Source: a virus
Taxonomy: Duplodnaviria > Heunggongvirae > Uroviricota > Caudoviricetes
Virus record (IMG/VR): IMGVR_UViG_2724679293_000031
Coordinates: 1 to 18,911 of that record
DNA: 18,911 nucleotides
Reading direction: 5' to 3' (one strand)
Shown here: in pieces, positions 1-18,911 of the stretch
Layout of the letters: every line of letters starts with the position of its first letter
How positions within the stretch are numbered: the stretch's first letter is position 1
Made by a program: the position numbers and the translations under genes
Notes under the pieces: generated by a model
Databases searched by the model: none
Told to the model about the DNA's origin: nothing
Seen by the model: only the letters and a program-made list of their open reading frames with translations

Positions 1-573
1 ATGTTTTGCGAAGAAAAAGTAGCTCAAATGGCTGCATACCTACTTCTTAAGAGAGGTGGGCGCATGGCATATCTGAAATTGATGAAGCTGCTCTATCTGT
101 CTAACCGCCAGTCGATTTTGAAGCATGGCAGGATGATCGGCGAAGATAGCCTTTACTCTATGAAATTTGGACCAGTCATGTCGAATACGCTGAACTTGAT
201 TCGCGGTAAGGCTGAAGGCATTGGTGACTACTGGTACAACTTGATAGAGACGAACGGGCATAATGTATCGTTGCGTTCAGATCCGAGGGAAATGGATGCA
301 GACGAGGTCTTTGATGAATTGAGTCGTGCAGATATCCGGATTTTAGATGAAATCTATTCTCGGTATGGGCATATGAACCGATTTGATCTCGCAAATATGA
401 CGCATTTAGAAAGCGTTTGTCCAGAGTGGCACGATCCTGGCAATTCTCGTAAGCCTATAGACCTGAAAGAAATGCTGATCAGTGAGGGTAAAAGCGAGGA
501 TGAGGCTAATCGCATAATTGGCAAAATGGAAGAATCTCAGAAACTTAAGGAATTTTCTTTGCAATTATCATGA
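1..573 (+). CDS. Panacea-domain (DUF4065, SocA/GepA-like) antitoxin-like protein; may be 5'-partial at window edge
   Basis: 190-aa ORF with the motif pattern KLxKLLY...FGPV typical of DUF4065/GepA phage-associated proteins (recalled, not searched). Stop overlaps the next ORF's start (ATGA at 570-573). Confidence 0.55.
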   Translation: MFCEEKVAQMAAYLLLKRGGRMAYLKLMKLLYLSNRQSILKHGRMIGEDSLYSMKFGPVMSNTLNLIRGKAEGIGDYWYNLIETNGHNVSLRSDPREMDADEVFDELSRADIRILDEIYSRYGHMNRFDLANMTHLESVCPEWHDPGNSRKPIDLKEMLISEGKSEDEANRIIGKMEESQKLKEFSLQLS

Positions 574-989
574 CGGATTATCAGCCATACAGGAAAGGAA
601 CTGTGCTTGCCCCAACTGGACCATGCAATCATCTTCATGTGATTTGTAATGATCCTGTTTATTACCCCGTTAACGATTGTTATTGTGTTTTAGTTGTTAA
701 TATTTCTAGTATCAAGGATGGTGTCCCCCACGATCCGTCTTGCGTCTTGAATTCTGGTGATCATCGCTTTATCAAGCATCCAAGTTATGTTGTTTACGCT
801 GAAGCTATAATTTGGCGAGTGGATAACATGGTTAGAAAGCAGCGATCGGGTGAGATTTCTGTTCATGATGATATGCCAGAAGCTACATTCAATAGAATTC
901 TGGACGGTTTTGATATCTCTGATGAAGTTACGCCAAAGAACCTTAAATTTAAAAATAAATATTGCGTATCATCTATTGATGATGAGTAA
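570..989 (+). CDS. hypothetical protein, candidate toxin partner of the upstream Panacea-domain gene
   Basis: 139-aa ORF translationally coupled to the upstream gene by a 4-bp overlap; no own SD at normal spacing. Product has no motif I recognise; composition is protein-like. Confidence 0.4.
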   Translation: MTDYQPYRKGTVLAPTGPCNHLHVICNDPVYYPVNDCYCVLVVNISSIKDGVPHDPSCVLNSGDHRFIKHPSYVVYAEAIIWRVDNMVRKQRSGEISVHDDMPEATFNRILDGFDISDEVTPKNLKFKNKYCVSSIDDE

Positions 990-1028
990 ACAACAGGAAT
1001 TGTTTCGGTATAACTTCTGGAGTTTTCT

Positions 1029-1202
1029 ATGGAAGATCAAAAAGCAACCAAGCCACAGGTTAAGTTCGACACAATGAAAGCATTCGTAGGTATGGGTGCT
1101 GCTGTTGAAGTTCTGATGAAGGCTGCTCCTAATGCGTTCACTCACGCTACTGTCTCTGGTAAAGAGCAGCAGGGTAAGCTTCGTCGTCTCAAAGCAGCAT
1201 GA
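1029..1202 (+). CDS. small hypothetical protein (57 aa)
   Basis: ATG at 1029 preceded by GGAG (1019-1022); TGA at 1200-1202 is followed immediately by an intrinsic terminator. Below the ORF-track size cutoff. Confidence 0.4.
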   Translation: MEDQKATKPQVKFDTMKAFVGMGAAVEVLMKAAPNAFTHATVSGKEQQGKLRRLKAA

Positions 1203-1221
1203 TCATAGCTGGTGCTTTTTG

Positions 1222-1250
1222 AAAACCCGCCTTCAGGCGGGTTTTTTCTT
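1222..1250. terminator. bidirectional rho-independent terminator between convergent genes
   Basis: AACCCGCC-TTCA-GGCGGGTT hairpin followed by TTTTCTT on the plus strand; reverse complement also gives hairpin plus a short T run. Sits between the plus gene ending 1202 and the minus gene ending 1250. Confidence 0.6.
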
Positions 1251-1531
1251 TAGTGATTTTCTTTGCCCTTCTGTTTGACTGTTCTGACCTGTTCCCACTC
1301 GATACGTCCTTCTTCTCGCCTTTTGTCTATGTATTCCGCAAGATCCTGAATATTGATGCAACGTTTTGCTTTTTGTGATGTGCCGATGCGATATGTTGGA
1401 ACGGGCAACTTACAAGCGTTTGCTTTTGCTTCTGCCGTGGCTGGACTCATACCAAAGTACTTTTGGCTAACTGCTGAGAGTTCAATGTTTGGGGTATTGA
1501 ATTCAGCCATCAGTAAAAACAAGGTGTTCAT
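1250..1531 (-). CDS. PrtN-family (pyocin-activator/excisionase-like) DNA-binding protein
   Basis: Start chosen at the internal ATG (1531) with GGAG 7 nt upstream. N-terminus MNTLFLLMAEF... resembles PrtN-family proteins (recalled). Confidence 0.55.
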   Translation of the reverse strand: MNTLFLLMAEFNTPNIELSAVSQKYFGMSPATAEAKANACKLPVPTYRIGTSQKAKRCINIQDLAEYIDKRREEGRIEWEQVRTVKQKGKENH

Positions 1532-1567
1532 AATTTTCTCCATCAAAACCGGCTGCACCCGGGAAAA

Positions 1568-2140
1568 TCATAATTCTGTGCTGGTGGCAGGAATTAATTT
1601 CTGCCAGATAGCGGAAACATATTTTGCCTGATGACGGGCATCAGCCAGGGCGTTGTGCCGTTCGCCATCGAAAGGCATGTCCATTTTGGGGTCGAATCCG
1701 ATGGAACGCCCAAGCGTAACGATCGTGCGTACATCGTGGTCATTCCAGTATGCCCACGGGCAGATTTGTCCTGCTCGCTCATAAGCTCCACGTAAAATTA
1801 CGTTGTCGAAGGTGGCTCCGTTACCCCAGACTTTTAAATATTTCGTATTGTCTGCGTGCCGGTTAATGAAATGATTTAGTTCTGAGAGAGCATCGCTGAT
1901 CGACAAAGTATCATCAATACAGATTGCAGCTCGTGCTTCAGGGCTTTGTTTCAACCACCACAGGATGGTATCGCCGTCAGGTGTAGCTCCTTGCTCCATA
2001 GCACTTTCCAGGCTAACAACCGTATAGAATTCTTGTCCGATGTCTCCGATTTCTGGAGTGAAGAACACCGCGCCAATGGAAACGATCGGTGCATCCTTAT
2101 TTTTCCCCATCGTCTCAAGGTCGATCATTAAGTTGTTCAT
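1568..2140 (-). CDS. DEDDh-type 3'-5' exonuclease (phage early gene)
   Basis: MIDLETMG matches the DnaQ-like Exo I motif (DxE). GGAGG SD upstream of the ATG at 2140; stop/start overlap with the upstream gene. Confidence 0.7.
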   Translation of the reverse strand: MNNLMIDLETMGKNKDAPIVSIGAVFFTPEIGDIGQEFYTVVSLESAMEQGATPDGDTILWWLKQSPEARAAICIDDTLSISDALSELNHFINRHADNTKYLKVWGNGATFDNVILRGAYERAGQICPWAYWNDHDVRTIVTLGRSIGFDPKMDMPFDGERHNALADARHQAKYVSAIWQKLIPATSTEL

Positions 2141-2706
2141 CACTTCACCTCCAGCGGCGGTTCCGGTAGCGGCATCCAGTGAGTTGCTTGCTCAATACCA
2201 TTACCCGGCTTAATCGTTGCATCTCCGCGCCGAAAGGTGCTTCCGGTATAGCGTGCGGAGCATATTAGCGGTTCAACCTGAGAGCTATCGAAATTCACCG
2301 AAATAAGCACGTTCTGGCCCTTTTCAGGCATTCGATCACTACAGCTTATCCAACTATCCGGAGTTCCCGGAGAGTTGCCATTTACATCGAAGTTTGGCTC
2401 TGCGTCCTGAACTAGGAGGATGTAACCATTTTTGGCTGTATCAAGTTCTAACGCCTCGGTGACGGTACCGAAATAGCGATTACCTAAATCAACATCACAA
2501 GTGCTTACATCAATGGAAACTTCCATGCCTTCGATTAATTCTGGCAAGTTGTAAGTTTGGCTTACAGGCTCTGCTTCCAGCGATACCAGTGCAATTCGTG
2601 CCAGTTCTTCCGCTTCTTCTGCTGGCAGTACAACGTTGCTGCCAGGTCCGTATGTTTCGCGCCACTGCTGGATTGTCAGCAGTCGCCCTTTGGTAATAGT
2701 GATCAT
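2140..2706 (-). CDS. DUF551 domain phage protein
   Basis: C-terminal ...THWMPLPEPP is the characteristic DUF551 ending (recalled). AAGGAA SD upstream; ATGA overlaps at both ends. Confidence 0.65.
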   Translation of the reverse strand: MITITKGRLLTIQQWRETYGPGSNVVLPAEEAEELARIALVSLEAEPVSQTYNLPELIEGMEVSIDVSTCDVDLGNRYFGTVTEALELDTAKNGYILLVQDAEPNFDVNGNSPGTPDSWISCSDRMPEKGQNVLISVNFDSSQVEPLICSARYTGSTFRRGDATIKPGNGIEQATHWMPLPEPPLEVK

Positions 2707-3218
2707 GCCGCGTTTCCTTCTTTCTTATTAACAATCACACCGTCATATATTTCATTAAGGTGCCCTCTCAACTCCATGCGCCTTAATGCAGATAACATGT
2801 AATCGCATTCAACCTGCTTATTCCCAGTAAATGGCTTATCGTCAGGATTACCCCAACAGCAATTACCCCTGGGCCATCCATGTACTTTCCGTACTCTTCC
2901 GTTAACAACGTGAAGTAATCCCCAGCCGGGAGGTAAATCCTCAACTGAAATAATTTCCGGCTCACTAATAAAGAATCGCCAGTCGCCCATGCCAAGTGAG
3001 GGATTTTTACGGAAACGCTTTTTTCTATCTGCCAACAAGTCAGCACGAGAACACTTCGCCTCTATCAGGCATGATGCTGAATTTCTGAATCCCATAGCAT
3101 CTGGCTGTTCTCCGGTACTGGTTACAGCAACAAAGCGGTCATGAAAGCAAACCTTGAACCCGTTGCGCTTAAGGAACTTGTACGCAATCTGACAGAGTTC
3201 GTGGTGTGTTAACGCCAT
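2703..3218 (-). CDS. hypothetical protein with PD-(D/E)XK-like nuclease motif
   Basis: Start at internal ATG 3218 with AAGGAGAG SD. Sequence ...GEQPDAMGF(x8)LIEAKC... fits a PD...ExK catalytic signature; family not identified. Confidence 0.5.
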   Translation of the reverse strand: MALTHHELCQIAYKFLKRNGFKVCFHDRFVAVTSTGEQPDAMGFRNSASCLIEAKCSRADLLADRKKRFRKNPSLGMGDWRFFISEPEIISVEDLPPGWGLLHVVNGRVRKVHGWPRGNCCWGNPDDKPFTGNKQVECDYMLSALRRMELRGHLNEIYDGVIVNKKEGNAA

Positions 3219-3219
3219 A

Positions 3220-3768
3220 TCACTCTCCTTTGATGCGAATGCCTGTTGCAATGCTGTTTATGATGCTGTCAGTGCATGGGGTAGAAAGCTGGGCATCTCC
3301 AGCAATTTTCATGACCTCAACATCTGCATATCGAATACCGAGGTGTATCAGACCGGCTATGCCTGACTTAAGCCGAGCATTTTCCATAAATAGAACTTTT
3401 GCCCGCTGTTTTTCTGCTTCAAGCTCAACGCGCAGCTTCCCTACCGTTAGCGCAATATCCTCGTTCTCCTGATCGCGGCTTTTGATGTATTGCAGGTTTC
3501 TTTCCTGTTCATCCAGCAGTGCCAGCACGGTAGCCGGGTTAGCCTCTGCTATGAATTCAGCGTTTGCATAAGCCTGAGCATCTGATTCAATCAGGCAGTT
3601 AACATGACATTCCGCAATCACGCCACCGGGTTCTCCTTTCCATTTTTGGCAAACAAAAACTCCTGTTAAATTGCCGTGCTGGTTAACAGATGTATGCCCT
3701 ACGATGTAGCTTCCTTTAGTTGCTTTCTCTGCCTTTTCACGCAGTGCCTGATAGTTAATTTGGGTCAC
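3220..3768 (-). CDS. phage early protein, Ead/Ea22-like (tentative)
   Basis: 182-aa ORF tightly packed in the early-left operon with a coiled-coil-like middle. Family assignment is from memory and uncertain. Confidence 0.45.
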   Translation of the reverse strand: MTQINYQALREKAEKATKGSYIVGHTSVNQHGNLTGVFVCQKWKGEPGGVIAECHVNCLIESDAQAYANAEFIAEANPATVLALLDEQERNLQYIKSRDQENEDIALTVGKLRVELEAEKQRAKVLFMENARLKSGIAGLIHLGIRYADVEVMKIAGDAQLSTPCTDSIINSIATGIRIKGE

Positions 3769-3974
3769 TCTTCATCCTCCAAGTCGGCAACGGCGTCCAT
3801 CACATCAGAACCGCGAATAACCTCAAAAGCACGGCAGGCCATTTGAAATACCAGTTGCTCTTGCGGATGCGGTGATTCCCAATATTTGAATCCAGGGCGA
3901 TGCGCGTACCCCATCATTGAATAAAAATCACCAGCAAGCTTAATCGCGGCATCAACAAGCTCTCTGTTAGTCAT
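3765..3974 (-). CDS. small hypothetical phage protein (69 aa)
   Basis: Start taken at internal ATG 3974, 11 nt after the upstream gene's stop (3986); the track's longer form from 4022 would overlap that gene by 37 nt. Stop overlaps the next gene's start. Confidence 0.4.
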   Translation of the reverse strand: MTNRELVDAAIKLAGDFYSMMGYAHRPGFKYWESPHPQEQLVFQMACRAFEVIRGSDVMDAVADLEDEE

Positions 3975-3985
3975 TCTTTTTCCGC

Positions 3986-4597
3986 TCACTGGTTGCCTCC
4001 TTTGCGAATCTGTTCCGCCCATTCTTCTAGGGATTTCTCCGCATATTCACCGGACAGGCCATCAATCGGGTGTGGTTCATTAGCCAACTCTTCTTTCGCT
4101 GACAGAATCATGCGTGTAACGTCGAAAACTTCACGTAAAGACTTATTGATAAATCCGTGATTGAAAGCAGCAGCAAGACGGCTTGCGGTATAGTTAATCC
4201 CCTCGTTGCGTGCTTCCGCACGAATTTCAGCCAGGAAAGCATCGGTGGCTGGAGTTTCGCTGTGGTGTAGGGCATCGTTGATAATCATTGCAGCAACACC
4301 AGCCTGCCCTGCATCCGTGACCGACACATGCTCAAGAGTTACGGCCATTGCGTGTTTCAGCCCCGCATTCTCCGCCGCCAGCGCCGAAAACTTCTCGTGT
4401 GCCAACTTAACAGCTGCATCAGCCTGCTTAATTGACTCAATCGCTTTCTGTTGGTCTTCGGACAGAGCCAAAATCTTGGCCTCCGCTTCAGCAAATTTAC
4501 GCACCAGATATTCAGCATTTGTTTCATTCACTTTCAGATCTCGTGGTACACATTTCCCGCGAAGAAACCCTTCCATTTCGAAAACATTCATGCGCAT
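3986..4597 (-). CDS. hypothetical phage protein, predicted coiled coil
   Basis: 203-aa ORF with GGAG 8 nt upstream; Ala/Glu/Lys-rich heptad-like N-terminal half. No family recognised. Confidence 0.5.
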   Translation of the reverse strand: MRMNVFEMEGFLRGKCVPRDLKVNETNAEYLVRKFAEAEAKILALSEDQQKAIESIKQADAAVKLAHEKFSALAAENAGLKHAMAVTLEHVSVTDAGQAGVAAMIINDALHHSETPATDAFLAEIRAEARNEGINYTASRLAAAFNHGFINKSLREVFDVTRMILSAKEELANEPHPIDGLSGEYAEKSLEEWAEQIRKGGNQ

Positions 4598-5124
4598 GTG
4601 CGTAACTCCGATAACTCGTTAAAGCGCTCCATAAACATCCCGTAGGCATGGCTCGGAGCCAGTGGAATAACTTTGAACATTTCTGTTGCCGGGATACCTT
4701 CCAGTACTGGCCAGAAAGAGCCATCATCAAGCCCGAGATCGCGGCGTTCGGTTGCCAGCATGATGAGATCGGCATATTTCACAGGCGTGCTCATAACCGG
4801 GGGTAACCCGTATTTCTCACGGATTACGGCGTCTATTTTTTCTTCCATCCGTTTATAGTCAGGAAGAAGGCGTTTCAGTGGAGCGGGAATATCCTGGCAA
4901 TACGCTTCTGTTGCATCATGCATTAACGCTTCAAAAGCAAATTCCTGCGGCACCAGCTGGCTGCAAAGAACCGCATGTTGGGCGACGCTGTAGAAGTGCG
5001 AAAGATGACCGGCAAAGCGACAGATATTTGAAAGGGAAACCGCGATATCGTTAATATCGATGTCGTCTTTATTTATCCTGTCATAATAAAAATGCTTCCC
5101 AGAAAAAGTTTTGATAAATGACAT
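4588..5124 (-). CDS. HD-domain phosphohydrolase (YfbR/YfdR-like 5'-deoxynucleotidase family)
   Basis: H...HD motif (HFYSVAQHAV ... LMHDATEAY). Start at internal ATG 5124 with GGAG SD, giving 178 aa. Confidence 0.7.
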   Translation of the reverse strand: MSFIKTFSGKHFYYDRINKDDIDINDIAVSLSNICRFAGHLSHFYSVAQHAVLCSQLVPQEFAFEALMHDATEAYCQDIPAPLKRLLPDYKRMEEKIDAVIREKYGLPPVMSTPVKYADLIMLATERRDLGLDDGSFWPVLEGIPATEMFKVIPLAPSHAYGMFMERFNELSELRTCA

Positions 5125-5251
5125 TTTGTTCTCCACGTATATGCGCTGCACCGCGCTGAATTCTGGTAAAAAGAATCCCTCACCATCCGGCGATTATTGA
5201 GTAAATTACGTTTCCATAAATGCCCCCGCAGGGGCATTTGCAGTAATGAAA

Positions 5252-5911
5252 TCAGGCGGTGAAAGTACCAATAAAGGTTTCTACTTTGCTGTCCTTGAAT
5301 TTCTCAACAAGCAGATCACGAAATTCGTTAGCCATTTCTTCCTGCACCGCCTCCAGCTGAATAATGCGCAGAACCAGTACAGGACGATCGCCAGTGATAA
5401 TGCTGAGGCGTAATTTAAACGGACGTTCTTTCAGACCTTCAAACGGAACGCATTTAAATTCAAATGCCACTGGCATAATATCTTTGGTCTTCGCTTCGAC
5501 AGACTCCATCAGGGAGCGTTTGCCGCTGAAGTCATTATCTTCAAAATCAGCGGTCTGGTTTGCTTCAATCGTGATTTTACGGACCGCCGCAGCCGCTTTT
5601 GTTGCCTGAATAGCGTCACCATTAGCATCAAAGCCCACAAGGTAGTCGGCCCAGTCTTCAATCCATTCTGCCAGTGACTTCTGGGAGTTACGCTCGCCGT
5701 TAACAGACAACAGGGCAGAGAACGGTGCTGTCTTTTTCAGTTTGAGAGTGGCGGTGTTATCTGCGTGACCTGGTTCATCAATAGTACCCAGGTTAAGCAC
5801 ACTGACTGCTCGCATATTATCGGCATCGATAAAGCAGCGGGTGCCTTCATCTGCAAGATCTTTAGAATAACGGGTAAAGTCATCGATGCTGGCAGTGGAA
5901 AGCGCACCACG
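5252..5911 (-). CDS. DUF2303 (YfdQ-like) phage protein, 5' end lost in assembly gap
   Basis: The frame stays open for 32 codons upstream of the track's ATG (5815) right up to the N-run, so the true N-terminus lies in the gap. Family assignment by recalled similarity and synteny with CPS-53-like yfdP-yfdQ-yfdR. Confidence 0.5.
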
Positions 5912-5917
5912 NNNNNN
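5912..5917. other. assembly gap (N-run) of unknown true length
   Basis: Six N characters; the flanking minus-strand ORF is open into the gap. Confidence 0.9.
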
Positions 5918-5951
5918 GATGAGATAAATAATCAGTTAATTAAGAACGATA

Positions 5952-6314
5952 TTAATGACCTTCTGCGCGGAGTTTTCCGTCAGGTTCACCGGCAAGAGTC
6001 AGTAATTGTCCCTGGTCTTCCTGCAGAATAGTCAGGCGACCACCGCGATTGACATACATCGGCGTTTCGGTGGTGTCTTCTTCAGAAATTTTCCCGCGGT
6101 TAGTCGGGCGAACATATGAGAGTTTGTGTTTGATTTTCACACGGTTCTCATCAAACGGTTCGATTTCCAGGTTGAGCGAGACCTTACCTTTGGTTTTCGT
6201 GTTCATCACACCGGAAGCGACTTCACTGAGAACTGCGCCGATTTTGGTTTCAAATACGCCGCCGTCCAGCTCCCCGATAAATGCCTGCACATCAGTACTG
6301 CGTTCGCTAGCCAT
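5952..6314 (-). CDS. hypothetical phage early protein (121 aa; YfdP-like by position)
   Basis: Start at ATG 6314 with GAGGAG SD 7 nt upstream. The track's longer N-terminal extension (to 6500) reads through a structured leader and is not protein-like. Confidence 0.55.
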   Translation of the reverse strand: MASERSTDVQAFIGELDGGVFETKIGAVLSEVASGVMNTKTKGKVSLNLEIEPFDENRVKIKHKLSYVRPTNRGKISEEDTTETPMYVNRGGRLTILQEDQGQLLTLAGEPDGKLRAEGH

Positions 6315-6362
6315 TTTGCTACTCCTCATCATATCGACCCTGCAAGGTCGGTTGGTTTCTCC

Positions 6363-6461
6363 ACAAAACAGAGAAGAACACCTGCGGTGGCAGCCGCCCG
6401 GATGGATTGGGTTATGAGCCCGTCGTCCGGTGATGCTCTTCTCTGTTTTGTAAAAAGAGCG
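6363..6461 (-). promoter_or_regulatory. boxA-like element plus extended stem-loop in the early-left leader (candidate nut/put-like antitermination site)
   Basis: Minus strand reads CGCTCTTTTTACAA (similar to boxA, CGCTCTTTA/TGCTCTTTAACAA), followed by a perfect 15-bp inverted repeat (6363-6377 / 6437-6451) enclosing about 58 nt that contains further short stems. Confidence 0.3.
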
Positions 6462-6928
6462 GTACCAGCCGTAAGCAAGTGTACAAACTGGTACCGCCAA
6501 AGCAGTGGCTGCTGTGGTGACCGGTGCTGATCTCCGGCTTGCGGTTATTTCAGACTCTCACGGGCGTTTAATTGCCCCGCCGAACAGCTCTTTTCCGCAA
6601 TAGCTGCAATGTCTTTCGCGCATCAGCCTGCGCATTCACCACAACGCTGAGAGCACTTAGCCAGTTACGGCACCACACTTTGTCGCGGTTCCATAAATGC
6701 CCTCATCGTTGCACCCTGGTCTCTTCCCAGGCGTCAAACCGAATCGCCACGCTGGTTAGGCGTCTTATCAGCGTCATCATTGACTTGCACATTCCGGCTA
6801 CCTGGTTTGTTTGCTCGAGCAAGGAGTGGATTGTCCCCTTTAACGTCACCAGACCGCTAACGACGCATGTGCCATACGCCGTGTTACAACCAAATTTTGT
6901 TAGTACCTTGTTTGTATGTCTGGAAAGA

Positions 6929-6957
6929 AAGATAAAATGAAGTTGCGCATTATGCAA
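6929..6957 (-). promoter_or_regulatory. candidate early-left promoter (pL-like) overlapping operator sites
   Basis: Minus strand TTGCAT (6957-6952), 17-nt spacer, TATCTT (6934-6929). The -35 lies inside a TTGCG-N5-TGCAA operator-like site. Confidence 0.3.
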
Positions 6958-6992
6958 GTGTTTTTATTGCGAGATATGCAATTTGGTGGGTG

Positions 6993-7016
6993 ATGAAAAG
7001 CCACCTTCTGGTGGCT
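6993..7016 (-). terminator. intrinsic terminator downstream of the cI-like gene
   Basis: Minus strand AGCCACC-AGAA-GGTGGCT hairpin followed by TTTTC, about 20 nt after the cI stop. Confidence 0.4.
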
Positions 7017-7036
7017 AATTGATGTTGAGGTAGGGG

Positions 7037-7729
7037 TTAATTGTGTCGCTTAAGGGTTTGTGACTGACTGATTAAGACCTTTCCAAAGACCATAAACCGA
7101 TGTTCGTTTTCGCTGGTAATTCCCCATTCGCGGTAAATCTGATTATCAGAAATTACCAGCAGTTTATCAGGTATCATTTGCAGTCGTTTGACGTAAATTT
7201 TATCATCAAAACCAAATGCATATATACCATCCCCATCAAACTGATTGATACTGATATCAACGAAGATGAGATCTCCTGGCTCAATGGTTGGACACATACT
7301 GTCCCCACGAACGTTGATAACTTTAATGTGATTTGCTGGTCGTCCACCAAACATCGATACAGCATTATCAGTTCTGTATTCAATGGCATGAATCACATCA
7401 ATGACATCACCGCCCTGGATAAGGCCATTTCCCGCACTGGCACTGACATCCAGCATTTCAATACGGAATACATCCTTCACCTGCGCAACATCCTCACTAA
7501 TACTGTTTTTACATACAGTATTACTTTTGAGGTCTGAGGTAAAGAGATCAGCAATATCAACACCTAAGCTCCTGGCAATATTACTCAGGGCTTGTTCAGT
7601 GAATTGTTTCTGCTTACCTGTTTCGAGGCGCGAGATATTCGCCGCATCCACTCCTATTGCTTCAGCGAGATCGGCGATTTTCATGTTCTTCGCCTGGCGA
7701 AGTTGTCTGACTCGATTTCCTATGTTCAT
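7037..7729 (-). CDS. cI-like prophage repressor (XRE-type HTH plus S24/LexA-like autopeptidase domain)
   Basis: N-terminal HTH (…IADLAEAIGVDAANISRLETGK…); C-terminal GDSM motif (VRGDSMCPTIEPGD) and downstream KRL lysine typical of S24 self-cleaving repressors. Divergent from a cro-like gene. Confidence 0.85.
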   Translation of the reverse strand: MNIGNRVRQLRQAKNMKIADLAEAIGVDAANISRLETGKQKQFTEQALSNIARSLGVDIADLFTSDLKSNTVCKNSISEDVAQVKDVFRIEMLDVSASAGNGLIQGGDVIDVIHAIEYRTDNAVSMFGGRPANHIKVINVRGDSMCPTIEPGDLIFVDISINQFDGDGIYAFGFDDKIYVKRLQMIPDKLLVISDNQIYREWGITSENEHRFMVFGKVLISQSQTLKRHN

Positions 7730-7826
7730 GCGTTTATTACATTTCTTTATTGCGCGTTAAGCAAATCAACTTGCGCAAAATATTTGCGTGAAATAATATG
7801 CTCATCACGCAATATGTGGAGGTTAT
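7730..7826. promoter_or_regulatory. immunity switch region: OR operator-like sites with candidate pR and pRM
   Basis: Plus strand TTGCGC (7772-7777), 17 nt, TAATAT (7795-7800) as pR for cro. Minus strand TTGCTT, 17 nt, TGTAAT (7742-7737) 7 nt from the cI ATG, giving a near-leaderless cI mRNA. Operator-like TTGCGCGTTAAGCAA (7751-7765) and CGCAAAATATTTGCG (7775-7789). Confidence 0.4.
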
Positions 7827-8087
7827 ATGCAATCACCATTACGGAATGTGCGTAAGGCGCACGGATTTACTTTGCAGCATGTTGCTGCGGGCGTTCAGGT
7901 CAATCCAGCGACGCTGAGTCGTATTGAAAGACAGGAACAAATTCCATTTATCGATCTTGCAGAACGTCTGGCCAATTTTTTTAAGGGTGAAATCAGCGAA
8001 ATGCAGATTCTTTATCCGGCACGTTTTCAATCTAGCCAAAACCAGAATGGGTTTAAACCACAGGAACAGGAGGTAAGCCGTGGGTAA
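7827..8087 (+). CDS. Cro-like HTH regulator
   Basis: 86-aa ORF, GGAGG SD, HTH segment (…HVAAGVQVNPATLSRIERQE…); divergent from cI. Confidence 0.7.
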   Translation: MQSPLRNVRKAHGFTLQHVAAGVQVNPATLSRIERQEQIPFIDLAERLANFFKGEISEMQILYPARFQSSQNQNGFKPQEQEVSRG

Positions 8088-8631
8088 GCATCACTGGAAA
8101 GTGGAAAAACAACCTGAGTGGTACGTGAAAGCTGTCAGAAAAACTATCGCGGCGTTGCCGGGAGGTTACGCTGAAGCTGCTGAGTGGCTGGATGTAACAG
8201 AGAACGCTTTATTCAACCGCCTTCGTGCAGATGGCGATCAGATTTTCCCGCTGGGATGGGCAATGATTTTACAGCGCGCGGCTGGCACTCACTACATTGC
8301 GGATGCTGTCGCACAGTCTGCTGGTGGGGTGTTTGTATCGCTTCCTGAAATTGAGGAAGTAGAGAACGCCGATATAAACCAGCGCCTGCTGGAAGCCATC
8401 GAACAGATCGGGAGTTACTCAAAGCAGATTCGTTCGGCAATCGAAGATGGGGTAGTGGAGCCACACGAGCAGACAGCAATTAATGATGAGTTGTATCTGT
8501 CAATTTCGAAGCTCCAGGAGCATGCAGCACTGGTCTACAAAATCTTTTGCGCTCCAGAAAAGAGTGACGCCCGCGAGTGTGCAGCTCCGGGCGTCGTGGC
8601 GTTTTGTGTCTGTGGAGAAACTAACGCATGA
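8080..8631 (+). CDS. cII-position early regulatory protein (possibly YdaT-like family)
   Basis: GTG start at 8080 with AGGAGG SD 5 nt upstream, overlapping the cro stop. Position immediately after cro. Family assignment tentative. Confidence 0.5.
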   Translation: MGKHHWKVEKQPEWYVKAVRKTIAALPGGYAEAAEWLDVTENALFNRLRADGDQIFPLGWAMILQRAAGTHYIADAVAQSAGGVFVSLPEIEEVENADINQRLLEAIEQIGSYSKQIRSAIEDGVVEPHEQTAINDELYLSISKLQEHAALVYKIFCAPEKSDARECAAPGVVAFCVCGETNA

Positions 8632-8776
8632 ACAGTTTAACGGCAAATAACCGTTTGTCGCAACAGCTGGTGGTCAGCGTCGCTGAACACCTGTTGTTAC
8701 GGCATGAATGCAGATTACCAAATCACCTGGCTGTAAGTAACCACAGAGAACTTTACCTGACTGTGGGGGGCGAGTT

Positions 8777-8956
8777 GTGCAGGAACTTAACCGCTGGTTT
8801 CGTGACGGAAGAGGGCTTTATGTCCATGTTATTCGTTGGGAGCCAGAAACACAGCGCGTTATCTATCTTCGCAAAGACTACCCGCATGAGTGCTTTAGTC
8901 CTTTGTGGAAATTCAGGCGTGATTTTGTTGAGTGTGAAGGACCACCAGCATATTGA
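8777..8956 (+). CDS. small hypothetical protein (59 aa), tentative
   Basis: GTG start preceded by GGGGGG (8765-8770). Product ...ELNRWFRDGRGLYVHVIRWEPETQRVIYLRKDYPHECFSPLWKF... has protein-like composition. Just below the track cutoff and in a different frame from the track's 8628 ORF. Confidence 0.3.
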   Translation: MQELNRWFRDGRGLYVHVIRWEPETQRVIYLRKDYPHECFSPLWKFRRDFVECEGPPAY

Positions 8957-9041
8957 TTCTGCAATTCCGGGACGTTACACTGCTCAGGCACCTTATAAAG
9001 CGGGTGCCGGGATTGGCGTCCTGAAATTCGCACATGCGCAT

Positions 9042-9066
9042 AACCGCGCTTCAGCGGTTTTTTTGC
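9042..9066 (+). terminator. intrinsic terminator upstream of rha
   Basis: AACCGC-GCTTCA-GCGGTT hairpin followed by six more T residues (9060-9065). Confidence 0.45.
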
Positions 9067-9227
9067 GCACGTTTCCTCACATCCAAATTATGGTGGGGCG
9101 TGCAGGGGCATCGAAAGATGCGCCGGGGTCATGTGCGACCGGTTACGCCAACCCTGTACGTCTCACCACCTCTGTGATTGGCGTCCCATGTGGTGAGTTT
9201 TCAAAATTCGCACATGAGGATGTCACT

Positions 9228-9773
9228 ATGGCAACCACCCCTACCCAAACTCACCCTAAAATTGATGTTATCCATGGGAAGGCTGTTACCTCTTCTTTGG
9301 CCGTTGCCGAATATTTCTGCAAGCAGCACAAAAACGTTATTCAAAAAATCCAGACGCTTGAGTGCTCTGTTGAATTCACTGAGCTGAATTTTCAGCCCAG
9401 TGATTACACCGATTGCACAGGCCGCAAACTCCCTTGTTACCAAATCACCCGCGACGGTTTTGCGTTTCTTGCCATGGGCTTCACGGGTAAACGTGCTGCC
9501 CAGTTCAAAGAGGCATACATCAATGCCTTTAACCAGATGGAGAAACAGCTTTCAAATCCCTCTGTACTGAGCGACGTTGCACATAACGCCAGCGTTCTCT
9601 ATTCCTACATTTCATCAATTCATCAGGTCTGGCTGCAGCAGCTTTATCCTATGTTGGCAAAAGCCGAATCTCCGCTGGCTGTTAGCTTGTATGACTATAT
9701 TAATGATGCTTCGGCACTGGCCTGCCTCATAAATTTGTCGCTGAACCCTTCAGAGGTAAGGGGGCGCAAATGA
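9228..9773 (+). CDS. Rha-family phage regulatory protein
   Basis: Start at internal ATG 9228 with GAGGA SD. N-terminal Rha domain signature (…KAVTSSLAVAEYF…NFQPSDYTD…YQITRDGFAFLAMGFTGKRAAQFKEAYINAFNQME). Confidence 0.7.
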   Translation: MATTPTQTHPKIDVIHGKAVTSSLAVAEYFCKQHKNVIQKIQTLECSVEFTELNFQPSDYTDCTGRKLPCYQITRDGFAFLAMGFTGKRAAQFKEAYINAFNQMEKQLSNPSVLSDVAHNASVLYSYISSIHQVWLQQLYPMLAKAESPLAVSLYDYINDASALACLINLSLNPSEVRGRK

Positions 9774-9994
9774 TCCGGAATATTTTCAAACGGTTTACCA
9801 ATCAGACTTTCCGTTGTCCTCGTCCGGGTCAGTGGTACACCACACCTGCAGGGCATGTTCTACGTGTTAGCCTGGTTGACCGTGAATGTCAGAAGGTGAT
9901 TTGTGAACCGCTGGGCCGTAATTACCGCGTCAGTATGCCGCTTATAGCCTTTCGCTCCGGAAAAAACATGAAGCATCTCGGAGGTGCAGCATGA
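9770..9994 (+). CDS. small hypothetical protein (74 aa)
   Basis: ATGA overlaps at both ends (rha stop, O-like start); GAGGTAAGGGGG SD upstream. Confidence 0.5.
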   Translation: MIRNIFKRFTNQTFRCPRPGQWYTTPAGHVLRVSLVDRECQKVICEPLGRNYRVSMPLIAFRSGKNMKHLGGAA

Positions 9995-10830
9995 GTATGG
10001 AGCTGATGGTTAAAGCGATGAAAATTCGAGTGGGTAATCCATTGCGAAAACTGGTTCTGATCAAGCTGGCTGATAATGCCAGCGATCAGGGTGAGTGCTG
10101 GCCCAGCTACCAGCATATTGCTGACCAGTGCGAGATTAGCAAACGTTCTGTGATGAATCATATTGCGGCCCTTTGTGAGTCCGGGCTGGTAAAAAAAGTC
10201 ACCCGGAAAGGTGAAAAAGGTAACTCAAGTAATATCTATCTCCTTCATCTTGATGGTGCAGGAGATTCACTAGGGAGTAGTGCAAATAATTCACTATCTG
10301 GTGCAGCAAATTCACCAGGTAGTGCAGGAGTTGCACTAGGTAGTGCAGGAGTTGCACCAGGGGGTAGTGCAGGAGATTCACCCAGAACCAGTCACTCTTT
10401 TGAACCAGTCAAAGAACCAGTCAATGAACCAATAGCTGTTGGTGCATCTGCTGATGAGTCTGTGCGAGTTCGTTCAAACCGACCGGAATACTCTCCAGAG
10501 TTTGAGCAGGCATGGCTGGCATATCCCAAACGTGCTGGTGGCAATTCAAAATCTGCAGCCTTCAAAGCCTGGAAAGCCCGTTTGAATGAGGGGGTAAACC
10601 CCGAAACCATGCTGGAAGGTGTGAAACGCTACGCGGGCTGGGTATCTGCGATGGGTAACAGCGGCACACAATTTGTGAAACAGGCTGTCACGTTCTTTGG
10701 TCCGGATCGTCATTTCGAAGAATCCTGGGAAGTTCCTGCGGTATCTGTAGCCGGACGTGAGGACCCGTACTTCAAAGCCAGTTACGACAACGTGGACTAC
10801 AGCCAGATCCCGGCAGGATTCAGGGGGTGA
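9991..10830 (+). CDS. O-like replication initiation / replisome-organiser protein with HTH N-terminal domain
   Basis: GGAGG SD. N-terminal HTH typical of phage replication proteins, a Gly/Ser/Ala-rich linker encoded by tandem DNA repeats, and a conserved C-terminal region (…AWKARL…TFFGP…). Confidence 0.6.
   Translation: MSMELMVKAMKIRVGNPLRKLVLIKLADNASDQGECWPSYQHIADQCEISKRSVMNHIAALCESGLVKKVTRKGEKGNSSNIYLLHLDGAGDSLGSSANNSLSGAANSPGSAGVALGSAGVAPGGSAGDSPRTSHSFEPVKEPVNEPIAVGASADESVRVRSNRPEYSPEFEQAWLAYPKRAGGNSKSAAFKAWKARLNEGVNPETMLEGVKRYAGWVSAMGNSGTQFVKQAVTFFGPDRHFEESWEVPAVSVAGREDPYFKASYDNVDYSQIPAGFRG
10255..10433 (+). repeat. iteron-like tandem repeats inside the O-like gene (candidate phage ori)
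   Basis: About six tandem 21-24-bp units with core (A/G)GTGCAGGAG(A/T)T(T/G)CAC (10255-10383), followed by 3.5 copies of GAACCAGTCA (10385-10433). Confidence 0.45.
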
Positions 10831-10832
10831 TC

Positions 10833-11321
10833 ATGAGTCTTTTGAATGACGTTCAGAAATTCATTGAAGCCCATCCGGGGTGTACTTCCGGAGACATTGC
10901 GGATGCTTTTGCAGGTTACTCACGGCAGCGCGTTCTGCGGTCAGCAAGCAAGTTACGTCAGAGCGGGCGTGTGGCTCACCGTTGTGAAGGAGATACACGC
11001 AGACATTTCCCGCGCCTGACTGAGAGAGCGCAGGAACCGGAACCACAACCAGTTCGAGAAACCAGACCTGTGCGCAATTTCTATGTCGGCACTAACGATC
11101 CACGGGTGATTTTGTGCCTGACCCGCCAGGCGGAAGAACTGGAGTCCAGGGGCTTATACCGTCGTGCTGCAACGGTGTGGATGGCGGCATTCCGTGAAAG
11201 CCACTCCCAGCAAGAGCGAAACAATTTTCTGGCGCGTCGTGAGCGGTGCTTACGGAAAAGCAGCAAGCGCGCTGCATCGGGTGAAGAGTGGTATCTGTCA
11301 GGGAATTACGTGGGGGCTTAA
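10833..11321 (+). CDS. PerC-family (Pch-like) transcriptional regulator
   Basis: Start at ATG 10833 with GGGGG SD. ELESRGLYRRAATVW matches the recalled PerC-family signature (E-LE-x-KGLWRRAA-x-RW). Confidence 0.5.
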   Translation: MSLLNDVQKFIEAHPGCTSGDIADAFAGYSRQRVLRSASKLRQSGRVAHRCEGDTRRHFPRLTERAQEPEPQPVRETRPVRNFYVGTNDPRVILCLTRQAEELESRGLYRRAATVWMAAFRESHSQQERNNFLARRERCLRKSSKRAASGEEWYLSGNYVGA

Positions 11322-11646
11322 TGAGTAATAAATATTGCCAGGCGCTGGTGGAACTGCGGAACAAACCAGCCCATGAACTGAAGGAAGTGGGCGATCAGTG
11401 GCGCACGCCGGACAACATTTTCTGGGGAATTAACACCCTGTTTGGCCCGTTTGTTCTGGATCTGTTCACTGACGGTGATAATGCCAAATGTGCCGCGTAT
11501 TACACGGCGGAAGACAACNNNNNAAGACCTGGAAGGGACCGGCAATCAGCTACATCGGGCGCGATGAACTTGAGGCATGTGGTGAGGCCTTTCTGGCGCA
11601 GGTTCGCCAGCAGGCGGAAAAACTGGTCAGGGAGATGGCGGCATGA
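11321..11646 (+). CDS. phage DNA N6-adenine methyltransferase (Dam family), interrupted by an assembly gap
   Basis: N-terminus MSNKYCQALVELRNKPAHELKEVGDQWRTPD...FGPFVLDLFTD... is the recalled phage Dam signature. The N-run at 11519-11523 breaks the frame; a 40-codon C-terminal piece resumes in another frame and ends at TGA 11644-11646. Confidence 0.6.
11519..11523. other. assembly gap (N-run) of unknown true length
   Basis: Five N characters; reading frame before and after is inconsistent with a literal 5-nt gap. Confidence 0.9.
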
Positions 11647-11969
11647 CGACGTTAACTCAATGCCAGCAGCAGGTGCTGGATATGCTGATTTCTTACCAGA
11701 AAGAGCGTGGCTTTCCGCCAACCAATCAGGAGGTGGCAACCATGCTGGGATATCGTTCAGTGAATGCAGCGGTGGAGCATCTTCGCGCACTGGAGAAAAA
11801 AGGCGTCATCACGATAAAGCGTGGTGTGGCCCGGGGGATAACGCTTCATACCGCGGTGAAGGACGACGACAGCGAGGCGGTCGGGATTATCCGCTCACTG
11901 CTTGCCGGTGAGGAAAACGCCAGGCTGCGTGCAGCCCACTGGTTACATGAGAGGGGTCTGAAAGTATGA
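11643..11969 (+). CDS. LexA N-terminal DNA-binding-domain homologue lacking the S24 protease domain
   Basis: 108 aa; LTQCQQQVLDMLISYQKERGFPPTNQEVATMLGYRSVNAAVEHLRALEKKGVITIKRGVARGI aligns by eye with the E. coli LexA N-terminus ([63 protein letters not shown]). No Ser/Lys autocleavage region. Confidence 0.65.
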   Translation: MTTLTQCQQQVLDMLISYQKERGFPPTNQEVATMLGYRSVNAAVEHLRALEKKGVITIKRGVARGITLHTAVKDDDSEAVGIIRSLLAGEENARLRAAHWLHERGLKV

Positions 11970-12355
11970 AGCTGATTCTGCCTTTCCCGCCCAGCGTGAA
12001 CACGTACTGGCGACACCCCAACAAAGGGGCGTTTGCAGGTAAGAGCCTGATAAGCGCGGCGGGGCGCAAATTCCAGAGCGCGGCGTGTGCAGCAATAGTT
12101 GAGCAGTTACGTCGTCTGCCAAAACCAACGTCGGCACCTGCTTCAGTGGAGATCGTGTTGTTTCCTCCGGATAACCGGATCCGCGATCTGGACAACTATA
12201 ACAAGGCGCTGTTTGACGCCCTGACCCACGCGGGTGTGTGGGAAGACGACAGTCAGGTGAAAAGAATGCTGGTGGAGTGGGGACCGGTTATCCCGGAAGG
12301 GAAGGTCGAGATCACTATCAGTAAGTACGAGAAAACGGCGGGTGCAGCCGCCTGA
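11966..12355 (+). CDS. rusA: RusA-family Holliday junction resolvase
   Basis: LPFPPSVNTYWRH... and ...RDLDNYNKALFDALTHAGVWEDDSQV match conserved RusA motifs; ATGA overlap with the upstream gene. Confidence 0.8.
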   Translation: MKLILPFPPSVNTYWRHPNKGAFAGKSLISAAGRKFQSAACAAIVEQLRRLPKPTSAPASVEIVLFPPDNRIRDLDNYNKALFDALTHAGVWEDDSQVKRMLVEWGPVIPEGKVEITISKYEKTAGAAA

Positions 12356-12374
12356 TTAAGAGGAGAAACGAAGT

Positions 12375-13172
12375 ATGAATAATCTGATGGTCATTGATGG
12401 TATTGAAGTTCGTCGTGATGCTTATGGTCGTTACAGCCTGAACGATCTGCACAGGGCTGCCGGTTCTCTGGATAAGCATAAGCCTGCATTCTGGCTCCGC
12501 AATGAGCAAACTGAGCGTTTAATAAGCGAGTTGCAGATTTGCAACTCGGTCAATATAGAGCCAGTTAACGTTATTCGTGGCGGAAATAACCAGGGGACGT
12601 ATGTCTGCAAAGAACTGGTGTATGCCTATGCAATGTGGATCAGCCCGTCATTCCATCTGAAGGTGATCCGTACTTTCGACATGGTAACCAGCGCACCGGA
12701 AAAATTATCCGGACAGGCTGCTGACAAGATGCAGGCTGGTGTGATTCTGCTGGACTTTATGCGCCGGGAGTTAAATCTGTCTAACTCTTCAGTGCTTGGA
12801 GCCTGTCAGAAACTTCAGGAGGCTGTTGGCTTACCGAATCTGGCACCGCGCTATGCCATTGATGCTCCTGCTGATGCGCCTGATGGCTCAAGCCGCCCCA
12901 CGCTGTCGCTGAGTGCACTGCTGAAACAGTATGGTATCCGCCTGACGGCTAATCAGGCATATCACCAGATGGTGAAGCTGGGGATCGTCGAGCAGCGCGA
13001 ACGATACAGTCGTACCGCGATTAACAACATCAAAAAATTCTGGTCGCTGACAGCGAAAGGCTGCATGTTCGGCAAGAACATCACCAGTCCCGCAAATCCG
13101 CGCGAGACGCAGCCGCATTTCTTCGAATCCCGATTCCCTGAGCTGTTAAAGCTGCTCGATACCGTTCATTGA
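12375..13172 (+). CDS. KilA-N domain protein (antirepressor-like)
   Basis: AGGAG SD; N-terminal KilA-N-like segment (IEVRRDAYGRYSLNDLHRAAG…WLRN…QGTYVCKELVYAYAMWISPSFHLKVI). Confidence 0.65.
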   Translation: MNNLMVIDGIEVRRDAYGRYSLNDLHRAAGSLDKHKPAFWLRNEQTERLISELQICNSVNIEPVNVIRGGNNQGTYVCKELVYAYAMWISPSFHLKVIRTFDMVTSAPEKLSGQAADKMQAGVILLDFMRRELNLSNSSVLGACQKLQEAVGLPNLAPRYAIDAPADAPDGSSRPTLSLSALLKQYGIRLTANQAYHQMVKLGIVEQRERYSRTAINNIKKFWSLTAKGCMFGKNITSPANPRETQPHFFESRFPELLKLLDTVH

Positions 13173-13173
13173 G

Positions 13174-14169
13174 GTGACCGTGAGAGCACTACTGACCCCT
13201 GAAATTGCCCCGCGTATGGGGATCGTATTGTTCAGGCCAGGTTCAGAGCTGATGCCCCTGTTTATGCAGGGGCGTGTCCTGCTGGAGCCTGAGCCGGAGC
13301 GTTATTCATCTTTCGCCAGTGGTGCCGTTCCGGCGGCATCACAACCGCTGGCGGATGATCCTGCCGTTCGGGCCGTGTTCCGCAATGAGGCAGTGATCCG
13401 TCGTGCTGGTGGCGTGGAATGTCTTGAAAGCTGGTTACTTCGTGAAAAAGGCTGCCAGTGGCCTCATTCCGACTGGCACAGCGAGAACATGACCACAATG
13501 CGACACGCTCCGGGTGCAATCCGTCTGTGCTGGCACTGCGATAACCAGCTGCGCGATCAGTTCACGGAACGGCTGGAATCAATGGCAACGGATAACTGTG
13601 CCCGCTGGGTGTTGTCTGTTGTGCGTCGGGATCTCGGTTTTGATGACAGTCACGTTGTGACAATGCCGGAACTGTGCTGGTGGCTGATTCGTAATGATCT
13701 GGCGGATGCCTTACCGGAAAGTGCAGCCCGTAAGGCACTGAGATTACCGAAGCCTGTTGTGCCGTCTGTTACCCGGGAAAGTGACCTTGTGCCTTCGGTT
13801 CCTGCCACCAGCATCATCCAGGATAAGGCGAAAAAGGTGCTGGCGCTGAAAGTGGATCCGGAGTCGCCGGAGTCTTTTATGTTACGCCCAAAACGTCGCC
13901 GCTGGGTTAATGAAAAGTACACGCGCTGGGTTAAGACACAGCCGTGTGCATGTTGTGGAAAGCCCGCTGATGATCCCCACCACCTGATAGGTCACGGTCA
14001 GGGTGGAATGGGAACAAAAGCGCATGACCTTTTTGTGTTGCCTTTGTGCAGAAAGCATCACGACGAGCTGCATGCGGATACCGTGGCATTTGAAGAGAAG
14101 TATGGCTCCCAGCTGGAGCTGATATTTCGTTTTATCGATCGTGCGCTGGCAATTGGCGTGCTGGCCTGA
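13174..14169 (+). CDS. DUF968-family phage protein (HNH-like Cys/His C-terminal motif)
   Basis: C-terminal ...[20 protein letters not shown]...[12 protein letters not shown]... resembles the DUF968 signature. GTG start at 13174 is uncertain (alternative ATG at 13216). Confidence 0.55.
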
Positions 14170-14186
14170 TTTTGTGGAGAAAGTTG

Positions 14187-14552
14187 ATGCGTGATATTCA
14201 AATGGTTCTTGAACGTTGGGGGGCATGGGTGGCAAATAATCACGAGGATGTCACCTGGTCGTCTATTGCTGCAGGATTTAAAGGACTAATCCCTTCAAAA
14301 GTAAAATCCCGCCCGCAATGTTGTGACGATGACGCGATGATCATTTGTGGATGCATGGCTCGCCTGAAAAAGAACAACAGCGATTTGCACGATTTATTAG
14401 TGGATTATTATGTAGGTGGTATGACTTTTATGGCGCTTGCCCGTAAACATGGGCGTTCTGATTGCTGGGTTGGGCGTTTATTGCAAAAGGCTGAAGGTGT
14501 AGTTGATGGCATGTTAATGATGTTAGAAATTGAGCTAGAGATGGATCGTTAG
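14187..14552 (+). CDS. late-gene antiterminator Q (phage 82 / QuuD-like family)
   Basis: Start at ATG 14187 with GGAG 7 nt upstream. [34 protein letters not shown]...[16 protein letters not shown]... matches recalled QuuD-type Q proteins. Confidence 0.65.
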
Positions 14553-14594
14553 AAGACCTCTTATTGAGGGGGTAATTGAATCAGTTTAATGTGT

Positions 14595-14630
14595 GGGGAG
14601 TCGATTTATTCTCCCCATTTTATTTAATTT
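14595..14630 (+). terminator. intrinsic terminator downstream of Q
   Basis: GGGGAG-TCGATTTATT-CTCCCC hairpin followed by ATTTTATTTAATTTATTT. Confidence 0.45.
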
Positions 14631-14632
14631 AT

Positions 14633-15079
14633 TTAAGGTTTTAATTCATCAAGACGTTGTTGGATAGTGTTTTTGCTTGCGTTGTCTGTTATAGACATTT
14701 GTTGTACTTGCCCCATTGCCATTTGAGTTTCCATCCACATATCGGCCCACACTTTTGTATCGTTATTAACTTGAGCGATAGTAAATCTGACTTTTGATAC
14801 CGGGGTTGTTGAATAGGCATTGCCGATTAACATTTGTCCAAAAACAGCAGAGCCGCCTTCCAGTTCTTTACCACATATAACACTGCTGTTATCCGCGTTG
14901 TAAATTATCAACCCTCTACTATTGCAGTAATTCACAAGGGCATCTTTGACTTTATCTTTTGTCGTATTTTGATAAACCCCCTCAGGTTTTCCTGATTGAG
15001 TTTTCTTTATCAATGGTACGGAAGAAGTACAACCTGAAATGATAGTTGCGCTAAGTAATAGTACAGTCATTTTATTCAT
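14633..15079 (-). CDS. lipoprotein of unknown function (moron)
   Basis: N-terminal signal peptide with lipobox (…LLLSATIISGC-TSS); AT-rich gene in opposite orientation to the flanking phage genes. Confidence 0.65.
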   Translation of the reverse strand: MNKMTVLLLSATIISGCTSSVPLIKKTQSGKPEGVYQNTTKDKVKDALVNYCNSRGLIIYNADNSSVICGKELEGGSAVFGQMLIGNAYSTTPVSKVRFTIAQVNNDTKVWADMWMETQMAMGQVQQMSITDNASKNTIQQRLDELKP

Positions 15080-15202
15080 GTTTCTTATCCATTGTTAAGG
15101 GCATACCCACACAATTATTTTTATTGGAGATGAATAATCAACCGTTTACAATCGTAAAAAATCAAATATGCTGTTAAGAGTGGTTACTTCGCCACACAAC
15201 TT

Positions 15203-15228
15203 AAACCCGCCGCTGAGCGGTTTTTTTG
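15203..15228 (+). terminator. intrinsic terminator in a divergent intergenic region
   Basis: AAACCCGCCGCTGAGCGG followed by TTTTTTT (15221-15227). Confidence 0.45.
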
Positions 15229-15351
15229 TACCTGTAAACCTGGTGCAGTACAGTAAACACGCTGGTGGTCGTGAATACTGGCTTTTTATCTTGCTGGCTT
15301 TTTAGACAAGAGTTATTGGTATGTCACGTTAACCGGAAAGGGTAAAAAGAC

Positions 15352-15549
15352 ATGCTGAAACAGCAGGATATGACAGAAACCGCCAGAGTTGTGTTTGATG
15401 AATTAAGCGTTACCGAACCGGCGACAGTCGGGGAGATTGCGCAGAATACTTACCTTTCACGCGAACGCTGCCAGTTAATACTGACCCAGCTTGTTATGGC
15501 GGGTCTGGCAGACTATCAGTGCGGTTGTTACAGACGCCTTCAGTCCTGA
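15352..15549 (+). CDS. FaeA/PapI-like small winged-helix regulator (tentative)
   Basis: 65-aa ORF; pattern ...TARVVFDELSVTEPATVGEIAQNTYLSRERCQLILTQLVMAGL resembles PapI/FaeA-family proteins (recalled). Confidence 0.45.
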   Translation: MLKQQDMTETARVVFDELSVTEPATVGEIAQNTYLSRERCQLILTQLVMAGLADYQCGCYRRLQS

Positions 15550-15617
15550 AGGCTTTTTATTTGTGGTGAATGGGCGGCTGGTGGGGGGGCGACACCTGTC
15601 AGTCCTTTGCTTATGTG

Positions 15618-15648
15618 TTGATGATAATTTACCTTTTGGGGCTATAAT
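15618..15648 (+). promoter_or_regulatory. candidate sigma70 promoter upstream of the AraC-family gene
   Basis: Perfect TATAAT at 15643-15648 with TTGATG about 19 nt upstream; the spacer is longer than optimal. Confidence 0.3.
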
Positions 15649-15683
15649 TGAGCTAACCAATTGCTAATGAAAGTAAAATTATA

Positions 15684-16397
15684 ATGGCTGTTGTCTGTTC
15701 AGTTATCATGGTTTGCTCCCCAATTAATATTTTTCTTGAAAAGGATACGTTGTCACTTAAGCCAGGCTCAGTTGTTCTGGCCACCAAATGCATCAGGGAG
15801 CTTTTCCTTATGCATTATGGCAAAGTTAAAATTGTCGATATAAGCGAATCCGTCGTAAGTCAATATCTGGAAAGTCAGCATAAGCTGACGAGGACTCGTC
15901 TGACTGACATTCCGCTTTACCTGTTGCTGGAACCCAACAATCCTGCGTTGGCTGCGGCTTTAATTACCAGCCAGGGATTTTCCGGAGAGGCCACGGATAT
16001 GTTTCTTATGATGGCCTGCCTGTCTCTGTTTGAAACAGATGAACGGATGTCATTGTTTTTAAGTGGATGTTTATCCAGCATAAGTGCCAAAGTCAGGGCG
16101 ATAATTCAGACAGATATATCAGCAAGCTGGACGCTTGGTGCGATTGCTCTACAGTTGCATATGAGTGAGAGTTTGTTAAAGACAAAACTGAAAAATGAAG
16201 GGGGCATGTTCAGTCGCTTGTTGCTGGAAGAGCGGATGCGTGTTGCTGTAAATATGTTATGTTCCCGGCATGGATATGGACAGGCTATAGCAGAAAAATG
16301 CGGTTATTCAAGCAGGTCCTACTTTATTTCTGTATTTCACCGCTATTATGGCTTCCCGCCAGACAGATATGTATCCAGGCAAGGGCTTGATTATTGA
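15684..16397 (+). CDS. AraC-family transcriptional regulator, AppY-like (no ligand-binding cupin evident)
   Basis: C-terminal AraC-type HTH (…WTLGAIALQLHMSESLLKTKLKNEGGMFSRLLLEERMRVAVNMLCS…GYSSRSYFISVFHRYYGFPP). N-terminus MAVVCSVIMVC resembles recalled AppY (MDYVCSVVFIC). Confidence 0.7.
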   Translation: MAVVCSVIMVCSPINIFLEKDTLSLKPGSVVLATKCIRELFLMHYGKVKIVDISESVVSQYLESQHKLTRTRLTDIPLYLLLEPNNPALAAALITSQGFSGEATDMFLMMACLSLFETDERMSLFLSGCLSSISAKVRAIIQTDISASWTLGAIALQLHMSESLLKTKLKNEGGMFSRLLLEERMRVAVNMLCSRHGYGQAIAEKCGYSSRSYFISVFHRYYGFPPDRYVSRQGLDY

Positions 16398-16425
16398 TTT
16401 TCATCTGATTATTATTTTTTGGCTC

Positions 16426-16501
16426 GGCCCTTTAGCTCAGTGGTGAGAGCGAGCGACTCATAATCGCCAGGTCGCTGGTTCAAATCCAGCAAGGGCCACC
16501 A
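16426..16501 (+). tRNA. tRNA with CAU anticodon, most likely tRNA-Ile2 (lysidine-type, ileX/ileZ-like); tRNA-Met not excluded
   Basis: 76 nt folds as a cloverleaf: acceptor GGCCCTT/AAGGGCC, anticodon loop CTCATAA, T-loop TTCAAAT, 3' CCA. Nearly matches the recalled E. coli ileX sequence. Confidence 0.85.
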
Positions 16502-16602
16502 TCACAAACCGCCATTAGCTTATCAGGAAGAGCAGACGACACGATAACAGGGTTGTTGGTGCGGGGGGCGGGTCCCCGATGGCGATCCATTATCGGTATT
16601 CA

Positions 16603-16679
16603 GCGTTGTTAGCTCAGCCGGACAGAGCAATTGCCTTCTAAGCAATCGGTCACTGGTTCGAATCCAGTACAGCGCGCCA
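16603..16679 (+). tRNA. tRNA-Arg (UCU anticodon; reads AGA)
   Basis: 77 nt cloverleaf: acceptor GCGTTGT/ACAGCGC, anticodon stem ATTGC/GCAAT with loop CTTCTAA, T-loop TTCGAAT, 3' CCA. Confidence 0.85.
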
Positions 16680-16789
16680 TATTCATTCTTCCAGATTCCT
16701 TCCGGCAGAGCCTTATACTGAAATATACCTGGCTCAGGATATTGTTGAAAATATTATATGTTTGTCAAAAATAAAAGTTCTGTTAAGTA

Positions 16790-17143
16790 TTGATTGAATA
16801 TTTGTTATACGGTCTAATGGTTTTTTCAGCATTAAATATTTATCATTCATATGGTGTGGGTAGAGTGAATATTGATGAGGCGTCGGGGTGTTTCATCCTT
16901 AGGCAGCGTATTGATATAGTCAATGCAGCACGAGCAAAGGCCTTCAGCCGTTTGACAGTTTTGTTCTGTACTCCTGATCGTCTTTCGGGAAGAGACGTTA
17001 TTATTCTGAATAGTGATGCTATACAGAGGGTTTGCGATGAGTTCATGGTTGCTAATTCAGAATTATTTGCTCTTGTTCAGGAGTACAACAGAATAGCCAG
17101 GACCTGTGGTATGGATGAACTTCGGATTACTCATCTGGGGTAG
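16790..17143 (+). CDS. hypothetical protein (117 aa), uncertain start and coding status
   Basis: ORF begins at TTG with no clear SD; internal ATG 16817 or GTG 16856/16865 are alternative starts. No family recognised. Confidence 0.3.
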   Translation: MIEYLLYGLMVFSALNIYHSYGVGRVNIDEASGCFILRQRIDIVNAARAKAFSRLTVLFCTPDRLSGRDVIILNSDAIQRVCDEFMVANSELFALVQEYNRIARTCGMDELRITHLG

Positions 17144-17534
17144 ATACATATCTGGATTATCACCTGTTACGGTAAAAAGTGATTGCTTACTGTTTTTGTG
17201 AATGGCATTGCAGCAGCCGGATAATGTCAGTGCTGGCTGACGGTGTGCTGGTGGCGGGTGTGGTGGTTGTTGCTTTCCCGTTGCTGAAAAAGAAAACGCC
17301 AGACTGTTAGCCGGGTATCAGTTAGCGGGAGAAATTTTTAAATACTTCACAATTCAGGCGGTTGACTGTTGTCTGGTTTGCGGGGAGTTTGTTAAAAGAA
17401 ACTGGCATGGTGAATCCCCCTGTGCGGAGGGGCAATCAGCGAGTAGGTATATGGGATAATCGCGGATTCAGGTGCTGGTACTGAATTCACCGGGAGGCAC
17501 CCGGCACCATGCAATGGCACATAGCGCCACTCTC

Positions 17535-17570
17535 CAGCCCCTCTCCGGAGGGGCTGTTTATATTGATTTT
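17535..17570 (+). terminator. intrinsic terminator
   Basis: CAGCCCCTC-TCCG-GAGGGGCTG hairpin followed by TTTATATTGATTTT. Confidence 0.45.
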
Positions 17571-17590
17571 GTCAGATGTGAGTAAACTCC

Positions 17591-17926
17591 TTATGGATTT
17601 TGTTGTTTTAGCCCATAAGGACATATTTGCAGAGTGCAACGGTTATTAAAGCATTCATTCAATACGTTATCTGTATTTGTAGGGCATTCCTGGCTGTTTT
17701 TGATTAAATTCCAGAATGTTTTATTGAATGGTACTATGTTGTAAATGGTTACAGGTAGCACTTTGTTATTGAGCATGATACCTGTGTGAGTCAGTGTAAA
17801 TATACTTTCAGGAGGTAAGAAAGCATCCGATTGATACCAGATTATTAATTTTATTTTACTCCATATGACTGAAAAAGATATTCCGCATGATGGCTGGATA
17901 ACTGTATCAATCACAATCCACTTCAT
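17591..17926 (-). CDS. hypothetical protein (111 aa) in AT-rich island
   Basis: AAGGAAAG SD 5 nt upstream of the ATG; local GC roughly one third by eye (not computed), contrasting with the flanking phage genes; five Cys residues; no family recognised. Confidence 0.45.
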
Positions 17927-18185
17927 TTACTTTCCTTGTTTATGCCTTGCTGGTGATGTTCTGAAAAGTATAAATGATATTTTTGAATTAAACCATAGAG
18001 CAGAATTATTTTTCTGATGTTGTTTATTGTTTATTTAAATACAGGGTGGTTTATATCTCGTCTTGTAGTTTATCCATGCATATCTGCTTGATAATCAGGT
18101 TTTTATTTAAGGTATGGTTTTGTGTTTTTTCTGTATTACATGTCAGGTATTTTAAAGAATTATTTTTCAGATGGTGGAAAGAACC

Positions 18186-18911
18186 ATGGCATTTAAACAC
18201 TATGATGTTGTCAGGGCGGCGTCGCCATCAGATCTTGCGGAAAAGCTGACACATAAACTGAAAGAGGGCTGGCAGCCGTTTGGTAGTCCGGTGGCCATAA
18301 CCCCTTATACTCTGATGCAGGCGATTACAGCAGAAGGTGATGTGGTGGTCAGTGGTGCAACTGAGCCGGATTGGTACTACGTCATCGTACTGGCCGGGCA
18401 GTCCAATGCCATGGCTTACGGTGAAGGGCTTCCGCTGCCGGATTCATACGATGCTCCGGATCCGCGCATTAAACAGCTGGCGCGCCGCAGTACAGTGACG
18501 CCGGGTGGGGCTGCCTGCAGATATAACGATATTATTCCGGCCGACCACTGCCTGCATGATGTGCAGGATATGAGTACGCTGAATCATCCGAAGGCAGACC
18601 TGAGCAAAGGGCAGTACGGCTGTGTCGGCCAGGGCTTACATATTGCCAAAAAACTGCTTCCGTATATCCCGAATAACGCGGGGATCCTGCTGGCACCATG
18701 CTGTCGTGGTGGTTCGGCATTCACCCAGGGCGCGGAGGGGACATTCAGTGCGGACACGGGGGCCAGCCAGGATTCGGCACGCTGGGGTGTGGGTAAACCG
18801 TTATATCAGGACCTGATTGCGCGCACTAAAGCTGCATTACAGAAGAACCCGAAAAATGTGTTGCTGGCGGTGTGCTGGATGCAGGGAGAGTTTGACATGA
18901 GCGCCGCCACC
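18186..18911 (+). CDS. prophage sialate O-acetylesterase NanS-p-like (DUF1737 N-terminal domain plus SASA-type esterase), 3'-partial
   Basis: Frame open from ATG 18186 to the window end (242 codons). N-terminus MAFKHYDVVRAASPSDLAEKLTHKLKEGWQPFG resembles DUF1737; GQSN esterase motif (VLAGQSNAMAYGEG). Missing from the ORF track because no stop falls inside the window. Confidence 0.7.
   Translation, partial: MAFKHYDVVRAASPSDLAEKLTHKLKEGWQPFGSPVAITPYTLMQAITAEGDVVVSGATEPDWYYVIVLAGQSNAMAYGEGLPLPDSYDAPDPRIKQLARRSTVTPGGAACRYNDIIPADHCLHDVQDMSTLNHPKADLSKGQYGCVGQGLHIAKKLLPYIPNNAGILLAPCCRGGSAFTQGAEGTFSADTGASQDSARWGVGKPLYQDLIARTKAALQKNPKNVLLAVCWMQGEFDMSAAT

Follow-up and report, generated by a model that had tools for sequence, protein, structure and literature searches.

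The first 989 bases of the window, by which we mean the whole 18,911-nucleotide stretch of Caudoviricetes virus DNA analyzed here (IMG/VR record IMGVR_UViG_2724679293_000031), probably encode a type II toxin–antitoxin pair of the PanA–PanT family, cluster T6, in which a growth-arresting PanT with a MazF/Kid-type fold would be held in check by PanA, the two genes riding together on an exchangeable prophage cassette. Two genes that databases annotate as "Panacea domain-containing protein" and "hypothetical protein" gain a name and a predicted function in this way, the annotated start of the second is corrected, and the slot next to attL in prophages of the dusA site turns out to be a place for exchangeable cargo. 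On mechanism, we add little to the work on PanAT pairs published in 2022–2023. The features on which the argument draws are these.

1–573, plus strand: panA, 190-aa antitoxin with a match to PF13274
570–573, plus strand: ATGA in which the panT ATG overlaps the panA stop; translational coupling, no separate Shine-Dalgarno
570–989, plus strand: panT, 139-aa toxin (putative) of cluster T6, predicted MazF/Kid-like SH3-barrel fold
990–1015, plus strand: 3′ end of the cassette; homology to panAT-less dusA prophages resumes at 1016–1019
1029–1202, plus strand: 57-aa ORF (phrog_2741), a phage-backbone gene outside the toxin–antitoxin module
1221–1246, plus strand: intrinsic terminator hairpin, 11 pairs followed by a T-run, from the terminator scan; backbone
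1250–1558, minus strand: PrtN-family (excisionase-like) gene

A stand-alone Panacea antitoxin

A preliminary description of this DNA, made from the letters alone, had seen a DUF4065/Panacea signature in ORF 1–573. The signature is real. The Pfam model PF13274 (SocA_Panacea) matches residues 27–137 with 70.9 bits (E 2.2e-19), far above its gathering score of 25.7. Kurata et al. (2022, PNAS, PMC8832971) described the antitoxins that carry this domain, PanA, together with 88 clusters of partner toxins, PanT, and found the GPV motif of the domain to be critical for neutralization. In the window protein, the motif is G57-P58-V59; none of 37 homologues departs from G57 or P58, and at least 90% of them keep V59. 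Beyond the Panacea core (residues 27–137), the homologues share a TH..CPEW.DP..S..PI segment and a GK pair in their C-terminal third, and the protein finishes in a long helix (residues 166–189).

Although the window begins on the first base of panA, nothing of the gene appears to be missing. Full-length homologues are 185 to 191 residues long and start with MF(C/S)EEKVAQ, so by this comparison panA truly begins at window position 1 and the 190-residue frame is complete. An identical genome has an in-frame stop 81 nt upstream of this start. AlphaFold models PanA with confidence throughout (pLDDT 93.1), ending in the long helix already mentioned; a Foldseek search of the PDB with this model found nothing similar (best E 2.6). 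Since the protein has neither a helix-turn-helix nor any other added domain, it is a stand-alone Panacea antitoxin, the type that neutralizes its toxin directly (Ernits et al. 2023, PMC10440598).

The start of panT and its coupling to panA

The stop codon of panA (TGA, 571–573) overlaps an ATG at 570–572, which gives the 4-bp ATGA noted in the preliminary description, and, as was also said there, no ribosome-binding site precedes ORF 570–989: the 20 bases before the ATG (gaattttctttgcaattatc) hold no purine-rich Shine-Dalgarno. PGAP/RefSeq annotation instead begins panT at a GTG at 603, behind the purine-rich stretch AGGAAAGGAA. This stretch codes for conserved PanT residues, YRKGT. Conservation also covers the 11 residues that precede V12, with P6 kept in at least 90% and G10 invariant among 21 homologues of 47–75% identity, and in loci from Pantoea, Chimaeribacter, Shewanella, Proteus and Pseudomonas the panT ATG and the panA stop overlap by 4 or 1 nt. 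The same −4 and −1 overlaps are tabulated for T6 in the part of Dataset S1 of PMC8832971 consulted here. Because both the N-terminal residues and the overlapping ATG are conserved in homologues, we regard ATG 570, the start chosen in the preliminary description, as better than the annotated GTG 603. The recurrent overlaps likewise mark translational coupling of panA and panT, which the description had also proposed, as a conserved feature of these loci as far as their sequences go.

Searches of Pfam, NCBIfam and PADLOC gave no significant match for ORF 570–989, in keeping with the remark that the protein has no recognizable motif. It does have relatives. In a representative library clustered at 50% identity, 2,710 clusters reach E ≤ 0.001. 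Among 63 diverse members of the family, H21, C58 and G113 never vary, Ser or Thr stands at positions 47 and 72 in all 63, and D55, H65 and Y76 each occur in at least 61; the window PanT carries every one of the family-invariant residues.

When the three window proteins were compared by tblastn with all fetched loci, panA was found immediately upstream of panT, on the same strand, at each of the 24 PanT loci with readable upstream DNA. These loci span Enterobacterales, Shewanella, Methylococcales and Beggiatoa, and both the pairing and the start–stop overlap persist in homologues as distant as about 40% identity. Phages carry the pair too: it is present on a Vibrio temperate phage of the Vinavirales, and on a Klebsiella phage it lies amid the tail genes. 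In Proteus, panAT adjoins an AbiD/PD-T4-5-like defense gene at a prophage end.

A published family, cluster T6

Who, then, is the partner? The preliminary description had left it as an unknown, and this is the part that no longer stands. Cluster T6 bears the HHpred label "EndoA/PemK/MazF-family RNAses" in Dataset S1 of PMC8832971, the consulted part of which lists Pantoea septica LMG 5345 (overlap −4), "Yersiniaceae bacterium 2016Iso4" (overlap −1), Proteus vulgaris, Pluralibacter gergoviae, Methyloprofundus and Beggiatoa as members. A scan of species-representative genomes with the ORF 570–989 alignment returned the T6-listed strains Pantoea septica LMG 5345 and 2016-Iso4. Their toxins are 56% and 55% identical to the window PanT, respectively, and their toxin genes follow a Panacea gene with overlaps exactly as given in the tabulated entries (−4 and −1).

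The experimental anchor of the cluster is a pair from Pseudomonas moraviensis. In that pair, PanT is toxic, is neutralized by PanA, forms a complex with it and specifically inhibits incorporation of 35S-Met, not DNA or RNA synthesis (PMC8832971). The authors had extended P. moraviensis PanA by ten residues, MIFSEQKVAQ (PMC8832971), and a Pseudomonas PanA among our loci (P0217, locus L031) begins with exactly these residues. At this locus, panT overlaps panA by 1 nt, in agreement with the tabulated entry, and its two proteins are 42% (PanA, E 3e-33) and 43% (PanT, E 1e-32) identical to those of the window. With the same strains and overlaps as in the T6 list, plus a Pseudomonas pair that has the validated PanA N terminus, sequence comparison places the partner encoded by ORF 570–989 in a named and experimentally anchored toxin cluster, T6, and the window pair belongs to a toxin–antitoxin family already published and tested.

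The locus also agrees with the way PanAT loci were delimited, namely genes at most 100 nt apart, in at least two species and in no longer conserved operon (PMC8832971): the genes overlap by 4 nt, the pairing recurs in many genera and the third ORF is not conserved. As in other T6 loci, a stand-alone, GPV-bearing Panacea antitoxin is encoded first and is followed, after a 4- or 1-nt overlap with its stop, by a toxin of about 130 to 140 residues with a MazF/PemK-like fold. What sets the window copy apart is that it rides as a cassette on lambdoid prophages that integrate in dusA and are in part Stx-converting. This E. coli prophage copy does not appear in the part of Dataset S1 examined, nor do WP_000458584, WP_014640052 and WP_000390073 in the portion of the supplement text of PMC8832971 that was searched. 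We had considered whether it might be one of the pairs of E. coli MOD1 or Salmonella phage Emek that were non-toxic in that study, but both of these belong to T1, and a tblastn search of phages with PanT gave no Emek hit. Altogether, the earlier toxin–antitoxin reading of the locus holds as the probable one, by way of the Panacea match, the membership of T6 and the conserved pairing.

A MazF-like fold, perhaps with a different chemistry

An alignment-based AlphaFold model of PanT (pLDDT 89.7, pTM 0.83) was compared with known structures by Foldseek. The top 50 hits were all MazF or Kid chains, with E from 5e-3, a probability of about 1.0 and TM scores of 0.5–0.6, and in both structure searches CcdB scored below MazF and Kid. 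The predicted fold of PanT is therefore of the MazF/Kid type, an SH3-like barrel as in MazF, Kid (PemK), EndoA and CcdB.

Sequence comparison is silent on this relationship: the window PanT has no detectable similarity to the MazF/Kid/EndoA family (PF02452). The PF02452 (PemK_toxin) model gave no hit to it at E up to 1, and only one of the 63 family members reached even E 0.11. Two PanT HMM profiles (A1 and A2) found nothing among PDB sequences, and hhalign of both against EndoA and Kid sequences was negative. Kinship between PanT and MazF is thus predicted from fold only and is visible in structure comparisons alone.

The model also suggests differences in architecture. MazF has a long β1–β2 loop where PanT appears to have a tight hairpin, and the C terminus of PanT seems to add two or three helices; both differences are read from the secondary structure of the model. 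The antitoxins differ too, the window one being a Panacea protein and MazE and Kis being of AbrB or RHH type.

In MazF, the catalytic Arg sits in β2 and the Thr/Ser in β3, where a P-x-T-T motif carries the catalytic Thr. The invariant H21 of PanT would lie in β2, and position 47 falls in a β3 motif, VN[IV][ST][ST], which we take to be reminiscent of P-x-T-T; the register in both cases comes from predicted secondary structure. PanT as an RNase in which His replaces Arg is plausible on this alignment of strands. What the family keeps, though, is a His/Asp/Cys/His set (H21, D55, C58 and H65) plus Ser/Thr, where MazF keeps Arg and Thr. Because these family-invariant residues are not the catalytic Arg/Thr pair of MazF, the chemistry of PanT may differ from that of MazF, and the conserved D55/C58/H65 cluster, which has no counterpart in MazF, could hint at another reaction. 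One might go further and see in the T6 PanT a catalytic variant, distinct from MazF, built on the MazF/CcdB scaffold around H21/D55/C58/H65 (a metal site?) and put to work in abortive-infection defense, with the Panacea domain sensing an invading phage and letting go of the toxin. We offer this composite idea tentatively and think it rather more doubtful than probable.

An exchangeable cassette beside attL

Over its first 1300 bases, the window has exactly the sequence found in the chromosome of E. coli O103 strain RM8385, in several other strains and in Lys8385Vzw, an induced Stx1a-converting phage (PMC7946995). In RM8385, a lambdoid prophage has integrated into the 5′ end of dusA, and this stretch is its left end; a 105-bp remnant of dusA ends 254 bp before window position 1. 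On the circular phage, the order is integrase (minus strand), a gap of about 450 bp, three plus-strand ORFs, the PrtN-family gene (minus) and an exonuclease gene (minus). The attP must lie in the gap that follows the integrase. The window diverges from RM8385 beyond about 2.5 kb, and as a whole it is not contiguous in any complete E. coli genome, the best coverage being 80%.

The full 1300 bp occurs in 205 of 5426 complete E. coli genomes (about 4%). About 360 further E. coli genomes match by megablast only from 1016 or 1019 onward, that is, over the 57-aa ORF and the PrtN gene. A pairwise blastn of locus L001, in which position 9016 is window 1016, with the panAT-less locus L029 puts both boundaries in view: shared sequence ends 193 nt short of window position 1, at L001 position 7807, and begins again at 9016. 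In the panAT-less relatives, the slot that follows the remnant of dusA and precedes the 57-aa ORF is taken by one unrelated gene of 177 aa, which has no Pfam or PADLOC match. From these breakpoints it follows that panA, panT and an upstream region of about 190 nt that belongs to them make up a 1.2-kb exchangeable cassette beside attL, as read from the compared sequences.

In this respect, the locus resembles the moron and defense hot spots at prophage ends, where variable cargo sits between att and int/xis: the 1.2-kb cassette brings its own upstream region, and sister prophages carry a different gene in the panAT slot. The resemblance stops at the defense databases. None of the three ORFs has a hit in PADLOC v2.0.0 at E up to 1, NCBIfam gave nothing useful and the PHROGs families returned (phrog_1281, phrog_19071 and phrog_2741) are all of unknown function. 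As for transcription, the cassette contains a promoter-like TTGACC-17-TAAACT, placed 127 nt ahead of panA. It is a weak site, no better than expected in shuffled sequence, and is the only plus-strand promoter-like site in the region; the scan found none between panT and the 57-aa ORF.

A 57-aa ORF and a terminator of the phage backbone

The preliminary description had let a 57-aa ORF with a good Shine-Dalgarno and a bidirectional terminator close the unit. The Shine-Dalgarno is there, a GGAG 7 nt upstream of the ATG, and the ORF probably shares a transcript with panAT. The rest of the picture changes, for ORF and terminator are both phage backbone. The 57-aa protein matches phrog_2741 (E 1e-34). 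Its gene was not found by tblastn in any examined panAT locus outside the E. coli prophage lineage, and it occurs with no panAT beside it in loci L028 and L029. In CP074756, panAT is intact and the 57-aa ORF is frameshifted or unannotated, with a 1-nt length difference. Since the ORF is missing from other panAT loci and is present in the panAT-less genomes, some 360 in number, the module comprises two genes, not three, on comparative grounds.

The terminator separates the convergent 57-aa ORF and PrtN-family gene. Its hairpin and T-run were described correctly, with a folding energy of −21.5 kcal/mol (z = −3.8) on the plus strand. "Bidirectional" overstates it, because the minus-strand hairpin (−18.1 kcal/mol) ends in a tail of only UUUUC; the terminator scan calls the site on the plus strand only, and weakly bidirectional would be the better description.

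How the pair may work, and what else it might be

By analogy with the tested P. moraviensis member of T6, the window PanT would most likely arrest growth by inhibiting translation, and it probably does so by cutting RNA. PanA would bind PanT directly and keep it inactive. The ATGA overlap would couple translation of panT to that of panA, so that toxin is made only together with antitoxin.

Other readings have to be set against this one. It is unlikely that the two genes are a conserved phage accessory module that forms no working toxin–antitoxin system in E. coli, with a PanT that is non-toxic or strikes only an incoming phage or some other target. Such a reading can draw on the finding that 8 of 25 PanT candidates were non-toxic in E. 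coli, the T1 pairs of E. coli MOD1 and Salmonella phage Emek among them (PMC8832971), and on the lack of a PADLOC hit; but the window pair is of T6, not T1, the tested T6 representative is a true toxin–antitoxin pair, strict pairing and overlap survive down to about 40% identity, and the family-invariant residues are all in place. Nor do we think it at all likely that PanT has a non-RNase activity on its MazF/CcdB scaffold, whether gyrase poisoning after the manner of CcdB or a metal-dependent reaction at H21/D55/C58/H65. The better scores of MazF and Kid over CcdB argue against this, as do the specific block of protein synthesis by the tested T6 member, with DNA and RNA synthesis spared, and the constant Ser/Thr at position 47 in the β3 motif.

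A reading that concerns PanA takes its cue from SocA of Caulobacter crescentus, the founding Panacea antitoxin, which, like PanA, is encoded next to its toxin. SocA is a proteolytic adaptor that delivers its toxin to ClpXP (type VI), and PanA might do likewise and not be a binding inhibitor; the two modes need not be exclusive (PMC8832971). We consider it very improbable here, as the NCBIfam SocA equivalog (NF047745) scores PanA at 14.4 bits against a cut-off of 190, PanT is unrelated to SocB (cluster T10), which blocks DnaN, and in the published experiments neutralization by PanA in E. coli required neither ClpXP nor Lon, and the tested T6 pair formed a stable complex (PMC8832971). Slimmest of all is the chance that the operon has three genes and that the 57-aa ORF supplies a chaperone, a regulator or a second antitoxin. 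The layout would allow it, with the ORF on the same strand after a gap of 39 nt, its own Shine-Dalgarno, a shared terminator and no promoter-like site in between. Its distribution, set out above, speaks against it, as do the recombination breakpoint that falls at its Shine-Dalgarno and the loss of its annotation in CP074756 next to an intact panAT.

For a two-gene toxin–antitoxin pair, then, what might the use to the prophage be? The cassette has attL (in dusA) on one side and the excisionase-side backbone on the other, a position from which expression in the lysogen is possible, and a variable slot at a prophage end fits an accessory function expressed by the lysogen. We infer that the pair would likely serve to exclude other phages, through abortive infection once the toxin is released, or to stabilize the prophage. 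If so, it would be relevant to the persistence and spread of Stx-type prophages, the pair being present on the inducible Stx1-converting phage Lys8385Vzw. The AbiD/PD-T4-5-like neighbor in Proteus also fits an accessory function of panAT.

The panT start codon

Where panT begins depends on the record consulted. In RefSeq/PGAP the toxin is the 128-aa WP_014640052.1, read from GTG 603 (603-989 as against 570-989), which cuts off 11 N-terminal PanT residues that are kept among homologues. The GenBank phage record MT225100 begins it at the ATG overlapping the panA stop.

The cassette and its slot elsewhere

The following loci bear on how panAT travels and what can take its place.

L032 139-958: PanA–PanT pair, Vibrio phage 10N.239.311.H11_PE001 (Vinavirales)
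L007 1657-2721: PD-T4-5/AbiD-matching gene at the end of a Proteus prophage, with the panAT pair of that locus about 700 bp away
L028 3281-3814 and L029 3284-3817: 177-aa gene WP_000956557.1 in two sister E. coli dusA prophages, in the slot held by panAT in the window

The same PanA–PanT pair forms the first operon of the Vibrio phage, which is 14.5 kb, non-tailed and temperate; its presence on a Vinavirales phage shows that the cassette is transferred between very different phage types. In Proteus, the gene beside the pair is hit by the PADLOC models PD-T4-5 (E 1e-30) and AbiD, and the pair there therefore lies within a defence-gene neighbourhood. Searches of Pfam and PADLOC returned zero matches for WP_000956557.1, possibly one more accessory or defence gene that has escaped recognition.

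Other features of the window

14172-14552: antiterminator Q
15684-16397: AraC-type HTH gene
16426-16501: tRNA, anticodon CAT (tRNA-Ile in a relative's annotation)
16603-16679: tRNA Arg-TCT

The slot corresponding to this late region (14172-16679) is occupied by stx1a in the relative E. coli O103 RM8385; the window has no stx-sized ORF.

2703-3251, minus strand: intact 182-aa ORF
3986-4597, minus strand: intact 203-aa ORF

Neither ORF has a Pfam match, and the only annotations that their counterparts carry in the closest RefSeq relatives are as pseudogenes, either frameshifted or partial.

8988-9064, plus strand: isrK (62 bits)
9086-9173, plus strand: C4 antisense RNA, P1/P7-type immunity (75 bits)
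17376-17565, plus strand: sRNA STnc100 (132 bits)

All three are Rfam matches. Those to isrK and C4, both gathering-level, fall inside the stretch of the Rha-family ORF (8628-9773). The strong STnc100 match adjoins ORF 17591-17926 (minus strand), whose counterpart in the closest genome is the anti-adapter IraM.

Follow-up and report, generated by a model that had tools for sequence, protein, structure and literature searches.

The roughly 600 nt between the early-left promoter pL and the first early-left gene of this prophage constitute, with a probability that we place at about 0.5, the early-left operon leader of an N-less prophage of the SfV/mEp460/ST64B type, built as an array of non-coding RNA modules on the minus strand. 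On the pL-sense strand the modules form conserved RNA structures that covary, and they do not code for protein; terminator and layout alike are conserved from phage to phage. The modules are widespread in phages of enteric bacteria, and most of them match no Rfam family. Read from pL, the order is module X, H1 hairpin #1, a tRNA-derived scaffold with a variable insert, the terminator tL0, H1 hairpin #2 and the ribosome-binding region of yfdP. Positions refer to the whole 18,911-nt stretch of phage DNA that was analyzed (the window).

6929..6981, minus strand: pL and two operator 15-mers (oL), from the shared 15-mer and reading of the sequence
6713..6896, minus strand: module X, 184 nt, conserved and non-coding, from homology and RNAalifold
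6635..6716, minus strand: H1 hairpin #1, stem 6712-6696 with 6658-6641 and a variable tip, from covariance model and fold
6514..6642, minus strand: tRNA-shaped 'kissing-elbow' domain, 129 nt, from an alignment of 24 distinct sequences
6452..6498, minus strand: intrinsic terminator tL0, arms 6497-6488 and 6468-6459, then UCUUUUU
6363..6451, minus strand: H1 hairpin #2, a three-way junction, from covariance model, RNAalifold and fold
6312..6362, minus strand: proximal 5' UTR of yfdP, from sequence, fold, relatives and RefSeq

The initial annotation had noted a large structured RNA in this leader. The structure is indeed conserved and stable, but its larger upstream part (6514-6896) had been missed.

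Promoter, operators and first gene

The candidate pL proposed earlier at 6929-6957 is plausible, with a -35 element TTGCAT (6957-6952) and a -10 element TATCTT (6934-6929) separated by a 17-nt spacer. Operator 15-mers (TTGCGnnnnnnGCAA) were located at 6943-6957 and 6967-6981, overlapping pL, and the same 15-mer was found in the cI-cro operator region at 7750-7764; pL is repressor-controlled, and its transcripts would start near 6921. The start of the first early-left gene at 6314 agrees with RefSeq, which names the gene yfdP (5952-6314) and has nothing else annotated under the leader. Upstream of its Shine-Dalgarno sequence GAGGAG (6327-6322) and ATG (6314-6312) are a conserved GGAGAAAC (6362-6355) and a small hairpin with a UUGCAG loop (6350-6335). 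GGAGA is seen again in relatives, as is a hairpin whose loop reads (U/G)UGCAG, despite a different downstream gene. No promoter-like site was seen between tL0 and yfdP.

Coding potential of the leader

As first proposed, no N-like gene follows pL: the first gene is yfdP, and the leader ORFs are without Pfam or PHROG match. The interval holds no convincing ORF, the 84-aa minus-strand and the 122-aa plus-strand frames being among those that matched neither Pfam nor PHROGs, and a search for a distant N among ORFs of 35-200 aa with an N-terminal arginine-rich window returned only out-of-frame or internal ones. A small protein gene hidden in the leader, be it a divergent N or Nun, a 25-codon peptide (MRRLMRERH...) or the 122-aa plus-strand ORF, is extremely improbable. 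Two CDSs are annotated here in mEp460, including the 122-aa ORF, phage Magnus has small CDSs annotated across the homologous RNA region, and MRRLMR is arginine-rich. Against these stand the lack of any Pfam or PHROG family match, frames that shift among homologues although the DNA is conserved (the 122-aa frame is not kept), early operons without a credible ORF carrying an N-terminal arginine-rich motif, and the absence of a RefSeq gene call in the leader. The 25-codon ORF, singled out earlier as the only arginine-rich candidate, does exist, but its first six codons are a conserved RNA hairpin, one of those of the tRNA-shaped domain, and in relatives the frame runs for anything from 6 to more than 39 unrelated codons.

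RNA modules upstream of the terminator

Module X consists of a long invariant core followed by two covarying 3' hairpins. RNAalifold on 13 diverse X copies gave 36 pairs, 6 with a compensatory change; here and in the alignments below the compensatory changes derive from a limited number of independent events. Reading frames in X are not conserved among homologues, and X has no match in Rfam. Its homologue in P1 lies between tRNA-Ile and ban, and in phiV10-like phages it is found immediately ahead of tRNA-Arg.

H1 hairpin #1 (6716-6635) scored 31.9 bits (E = 6.5e-8) with covariance model R1, which was built from 37 other phages with this window left out. The leader displays the features that define the H1 family, namely a lower stem CACAAC-A-GG-U-AAG / CUU-U-CC-GUUGUG, a covarying upper stem and a variable tip, followed by GUGG. 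The lower stem is sequence-invariant and includes a bulged A and a U-U mismatch. In the H1 alignment 18 pairs were 98.6% paired with 7 compensatory changes (0 of 500 shuffles as high), and at least 51 unrelated tips were collected between near-identical flanks of 15-20 nt. The P1 tip is a second version with a CAU loop (GGGUUCAUAUCCC) and some others resemble T arms (for example GGGUUCGACUCCC), while in the majority of the 51 tip cassettes no mimicry of tRNA could be recognised. When R1 and the domain pattern were run across the window, matches were obtained at 6360-6716 only, with no second copy downstream of pR. In a genome-wide scan the H1 family was confined to Enterobacterales; 42 of the 57 matches were chance matches outside Enterobacterales. 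A resemblance of H1 and X to segments of M1 RNA (RNase P RNA) was considered and dropped, Rfam giving it no support.

The 3' strand of H1 #1 continues directly into the tRNA-like domain. An acceptor-like stem (GUGGUGA/UCACCAC), a D-like arm (6633-6618) and a T-like arm (6537-6521) have the arm lengths of a tRNA: a 7-bp acceptor, a 2-nt link, a 4-8-4 D arm, a 5-7-5 T arm and an A (A6513) at the discriminator position. The D and T loops (GCUGA/UCAGC) form a covarying Watson-Crick kissing helix of 5-6 bp, and the anticodon arm is replaced by an insert, 78 nt long in the window; in relatives the nearly invariant scaffold carries inserts of about 30-180 nt, more than 35 of them unrelated to one another. 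Alignment of the 24 distinct sequences gave 21 pairs, 93% paired. Compensatory changes affect 8 of the pairs, including 3 of the loop-loop helix, and 0 of 500 shuffles reached this result. The domain is without an anticodon arm and without the D/T-loop pairs G18-psi55 and G19-C56, its pair 53-61 is A-A, not G-C, and CCA is not encoded. ARAGORN and the Rfam tRNA model called tRNAs in the window at 16426 and 16603 only and left relatives of the domain uncalled too. Weak Rfam tmRNA matches (permuted and standard) and an ARAGORN 'tmRNA' call in related loci were judged to be artefacts of the tRNA-like arms.

Relatives were gathered by pattern scans built on the conserved cores, and conservation of the cores is therefore partly by construction. 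The near-identical flanks around so many unrelated tips and inserts, in phages of unrelated families, together with a mosaic leader whose breakpoints coincide with module borders, could also be read at the DNA level, the conserved repeats acting as recombination joints that shuffle cassettes or as the ends of a small mobile element, with RNA structure incidental. We regard this as very unlikely. G-U pairs are valid on the pL-sense strand only (three stem pairs in the H1 #2 alignment are U-G in 16-18 of its 20 sequences, and one H1 pair is U-G in 27 of 37), loop-loop covariation is meaningless in duplex DNA, the arm lengths match tRNA, and no transposase or dedicated recombinase accompanies the units. 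Recombination at conserved flanks may, moreover, follow from RNA function.

Terminator tL0 and anti-termination

The tL0 arms were 10/10 complementary in an inverted-repeat scan, the stem is 10-13 bp long, and the predicted fold has -26.6 kcal/mol (z = -4.5). The hairpin is G+C-rich, it is followed by a U-tract on the transcribed strand and its position is conserved, as expected for an intrinsic terminator. The terminator was found in SfV, ST64B and LLS, and the U-tract stands directly before the next hairpin, of H1 #2 type, in 94 of 104 related contexts. A simple terminator scan overlooked tL0 because its loop is longer than 8 nt. Pairing between the insert and the terminator was considered and rejected, the complementarity being of 8-11 nt, a length common by chance, and not seen by eye in SfV, ST64B or LLS.

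The boxA-like string of the initial annotation, CGCTCTTTTTACAA (6461-6448), is the 3' arm and U-tract of tL0. It is unconserved, relatives having GTCC, GCCC, GCAC or GACC at these positions, and it is at chance level: a relaxed boxA pattern with one mismatch matched at least once in 72 of 200 shuffles, and the 8-mer YGCTCTTT occurs 3 times against 1.5 expected. No conserved boxA of the lambda nut type (CGCUCUUA / UGCUCUUUAACAA) was found in the leader. Directly after the "boxA" there is no boxB-like hairpin with short stem and purine-rich pentaloop; a 23-bp stem with a three-way junction is found instead. The H1 3' strand was rejected as an rrn-type boxA (UGCUCUUU), since its GCUC part varies freely with the pairing partner. 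The proposed boxA/nut or put reading is unsupported by these results, the interval being a chain of tRNA-derived structured modules with a terminator in the middle.

A put-like cis-acting RNA anti-terminator, formed by H1 #1 and the tRNA-like domain or by H1 #2, would act by binding to RNA polymerase as it transcribes or by bringing in Nus factors, so that tL0 and later terminators are read through, in place of N. The absence of an N gene and of any visible internal promoter behind a strong terminator that precedes all early-left genes is what such an element would explain, and H1 #2 heads the early-left operon regardless of the first gene. The invariant H1 lower stem, with its bulged A and U-U mismatch, fits a protein-contact surface, and the restriction of the family to Enterobacterales suggests a host partner. 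The mEp collection as a whole has been described as Nus-dependent, in a paper that does not mention mEp460 (PMC11893012); mEp460, whose membership in the collection we take from its name, is 98.8% identical to the leader region. That Nus dependence could, however, stem from a Q-like protein (14172-14552). We consider the anti-terminator quite unlikely. H1 #2 lies downstream of tL0 and therefore cannot act on it, a related copy downstream of pR is absent, boxA-like strings are unconserved, and neither the model nor inspection by eye showed any resemblance to HK022 putL. The units occur in tandem in P1 and SopranoGao, and the sequence after them, where read, is usually a terminator-like hairpin with a U-run. 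In virulent phages the units adjoin tRNA genes and look like independent RNA genes; N/put logic is inapplicable there and in P1, where the modules also stand beside tRNA genes.

H1 hairpin #2

The perfect 15-bp inverted repeat reported at 6363-6377 / 6437-6451 is present and extends to 25 nt at 84% complementarity. A 15-mer repeat within 100 nt was obtained in 0 of 100 dinucleotide shuffles of the window. Folding of minus-strand 6355-6465, one of the checks that had been suggested, gave -51.2 kcal/mol (z = -6.5; 0 of 200 shuffles as good) with two internal stems, and covariance analysis of the repeat was likewise positive, RNAalifold on 20 diverse copies giving 37 pairs, 9 with a compensatory change. 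The hairpin has a 23-bp stem, a hairpin I (6430-6398) and a variable hairpin II (6397-6384). R1 scored it (6453-6360) at 16.1 bits with a rough E = 0.003, and it represents a divergent H1 subfamily in which the bulged A is paired. Among 104 distinct contexts of H1 #2 the first gene varies, and an upstream unit of H1 plus scaffold is present in 98. A kissing interaction between the small UUGCAG loop and hairpin II was rejected because it was not conserved by eye.

The top of hairpin I, GGGCUCAUAACCC (6421-6409), has the sequence of the anticodon arm of E. coli initiator tRNA: all 13 bases agree with nt 29-41 of tRNA-fMet, including the three G-C pairs that mark the initiator. H1 #2 could be a functional mimic of this arm. 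It would either serve as decoy or sensor for enzymes that act on tRNA-fMet, or bind the 30S P site/IF3 or MetRS and tune early-left initiation. More generally, host factors would be presented with tRNA parts by the H1 tips and by the tRNA-like scaffold. Invariance of the 13-mer among the 20 aligned sequences is by construction, the 13-mer having been the search anchor, but bases outside the search pattern (the preceding G and the next pair, 34-53) are invariant too, and two compensatory changes were seen at the base of hairpin I (CCGG/CCGG). The same 21-nt module recurs in two unrelated hairpin contexts (L132 and L163), and the CAU-loop and T-arm-like H1 tips described above point the same way. 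VapC of Shigella and Salmonella cuts tRNA-fMet in the anticodon stem-loop (PMC4705866), and Shigella and Salmonella are the hosts of SfV and ST64B. We nevertheless consider functional mimicry unlikely. The resemblance was spotted post hoc, ST64B has a U at position 37, the majority of tips resemble no tRNA part, and a 13-nt match could be the inheritance of a decayed tRNA gene that has no present function. All the same, with an exact copy of the initiator arm at the head of the operon, it can be tested whether early expression of the phage is tied to translation initiation in the host or to toxins that target tRNA.

Distribution of the modules

With the gathering score as threshold, and again with E up to 10, Rfam searches of 6200-7100 returned nothing but two chance matches, to Hairpin ribozyme and rydB. 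The modules are present in P1, SfV, ST64B and virulent Klebsiella and E. coli phages. Of 5,426 complete E. coli genomes, 2,727 match at least part of the leader and 837 match most of it; P1-type plasmids also carry leader matches. In all of these, as in the textbook phages P1, SfV and ST64B, the leader carries no annotation except occasional spurious ORFs, and no relevant prior description of tRNA-like phage leader RNAs was found in the literature searchable outside subscription journals. If the modules are working RNAs, they form a large and easily searched class of phage non-coding RNAs on a tRNA chassis, a class in which nature would have put a kissing helix in place of the tRNA elbow and made a "tRNA scaffold" to carry cargo RNA.

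A more far-reaching reading, to which we give a small but real chance, is that phages of Enterobacterales carry an unrecognised modular family of tRNA-derived RNAs, H1 stalk plus tRNA-shaped scaffold, that presents tRNA parts or programmable sequences to the host machinery. The stalk would display interchangeable cassettes, among them the exact initiator-tRNA anticodon-arm copy and the T-arm look-alikes, and in the scaffold fused to it a Watson-Crick kissing helix would form the elbow and cargo would take the place of the anticodon arm. Such RNAs could be decoys or sensors for tRNA-cleaving toxins (VapC), 30S P-site ligands or RNase P-processed regulators, and would gate the early-left operon in N-less lambdoid phages.

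Proposed function of the leader

For the leader as an array of non-coding RNA modules we propose the following course, by analogy with known small RNAs. Derepressed pL would yield mostly a terminated RNA of about 470 nt, and maturation may turn this into a stable small RNA similar in kind to STnc100, PasD and C4. The cut at the 5' end of the acceptor-like stem would probably be made by RNase P, as with the C4 RNA of P1; the variable insert would be the working (pairing) part, and the terminator hairpin with its U-tail a Hfq-type 3' module. H1 #2 would be borne only by transcripts that read through tL0, so that tL0 would set the ratio of small RNA to early-left expression, and at the 5' end of the early-left mRNA this hairpin may act as a stabilising or translation-modulating element. 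A target of the insert was sought in the downstream leader with RNAduplex and none was found; long artificial duplexes dominated and no convincing complementarity was seen.

The proposal leaves the invariant H1 lower stem, the exact initiator-tRNA mimic and module X unaccounted for. A strong terminator before every early-left gene, without N or an internal promoter, also calls for an anti-termination mechanism that the proposal does not supply. The layout pinpoints where the passage of N-less lambdoid phages past a terminator ahead of the early-left genes can be tested.

Comparison with known systems

The closest architecture is that of STnc100 (RF02076) and PasD, small RNAs from prophages of E. 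coli and Salmonella, with a closing helix (A/G)UGGUGAAU...CACCA(U/C), a 5' hairpin, a variable middle and a 3' hairpin, then a terminator, all of which have counterparts in the leader. With the STnc100 model, whose gathering score is 47 bits, the corresponding leader position reaches 39.5 bits in SfV and 35.1 bits in ST64B, both below that threshold, and these putative relatives in sister phages argue for the proposed small RNA. Against it, the domain of the window gave no STnc100 match in 6200-7100 even at E up to 10. The nearest match in P1 (33.4 bits) falls on a second, STnc100-like unit, not on the kissing domain. The leader domain differs in having exact tRNA arm lengths and a 5-6-bp loop-loop helix that is missing in STnc100, in being preceded by an H1 hairpin, and in its place in the pL leader, not the late region. 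A full STnc100 is present in the late region of the window (17376-17565). PasD is an abundant small RNA that binds Hfq and has numerous mRNA partners, and is related to STnc100 according to a preprint (bioRxiv 10.64898/2026.05.13.724894). The other Pas small RNAs were set aside as late-region RNAs unrelated to the leader locus.

C4 antisense RNA (RF01695; P1/P7, with isrK) is likewise a structured small RNA in an operon leader, and acts on downstream genes. It begins AUGGUG and ends CACCACC, and is recorded as an RNase P substrate excised from an operon leader (Hartmann et al. 1995, as listed in PMC4919922). The leader modules have no sequence match to C4, and whereas the working loops of C4 pair with the target, the two loops of the leader domain pair together and leave the insert as the candidate working part. 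A true isrK-C4 pair is found in the pR operon of the window (8988-9173).

With HK022 put the leader shares an N-less lambdoid phage and a structured RNA between pL and the first gene. put comes in two similar copies, one per early operon, each of about 70 nt with two stem-loops and upstream of the suppressed terminators; the leader, in contrast, has no second copy and no similarity, and the hairpin of the initial annotation is downstream of the leader terminator. The best match of R1 in the HK022 nun-pL-cI region (E = 0.054) was partial and lay on the wrong strand, and no likeness was apparent by eye. Lambda nutL and the RNase III hairpin of the N leader offer a similar succession of a promoter-proximal signal and a large hairpin ahead of the ribosome-binding site of the first gene, but the leader is without N, conserved boxA, boxB or a nutR counterpart.

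YrlA/Y RNA and tRNA mimics contain a tRNA-derived domain that has kept the acceptor, D and T arms and lost anticodon function (PMC4201824). YrlA has a permuted topology (T, acceptor-like, D), adjoins Ro60 (rsr) and makes normal D-T tertiary contacts. Identity with YrlA or Y RNA was rejected on the differing topology and the lack of a Ro60 neighbour: the leader domain, with no rsr nearby, keeps the order of a tRNA and has a Watson-Crick kissing helix for its elbow.

A chain of RNA structures in the pL leader

In this lambdoid prophage of the SfV/mEp460/cdtI type, the pL leader consists of conserved non-coding RNA structures that covary and follow one another along the sense strand. Phage mEp460 matches the interval at 98.8% identity and several E. 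coli chromosomes match it at 100%, and RefSeq annotates only yfdP under it.

Features of the leader and related genes (window positions)
7037-7729, minus: cI-type repressor, HTH and S24 peptidase domains
7016-6999, minus: terminator of the cI-type repressor gene (terminator scan)
6943-6957 and 6967-6981: two 15-mers TTGCGnnnnnnGCAA overlapping pL (repeat search)
6957-6952, minus: pL -35, TTGCAT (sequence)
6934-6929, minus: pL -10, TATCTT (sequence)
6896-6713, minus: module X, conserved in P1 and phiV10-like phages
6642-6514, minus: tRNA-shaped domain, GUGGUGA at its start and UCACCAC at its end, then A
6633-6618, minus: D-like arm, 4-8-4
6537-6521, minus: T-like arm, 5-7-5
6497-6488 and 6468-6459, minus: GCGGUACCAG and CUGGUACCGC of intrinsic terminator tL0, then UCUUUUU
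6461-6448, minus: boxA-like CGCTCTTTTTACAA, end of the terminator hairpin
6451-6363, minus: hairpin H1 #2, with a 23-bp stem, invariant hairpin I and hairpin II of variable length and sequence
6314, minus: ATG of yfdP, the next gene downstream of pL
14172-14552: Q-like late anti-terminator

A third copy of the 15-mer lies at 7750-7764 in the cI-cro operator region. Since the pL and cI-cro operators have it in common, and -35 and -10 elements are present, the pL of the initial annotation is well placed and the leader is headed by a repressor-controlled promoter. That annotation was also right in seeing neither a convincing leader ORF nor an N-like gene: the 84-aa minus-strand and 122-aa plus-strand ORFs had no match in Pfam or PHROG, the plus-strand frame annotated in mEp460 is disrupted between homologues while the DNA itself is conserved, and a scan of the whole window for arginine-rich ORFs gave no credible N-like candidate. 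The short Arg-rich peptide it had singled out does have an ORF start, within the D-like hairpin, but is not coding; MRRLMR is a translation of the hairpin, and in relatives the length of the ORF varies from 6 to over 39 codons, which are unrelated. Small "hypothetical protein" CDSs overlie conserved RNA modules in mEp460 (gp36 and gp37, opposite strand) and in Klebsiella phage Magnus (four annotated ORFs of 31-44 aa, positions 410-1408 of our locus L004), with frames not kept where checked.

The H1 hairpin family

The perfect 15-bp inverted repeat first proposed as part of a nut- or put-like element is present, was found in 0 of 100 dinucleotide shuffles, and lies in a segment (6355-6465) predicted to fold stably (-51.2 kcal/mol, z = -6.5). 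BLAST showed the leader to be a mosaic, with individual pieces found again in widely differing phages. Scanning viral contigs with a pattern for relatives gave at least 120 loci, all listed ones having the stalk CACAAC-A-GG-U-AAG...CUU-U-CC-GUUGUG around a 40-70-nt tip with GUGGU immediately 3'; such scans, used for all relatives, were anchored on conserved cores, so that part of the conservation of these cores follows from how the relatives were gathered. One and the same stalk carries at least 51 unrelated tip cassettes. Among 37 tips the stem was 98.6% paired, matched by 0 of 500 shuffles, and 7 pairs had compensatory changes, which here and below represent few independent events among related sequences. 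A covariance model built from 37 H1 sequences, with the window left out, matched at 6716-6635 (H1 #1; 31.9 bits, rough E = 6.5e-8) and over the inverted repeat at 6453-6360 (16.1 bits, rough E = 0.003). The repeat is a member of the H1 family, in its own subfamily (H1 #2).

Further H1 #2 copies were gathered by a scan for its tip. RNAalifold on 20 diverse copies gave a three-way junction of 37 pairs, 9 with compensatory changes; the top of hairpin I was the search anchor, and its flanks, outside the anchor, are likewise invariant. U-G pairs in H1 and H1 #2 are possible only on the pL-sense strand, which argues for selection on RNA. In 94 of 104 distinct contexts a U-tract lies directly upstream of H1 #2, and in 98 an H1-plus-GUGGU unit is found within 425 nt upstream. 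This conserved hairpin heads the coding part of the operon, and the gene that follows differs (two yfdP types, RdgC-like MNNPFF and MKLPKF, MSFIKT); the layout of the window is also that of SfV, ST64B and LLS.

At the top of hairpin I, GGGCUCAUAACCC (6421-6409) reproduces nt 29-41 of the E. coli initiator tRNA without a mismatch, taking in the CAU anticodon loop and the three G-C pairs that characterise initiator tRNA; that tRNA sequence was checked against 5,426 genomes. So exact a mimic might serve as a decoy or sensor or act in initiation, a role that we consider unlikely; the VapC proteins of Shigella and Salmonella cleave tRNA-fMet in this stem-loop (PMC4705866).

The tRNA-shaped domain and module X

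The tRNA-shaped domain had been overlooked. Counted from G1 it comprises a 7-bp acceptor-like stem, a 2-nt link, the D-like and T-like arms and the acceptor 3' strand, with arm lengths that agree with tRNA and complementary D-like and T-like loops (GCUGA/UCAGC). Across 24 distinct sequences from other phages, with three out-of-register rows excluded, the four helices, loop-loop included, were 93% paired with 8 compensatory pairs, and 0 of 500 shuffles were as good. Covariation is seen in the loops (GUCGA with UCGAC, GACUGA with UCAGU) and in the stems (GCAC/GUGC, UCGG/CCGA, CAGG/CCUG). In place of the tRNA anticodon arm the members have inserts of about 30-180 nt, of which more than 35 unrelated ones were seen. 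Other members retain a canonical T arm (GGUUCGAGUCC) and D-like arm, which marks the class as tRNA-derived. Neither ARAGORN nor the Rfam tRNA model called a tRNA on class members. H1 tips with a perfect T-arm look-alike (e.g. GGGUUCGACUCCC, AGAGUUCGACUCUCU) include those of viral contigs L009, L023, L031, L045 and L047. In loci L006 (phage swi2, 1111-1485), L004 and L005, ARAGORN called a "tmRNA" extending over an H1 unit and the adjacent tRNA-Met, and upstream of the units Rfam gave weak matches to tmRNA models, both permuted and standard; these calls are probably artefacts of tRNA-like arms.

Module X has an invariant core and two covarying 3' hairpins, and matched no Rfam family. Its P1 copy fills the trnI-ban gap, between tRNA-Ile and ban. 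In phiV10-like phages X and an H1-like strand continue straight into a true tRNA-Arg; in O157 typing phage 10 (L002, 1480-1818) X and the H1-like 3' strand (AGUGCUCUCAGCGUUGUGG) abut a genuine tRNA-Arg(TCT), a real tRNA in the place of the tRNA-like domain. In the last hairpin of X, CCUGG-GAAGAGA-CCAGG (6714-6732, minus), the stem covaries and the purine-rich loop is conserved; this hairpin is a faint reminder of boxB, but has no boxA upstream and is shared with P1 and phiV10-like phages. Another conserved module, AACAGGCAGGACGCCCACGAAGUAGCCGCC...GGAUGAUUCG, lies just after pL in ST64B (L128, 925-1010) and SfV (L129, 690-780) and is absent from the window.

Distribution

Units were found in temperate phages (SfV, ST64B, LLS, mEp460, Stx2 phages, cdtI, P1/P7) and in virulent ones (Magnus of the Ackermannviridae, SopranoGao, phage 6991, swi2), where they usually adjoin tRNA genes, often under small "hypothetical protein" calls. 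A one-genome-per-species scan gave 15 true matches, 14 of them in Enterobacterales, and 42 further hits due to chance. The remaining match, on a 4.2-kb scaffold of the alphaproteobacterial Martelella alba assembly (NZ_SZPQ01000090.1, L351), bears a canonical enterobacterial H1 and kissing domain and is possibly contamination. Among 5,426 complete E. coli genomes, 2,727 have DNA that matches at least part of the leader, and 837 match most of it; of the 4,169 matching places, 779 lie on plasmids, presumably as plasmid prophages of P1 type. We found no earlier description of such phage leader RNAs in the open-access literature, although one could have been missed.

Upstream of tciA, P1 carries a pair of units, the first with the kissing domain; in the second the H1 tip is another CAU-loop mimic (GGGUUCAUAUCCC) and the domain scores 33 bits on STnc100. 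In the P1 locus (L003, AF234172 69510-72694) the kissing tRNA-like domain (311-406) runs from the last part of "plp" (to 340) into the "upl" ORF (341-532), whose end is in turn overlapped by the second unit (about 490-700); the rest of that unit lies in the upl-tciA gap. These ORFs may be mis-annotations.

The terminator and a proposed working of the leader

The boxA-like CGCTCTTTTTACAA is a chance-level match that forms the end of the tL0 hairpin; related leaders read GTCC, GCCC, GCAC or GACC at these positions and retain the hairpin and U-tract, and tL0 accounts for the element. The leader has a conserved intrinsic terminator in its middle, missed by a simple terminator scan solely because its loop exceeds 8 nt, and no promoter-like site was found downstream of it.

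We propose that pL would mainly give a terminated RNA that would mature into a stable, scaffolded small RNA, with a putative RNase P cut at G6642 by analogy with C4 RNA and the variable insert as its likely working part, while transcripts escaping tL0 would bring H1 #2 into the early-left mRNA as a 5' element. We give this whole reading a probability of about one half. Its weak point is a terminator in an N-less phage, and this keeps alive a put-like function of the leader RNA, which we regard as unlikely. Phage mEp460 seems to belong to a collection that is described as Nus-dependent (PMC11893012), but that paper does not name mEp460, and the Q-like protein could account for Nus dependence.

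Relation to known small RNAs

At the equivalent leader position SfV and ST64B score 39.5 and 35.1 bits on Rfam STnc100 (gathering score 47), and the tRNA-shaped domain of the window does not match that model. PasD, a reported STnc100 relative, is an abundant, Hfq-bound small RNA with many partners (bioRxiv 10.64898/2026.05.13.724894); C4 is documented as an RNase P substrate (title cited in PMC4919922). Both isrK (8988-9064) and C4 antisense RNA (9086-9173), on the plus strand with full Rfam scores, lie inside a 381-aa "antirepressor" ORF (8628-9773) whose Pfam Phage_ASH match (aa 117-211, about nt 8976-9260) overlies them and whose Rha domain begins only at aa 221; either this coding sequence contains the two RNAs, or the Ash match and the start of the ORF are both artefactual. 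The late region (plus strand) carries an ileX-like tRNA-Met(CAT) at 16426-16501, tRNA-Arg(TCT) at 16603-16679 and a full-score STnc100 at 17376-17565. The tRNA-shaped domain, C4 and STnc100 have in common a UGGUG...CACCA closing helix, so that RNAs on this scaffold occur in all three long operons, pL, pR (C4) and late.

What the first reader, a model, noticed from the sequence alone, without database searches (positions are those of the whole stretch)
11643..11969. Phage-encoded LexA DNA-binding domain without the autocleavage domain
The 108-aa product aligns along its whole N-terminal part with the LexA winged-helix domain but stops before the Ser/Lys S24 peptidase region. Such a protein could occupy SOS boxes without being RecA-cleavable, which would make it an uninducible LexA mimic. 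It is translationally coupled to rusA (ATGA overlap).
Basis: partly seen in the sequence, partly recalled or inferred. Interest (0 to 1): 0.5.

Follow-up and report, generated by a model that had tools for sequence, protein, structure and literature searches.

The report
Prophage LexA DNA-binding domain without protease
A lambdoid E. coli prophage carries a small, well conserved gene that keeps the DNA-reading half of the SOS repressor LexA, swaps the self-cleaving half for a short helical tail, and so probably makes a repressor that DNA damage cannot switch off; the gene is already widely annotated but nobody seems to have tested it.

Summary
ORF 11643-11969 (+) encodes 108 aa. Residues 1-65 match the whole LexA_DNA_bind domain (PF01726, E 2.9e-19), and the model superposes on DNA-bound E. 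coli LexA at 0.9 A. There is no S24 peptidase domain. The ATGA overlaps with rusA and with the upstream Dam gene are real.

It is not a new sighting. The gene is in 2,233 of 5,426 complete E. coli genomes and in Stx2, SfII/SfIV/SfV and mEp460 phages, annotated as 'LexA family transcriptional regulator' (PHROG 362). I found no functional study of it. The nearest tested precedent is GIL01 gp6, a truncated LexA homologue that activates a late promoter through its own palindrome.

New here:
- The family (39-100% identity) has a conserved two-helix C-terminal hairpin in place of the protease.
- It keeps LexA's contact residues S39, N41 and A42, and usually E45, but never E44.
- It lies in the PR-to-Q early operon, usually fused to rusA.
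- In sister clades it sits behind canonical SOS-box promoters, and in 18 loci the first gene of that unit is dinI.

Best reading (0.45): a RecA-insensitive binder of LexA boxes that restores repression after host LexA is cleaved. Main rival (0.3): a regulator with its own operator. Interest is moderate.

The parts
11643..11969 (+). Coding sequence of the 108-aa LexA-NTD-only protein (called LexN in this report), stop codon included
   Evidence: ORF list and sequence. PF01726 E 2.9e-19. PHROG 362 'transcriptional repressor' E 1.4e-59 over the full length. Purifying selection, 48 synonymous against 10 non-synonymous variant sites.
11643..11849 (+). Winged helix-turn-helix domain, residues 1-69. 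Helices 6-22, 28-35 and 40-52 (the recognition helix, carrying S39, N41, A42, V44, E45); wing strands 56-58 and 66-68.
   Evidence: AlphaFold model secondary structure. Foldseek to LexA-DNA complex 3jso, rmsd 0.9 A over 68 residues, 50% identity. Residue table.
11859..11966 (+). C-terminal helical hairpin, residues 73-108 (helices 73-88 and 93-103), after a floppy linker at 71-75. It replaces the S24 protease/dimerisation domain and is inferred to be the dimerisation element.
   Evidence: Model pLDDT 88-90 in this part. The hairpin pattern is conserved in homologues of 39-51% identity. No sequence relative among solved structures. Dimerisation itself is inferred, not shown.
11630..11634 (+). 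Shine-Dalgarno-like GGGAG, 8 nt upstream of the ATG, lying inside the end of the Dam gene
   Evidence: Read directly from the sequence.
11643..11646 (+). ATGA overlap: LexN start codon over the stop codon of the upstream Dam methyltransferase gene
   Evidence: Sequence. The intact homologous arrangement is annotated in L001 and mEp460.
11966..11969 (+). ATGA overlap: rusA start codon over the LexN stop codon
   Evidence: Sequence. The same overlap is present in 80 of 80 near-identical viral loci and in several distant lineages.
11966..12355 (+). rusA, a Holliday-junction resolvase and the usual downstream partner gene
   Evidence: PF05866 E 6.1e-15 and PHROG 34 E 3.1e-58.
11321..11646 (+). Phage N6-adenine (Dam-type) methyltransferase gene upstream, interrupted in this window by a run of N at 11519-11523
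   Evidence: Annotation of the intact homologue in L001, 654 nt. The right flank of the N-run maps to L001 position 13308 (exact match); the left flank gave no exact match, so the figure of about 333 nt missing is derived from gene lengths.
7501..7520 (.). Strongest LexA-type operator in the window, TACTGTTTTTACATACAGTA, inside the cI-like repressor gene (7037-7729, minus strand). A candidate target for host LexA and, by inference only, for LexN.
   Evidence: PSSM score 25.7 bits, against a shuffle maximum averaging 10.8 and never above 17.8. The box is conserved at the same place in cI homologues of mEp460, ST64B, a Klebsiella phage and L008. It is not tied to the presence of LexN.

Best explanation
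LexN is a small sequence-specific DNA-binding protein derived from a proteobacterial LexA. It keeps LexA's winged-helix domain and most of its base-reading residues. A two-helix C-terminal hairpin replaces the S24 protease/dimerisation domain and is inferred to mediate dimerisation.

Because it has no catalytic Ser/Lys domain and no conserved Ala-Gly cleavage site, activated RecA cannot inactivate it. In this prophage it is made as a delayed-early product of the rightward PR operon (cro ... O-like, PerC, Dam, LexN, RusA, KilA-N, DUF968, Q). That means it appears after induction or infection, when host LexA is depleted.

The proposed role is to re-occupy LexA-type operators and so restore repression of SOS-controlled promoters while RecA is still active. 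Candidate targets are host SOS genes and LexA-controlled promoters on this and co-resident prophages. In short, a phage-encoded SOS reset.

Shown: homology, fold, absence of the protease, operon position, family conservation, and the link to SOS-box promoters and dinI in sister clades. Inferred: dimerisation, SOS-box specificity, repression, and the benefit to the phage.
For: - The LexA_DNA_bind domain is complete. The model fits DNA-bound LexA at 0.9 A.
- Of LexA's helix-3 contact residues (PMC3091678), S39 and N41 are invariant in all 53 distinct family sequences, A42 is nearly invariant, and E45 is kept in most. The wing residues R64-G65-I66 are invariant in the 17-sequence alignment.
- The conserved, confidently modelled helical hairpin argues for a functional replacement of the lost dimerisation domain rather than a decaying fragment.
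- The gene lies between the replication genes and Q, with no promoter-like site or terminator of its own above chance.
- In 29 of 31 loci from five sister sub-clades, a canonical SOS box of 18-30 bits lies upstream of the unit [small ORF, LexN]. It overlaps a sigma-70-like promoter placed directly after a terminator.
- In 18 of those loci the first gene after the box is a DinI homologue (PF06183, E 8e-22). From general knowledge, DinI is another modulator of RecA co-protease activity.
- These prophages carry many LexA boxes that such a protein could act on: inside cI, after rusA in front of a KilA-N gene, and downstream of Q.
Against: - There is no experimental evidence for this family in the searchable literature.
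- The only tested phage truncated LexA homologue, GIL01 gp6, recognises a different palindrome and activates transcription.
- Contact residue E44 is never Glu in the family. E45 is Leu in the dinI-linked sub-clade and Ile in L013, so specificity may have drifted.
- Half-site spacing depends on how the hairpin dimerises, which is unknown.
- SOS boxes upstream of the gene are explained equally well by host LexA alone.
- In this window no SOS box lies near the gene.
- An identical LexN occurs in a prophage (L001) with another cI allele and no strong SOS box in 21 kb.
- If LexN shut its own SOS-box promoter in the sister clades it would also limit Q expression, which is not obviously useful to the phage.
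Confidence: 0.45

Rival explanations
1. LexN is a phage-specific transcription factor of the GIL01 gp6 type. The borrowed LexA domain has drifted to recognise the phage's own operator, not SOS boxes. It activates or represses particular phage promoters during lytic growth, for example moron, anti-repressor or late-region promoters.
For: - The gp6 precedent: a truncated LexA homologue that binds GaCACAnnTGTGaC and activates late promoter P3.
- Position 44 is systematically changed, and position 45 is changed in some sub-clades.
- A new dimerisation element could impose a new half-site spacing.
- LexN is no closer to E. coli LexA (about 50% identity) than to other LexA proteins (up to 58%).
Against: - S39, N41, A42 and mostly E45 are retained across a family that has otherwise diverged to 39% identity.
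- Late transcription in these lambdoid phages is already provided by Q, just downstream.
- From O to Q the genes are packed with almost no intergenic space for an operator.
- I found no conserved alternative palindrome, though I did not run a dedicated motif search.
Confidence: 0.3
2. LexN is not a transcription factor. It is a DNA-binding accessory of the recombination and replication functions beside it, for example targeting or modulating RusA. This would explain the persistent translational coupling to rusA.
For: - rusA overlaps the LexN stop in 80 of 80 close loci.
- rusA follows LexN, directly or after one small gene, in 6 of 6 lineages of 39-51% identity, even though the upstream neighbour changes: Dam, C5-methylase, replication protein or small ORF.
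Against: - In 24 of 60 surveyed loci no rusA was detected downstream. In L186 LexN is followed only by a 67-aa ORF and DUF968.
- rusA occurs without LexN in ST64B, where the Dam gene carries an unrelated extension.
- From general knowledge, RusA of DLP12/phage 82 works alone as a homodimer.
- The retained LexA base-reading residues are not needed for a structure-specific DNA role.
- The whole RusA-DUF968-Q block is syntenic in this phage lineage, so the linkage may simply be inherited gene order.
Confidence: 0.1
3. LexN acts on proteins rather than operators. It would be a decoy or antagonist in the SOS circuit, for example titrating RecA filaments or host LexA, or serving as a pseudo-substrate through the LLAGEE stretch that aligns with LexA's VAAGEP cleavage site.
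For: - HMMER aligns residues 76-90 with the LexA linker and cleavage-site region, placing A88-G89 on A84-G85.
- The association with dinI in sister clades.
Against: - The Ala-Gly pair is not conserved. Close homologues have AN or VG, and distant ones ER, TR, SG, DD, AD or AC.
- In the model this stretch is the end of a helix in the hairpin, not an exposed loop.
- RecA recognition of LexA resides mainly in the C-terminal domain (PMC11787620), which LexN lacks.
Confidence: 0.05

Closest known systems
E. coli LexA N-terminal domain (residues 1-69; PDB 1lea, 3jso)
   Same: Same fold, at 0.9 A over 68 residues and about 50% identity. Same recognition-helix pattern RS-x-NAA-x-EHL and the wing residues RGI.
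   Different: - No S24 domain, no catalytic Ser119/Lys156, and no conserved Ala-Gly site.
- E44 is replaced.
- A conserved helical hairpin follows the wing.
- It falls below the NCBIfam LexA equivalog cut-off.
GIL01 (Bacillus tectivirus) gp6, a truncated LexA homologue
   Same: [quoted passage not shown]
   Different: - gp6 is described as the winged-helix domain only, with no helical hairpin.
- It derives from a Bacillus-type LexA.
- It binds GaCACAnnTGTGaC and activates the late promoter.
- LexN keeps gamma-proteobacterial LexA reading residues and sits in a lambdoid phage whose late genes are controlled by Q.
- Direct sequence relatedness of LexN to gp6 was not tested.
Non-cleavable LexA (Ind-) mutants such as G85D and S119A, and the LexA 1-84 cleavage fragment
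   Same: LexA DNA-binding activity that RecA cannot remove. Non-cleavable LexA keeps SOS genes off under damage (PMC3159453).
   Different: - The Ind- mutants keep the C-terminal dimerisation domain.
- The natural 1-84 fragment binds weakly (general knowledge) and is degraded by ClpXP and Lon (PMC3159453).
- LexN has its own tail and a different C-terminus (...GLKV).
DinI, and GIL01 gp7: mobile-element modulators of the SOS switch
   Same: Small phage or prophage proteins that damp or reshape the RecA-LexA response. dinI is the first gene of the SOS-box operon that carries LexN in 18 sister loci.
   Different: They act on RecA or LexA protein, not on DNA, and are unrelated in sequence and fold.
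Lambdoid cI-type repressors (HTH plus S24)
   Same: Encoded by the same prophages and part of the same SOS-linked circuitry. This window's cI is at 7037-7729.
   Different: cI has an XRE-type HTH plus an S24 domain (annotated in L001 and on record for the cI genes of L005 and L008). From general knowledge such repressors are RecA-cleavable. LexN has a LexA-type winged helix and no S24 domain, and it sits in the lytic operon, not the immunity region.

Membership tests
Bona fide LexA repressor (NCBIfam TIGR00498 equivalog) | N-terminal LexA-type winged helix-turn-helix domain | tested here: met
   PF01726 positions 1-65 of 65, E 2.9e-19. Rmsd 0.9 A to 3jso.
Bona fide LexA repressor (NCBIfam TIGR00498 equivalog) | C-terminal S24 peptidase domain with the catalytic Ser/Lys dyad, which is also the dimerisation domain | tested here: not met
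   The protein ends at residue 108. There is no Peptidase_S24 hit, and only model positions 1-91 of 203 are matched.
Bona fide LexA repressor (NCBIfam TIGR00498 equivalog) | Conserved Ala-Gly autocleavage site in the linker | tested here: not met
   A88-G89 aligns with A84-G85. The pair is not conserved in the family, and it lies within a predicted helix.
Bona fide LexA repressor (NCBIfam TIGR00498 equivalog) | Whole-protein score above the curated cut-off | tested here: not met
   70.8 bits against a cut-off of 110.95.
Bona fide LexA repressor (NCBIfam TIGR00498 equivalog) | Binds CTGT-N8-ACAG SOS boxes and represses the SOS regulon | not testable with these tools
   Indirect evidence only: 4 of 5 contact residues kept, and SOS boxes upstream of the gene in sister clades.
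PHROG 362 / 'LexA family transcriptional regulator' of enterobacterial lambdoid phages | Full-length match to the family profile (about 106 aa: LexA domain plus tail) | tested here: met
   PHROG 362, E 1.4e-59, residues 1-108 on profile positions 1-106 of 106. The gene is 95-100% identical at the DNA level in 2,233 E. coli genomes and 50 phage records.
PHROG 362 / 'LexA family transcriptional regulator' of enterobacterial lambdoid phages | Position in the early rightward operon between the replication genes and Q, usually just upstream of rusA | tested here: met
   Annotated context in L001 and mEp460. 80 of 80 close loci. Distant loci.
gp6-type truncated LexA homologues of tectiviruses | [quoted passage not shown] | tested here: met
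   LexN has an extra conserved hairpin that is not described for gp6.
gp6-type truncated LexA homologues of tectiviruses | Sequence relatedness to gp6 itself, including the essential Lys38 in the recognition helix | not tested
LexN has Arg at its own position 38, but the numbering may not correspond.
gp6-type truncated LexA homologues of tectiviruses | Binds its own palindrome overlapping the -35 of the late promoter and activates transcription | not testable with these tools
   No binding data. Late genes in this phage type depend on Q.

The most novel reading that the evidence does not exclude
LexN is the DNA-binding arm of a prophage-encoded 'SOS reset' module. It would be a RecA-proof LexA surrogate that closes LexA-controlled promoters while damage signalling is still on. 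In sister clades it is co-transcribed with DinI from an SOS-box promoter, which would give a self-limiting pulse. In E. coli, where 41% of complete genomes carry it and some carry up to four copies, it would let one induced prophage silence host SOS functions and the LexA-controlled anti-repressors of rival prophages. That would set an induction hierarchy and affect the timing of Stx-phage induction.
Probability: 0.3. Interest if true: 0.65.

Novelty: new member of a known kind. Interest (0 to 1): 0.4.

Why it matters
If LexN binds SOS boxes, then nearly half of sequenced E. coli strains, including O157:H7 Stx2 lysogens and Shigella serotype-converting phages, carry one or more LexA surrogates that RecA cannot remove.

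That would add an unrecognised layer to SOS dynamics during prophage induction:
- how long host SOS genes stay on;
- whether LexA-controlled anti-repressors of co-resident prophages fire;
- possibly the timing of Shiga-toxin phage induction under antibiotics that trigger SOS.

It would also be a natural counterpart to the engineered non-cleavable LexA variants being explored to curb persistence and mutagenesis. If instead it has its own operator, it is a second, independent case, after GIL01 gp6, of a phage re-tooling the LexA DNA-binding domain. Either way the tests are simple.

Tried and rejected
- **Remnant of the LexA cleavage site (LLAGEE against VAAGEP).** HMMER extends the alignment over it. 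The Ala-Gly is not conserved in close or distant homologues, and the stretch is helical in the model. Rejected as a defining feature.
- **The cI-internal SOS box as LexN's dedicated operator.** The box is kept in ST64B, which has no LexN. An identical LexN occurs in L001 with another cI allele and no such box. Rejected as a specific pairing; it remains a possible target.
- **Obligate LexN-RusA unit.** Contradicted by the dinI-linked sub-clades that lack rusA.
- **Genome-wide locus survey.** The genome-contig scan with the family alignment returned almost only genuine full-length lexA genes of other Gammaproteobacteria, plus one Kosakonia family member. It was not useful.
- **Structure of the tail.** A profile search against solved structures gave nothing below E 0.77.
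- **PADLOC.** Only a weak generic winged-helix hit.
- **Own promoter or terminator for LexN.** Promoter-like matches equalled the shuffled expectation; terminator-like matches exceeded it (17 against 8.1), but none isolates LexN as a separate transcription unit.
- **Literature.** Nine full-text searches found catalogue mentions only (PMC8136144, pham 237) and the gp6 paper. The Zhang et al. 2010 LexA-DNA structure paper is not held, so the contact-residue list is cited from PMC3091678.
- **SOS-box scoring matrix.** I built it from 21 E. coli operators recalled from memory. Its absolute scores are only a guide, though the top hits are unmistakable palindromes.

Full report
**What is there**

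The window is the early region of a lambdoid E. coli prophage. Its closest complete-genome match (L001, 99.4% identity over 80% of the window) is annotated in this order: cI-type repressor, cro-like regulator, YmfL/cII-like, DUF4222, replication protein, PerC-family regulator, phage N6-adenine methyltransferase, 'LexA family transcriptional regulator', RusA, KilA-N protein, DUF968 protein, antiterminator Q.

The finding is the eighth of these. ORF 11643-11969 (+) encodes 108 aa and has GGGAG 8 nt before the ATG. Its ATG overlaps the stop of the methyltransferase gene (ATGA at 11643-11646). Its stop overlaps the rusA ATG (ATGA at 11966-11969).

**Is it a LexA DNA-binding domain without the protease? 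Yes.**

- Pfam LexA_DNA_bind matches end to end (residues 1-65 on positions 1-65 of 65, E 2.9e-19). No S24 peptidase domain is found.
- The NCBIfam LexA equivalog matches only its first 91 of 203 positions and stays below its cut-off.
- The best solved relatives are the E. coli LexA N-terminal domain and full-length LexA.
- An AlphaFold model built on 17 family sequences (pLDDT 83) has the expected three helices and two-stranded wing. It superposes on LexA from the LexA-operator crystal structure at 0.9 A over 68 residues, with 50% identity.

**It is a gene under selection, and a family of its own**

Among 47 distinct alleles from 80 viral contigs, 48 variant sites are synonymous and 10 are not. 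An exhaustive profile-free search found proteins of 39-51% identity with the same size. They share the same two-part build: the LexA domain followed by about 35 residues with a conserved pattern (...A-V-x-x-L/I-R-x-L-L...G/N-A-R-x-R-A-x-x-x-L...).

In the model this tail is a confident helix-turn-helix hairpin (helices 73-88 and 93-103) after a floppy linker. It has no sequence relative among solved structures. LexA dimerises through the domain this protein lacks. A conserved hairpin is therefore most simply read as a replacement dimerisation element, but that is inference.

HMMER's alignment places 'LLAGEE' on LexA's 'VAAGEP' cleavage site. This does not survive comparison, because the Ala-Gly is variable even among close homologues.

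**Already known?**

As an annotation, yes:
- The gene is 95-100% identical at the DNA level in 2,233 of 5,426 complete E. coli genomes, with up to four copies per genome.
- It is in 50 phage records, including Stx2a and Stx2c converting phages, SfII, SfIV and 1720a-02.
- SfV, cdtI, mEp460 and mEp390 carry homologues.
- It is labelled 'LexA family transcriptional regulator', 'LexA DNA binding domain protein' or 'transcriptional repressor'. It belongs to PHROG 362.
- A Stx-phage catalogue lists a PF01726-only pham (pham 237) in 15 phages without comment (PMC8136144).

Nine full-text searches found no functional work on it.

The concept has one tested precedent. GIL01 gp6 is 'a truncated homologue of LexA' consisting of the DNA-binding domain. 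It binds its own palindrome at the late promoter and activates it (PMC6182141).

**What does it read?**

E. coli LexA's DNA-contacting residues are given as S39, N41, A42, E44 and E45 of helix 3 (PMC3091678). The window protein has S, N, A, V, E.

Across 53 distinct family sequences:
- S39 and N41 are invariant, and A42 is nearly so.
- Position 44 is never Glu (V, A, F or T instead).
- Position 45 is Glu in most, but Leu in one sub-clade, Ile in L013 and Asp in L009.

The wing residues R64-G65-I66 are invariant in the 17-sequence family alignment. So the reading head is largely LexA-like, with one systematic change. This is compatible with CTGT half-site recognition but does not prove it.

**Context evidence**

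1. In 80 of 80 near-identical loci rusA overlaps the stop codon. In six lineages of 39-51% identity rusA follows directly or after one small gene, while the upstream neighbour varies. In 24 of 60 surveyed loci, however, no rusA is present. ST64B has rusA without LexN. The pairing is therefore habitual, not obligatory.

2. A scoring matrix built from 21 E. coli operators (recalled from memory) finds one outstanding site in the window, TACTGTTTTTACATACAGTA at 7501-7520. It scores 25.7 bits; the shuffled maximum averages 10.8 and never exceeds 17.8. The site lies inside the cI-like gene.

3. In five sister sub-clades (L010 and L174-178; L013; L179-182; L183-200 and L207; L198-199), 29 of 31 loci have a canonical SOS box of 18-30 bits upstream of a small PHROG-1813 ORF that immediately precedes LexN. 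The box overlaps a sigma-70-like promoter placed right after a terminator.

4. In 18 of those loci the first gene behind the box is a DinI homologue (PF06183, E 8e-22). In those phages LexN is thus part of an SOS-derepressed unit, together with a known modulator of RecA co-protease activity.

5. In four close loci an SOS box sits right after rusA in front of a KilA-N gene. In 18 of 80, another lies downstream of Q. These prophages are densely wired to LexA.

**Most likely mechanism**

LexN is a RecA-insensitive binder of LexA-type operators. In this phage it is made from PR as a delayed-early product, and in the sister clades it is also made from SOS-box promoters. It re-imposes repression at LexA boxes once host LexA has been cleaved.

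I put this at 0.45. The homology, the retained reading residues, the dedicated tail and the SOS/dinI association all point that way. But nothing shows binding, host LexA alone explains the upstream boxes, and gp6 shows that such domains can be re-targeted.

Rivals:
- A regulator with its own operator (0.3).
- A RusA or recombination accessory (0.1).
- A protein-level decoy (0.05).
- The remainder is unassigned.

**Verdict**

It is a new, untested member of a known kind (phage-encoded LexA-domain-only regulators), and it is already annotated by homology. Interest is moderate. It is not surprising to a specialist, but the gene is very widespread, sits in medically relevant phages, and can be tested with simple experiments.

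Noticed in passing
window 7501-7520, inside the cI-like gene 7037-7729 (-); also L002 9465, L003 9468, L004 7857, L008 836: A near-consensus SOS box is embedded in the linker-coding part of this cI repressor family. It is kept in homologues down to 69% DNA identity from E. coli, Salmonella ST64B and Klebsiella. Only the codons forming the CTGT/ACAG arms (T-V-x-x-N/H-S) are conserved, the spacer stays AT-rich and the flanking linker residues vary, which suggests selection on the DNA site. All 24 of 80 viral loci with this cI allele have the box. Its function is unknown; a roadblock or an internal or antisense LexA-controlled promoter are possibilities.
   Followed up: partly
L186 3320-4327, and L179-L200 generally: In Klebsiella-type relatives an SOS-box promoter placed directly after a terminator drives dinI-like, then a PHROG 1813 ORF, then LexN, then a PHROG 1212 ORF, DUF968 and Q, with no rusA. 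The small PHROG 1813 protein has no known function and could be a LexA-controlled anti-repressor.
   Followed up: partly
L149, L166, L168, L169: about 764 bp after the LexN start, just after rusA: A variant intergenic region carries an SOS box (22-24 bits) in front of a different KilA-N gene. This looks like a LexA-controlled anti-repressor. In the window the KilA-N gene (12375-13172) follows rusA by 20 bp with no box.
   Followed up: partly
L002 (mEp460) 18516-18535, and 18 of the 80 viral loci, 4-6 kb downstream of LexN: A recurrent SOS box, TACTGTAAAAATAAACAGTG (22.7 bits), lies downstream of Q at the start of a DNA methylase gene. mEp460 also has two SOS boxes in front of its DinI-like gene at L002 750 and 778.
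   Followed up: no
window 11519-11523 and 5912-5917: Two short runs of N. The one at 11519-11523 sits in the Dam methyltransferase gene and stands for about 333 nt present in the intact homologue (L001 12777-13430), so the Dam ORF looks broken in the window. The figure comes from gene lengths and the position of the right flank; the left flank gave no exact match.
   Followed up: partly
window 10827-11321 (+): A PerC-family regulator gene (PF06069 E 2.1e-09; PHROG 1324 'transcriptional activator') lies two genes upstream of LexN. From general knowledge, PerC/Pch-type prophage regulators control LEE virulence genes in EHEC and EPEC.
   Followed up: no
window 16061-16080: The second-best SOS-like site, AAGTGGATGTTTATCCAGCA (17.1 bits), is at the edge of what shuffles reach. 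It lies inside the HTH-domain gene 15684-16397 and is also present in L001.
   Followed up: no
L003 (ST64B) 13275-14168: In ST64B the Dam gene (Sb44, 297 aa) carries an unrelated C-terminal extension of about 80 aa at the place where LexN lies in the E. coli phages, and it is followed directly by rusA.
   Followed up: no
window 1-573 and 570-989 (+): The left end of the window encodes what the best-matching genome annotates as a Panacea domain-containing protein followed by a hypothetical protein. It may be a toxin-antitoxin-like pair at the prophage edge. There were no PADLOC hits.
   Followed up: no

Follow-up and report, generated by a model that had tools for sequence, protein, structure and literature searches.

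Three modules very likely joined by chance in the late-regulatory region of a dusA-adjacent Escherichia coli lambdoid prophage carrying a probable psrB allele

The window, i.e. the whole stretch of 18,911 nucleotides that was analyzed, stems from a mosaic lambdoid prophage of E. coli. Its section from 14100 to 16700 is 100% identical to the chromosome of a bovine E. coli strain (NZ_CP074756), in which the adjoining annotation comprises phage tail genes, an integrase gene next to dusA, nleG7 and PerC-family genes. nleG7 and two PerC-family genes are carried by the source prophage. As reported in a preliminary description of this DNA, three open reading frames encoding a lipoprotein, a small protein and an AraC-family regulator are located between the late antiterminator gene Q and the phage tRNA genes. 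The respective products in NZ_CP074756 are WP_001038609.1 (lipoprotein), WP_000917737.1 (small ORF) and WP_000301785.1 (AraC), and each of these exact protein sequences occurs on at least 1000 contigs of a public collection. The flanks were also described correctly. Q (14172..14552, plus strand) encodes 126 aa from a TTG start codon and matches PF06530 (E=2e-51), while the NCBI annotation places its start at an ATG at 14187. On the other side, a tRNA gene with the anticodon CAT (16426..16501, plus strand), annotated by NCBI as tRNA-Ile, is followed by a gene for tRNA-Arg(TCT) (16603..16679, plus strand). None of the three genes in between has a known lysis or structural role. All promoters and terminators assigned below to the window are consensus matches or were deduced by homology.

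The Q protein revealed 83% identity to Q of H-19B and 80% identity to Q of Sp5 (over 122 aa). It belongs to the Q family of H-19B and Sakai Sp5 and lacks the last ~18 codons of these genes; the DNA homology to H-19B breaks off at the stop codon of Q in the window. Farther downstream, a block of 89 bp (15144..15232, plus strand) is 80% identical to the H-19B sequence between the stop codon of Q and the first hairpin, the latter included. Homology and a consensus scan suggest that it contains the late promoter pR', with the -35 element TTTACA (15145-15150), the -10 element TATGCT (15167-15172) and a transcription start near 15179, and the first hairpin with its T-run (15207-15228). Local BLASTN recovered this block, whereas global alignment of the two sequences with MAFFT put it in the wrong place. 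The homologous elements of Sp5 are TTTACG and TATCAT, with a start 22 nt past the Q stop codon. These positions reproduce the published transcript of 258 nt between pR' and tR' of Sp5 as well as the position of its RNase E site GU|AUU at +173 (PMC7547250). The published coordinates of the Sakai promoter (1,266,203 to 1,266,460) are shifted by ~142 bp relative to NC_002695.2, and pR' was re-anchored by means of the RNase E site and the length reported for the transcript. Q of the window is thus predicted to be an antiterminator of the H-19B/933W type with a cognate pR'. A second terminator-like hairpin (15261..15290, plus strand), detected by the consensus scan, marks the start of sequence common to thousands of lambdoid prophages. 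This hairpin is a candidate tR'; as the first one falls within the mapped 258-nt transcript of Sp5, either of the two may act as tR' in the window. Directly after Q, another promoter-like sequence, TTGAGG-17-TAATGT (14564-14592), was considered as pR' and rejected because it is not conserved in H-19B and Sp5 and because its start site would fall inside the adjoining hairpin. The latter (14595..14622, plus strand) possesses a T-run, lies between the convergent Q and lipoprotein genes and may act as a terminator. The whole arrangement resembles the pR'-tR' leader of the Stx phages H-19B, Sp5 and Sp15, from which the small RNA StxS is derived (PMC7547250), in that Q is of the same family and the promoter and the initial transcribed region are homologous. 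By contrast, the window contains a segment of 592 bp with the lipoprotein gene between Q and the promoter. Moreover, as the homology to the Stx-phage leader ends after the first hairpin, the 74-nt 3' portion of StxS is missing.

The lipoprotein gene (14633..15079, minus strand) encodes 148 aa and matches phrog_3152 (E=3e-104). Its product starts with MNKMTVLLLSATIISGC and contains the lipobox I-S-G-C, which agrees with the pattern [LVI][ASTVI][GAS]C, with Cys17 followed by Thr at position +2. Cys17 is invariant and the signal-peptide architecture is kept in 19 homologues from several genera, so that the designation as a lipoprotein is well founded. The G+C content over the gene is 0.37-0.39, compared to 0.52-0.58 upstream. 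A promoter-like site, TTGATT-16-AATAAT (15114..15141, minus strand), was detected by the consensus scan back to back with the -35 element of pR' and may drive the gene. The preliminary description had assumed that all three genes lie in the path of late transcription. This probably applies to the small ORF and the AraC gene but not to the lipoprotein gene, which is situated between Q and the putative pR' and, hence, would be outside the late transcript. Its distribution is that of an accessory gene. Among 5426 complete E. coli genomes, 185 (~3%) contain it in full, and it is missing at the homologous position in H-19B, Sp5 and EDL933 OI-57. Together with the same Q it occurs in the phages PhiR40_1 and PhiR55_1. 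Prophages of Salmonella, Citrobacter and Jejubacter carry homologues with 57-72% identity within their tail modules, and further ones are located in an early region of Phytobacter and on a contig of Enterobacter that also bears P1-type DarA/DdrB genes. The gene is a true add-on gene (moron) that is mobile among enterobacterial prophages, in line with its initial classification as cargo. A comparable case is bor of phage lambda, which, like other add-on genes of late regions, is a small AT-rich lipoprotein gene oriented opposite to the flanking phage genes and probably expressed by the prophage. Both AT-rich genes oppose their neighbours in the late-regulatory region. They are unrelated in sequence, since the Pfam family Lambda_Bor was not matched, and the insertion in the window differs in that it separates Q from its promoter and lies upstream of pR'.

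What the lipoprotein does can be approached by its predicted structure and its genomic contexts. It did not match any Pfam, NCBIfam or PADLOC family. The AlphaFold model (pLDDT 85.7) predicts a helix-grip alpha/beta domain with weak similarity to the N-terminal domain of BamC. In a search of the PDB, this domain and DUF4468 were the best, albeit weak, matches (E ~2e-3, TM 0.43-0.55), while a viral structure library likewise yielded weak helix-grip matches, none of them at E<=0.001. Most likely, the protein is an outer-membrane-anchored, periplasm-facing factor of lysogenic conversion. Tentatively, the phrog_3152 lipoproteins might represent a new kind of mobile conversion factor with an outer-membrane-anchored helix-grip domain of weakly BamC-like fold, which acts on an envelope machine or receptor of the host, e.g. 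by excluding other phages or modulating the assembly of outer membrane proteins, and which has been inserted at many positions in temperate phages of Enterobacterales. A narrower proposal is superinfection exclusion, in which the lipoprotein would block the outer-membrane receptor recognized by the tail tip of its own carrier phage. Llp of T5 and the Cor proteins block phage receptors in this way, and a place in the tail module near the J gene is typical of them. Three of the six homologue contexts are indeed inside tail modules near J, and the protein is prophage-borne and, lacking Asp at +2, carries the signal for sorting to the outer membrane. On the other hand, no PADLOC defence model was matched, the structural searches did not yield any known exclusion protein at a significant level, and some copies of the gene belong to an early region or to a P1-type element. 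The tail proteins provide further counter-evidence. Carriers of lipoproteins that are 70-72% identical possess unrelated C-terminal receptor-binding domains of J, whereas a related C-terminal domain of J (66% identity) is present in an EDL933 prophage that has no copy of the lipoprotein; a receptor-binding domain of J common to the lipoprotein-carrying phages was looked for and not found. Blocking of the carrier's own receptor is therefore a doubtful explanation.

The AraC gene (15684..16397, plus strand) encodes a regulator of 237 aa belonging to the GadW/GadX/YdeO/AppY subgroup of the AraC/XylS family. Two stretches of the protein match HTH_AraC (PF00165, E=2.4e-13) and residues 155-230 match HTH_18 (PF12833, E=5.8e-10), which predicts a C-terminal DNA-binding domain with a double helix-turn-helix. 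A promoter-like site, ATGATA-16-TATAAT (15621..15648, plus strand; 10 of 12 positions in the scan), is located 36 nt upstream of the start codon. GadW, GadX, YdeO and AppY are AraC-family regulators of the acid-resistance system AR2 in K-12, and AppY lies on the prophage DLP12. Full-length homology and the two-domain layout are shared with these proteins and so, according to the literature, are target regulons. In BLASTP comparisons with the K-12 paralogues, the full-length identity was 35% to GadW, 31% to YdeO and 29% to AppY, while the C-terminal half showed 41% identity to GadX. The NCBIfam scores were far below the cut-offs (YdeO as the best model with 108.5 bits against 348, GadX with 87 against 500), and no AppY model was among the matches. 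The protein is accordingly a paralogue and not an orthologue of GadW, GadX, YdeO and AppY, and its previous characterization as AppY-like is loosely right as a statement of similarity but does not hold as one of orthology.

A much closer relative was found in EDL933. The protein is identical at 234 of 237 positions (99%) to the product of the only AraC gene of OI-57 (region of NZ_CP008957), the rest of the island containing no other AraC homologue. In OI-57, z2104 has been designated psrB, one of the genes for prophage-encoded secretion regulators (Psr) of the AraC/XylS family (PMC10877973, PMC8565820), and island coordinates and gene order indicate that the AraC gene found there is z2104. PsrB activates the acid-resistance genes gadE and hdeA and indirectly represses type III secretion, as described for the EDL933 and Sakai proteins (PMC10877973, PMC8565820). 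Thus, the suggestion that the AraC gene is cargo able to rewire stress or virulence regulons of the host agrees with experiments reported for an almost identical protein in the same two reviews; as the gene is essentially psrB, it is known and not new. Both loci share the order small ORF, AraC gene, tRNA-Ile, tRNA-Arg, and the source prophage matches the published association of psr genes with effector-carrying lambdoid prophages that also possess PerC/Pch-family regulators. Differences to EDL933 are three substitutions in PsrB (A103V, H196Y, I202V), another Q module upstream, the additional lipoprotein gene and the host, a bovine strain of unreported serotype. The Psr comparison was made with PsrB. 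For psrA (z1789), no AraC homologue was present in the sections covered, up to but not including the right-hand ends, of Sakai Sp6 and of the potC-integrated prophage of resequenced EDL933, the expected OI-50.

The small ORF (15352..15549, plus strand) encodes 65 aa, is conserved (phrog_331, E=6e-37) and predicted to be a helical protein of winged-helix type. No family in Pfam or NCBIfam was matched above threshold. Sub-threshold Pfam matches were TrmB (best, E=0.003), MarR and DprA_WH, whereas a match to FaeA or PapI was not obtained even at E<=10, so that the label PapI/FaeA-like finds no support in the sequence. The AlphaFold model (pLDDT 82) is helical without a modelled beta-wing. Fold searches returned winged-helix proteins only, all of them non-significant. 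The PapI homologue PefI (2jt1) ranked sixth (TM 0.67/0.62, rmsd 1.8 A, E 1.1), with many unrelated winged-helix proteins scoring alike. The gene is present in Stx2a, Stx2c and Stx2d phages, phiP27 and SfV, as well as in Klebsiella, Salmonella and Citrobacter prophages. Of 5426 complete E. coli genomes, 2846 gave a match to a query comprising the small ORF and the AraC gene, and those partial matches that were listed are confined to the small-ORF end of this query. Since these genomes mostly lack the AraC gene, the small ORF looks like a gene of the phage backbone and not like cargo. A terminator-like hairpin (15536..15561, plus strand) predicted by the consensus scan overlaps its stop codon.

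The distribution of the genes in other prophages is informative as to whether they belong together. Just 19 of 5426 complete E. coli genomes contain the entire query, which extends from Q to the tRNAs, and 725 contain the small ORF together with the AraC gene. In EDL933 OI-57, the homology to the window begins near 15240, and the small ORF, the AraC gene and the tRNAs are located behind a different Q-like gene without the lipoprotein. PhiR40_1 combines the same Q and the lipoprotein with a small ORF of 51% identity and, behind it, a methylase, and is devoid of the AraC gene. The other prophage of OI-57 contains the small ORF, a methylase and the tRNAs, and in an Stx2k phage, Q of a third type precedes the small ORF, an AraC gene (92% identical), the tRNAs and stx2. 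Each of the three genes hence occurs without the others, and the idea of one regulatory cargo cluster could not be upheld. A more elaborate form of it would be a co-selected regulatory island in which the small winged-helix-type protein is a co-regulator of the AraC protein, in the way PapI is of Lrp, and the lipoprotein is a target or partner. The three genes are adjacent, all loci examined that carry the AraC gene have the small ORF directly upstream of it, and PefI, whose fold is of the PapI type, ranked near the top in the fold search. Nevertheless, such an island is highly improbable. Genomes matching the small ORF outnumber those with the AraC gene about fourfold, and in other phages the ORF is followed by methylases or other genes. 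A terminator-like hairpin and a further promoter-like site separate it from the AraC gene, its sequence lacks a FaeA/PapI match, and most psr loci are without the lipoprotein. That the 65-aa frame is a chance ORF within a conserved late-leader RNA is hardly credible at all: it is short, follows the pR'/terminator region directly and has no above-threshold family in Pfam or NCBIfam, but it is retained at full length with 78-92% amino acid identity in Klebsiella, Salmonella, Citrobacter and Buttiauxella, is still intact in the 51% identical version of PhiR40_1 and combines the phrog_331 match with a confident helical model.

It is very likely, then, that three modules, which assort independently of one another, meet here in the late-regulatory region of a dusA-adjacent E. 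coli lambdoid prophage, and that the AraC gene is psrB. Module A (~14172-15232) would comprise Q and its presumed cognate pR' with the AT-rich reverse lipoprotein gene inserted between them. This insertion would have replaced the last ~18 codons of a Q type of 144 aa, and the lipoprotein gene would presumably use a promoter of its own in the lysogen. Module B (from ~15240) would be the common lambdoid backbone past pR' with the terminator-like hairpins and, thereafter, the 65-aa gene. Module C would be a variable slot between the small gene and the tRNAs, here occupied by a psrB allele with its own promoter-like site; in other phages, this slot is filled by a DNA methylase. By homology to PsrB (99% identity), the AraC protein is expected to bind the gadE and hdeA promoters and to switch on glutamate-dependent acid resistance. 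Through GadE and YhiF, it would lower LEE type III secretion. In a secondary and tentative reading, PsrB, a nearby IraM-family anti-adaptor and the PerC/Pch regulators of the same prophage may act jointly as a stress-response package supplied by the phage, with RpoS and GadE as points of convergence.

The apparent cluster is very probably a chance juxtaposition of three modules, in which the small gene is a conserved part of the late-leader backbone. Of the initial reading as regulatory cargo, the AraC regulator (PsrB) and the lipoprotein persist, while the PapI/FaeA label and the single cluster are not supported. The finding is largely ordinary, the function of PsrB being already known and this exact allele being common. 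For enterohaemorrhagic E. coli, it is established that PsrA and PsrB increase acid resistance and adjust type III secretion, and, according to published work, PsrA contributes to persistence in ruminants.

The window is a portion of an E. coli lambdoid prophage. Its positions 14100-16700 match the chromosome of the bovine strain F2_407_2_2 (NZ_CP074756) at 100% identity, and a cattle isolate of O157:H7 showed 98.3% identity to the same stretch. According to the annotation, the adjacent chromosome contains phage tail genes, an integrase adjoining dusA, the effector gene nleG7 and PerC-family regulator genes. Three ORFs are present as the preliminary description had presented them: a lipoprotein gene (148 aa, 14633-15079, reverse strand), in which the G+C content dips to 0.37-0.39, a small ORF (65 aa, 15352-15549) and an AraC-family gene (237 aa, 15684-16397). 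They are flanked on one side by Q (PF06530, E=2e-51), and on the other by tRNA(CAT), a tRNA-Ile in the NCBI annotation, and tRNA-Arg(TCT). The tRNA spacer (16502-16602) has 101 nt, and only this one tRNA-Arg follows tRNA(CAT) in the window. Most close relatives have two annotated tRNA-Arg genes, as in Sakai Sp5 and the Stx2k phage, which harbor TCG and TCT copies, whereas O-island 57 (OI-57) of EDL933 shares the one-Arg form with the window.

The three genes had been regarded as one regulatory cargo cluster. The pieces are, however, each also found apart from the others, and the whole set, Q through tRNAs, was present in only 19 of 5426 complete E. coli genomes. OI-57, to which homology of the window starts near 15240, possesses a different Q-like gene followed by the small ORF, psrB and the tRNAs, but lacks the lipoprotein gene. 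In the Stx2k phage, a third Q type precedes the small ORF, an AraC-family gene (92% identical), three tRNAs and stx2AB, while PhiR40_1 shares Q and the lipoprotein gene with the window but carries a methylase gene where the window has the AraC-family gene. The arrangement is thus a mosaic junction and not a functional unit.

For the AraC-family protein, a double helix-turn-helix was detected by Pfam. The best-ranked NCBIfam models (YdeO, GadX and HilD) each scored far under the orthologue cut-off, and identities to K-12 proteins were 35% (GadW), 31% (YdeO) and 29% (AppY) over the full length and 41% (GadX) over the C-terminal half. EDL933 encodes two prophage AraC-like regulators, PsrA (z1789, O-island 50) and PsrB (z2104, O-island 57). 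Both upregulate gadE and yhiF, with repression of type III secretion as a consequence, and PsrB also confers increased acid resistance and binds at the promoters of hdeA and gadE (PMC10877973, PMC8565820). The OI-57 region of resequenced EDL933 (NZ_CP008957) contains exactly one AraC-family gene, whose product is identical to the window protein at 234 of 237 positions. From the island coordinates and our count of the gene order, we infer that this gene is z2104 (psrB). The exact protein sequence was found on at least 1000 public contigs, and its 90% cluster comprises 2285 members. The AraC-family gene is real and biologically meaningful and, as the probable psrB, already known. Because of the 99% identity, the published PsrB mechanism may be assigned to the window protein, which would activate gadE and hdeA directly and repress the LEE indirectly via GadE and YhiF.

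The small ORF is a backbone gene rather than cargo, for which its genome distribution is decisive. A query comprising the small ORF and the AraC-family gene matched 2846 of the 5426 complete E. coli genomes but both parts were present in only 725, and the partial matches listed covered the small-ORF end alone. The small ORF is also present in Stx2a, Stx2c and Stx2d phages, phiP27 and SfV as well as in Klebsiella, Salmonella, Citrobacter and Buttiauxella prophages; in other phages, a DNA methylase gene lies 3' of it in place of the AraC-family gene. A terminator-like hairpin spans its stop codon; 5' of the AraC-family gene is a promoter-like site (10/12 matches). The protein belongs to phrog_331 (E=6e-37). 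It had been described as PapI/FaeA-like, yet a Pfam search, even at E<=10, gave no FaeA/PapI match, and winged-helix families matched below threshold only (top: TrmB, E=0.003). The AlphaFold model is helical (pLDDT 82) and a PDB fold search yielded nothing at E<0.5. Since the fold list consisted mostly of winged-helix domains and included the PapI homologue PefI (TM 0.67), the likeness is at best a fold-level analogy. Given its fixed place just after the late promoter region, one may speculate that the small protein has a role in late gene expression.

The lipoprotein gene had been placed in the path of the late transcripts. Local alignment with H-19B gave two blocks, one in which the Q genes align as far as the window Q stop codon, and a second in which window positions 15144-15232 are 80% identical to an H-19B stretch that begins in the last Q codons and extends to the first hairpin. 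Between these blocks lie 592 bp with the lipoprotein gene, in place of the 56 bp that in H-19B code for the C-terminal end of the 144-aa Q. The homologous late promoter pR' of Sakai Sp5 (-35 TTTACG, -10 TATCAT) has its transcription start 22 nt past the Q stop codon; placed in this way, the elements reproduce the published 258-nt RNA between pR' and its terminator tR' as well as the published RNase E site (GU|AUU, +173; PMC7547250). By homology, the window pR' would comprise a -35 box (15145-15150) and a -10 box (15167-15172), with transcription starting near 15179, so that the lipoprotein gene probably lies upstream of pR' and would not be crossed by late transcripts. The StxS portion (74 nt) of the Stx phage late leader is not conserved in the window. 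The Sp5 pR' and tR' coordinates in PMC7547250 (1,266,203 and 1,266,460) are about 142 bp below the matching features of NC_002695.2; presumably, a different reference version was used. The window Q (14172-14552) has 126 aa and is a shortened form of the 144-aa H-19B/933W-type Q (compared with L010:1503-1937, a sequence encoding the latter), about 18 C-terminal residues having been replaced by the lipoprotein insertion. The truncated Q also occurs, 99% identical, in PhiR40_1, which suggests that it is functional.

The N-terminus of the lipoprotein (MNKMTVLLLSATIISGC) is a standard lipoprotein signal, and its Cys is invariant across 19 homologues, which bears out the original call. The family (phrog_3152) had no match in Pfam, NCBIfam or PADLOC. 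Its AlphaFold model shows an alpha/beta helix-grip domain (pLDDT 85.7) with weak top matches to the BamC N-terminal domain and DUF4468 (E ~2e-3, TM 0.43-0.55); the viral structure library gave no significant fold match. The full gene segment was found in 185 of the 5426 genomes and in the phage records PhiR40_1 and PhiR55_1, 3' of the same Q and in the same reverse orientation. Homologues with 57-72% identity are part of the tail module in prophages of Salmonella, Citrobacter and Jejubacter; others belong to an early region in Phytobacter or share an Enterobacter contig with DarA/DdrB genes of the P1 type. The gene is a mobile add-on placed between Q and the predicted late promoter. Its spread over diverse temperate elements suggests a conversion factor expressed in the lysogen, and the absence of Asp at +2 suggests that the protein is sorted to the outer membrane. 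In carrier phages whose lipoproteins share 70-72% identity, the receptor-binding domains at the C-terminus of J are unrelated, and the gene is missing from a prophage whose J C-terminal domain is related (66% identical); a superinfection-exclusion factor matched to the carrier phage's own receptor is therefore not favoured. Exclusion of other phages has a low probability.

Of the preliminary description, the observation stands, but the interpretation only in part: the AraC and lipoprotein calls hold, unlike the PapI-like label, the single cluster and the late-transcript placement of the lipoprotein gene.

Further features were detected nearby. In the prophage early region (8988-9173, forward strand), a match to isrK (RF01394, 62 bits) adjoins one to the C4 antisense RNA (RF01695, 75 bits); these belong to the P1/P7-type antisense system controlling an antirepressor. 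A 117-aa ORF (16790-17143, forward strand; phrog_2873) directly follows the tRNAs, the position of the stx genes in Stx phages. A strong Rfam match to the small RNA STnc100 (RF02076; 17376-17565, forward strand; 132 bits, gathering score 47) is located between the tRNAs and a gene for an IraM-family RssB anti-adaptor (111 aa, 17591-17926, reverse strand; NF007393, E=5e-48, over the cut-off). Oriented opposite to psrB, the latter gene follows it at a distance of 1.2 kb, and phiSTEC1575-Stx2k carries a 73% identical copy directly after stx2AB. IraM is encoded on a prophage and IraL on a genomic island (PMC4045071). The source prophage contains two PerC/Pch-family genes, one in the replication region (window about 10500-10990, forward strand; L001:2400-2894) and one between the lysis and terminase genes (L020:35260-35574, in the adjoining chromosome, as is nleG7 at L020:11481-12131), in line with published reports that psr genes are associated with pch genes and effector loci. 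The main element, psrB, had been described before, and the arrangement is ordinary mosaicism. With PsrB and the IraM-like protein, the prophage would carry two factors that act on the stress responses of RpoS and GadE.

What the first reader, a model, noticed from the sequence alone, without database searches (positions are those of the whole stretch)
16680..18185. Unknown cargo genes at the locus that carries stx in Stx phages
The arrangement Q, phage tRNAs (Ile2-CAU, Arg-UCU), cargo, nanS-p matches the late-region layout in which Stx phages carry stxAB between the tRNAs and nanS-p. No Shiga toxin genes are present here. The slot instead holds a start-ambiguous 117-aa ORF (16790-17143), about 400 nt with no long ORF that ends in a strong terminator (17535-17570), and a 111-aa Cys-containing ORF with a good SD on the opposite strand in very AT-rich DNA (17591-17926). 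None matches a family I recognise, so this is the most likely place for an undescribed virulence, defence or superinfection-exclusion function.
Basis: partly seen in the sequence, partly recalled or inferred. Interest (0 to 1): 0.65.

Follow-up and report, generated by a model that had tools for sequence, protein, structure and literature searches.

The report
Known prophage stress genes, not new cargo
The stretch between the phage tRNAs and nanS-p is a widespread lambdoid-prophage module made of the known RpoS stabiliser IraL, the known small RNA STnc100, a DUF3927 mini-protein and one real but uncharacterised 92-residue protein, so it is largely ordinary.

Summary
The layout (Q, tRNA-Ile2, tRNA-Arg, cargo, nanS-p, no stx) is real, but "matches no family" is wrong for most of the interval.

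- **111-aa minus-strand ORF (17591-17926).** This is IraL, the characterised RssB anti-adaptor of UPEC CFT073. It is 98% identical in protein and sits in the same gene context.
- **The "400 nt without an ORF".** It holds a 43-aa DUF3927 gene (17179-17310) and a full-length copy of the Rfam sRNA STnc100 (17376-17565, 132 bits). The noted terminator is that sRNA's own terminator.
- **The 117-aa ORF.** It is really a 92-aa gene starting at GTG 16865. It is under purifying selection (dN/dS about 0.26), belongs to a tiny family (phrog_2873) of unknown function, and is unannotated in RefSeq genomes.
- **Comparison with a Stx2a phage.** STnc100, an IraM-family gene and nanS-p are backbone shared with Stx phages. 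Only 16688-17346 (ORF92 plus DUF3927) lies where stx2AB would be.
- **Distribution.** At least 80% of 16400-18300 is found in 863 of 5,426 complete E. coli genomes.

Verdict: already known and low interest. The only open item is ORF92.

The parts
14172..14552 (+). Q antiterminator (context, upstream boundary of the late region)
   Evidence: PF06530 Phage_antitermQ, E 2.1e-51. PGAP 'antiterminator Q family protein' in a 100% identical genome.
15684..16397 (+). AraC-family regulator, YdeO/GadX-like (context). Possibly of the prophage Psr/PatE kind; not tested.
   Evidence: HTH_AraC/HTH_18. Best NCBIfam match is YdeO, 4e-31, below its cut-off. phrog_1450. In L005 and L008 a homologue is followed within about 20 nt by the ORF92 homologue.
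16426..16501 (+). tRNA with CAU anticodon (ileZ-type tRNA-Ile2)
   Evidence: ARAGORN. Rfam tRNA 72.5 bits. PGAP tRNA-Ile.
16511..16587 (+). Degenerate remnant of the middle tRNA-Arg (argN) of the ileZ-argN-argO trio
   Evidence: Aligns to the intact second tRNA of CFT073 and of a Stx2a phage, but the anticodon-arm region is scrambled. Not called by ARAGORN or Rfam.
16603..16679 (+). tRNA-Arg (UCU), argO-type
   Evidence: ARAGORN. Rfam 68 bits.
16865..17143 (+). ORF92: real protein-coding gene of unknown function (phrog_2873). Together with DUF3927 it occupies the exact stx-equivalent slot 16688-17346.
   Evidence: phrog_2873, 3.8e-70. Relatives of 91-95 aa begin at this position. The same GTGAATATTGATGA start follows an AGGAG in L007, where PGAP annotates 92 aa. 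dN/dS is 0.26 in three pairwise comparisons against 0.8-1.2 in the other frames. AF2 pLDDT 88.7: helix, beta-hairpin, helix. No Pfam, NCBIfam, PADLOC or PDB match.
17179..17310 (+). DUF3927 small hydrophobic protein (43 aa; 'TciB-like' in PHROGs)
   Evidence: PF13064, 95.6 bits, E 1.7e-27. phrog_1470. PGAP WP_000562553.1.
17376..17565 (+). STnc100 sRNA (Rfam RF02076), full length. Its 3' hairpin 17535-17556 plus T tract is the 'strong terminator' of the finding.
   Evidence: 132.4 bits against a gathering score of 47, model positions 1-206 of 206. Terminator scan. 100% identical to the CFT073 copy. Same position downstream of stx2B in a Stx2a phage.
17591..17926 (-). iraL: IraM-family RssB anti-adaptor (111 aa)
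   Evidence: NF007393, 161.8 bits (cut-off 121). 98% aa and 98.8% nt identity to CFT073 IraL; 63% aa to K-12 IraM. PDB 8TWD IraM, E 7e-32. PGAP 'anti-adapter protein IraM'.
17927..18000 (-). iraL 5' UTR and promoter. TSS equivalent at 17959 and TATACT -10. This allele has a 1-nt deletion in the predicted -35/spacer relative to CFT073.
   Evidence: The 5'-RACE sequence ACATCACCAGCAAGGCATAAACAAGGAAA (PMC4045071) is found at 17959 going down. Alignment with CFT073. 97.7% identity over -100..+33. This allele is in about 162 of 1,446 genomes.
18186..18911 (+). 5' part of the nanS-p-type sialate O-acetylesterase (downstream boundary)
   Evidence: DUF1737 3.2e-16 and SASA 1.3e-9. PGAP 'SASA family carbohydrate esterase'.

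Best explanation
Window 16680-18185 is a common mosaic 'moron' cluster of lambdoid prophages, lying between the late-region tRNAs and nanS-p. It has four elements.

1. **ORF92 (16865-17143).** A small cytoplasmic helical-hairpin protein of unknown function.
2. **A 43-aa DUF3927 membrane mini-protein (17179-17310).** Elements 1 and 2 together lie exactly where Stx2 phages carry stx2AB. They sit on the late-gene strand, so they would be transcribed with the late operon under Q antitermination (inferred).
3. **STnc100 (17376-17565).** A multicopy prophage sRNA family; the copy next to stx2 is reported to bind Hfq (literature). Its intrinsic terminator ends any local rightward transcript in the lysogen. 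Target genes are not established.
4. **iraL (17591-17926, opposite strand).** It is expressed from its own sigma-70 promoter in the lysogen. Its product binds the RssB adaptor, so sigma-S is not handed to ClpXP. This raises RpoS levels during exponential growth (shown for the 98%-identical CFT073 protein; inferred here).

The net effect on the host is lysogenic conversion of stress regulation, not a toxin or a defence system.
For: **Identity of iraL**
- NCBIfam NF007393, 161.8 bits, above its cut-off of 121.
- 109 of 111 residues identical to CFT073 IraL and 98.8% nt identity.
- The whole stretch 16412-18405 is 97.1% identical and collinear with the CFT073 potB prophage.
- The 5'-RACE transcript start sequence from PMC4045071 is present.
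- IraL function (RssB binding, RpoS stabilisation in log phase) comes from PMC4045071. The structure and mechanism of the homologue IraM come from PMC10844676 and PDB 8TWD.

**STnc100**
- 132.4 bits over the full model.
- Homologues are transcribed in EDL933, with a Northern blot for one copy (PMC5331693).
- An Hfq-binding sRNA, EcOnc27, overlaps the copy downstream of stx2B (PMC12711010).
- A copy lies 75 nt downstream of stx2 (PMC12370729).

**DUF3927:**

**ORF92 is coding:**

**Backbone versus slot:** a Stx2a phage has tRNAs, stx2AB, STnc100, an iraM-like gene and nanS-p in that order. Homology to the window breaks at 16687/17347.

**Distribution:**
Against: - Nothing was measured in this strain.
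- This iraL promoter allele has a 1-nt deletion in the predicted -35/spacer and a change at -1 relative to the characterised CFT073 promoter. It is the minority allele (about 162 of 1,446 genomes), so expression may differ.
- The 5' end and promoter of this STnc100 copy are not defined. No convincing sigma-70 promoter lies just upstream (own reading of the sequence), so it may be a processed 3' UTR rather than an independent gene.
- ORF92 has a weak Shine-Dalgarno sequence here and no known function.
- The DUF3927 function is only a database label.
Confidence: 0.88

Rival explanations
1. One reading: the slot carries an undescribed virulence, defence or superinfection-exclusion function in place of stx.
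For: The interval is syntenic with the stx locus. ORF92 and DUF3927 lie exactly where stx2AB would be and have no demonstrated function. ORF92 is under purifying selection and is unannotated in RefSeq genomes.
Against:
- No PADLOC hit for any ORF in the interval.
- ORF92 relatives sit in many non-Stx lambdoid prophages as ORF92-TerB-DUF3927-holin, so this is a common late-region element rather than special cargo.
- The 659-bp slot content is in 1,183 of 5,426 genomes.
- The ORF92 fold is a generic helical hairpin with no significant structural match.
Confidence: 0.07
2. The iraL copy here is a silent or weakened allele, so the locus has little effect on RpoS in this host.
For: There is a 1-nt deletion in the predicted -35/spacer, G to A at -1 and two changes in the 5' UTR relative to CFT073. 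The allele is in the minority. The IraL paper itself notes uncertainty about expression of a -35 point-mutant copy in JJ1886. It also reports iraL to be under-represented in EHEC/STEC.
Against: The coding sequence is intact with only 2 of 111 substitutions. The -10 TATACT, the TSS context and the Shine-Dalgarno sequence are kept. The allele persists unchanged in about 160 genomes from several sources.
Confidence: 0.15
3. The 111-aa protein behaves as K-12 IraM (PhoP-dependent, induced by Mg2+ starvation, contacting both RssB domains) rather than as IraL.
For: PGAP and NCBIfam name it IraM. A PhoP-box-like sequence, TGTTTATTGTTTATTTA (1 mismatch), lies at 18021-18037, 62-78 nt upstream of the TSS.
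Against: It is 63% identical to IraM against 98% to IraL. The upstream region cannot be aligned with K-12 iraM. The motif count in the window is not above chance (10 found against 5.0 expected; 7 of 200 shuffles reach 10), and the site lies in AT-rich DNA. IraL and IraM were shown to differ in regulation and in how they bind RssB (PMC4045071).
Confidence: 0.05
4. The STnc100 match is not an independent sRNA gene. It is the structured, terminator-bearing 3' end of the ORF92-DUF3927 transcript, and also a recombination junction between moron modules.
For: No good sigma-70 promoter lies directly upstream (own reading of 17340-17400). Homology with the Stx2a phage resumes 29 nt before the Rfam start. 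Copies flank or follow different cargos: two copies in phage vB_EcoS-640R1 (L002), and one isolated plus four tandem copies in L008.
Against: Homologues accumulate as discrete RNAs (Northern blot of STnc100_4, PMC5331693), and an Hfq-binding sRNA overlaps the stx2-adjacent copy (PMC12711010). Being 3'-UTR-derived and being a functional sRNA are not mutually exclusive.
Confidence: 0.25

Closest known systems
IraL (c1429) of uropathogenic E. coli CFT073, potB prophage (Hryckowian et al. 2014, PMC4045071)
   Same: 98% protein and 98.8% nt identity. Same neighbours (tRNAs, DUF3927, STnc100, iraL on the opposite strand, DUF1737/esterase gene, holin). Same transcript 5' end sequence.
   Different: Two residue changes (I64V-equivalent and N110S-equivalent positions). 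A 1-nt deletion in the predicted -35/spacer. The middle tRNA is degenerate. A full nanS-p is present instead of a truncated DUF1737 gene, and there is no IS200.
IraM of E. coli K-12 (b1160; PDB 8TWD with RssB)
   Same: Same family (NF007393). The PmrD-like N-terminal 78 residues align at E 7e-32. Cluster III contact residues I61 and Y62 are kept.
   Different: 63% identity, a different and unalignable promoter region, and 4 extra C-terminal residues. Regulation and RssB contacts were reported to differ from IraL.
stx2 locus of Stx2a-converting phages (e.g. Stx2_EH2246, LC567837)
   Same: The order Q, tRNAs, [slot], STnc100, IraM-family gene (minus strand), nanS-p, holin is the same. The tRNA block is 88% and the STnc100-to-nanS-p block 77% identical.
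   Different: The slot holds ORF92 plus DUF3927 (659 bp) instead of stx2AB (1,368 bp). An AraC gene replaces the DNA methylase upstream of the tRNAs. The IraM-family gene is a different type (72% aa to this one, 65% to K-12 IraM).
STnc100 (Rfam RF02076) / PasD sRNA superfamily of lambdoid prophages
   Same: Full-length, high-scoring match with the family's multi-stem core and terminator. Same position upstream of the sialate esterase gene as described for PasD2, and downstream of stx2B.
   Different: Only 69% nt identity to the Stx2a-phage copy, so seed and target specificity may differ. Whether it is nearer to PasD was not tested.
ORF92-TerB-DUF3927-holin module of other lambdoid prophages (L007, L009-L011)
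   Same: Homologous ORF92 (38-63% aa) followed by DUF3927, just upstream of the lysis genes.
   Different: No TerB-like gene here. STnc100, iraL and nanS-p are intercalated before the holin.

Membership tests
IraM/IraL family of RssB anti-adaptors | Sequence membership: score above the curated cut-off of NCBIfam NF007393 | tested here: met
   161.8 bits against a cut-off of 121, covering residues 1-110.
IraL (as defined in PMC4045071: at least 95% identity over the whole coding region; no overlap with iraM matches) | At least 95% nt identity to CFT073 iraL over 100% of the CDS | tested here: met
   98.8% over 336 of 336 nt, against 71.3% to K-12 iraM.
IraL | Promoter and upstream region at least 96% identical to CFT073, with the mapped TSS | tested here: met
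   97.7% over -100..+33, and the 5'-RACE sequence is present. However, there is a 1-nt deletion in the predicted -35/spacer.
IraL | Binds the RssB N-terminal domain and stabilises sigma-S in exponential phase | not testable with these tools
   Shown only for the CFT073 protein (PMC4045071).
STnc100 (RF02076) | Covariance-model score above the gathering threshold over the full model | tested here: met
   132.4 bits against 47; model positions 1-206 of 206.
STnc100 (RF02076) | Rho-independent terminator at the 3' end | tested here: met
   9-bp stem with 7 GC pairs and a T-rich tail, 17535-17566.
STnc100 (RF02076) | Expressed as a discrete, Hfq-associated RNA | not testable with these tools
   Literature on homologues only.
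DUF3927 (PF13064) | Pfam gathering score | tested here: met
   95.6 bits against 25.
Stx-converting phage stx locus | stxA and stxB genes between the tRNAs and nanS-p | tested here: not met
   No significant tblastn match to Stx2A/B in the window (best E 0.034, outside the locus). The stx2AB segment is replaced.
Stx-converting phage stx locus | Flanking backbone: ileZ/arg tRNAs upstream; STnc100, IraM-family gene and nanS-p downstream | tested here: met
   88% and 77% identical blocks.
Anti-phage defence systems (PADLOC-DB) | Any protein of the interval matching a defence-system model | tested here: not met
   No hits for ORF117/92, IraL or DUF3927 at E up to 0.1.
Psr/PatE prophage AraC regulators (for the neighbouring gene 15684-16397) | Close sequence identity to PsrA (Z1789) or PsrB (Z2104) | not tested
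   Reference sequences could not be retrieved. Only AraC/YdeO-like similarity was shown.

The most novel reading that the evidence does not exclude
ORF92 (16865-17143) is unannotated in over a thousand RefSeq E. coli genomes, yet it is under purifying selection and sits exactly where stx2AB sits in Stx phages. It could be a functional lysogenic-conversion or late-gene accessory factor. One possibility is a small coiled-coil protein that works with the DUF3927/TerB-like membrane proteins on lysis timing or exclusion. Another is a partner of the Psr-like AraC regulator that directly precedes its homologue in other prophages.
Probability: 0.1. Interest if true: 0.45.

Novelty: already known. Interest (0 to 1): 0.15.

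Why it matters
For annotation, it shows that this 'empty stx slot' is not empty of known biology. It carries an RpoS-stabilising anti-adaptor and an sRNA family reported to bind Hfq, both of which also flank stx2 in genuine Stx phages. Prophages of this type therefore probably rewire host stress regulation whether or not they carry toxin.

The practical gain is small:
- a corrected gene model for a conserved, systematically unannotated 92-aa gene;
- a clear definition of the real stx-equivalent slot (16688-17346);
- a minority iraL promoter allele that could be tested for altered RpoS control.

Tried and rejected
**ORF117/92: searches that found nothing**
- Pfam, NCBIfam and PADLOC scans gave no hits.
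- A profile search of PDB sequences gave only a chance hit at E 1.2.
- Foldseek against PDB with a confident model (pLDDT 88.7) gave only non-significant coiled-coil or prefoldin-beta-like matches (best E 0.05). No function was inferred from them.
- The AFDB50 fold library was unavailable.

The single-protein scan returned only one E. coli locus, so it added nothing on taxonomic spread.
- The literature search for TciA/TciB returned only Trypanosoma papers. The DUF3927 search gave nothing useful.
- The attempt to test Psr membership of the AraC gene failed. The EDL933 record and the PsrB paper are not held, and the homologue search gave no informative names.

**Ideas considered and dropped**
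- That the prophage AraC regulator activates iraL by analogy with AppY. [quoted passage not shown]
- PhoP-box control of iraL. There is one 1-mismatch site, but the motif count is not above chance and there is no similarity to the K-12 iraM upstream region, so this is inconclusive.
- The PGAP pseudo-CDS at 17395-17520 (minus strand). It lies wholly inside STnc100 and has only a chance-level PHROG hit, so I treated it as an annotation artefact.
Full report
**1. What is at the coordinates**

- Q antiterminator at 14172-14552 (PF06530).
- A CAU-anticodon tRNA at 16426-16501 and tRNA-Arg(UCU) at 16603-16679. PGAP calls the first tRNA-Ile in a 100% identical genome.
- A 117-aa ORF at 16790-17143 and a 111-aa minus-strand ORF at 17591-17926.
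- An intrinsic terminator at 17535-17556 followed by a T tract.
- AT-rich DNA, 29-35% GC, over 17600-18200.
- A DUF1737+SASA esterase (nanS-p type) starting at 18186.

No Shiga toxin gene is present. tblastn with Stx2A and Stx2B gives only chance matches elsewhere in the window.

**2. The 111-aa ORF is IraL**

- It scores 161.8 bits against NCBIfam NF007393 'anti-adapter protein IraM' (cut-off 121).
- It matches the crystallised IraM fragment, PDB 8TWD, at E 7e-32.
- RefSeq annotates the identical sequence as an anti-adapter protein.
- I fetched the potB prophage of uropathogenic strain CFT073, where IraL was discovered (PMC4045071). It has the same order: Q, tRNAs, DUF3927, a pseudo-CDS, the IraM-family gene on the opposite strand, DUF1737, holin.
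- The window is collinear with it at 97.1% identity over 16412-18405.
- The protein differs from CFT073 IraL at 2 of 111 residues. It is 63% identical to K-12 IraM.
- The coding DNA is 98.8% identical to iraL and 71% to iraM. That meets the paper's own definition of an iraL match (at least 95% over the whole CDS).

The 5'-RACE transcript start reported for iraL (ACATCACCAGCAAGGCATAAACAAGGAAA...) is present. This places the TSS equivalent at 17959 on the minus strand, with a TATACT -10 and an AAGGA Shine-Dalgarno sequence.

From the literature:
- IraM has a PmrD-like fold and blocks the 4-5-5 face of RssB.
- iraL mRNA rises on a shift to 37 C, and IraL levels rise in a fur mutant of CFT073.

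One difference may matter. This allele lacks one base in the predicted -35/spacer (TTTACATTC becomes TTTA-ATTC). It also has G to A at -1 and two changes in the 5' UTR. About 162 of 1,446 iraL-carrying complete genomes share this 91-bp promoter sequence at 99% identity or more; the rest mostly show the one-base-longer form.

**3. The '400 nt with no long ORF' holds two recognisable elements**

- A 43-aa ORF at 17179-17310 is a DUF3927 protein (PF13064, 95.6 bits). PHROGs labels the family 'TciB-like', and PGAP annotates it.
- The stretch 17376-17565 matches Rfam STnc100 (RF02076) over the whole model at 132.4 bits against a gathering score of 47.

STnc100 is a multicopy prophage sRNA family:
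- Eleven copies are listed for EDL933 in an RNA-seq/Ribo-seq study, most with mapped transcriptome reads, and one was confirmed by Northern blot (PMC5331693).
- A copy lies 75 nt downstream of stx2B in Stx2 phages (PMC12370729).
- That copy overlaps the Hfq-binding sRNA EcOnc27 (PMC12711010).
- A 2026 preprint relates STnc100 to the EPEC sRNAs PasD1 and PasD2, which lie next to the sialate esterase gene.

The published qPCR primers for STnc_100 both match the window by my reading of the sequence. Its targets and its own promoter remain undefined. I found no convincing sigma-70 promoter immediately upstream, so it may be processed from a longer transcript.

The PGAP pseudo-CDS at 17395-17520 (minus strand) lies entirely within this RNA. 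It is most simply an annotation artefact.

**4. The 117-aa ORF is a real gene of 92 aa**

- It matches phrog_2873 (unknown function) at 3.8e-70. Nothing matches in Pfam, NCBIfam or PADLOC.
- Two protein searches (a word-seeded search of 5.8 billion sequences and a full HMMER scan of 1.84 billion cluster representatives) found only a small family: 17 and 20 entries.
- The more distant members (32-64% identity, 91-95 aa) all begin at the residue corresponding to V26, the GTG at 16865.
- In E. coli SA31-1 the homologue is annotated as 92 aa. The same GTGAATATTGATGA start is preceded there by AGGAG.
- In more distant loci, stop codons lie 1-3 codons upstream of the start.
- Nei-Gojobori dN/dS is 0.26 in each of three pairwise comparisons among three lineages. 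The same alignments read in the other two frames give 0.8-1.2.
- The 26 extra N-terminal codons of the 117-aa reading give 0.68.

So the gene is 16865-17143. RefSeq does not annotate it in the identical genome, in CFT073, or under the sampled matches among 1,183 genomes that hold the 659-bp segment.

AlphaFold2 with a 9-sequence alignment gives a confident model (pLDDT 88.7). It has a long helix (3-34), a short beta-hairpin (39-46) and a long helix (50-81). Foldseek against the PDB finds only non-significant hits to prefoldin beta subunits and generic coiled coils (best E 0.05). I therefore draw no function from the fold beyond 'small soluble helical hairpin, probably acting through protein contacts'.

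**5. Where the stx-equivalent slot really is**

A Stx2a-converting phage (LC567837) has this order: Q, a 65-aa ORF, a DNA methylase, three tRNAs, stx2A, stx2B, STnc100 (153.8 bits), an iraM-like gene on the minus strand, nanS-p, holin.

The window aligns to it in two blocks:
- 16422-16687, the tRNAs, at 88% identity.
- 17347-18895, covering STnc100, the anti-adaptor gene and nanS-p, at 77% identity.

Between those blocks the phage has 1,368 bp with stx2AB and the window has 659 bp with ORF92 and DUF3927.

STnc100, the IraM-family gene and nanS-p are therefore common backbone of Stx and non-Stx phages. Only ORF92 plus DUF3927 are 'in place of' stx.

They are not special to this locus either:
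- ORF92 homologues occur as ORF92-TerB-DUF3927-holin in other lambdoid prophages.
- They also occur as AraC-ORF92-small ORF-STnc100 in others.

**6. Distribution**

- At least 80% of 16400-18300 is found in 863 of 5,426 complete E. coli genomes.
- iraL-type genes at 95% identity or more occur in about 1,400 records. Some IraM-family gene occurs in 4,758 genomes.

**7. How it most likely works**

Shown by sequence identity plus literature: iraL is an independently transcribed gene lying antisense to the late operon. Its product sequesters RssB and so raises RpoS in growing lysogens.

Inferred:
- ORF92, DUF3927 and STnc100 lie on the late strand. They would be transcribed from PR' under Q antitermination.
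- In the lysogen, any local transcript would end at the STnc100 terminator.
- Late transcription running antisense through iraL would be expected to dampen it on induction.

Not known: the targets of this STnc100 variant (only 69% identical to the Stx2-phage copy), and the functions of ORF92 and DUF3927.

**8. Verdict**

The interval is a known, widespread prophage module. Residual novelty is confined to a small conserved hypothetical gene that annotation pipelines miss. Interest is low.

Noticed in passing
window 16511-16587: Degenerate remnant of the middle tRNA-Arg (argN) of the ileZ-argN-argO trio. The acceptor and T-arm ends align with CFT073 and a Stx2a phage, but the anticodon-arm region is scrambled. 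Neither ARAGORN nor Rfam calls it.
   Followed up: partly
window 17960-18000 (minus strand): This iraL promoter allele lacks one base in the predicted -35/spacer relative to the experimentally mapped CFT073 promoter, and has G to A at -1. About 162 of 1,446 genomes share it. The effect on expression is unknown.
   Followed up: partly
window 15684-16397: YdeO/GadX-like AraC-family regulator between Q and the tRNAs. In diverged prophages (L005, L008) its homologue is followed within about 20 nt by the ORF92 homologue, which suggests a linked pair. It may belong to the PsrA/PsrB/PatE group that controls acid resistance and T3SS in EHEC. I could not test this.
   Followed up: partly
window 8988-9064 and 9086-9173: Rfam matches to isrK (62.3 bits) and C4 antisense RNA (75.1 bits), side by side in the early/immunity region of the prophage.
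   Followed up: no
window 17395-17520 (minus strand): RefSeq annotates a partial 'hypothetical protein' pseudogene here, in the identical genome and in CFT073. It lies wholly inside the STnc100 RNA on the opposite strand and is probably an annotation artefact.
   Followed up: partly
window 18021-18037: PhoP-box-like direct repeat TGTTTATTGTTTATTTA (1 mismatch), 62-78 nt upstream of the iraL TSS and in reverse orientation. The motif count in the window is not above chance and the region is AT-rich.
   Followed up: partly
L006 5385-5708 (Stx2a phage Stx2_EH2246, LC567837): Genuine Stx2a phages carry a third IraM-family type (107 aa; 72% identical to this IraL, 65% to K-12 IraM) between the STnc100 copy downstream of stx2B and nanS-p. 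I found no experimental work on this variant in the papers read.
   Followed up: partly
L008 2667-2879 and 4639-5618; L002 4428-4621 and 4897-5085: STnc100 can be multiplied within one late region. E. coli JNE120393 has one isolated copy plus four tandem copies between the ORF92 homologue and the esterase gene. Phage vB_EcoS-640R1 has two copies. This suggests the element also serves as a junction or recombination site between moron modules.
   Followed up: no
window 14633-15079 (minus strand) and 15352-15549: A predicted 148-aa lipoprotein-like ORF (phrog_3152, unknown function) lies on the opposite strand directly after Q. A conserved 65-aa winged-helix-like ORF (phrog_331) follows and is also present after Q in the Stx2a phage.
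   Followed up: no
window about 10499-10993: PerC-family transcriptional regulator gene in the early region. A second PerC-family gene lies beyond the lysis genes in the same prophage of the identical genome.
   Followed up: no
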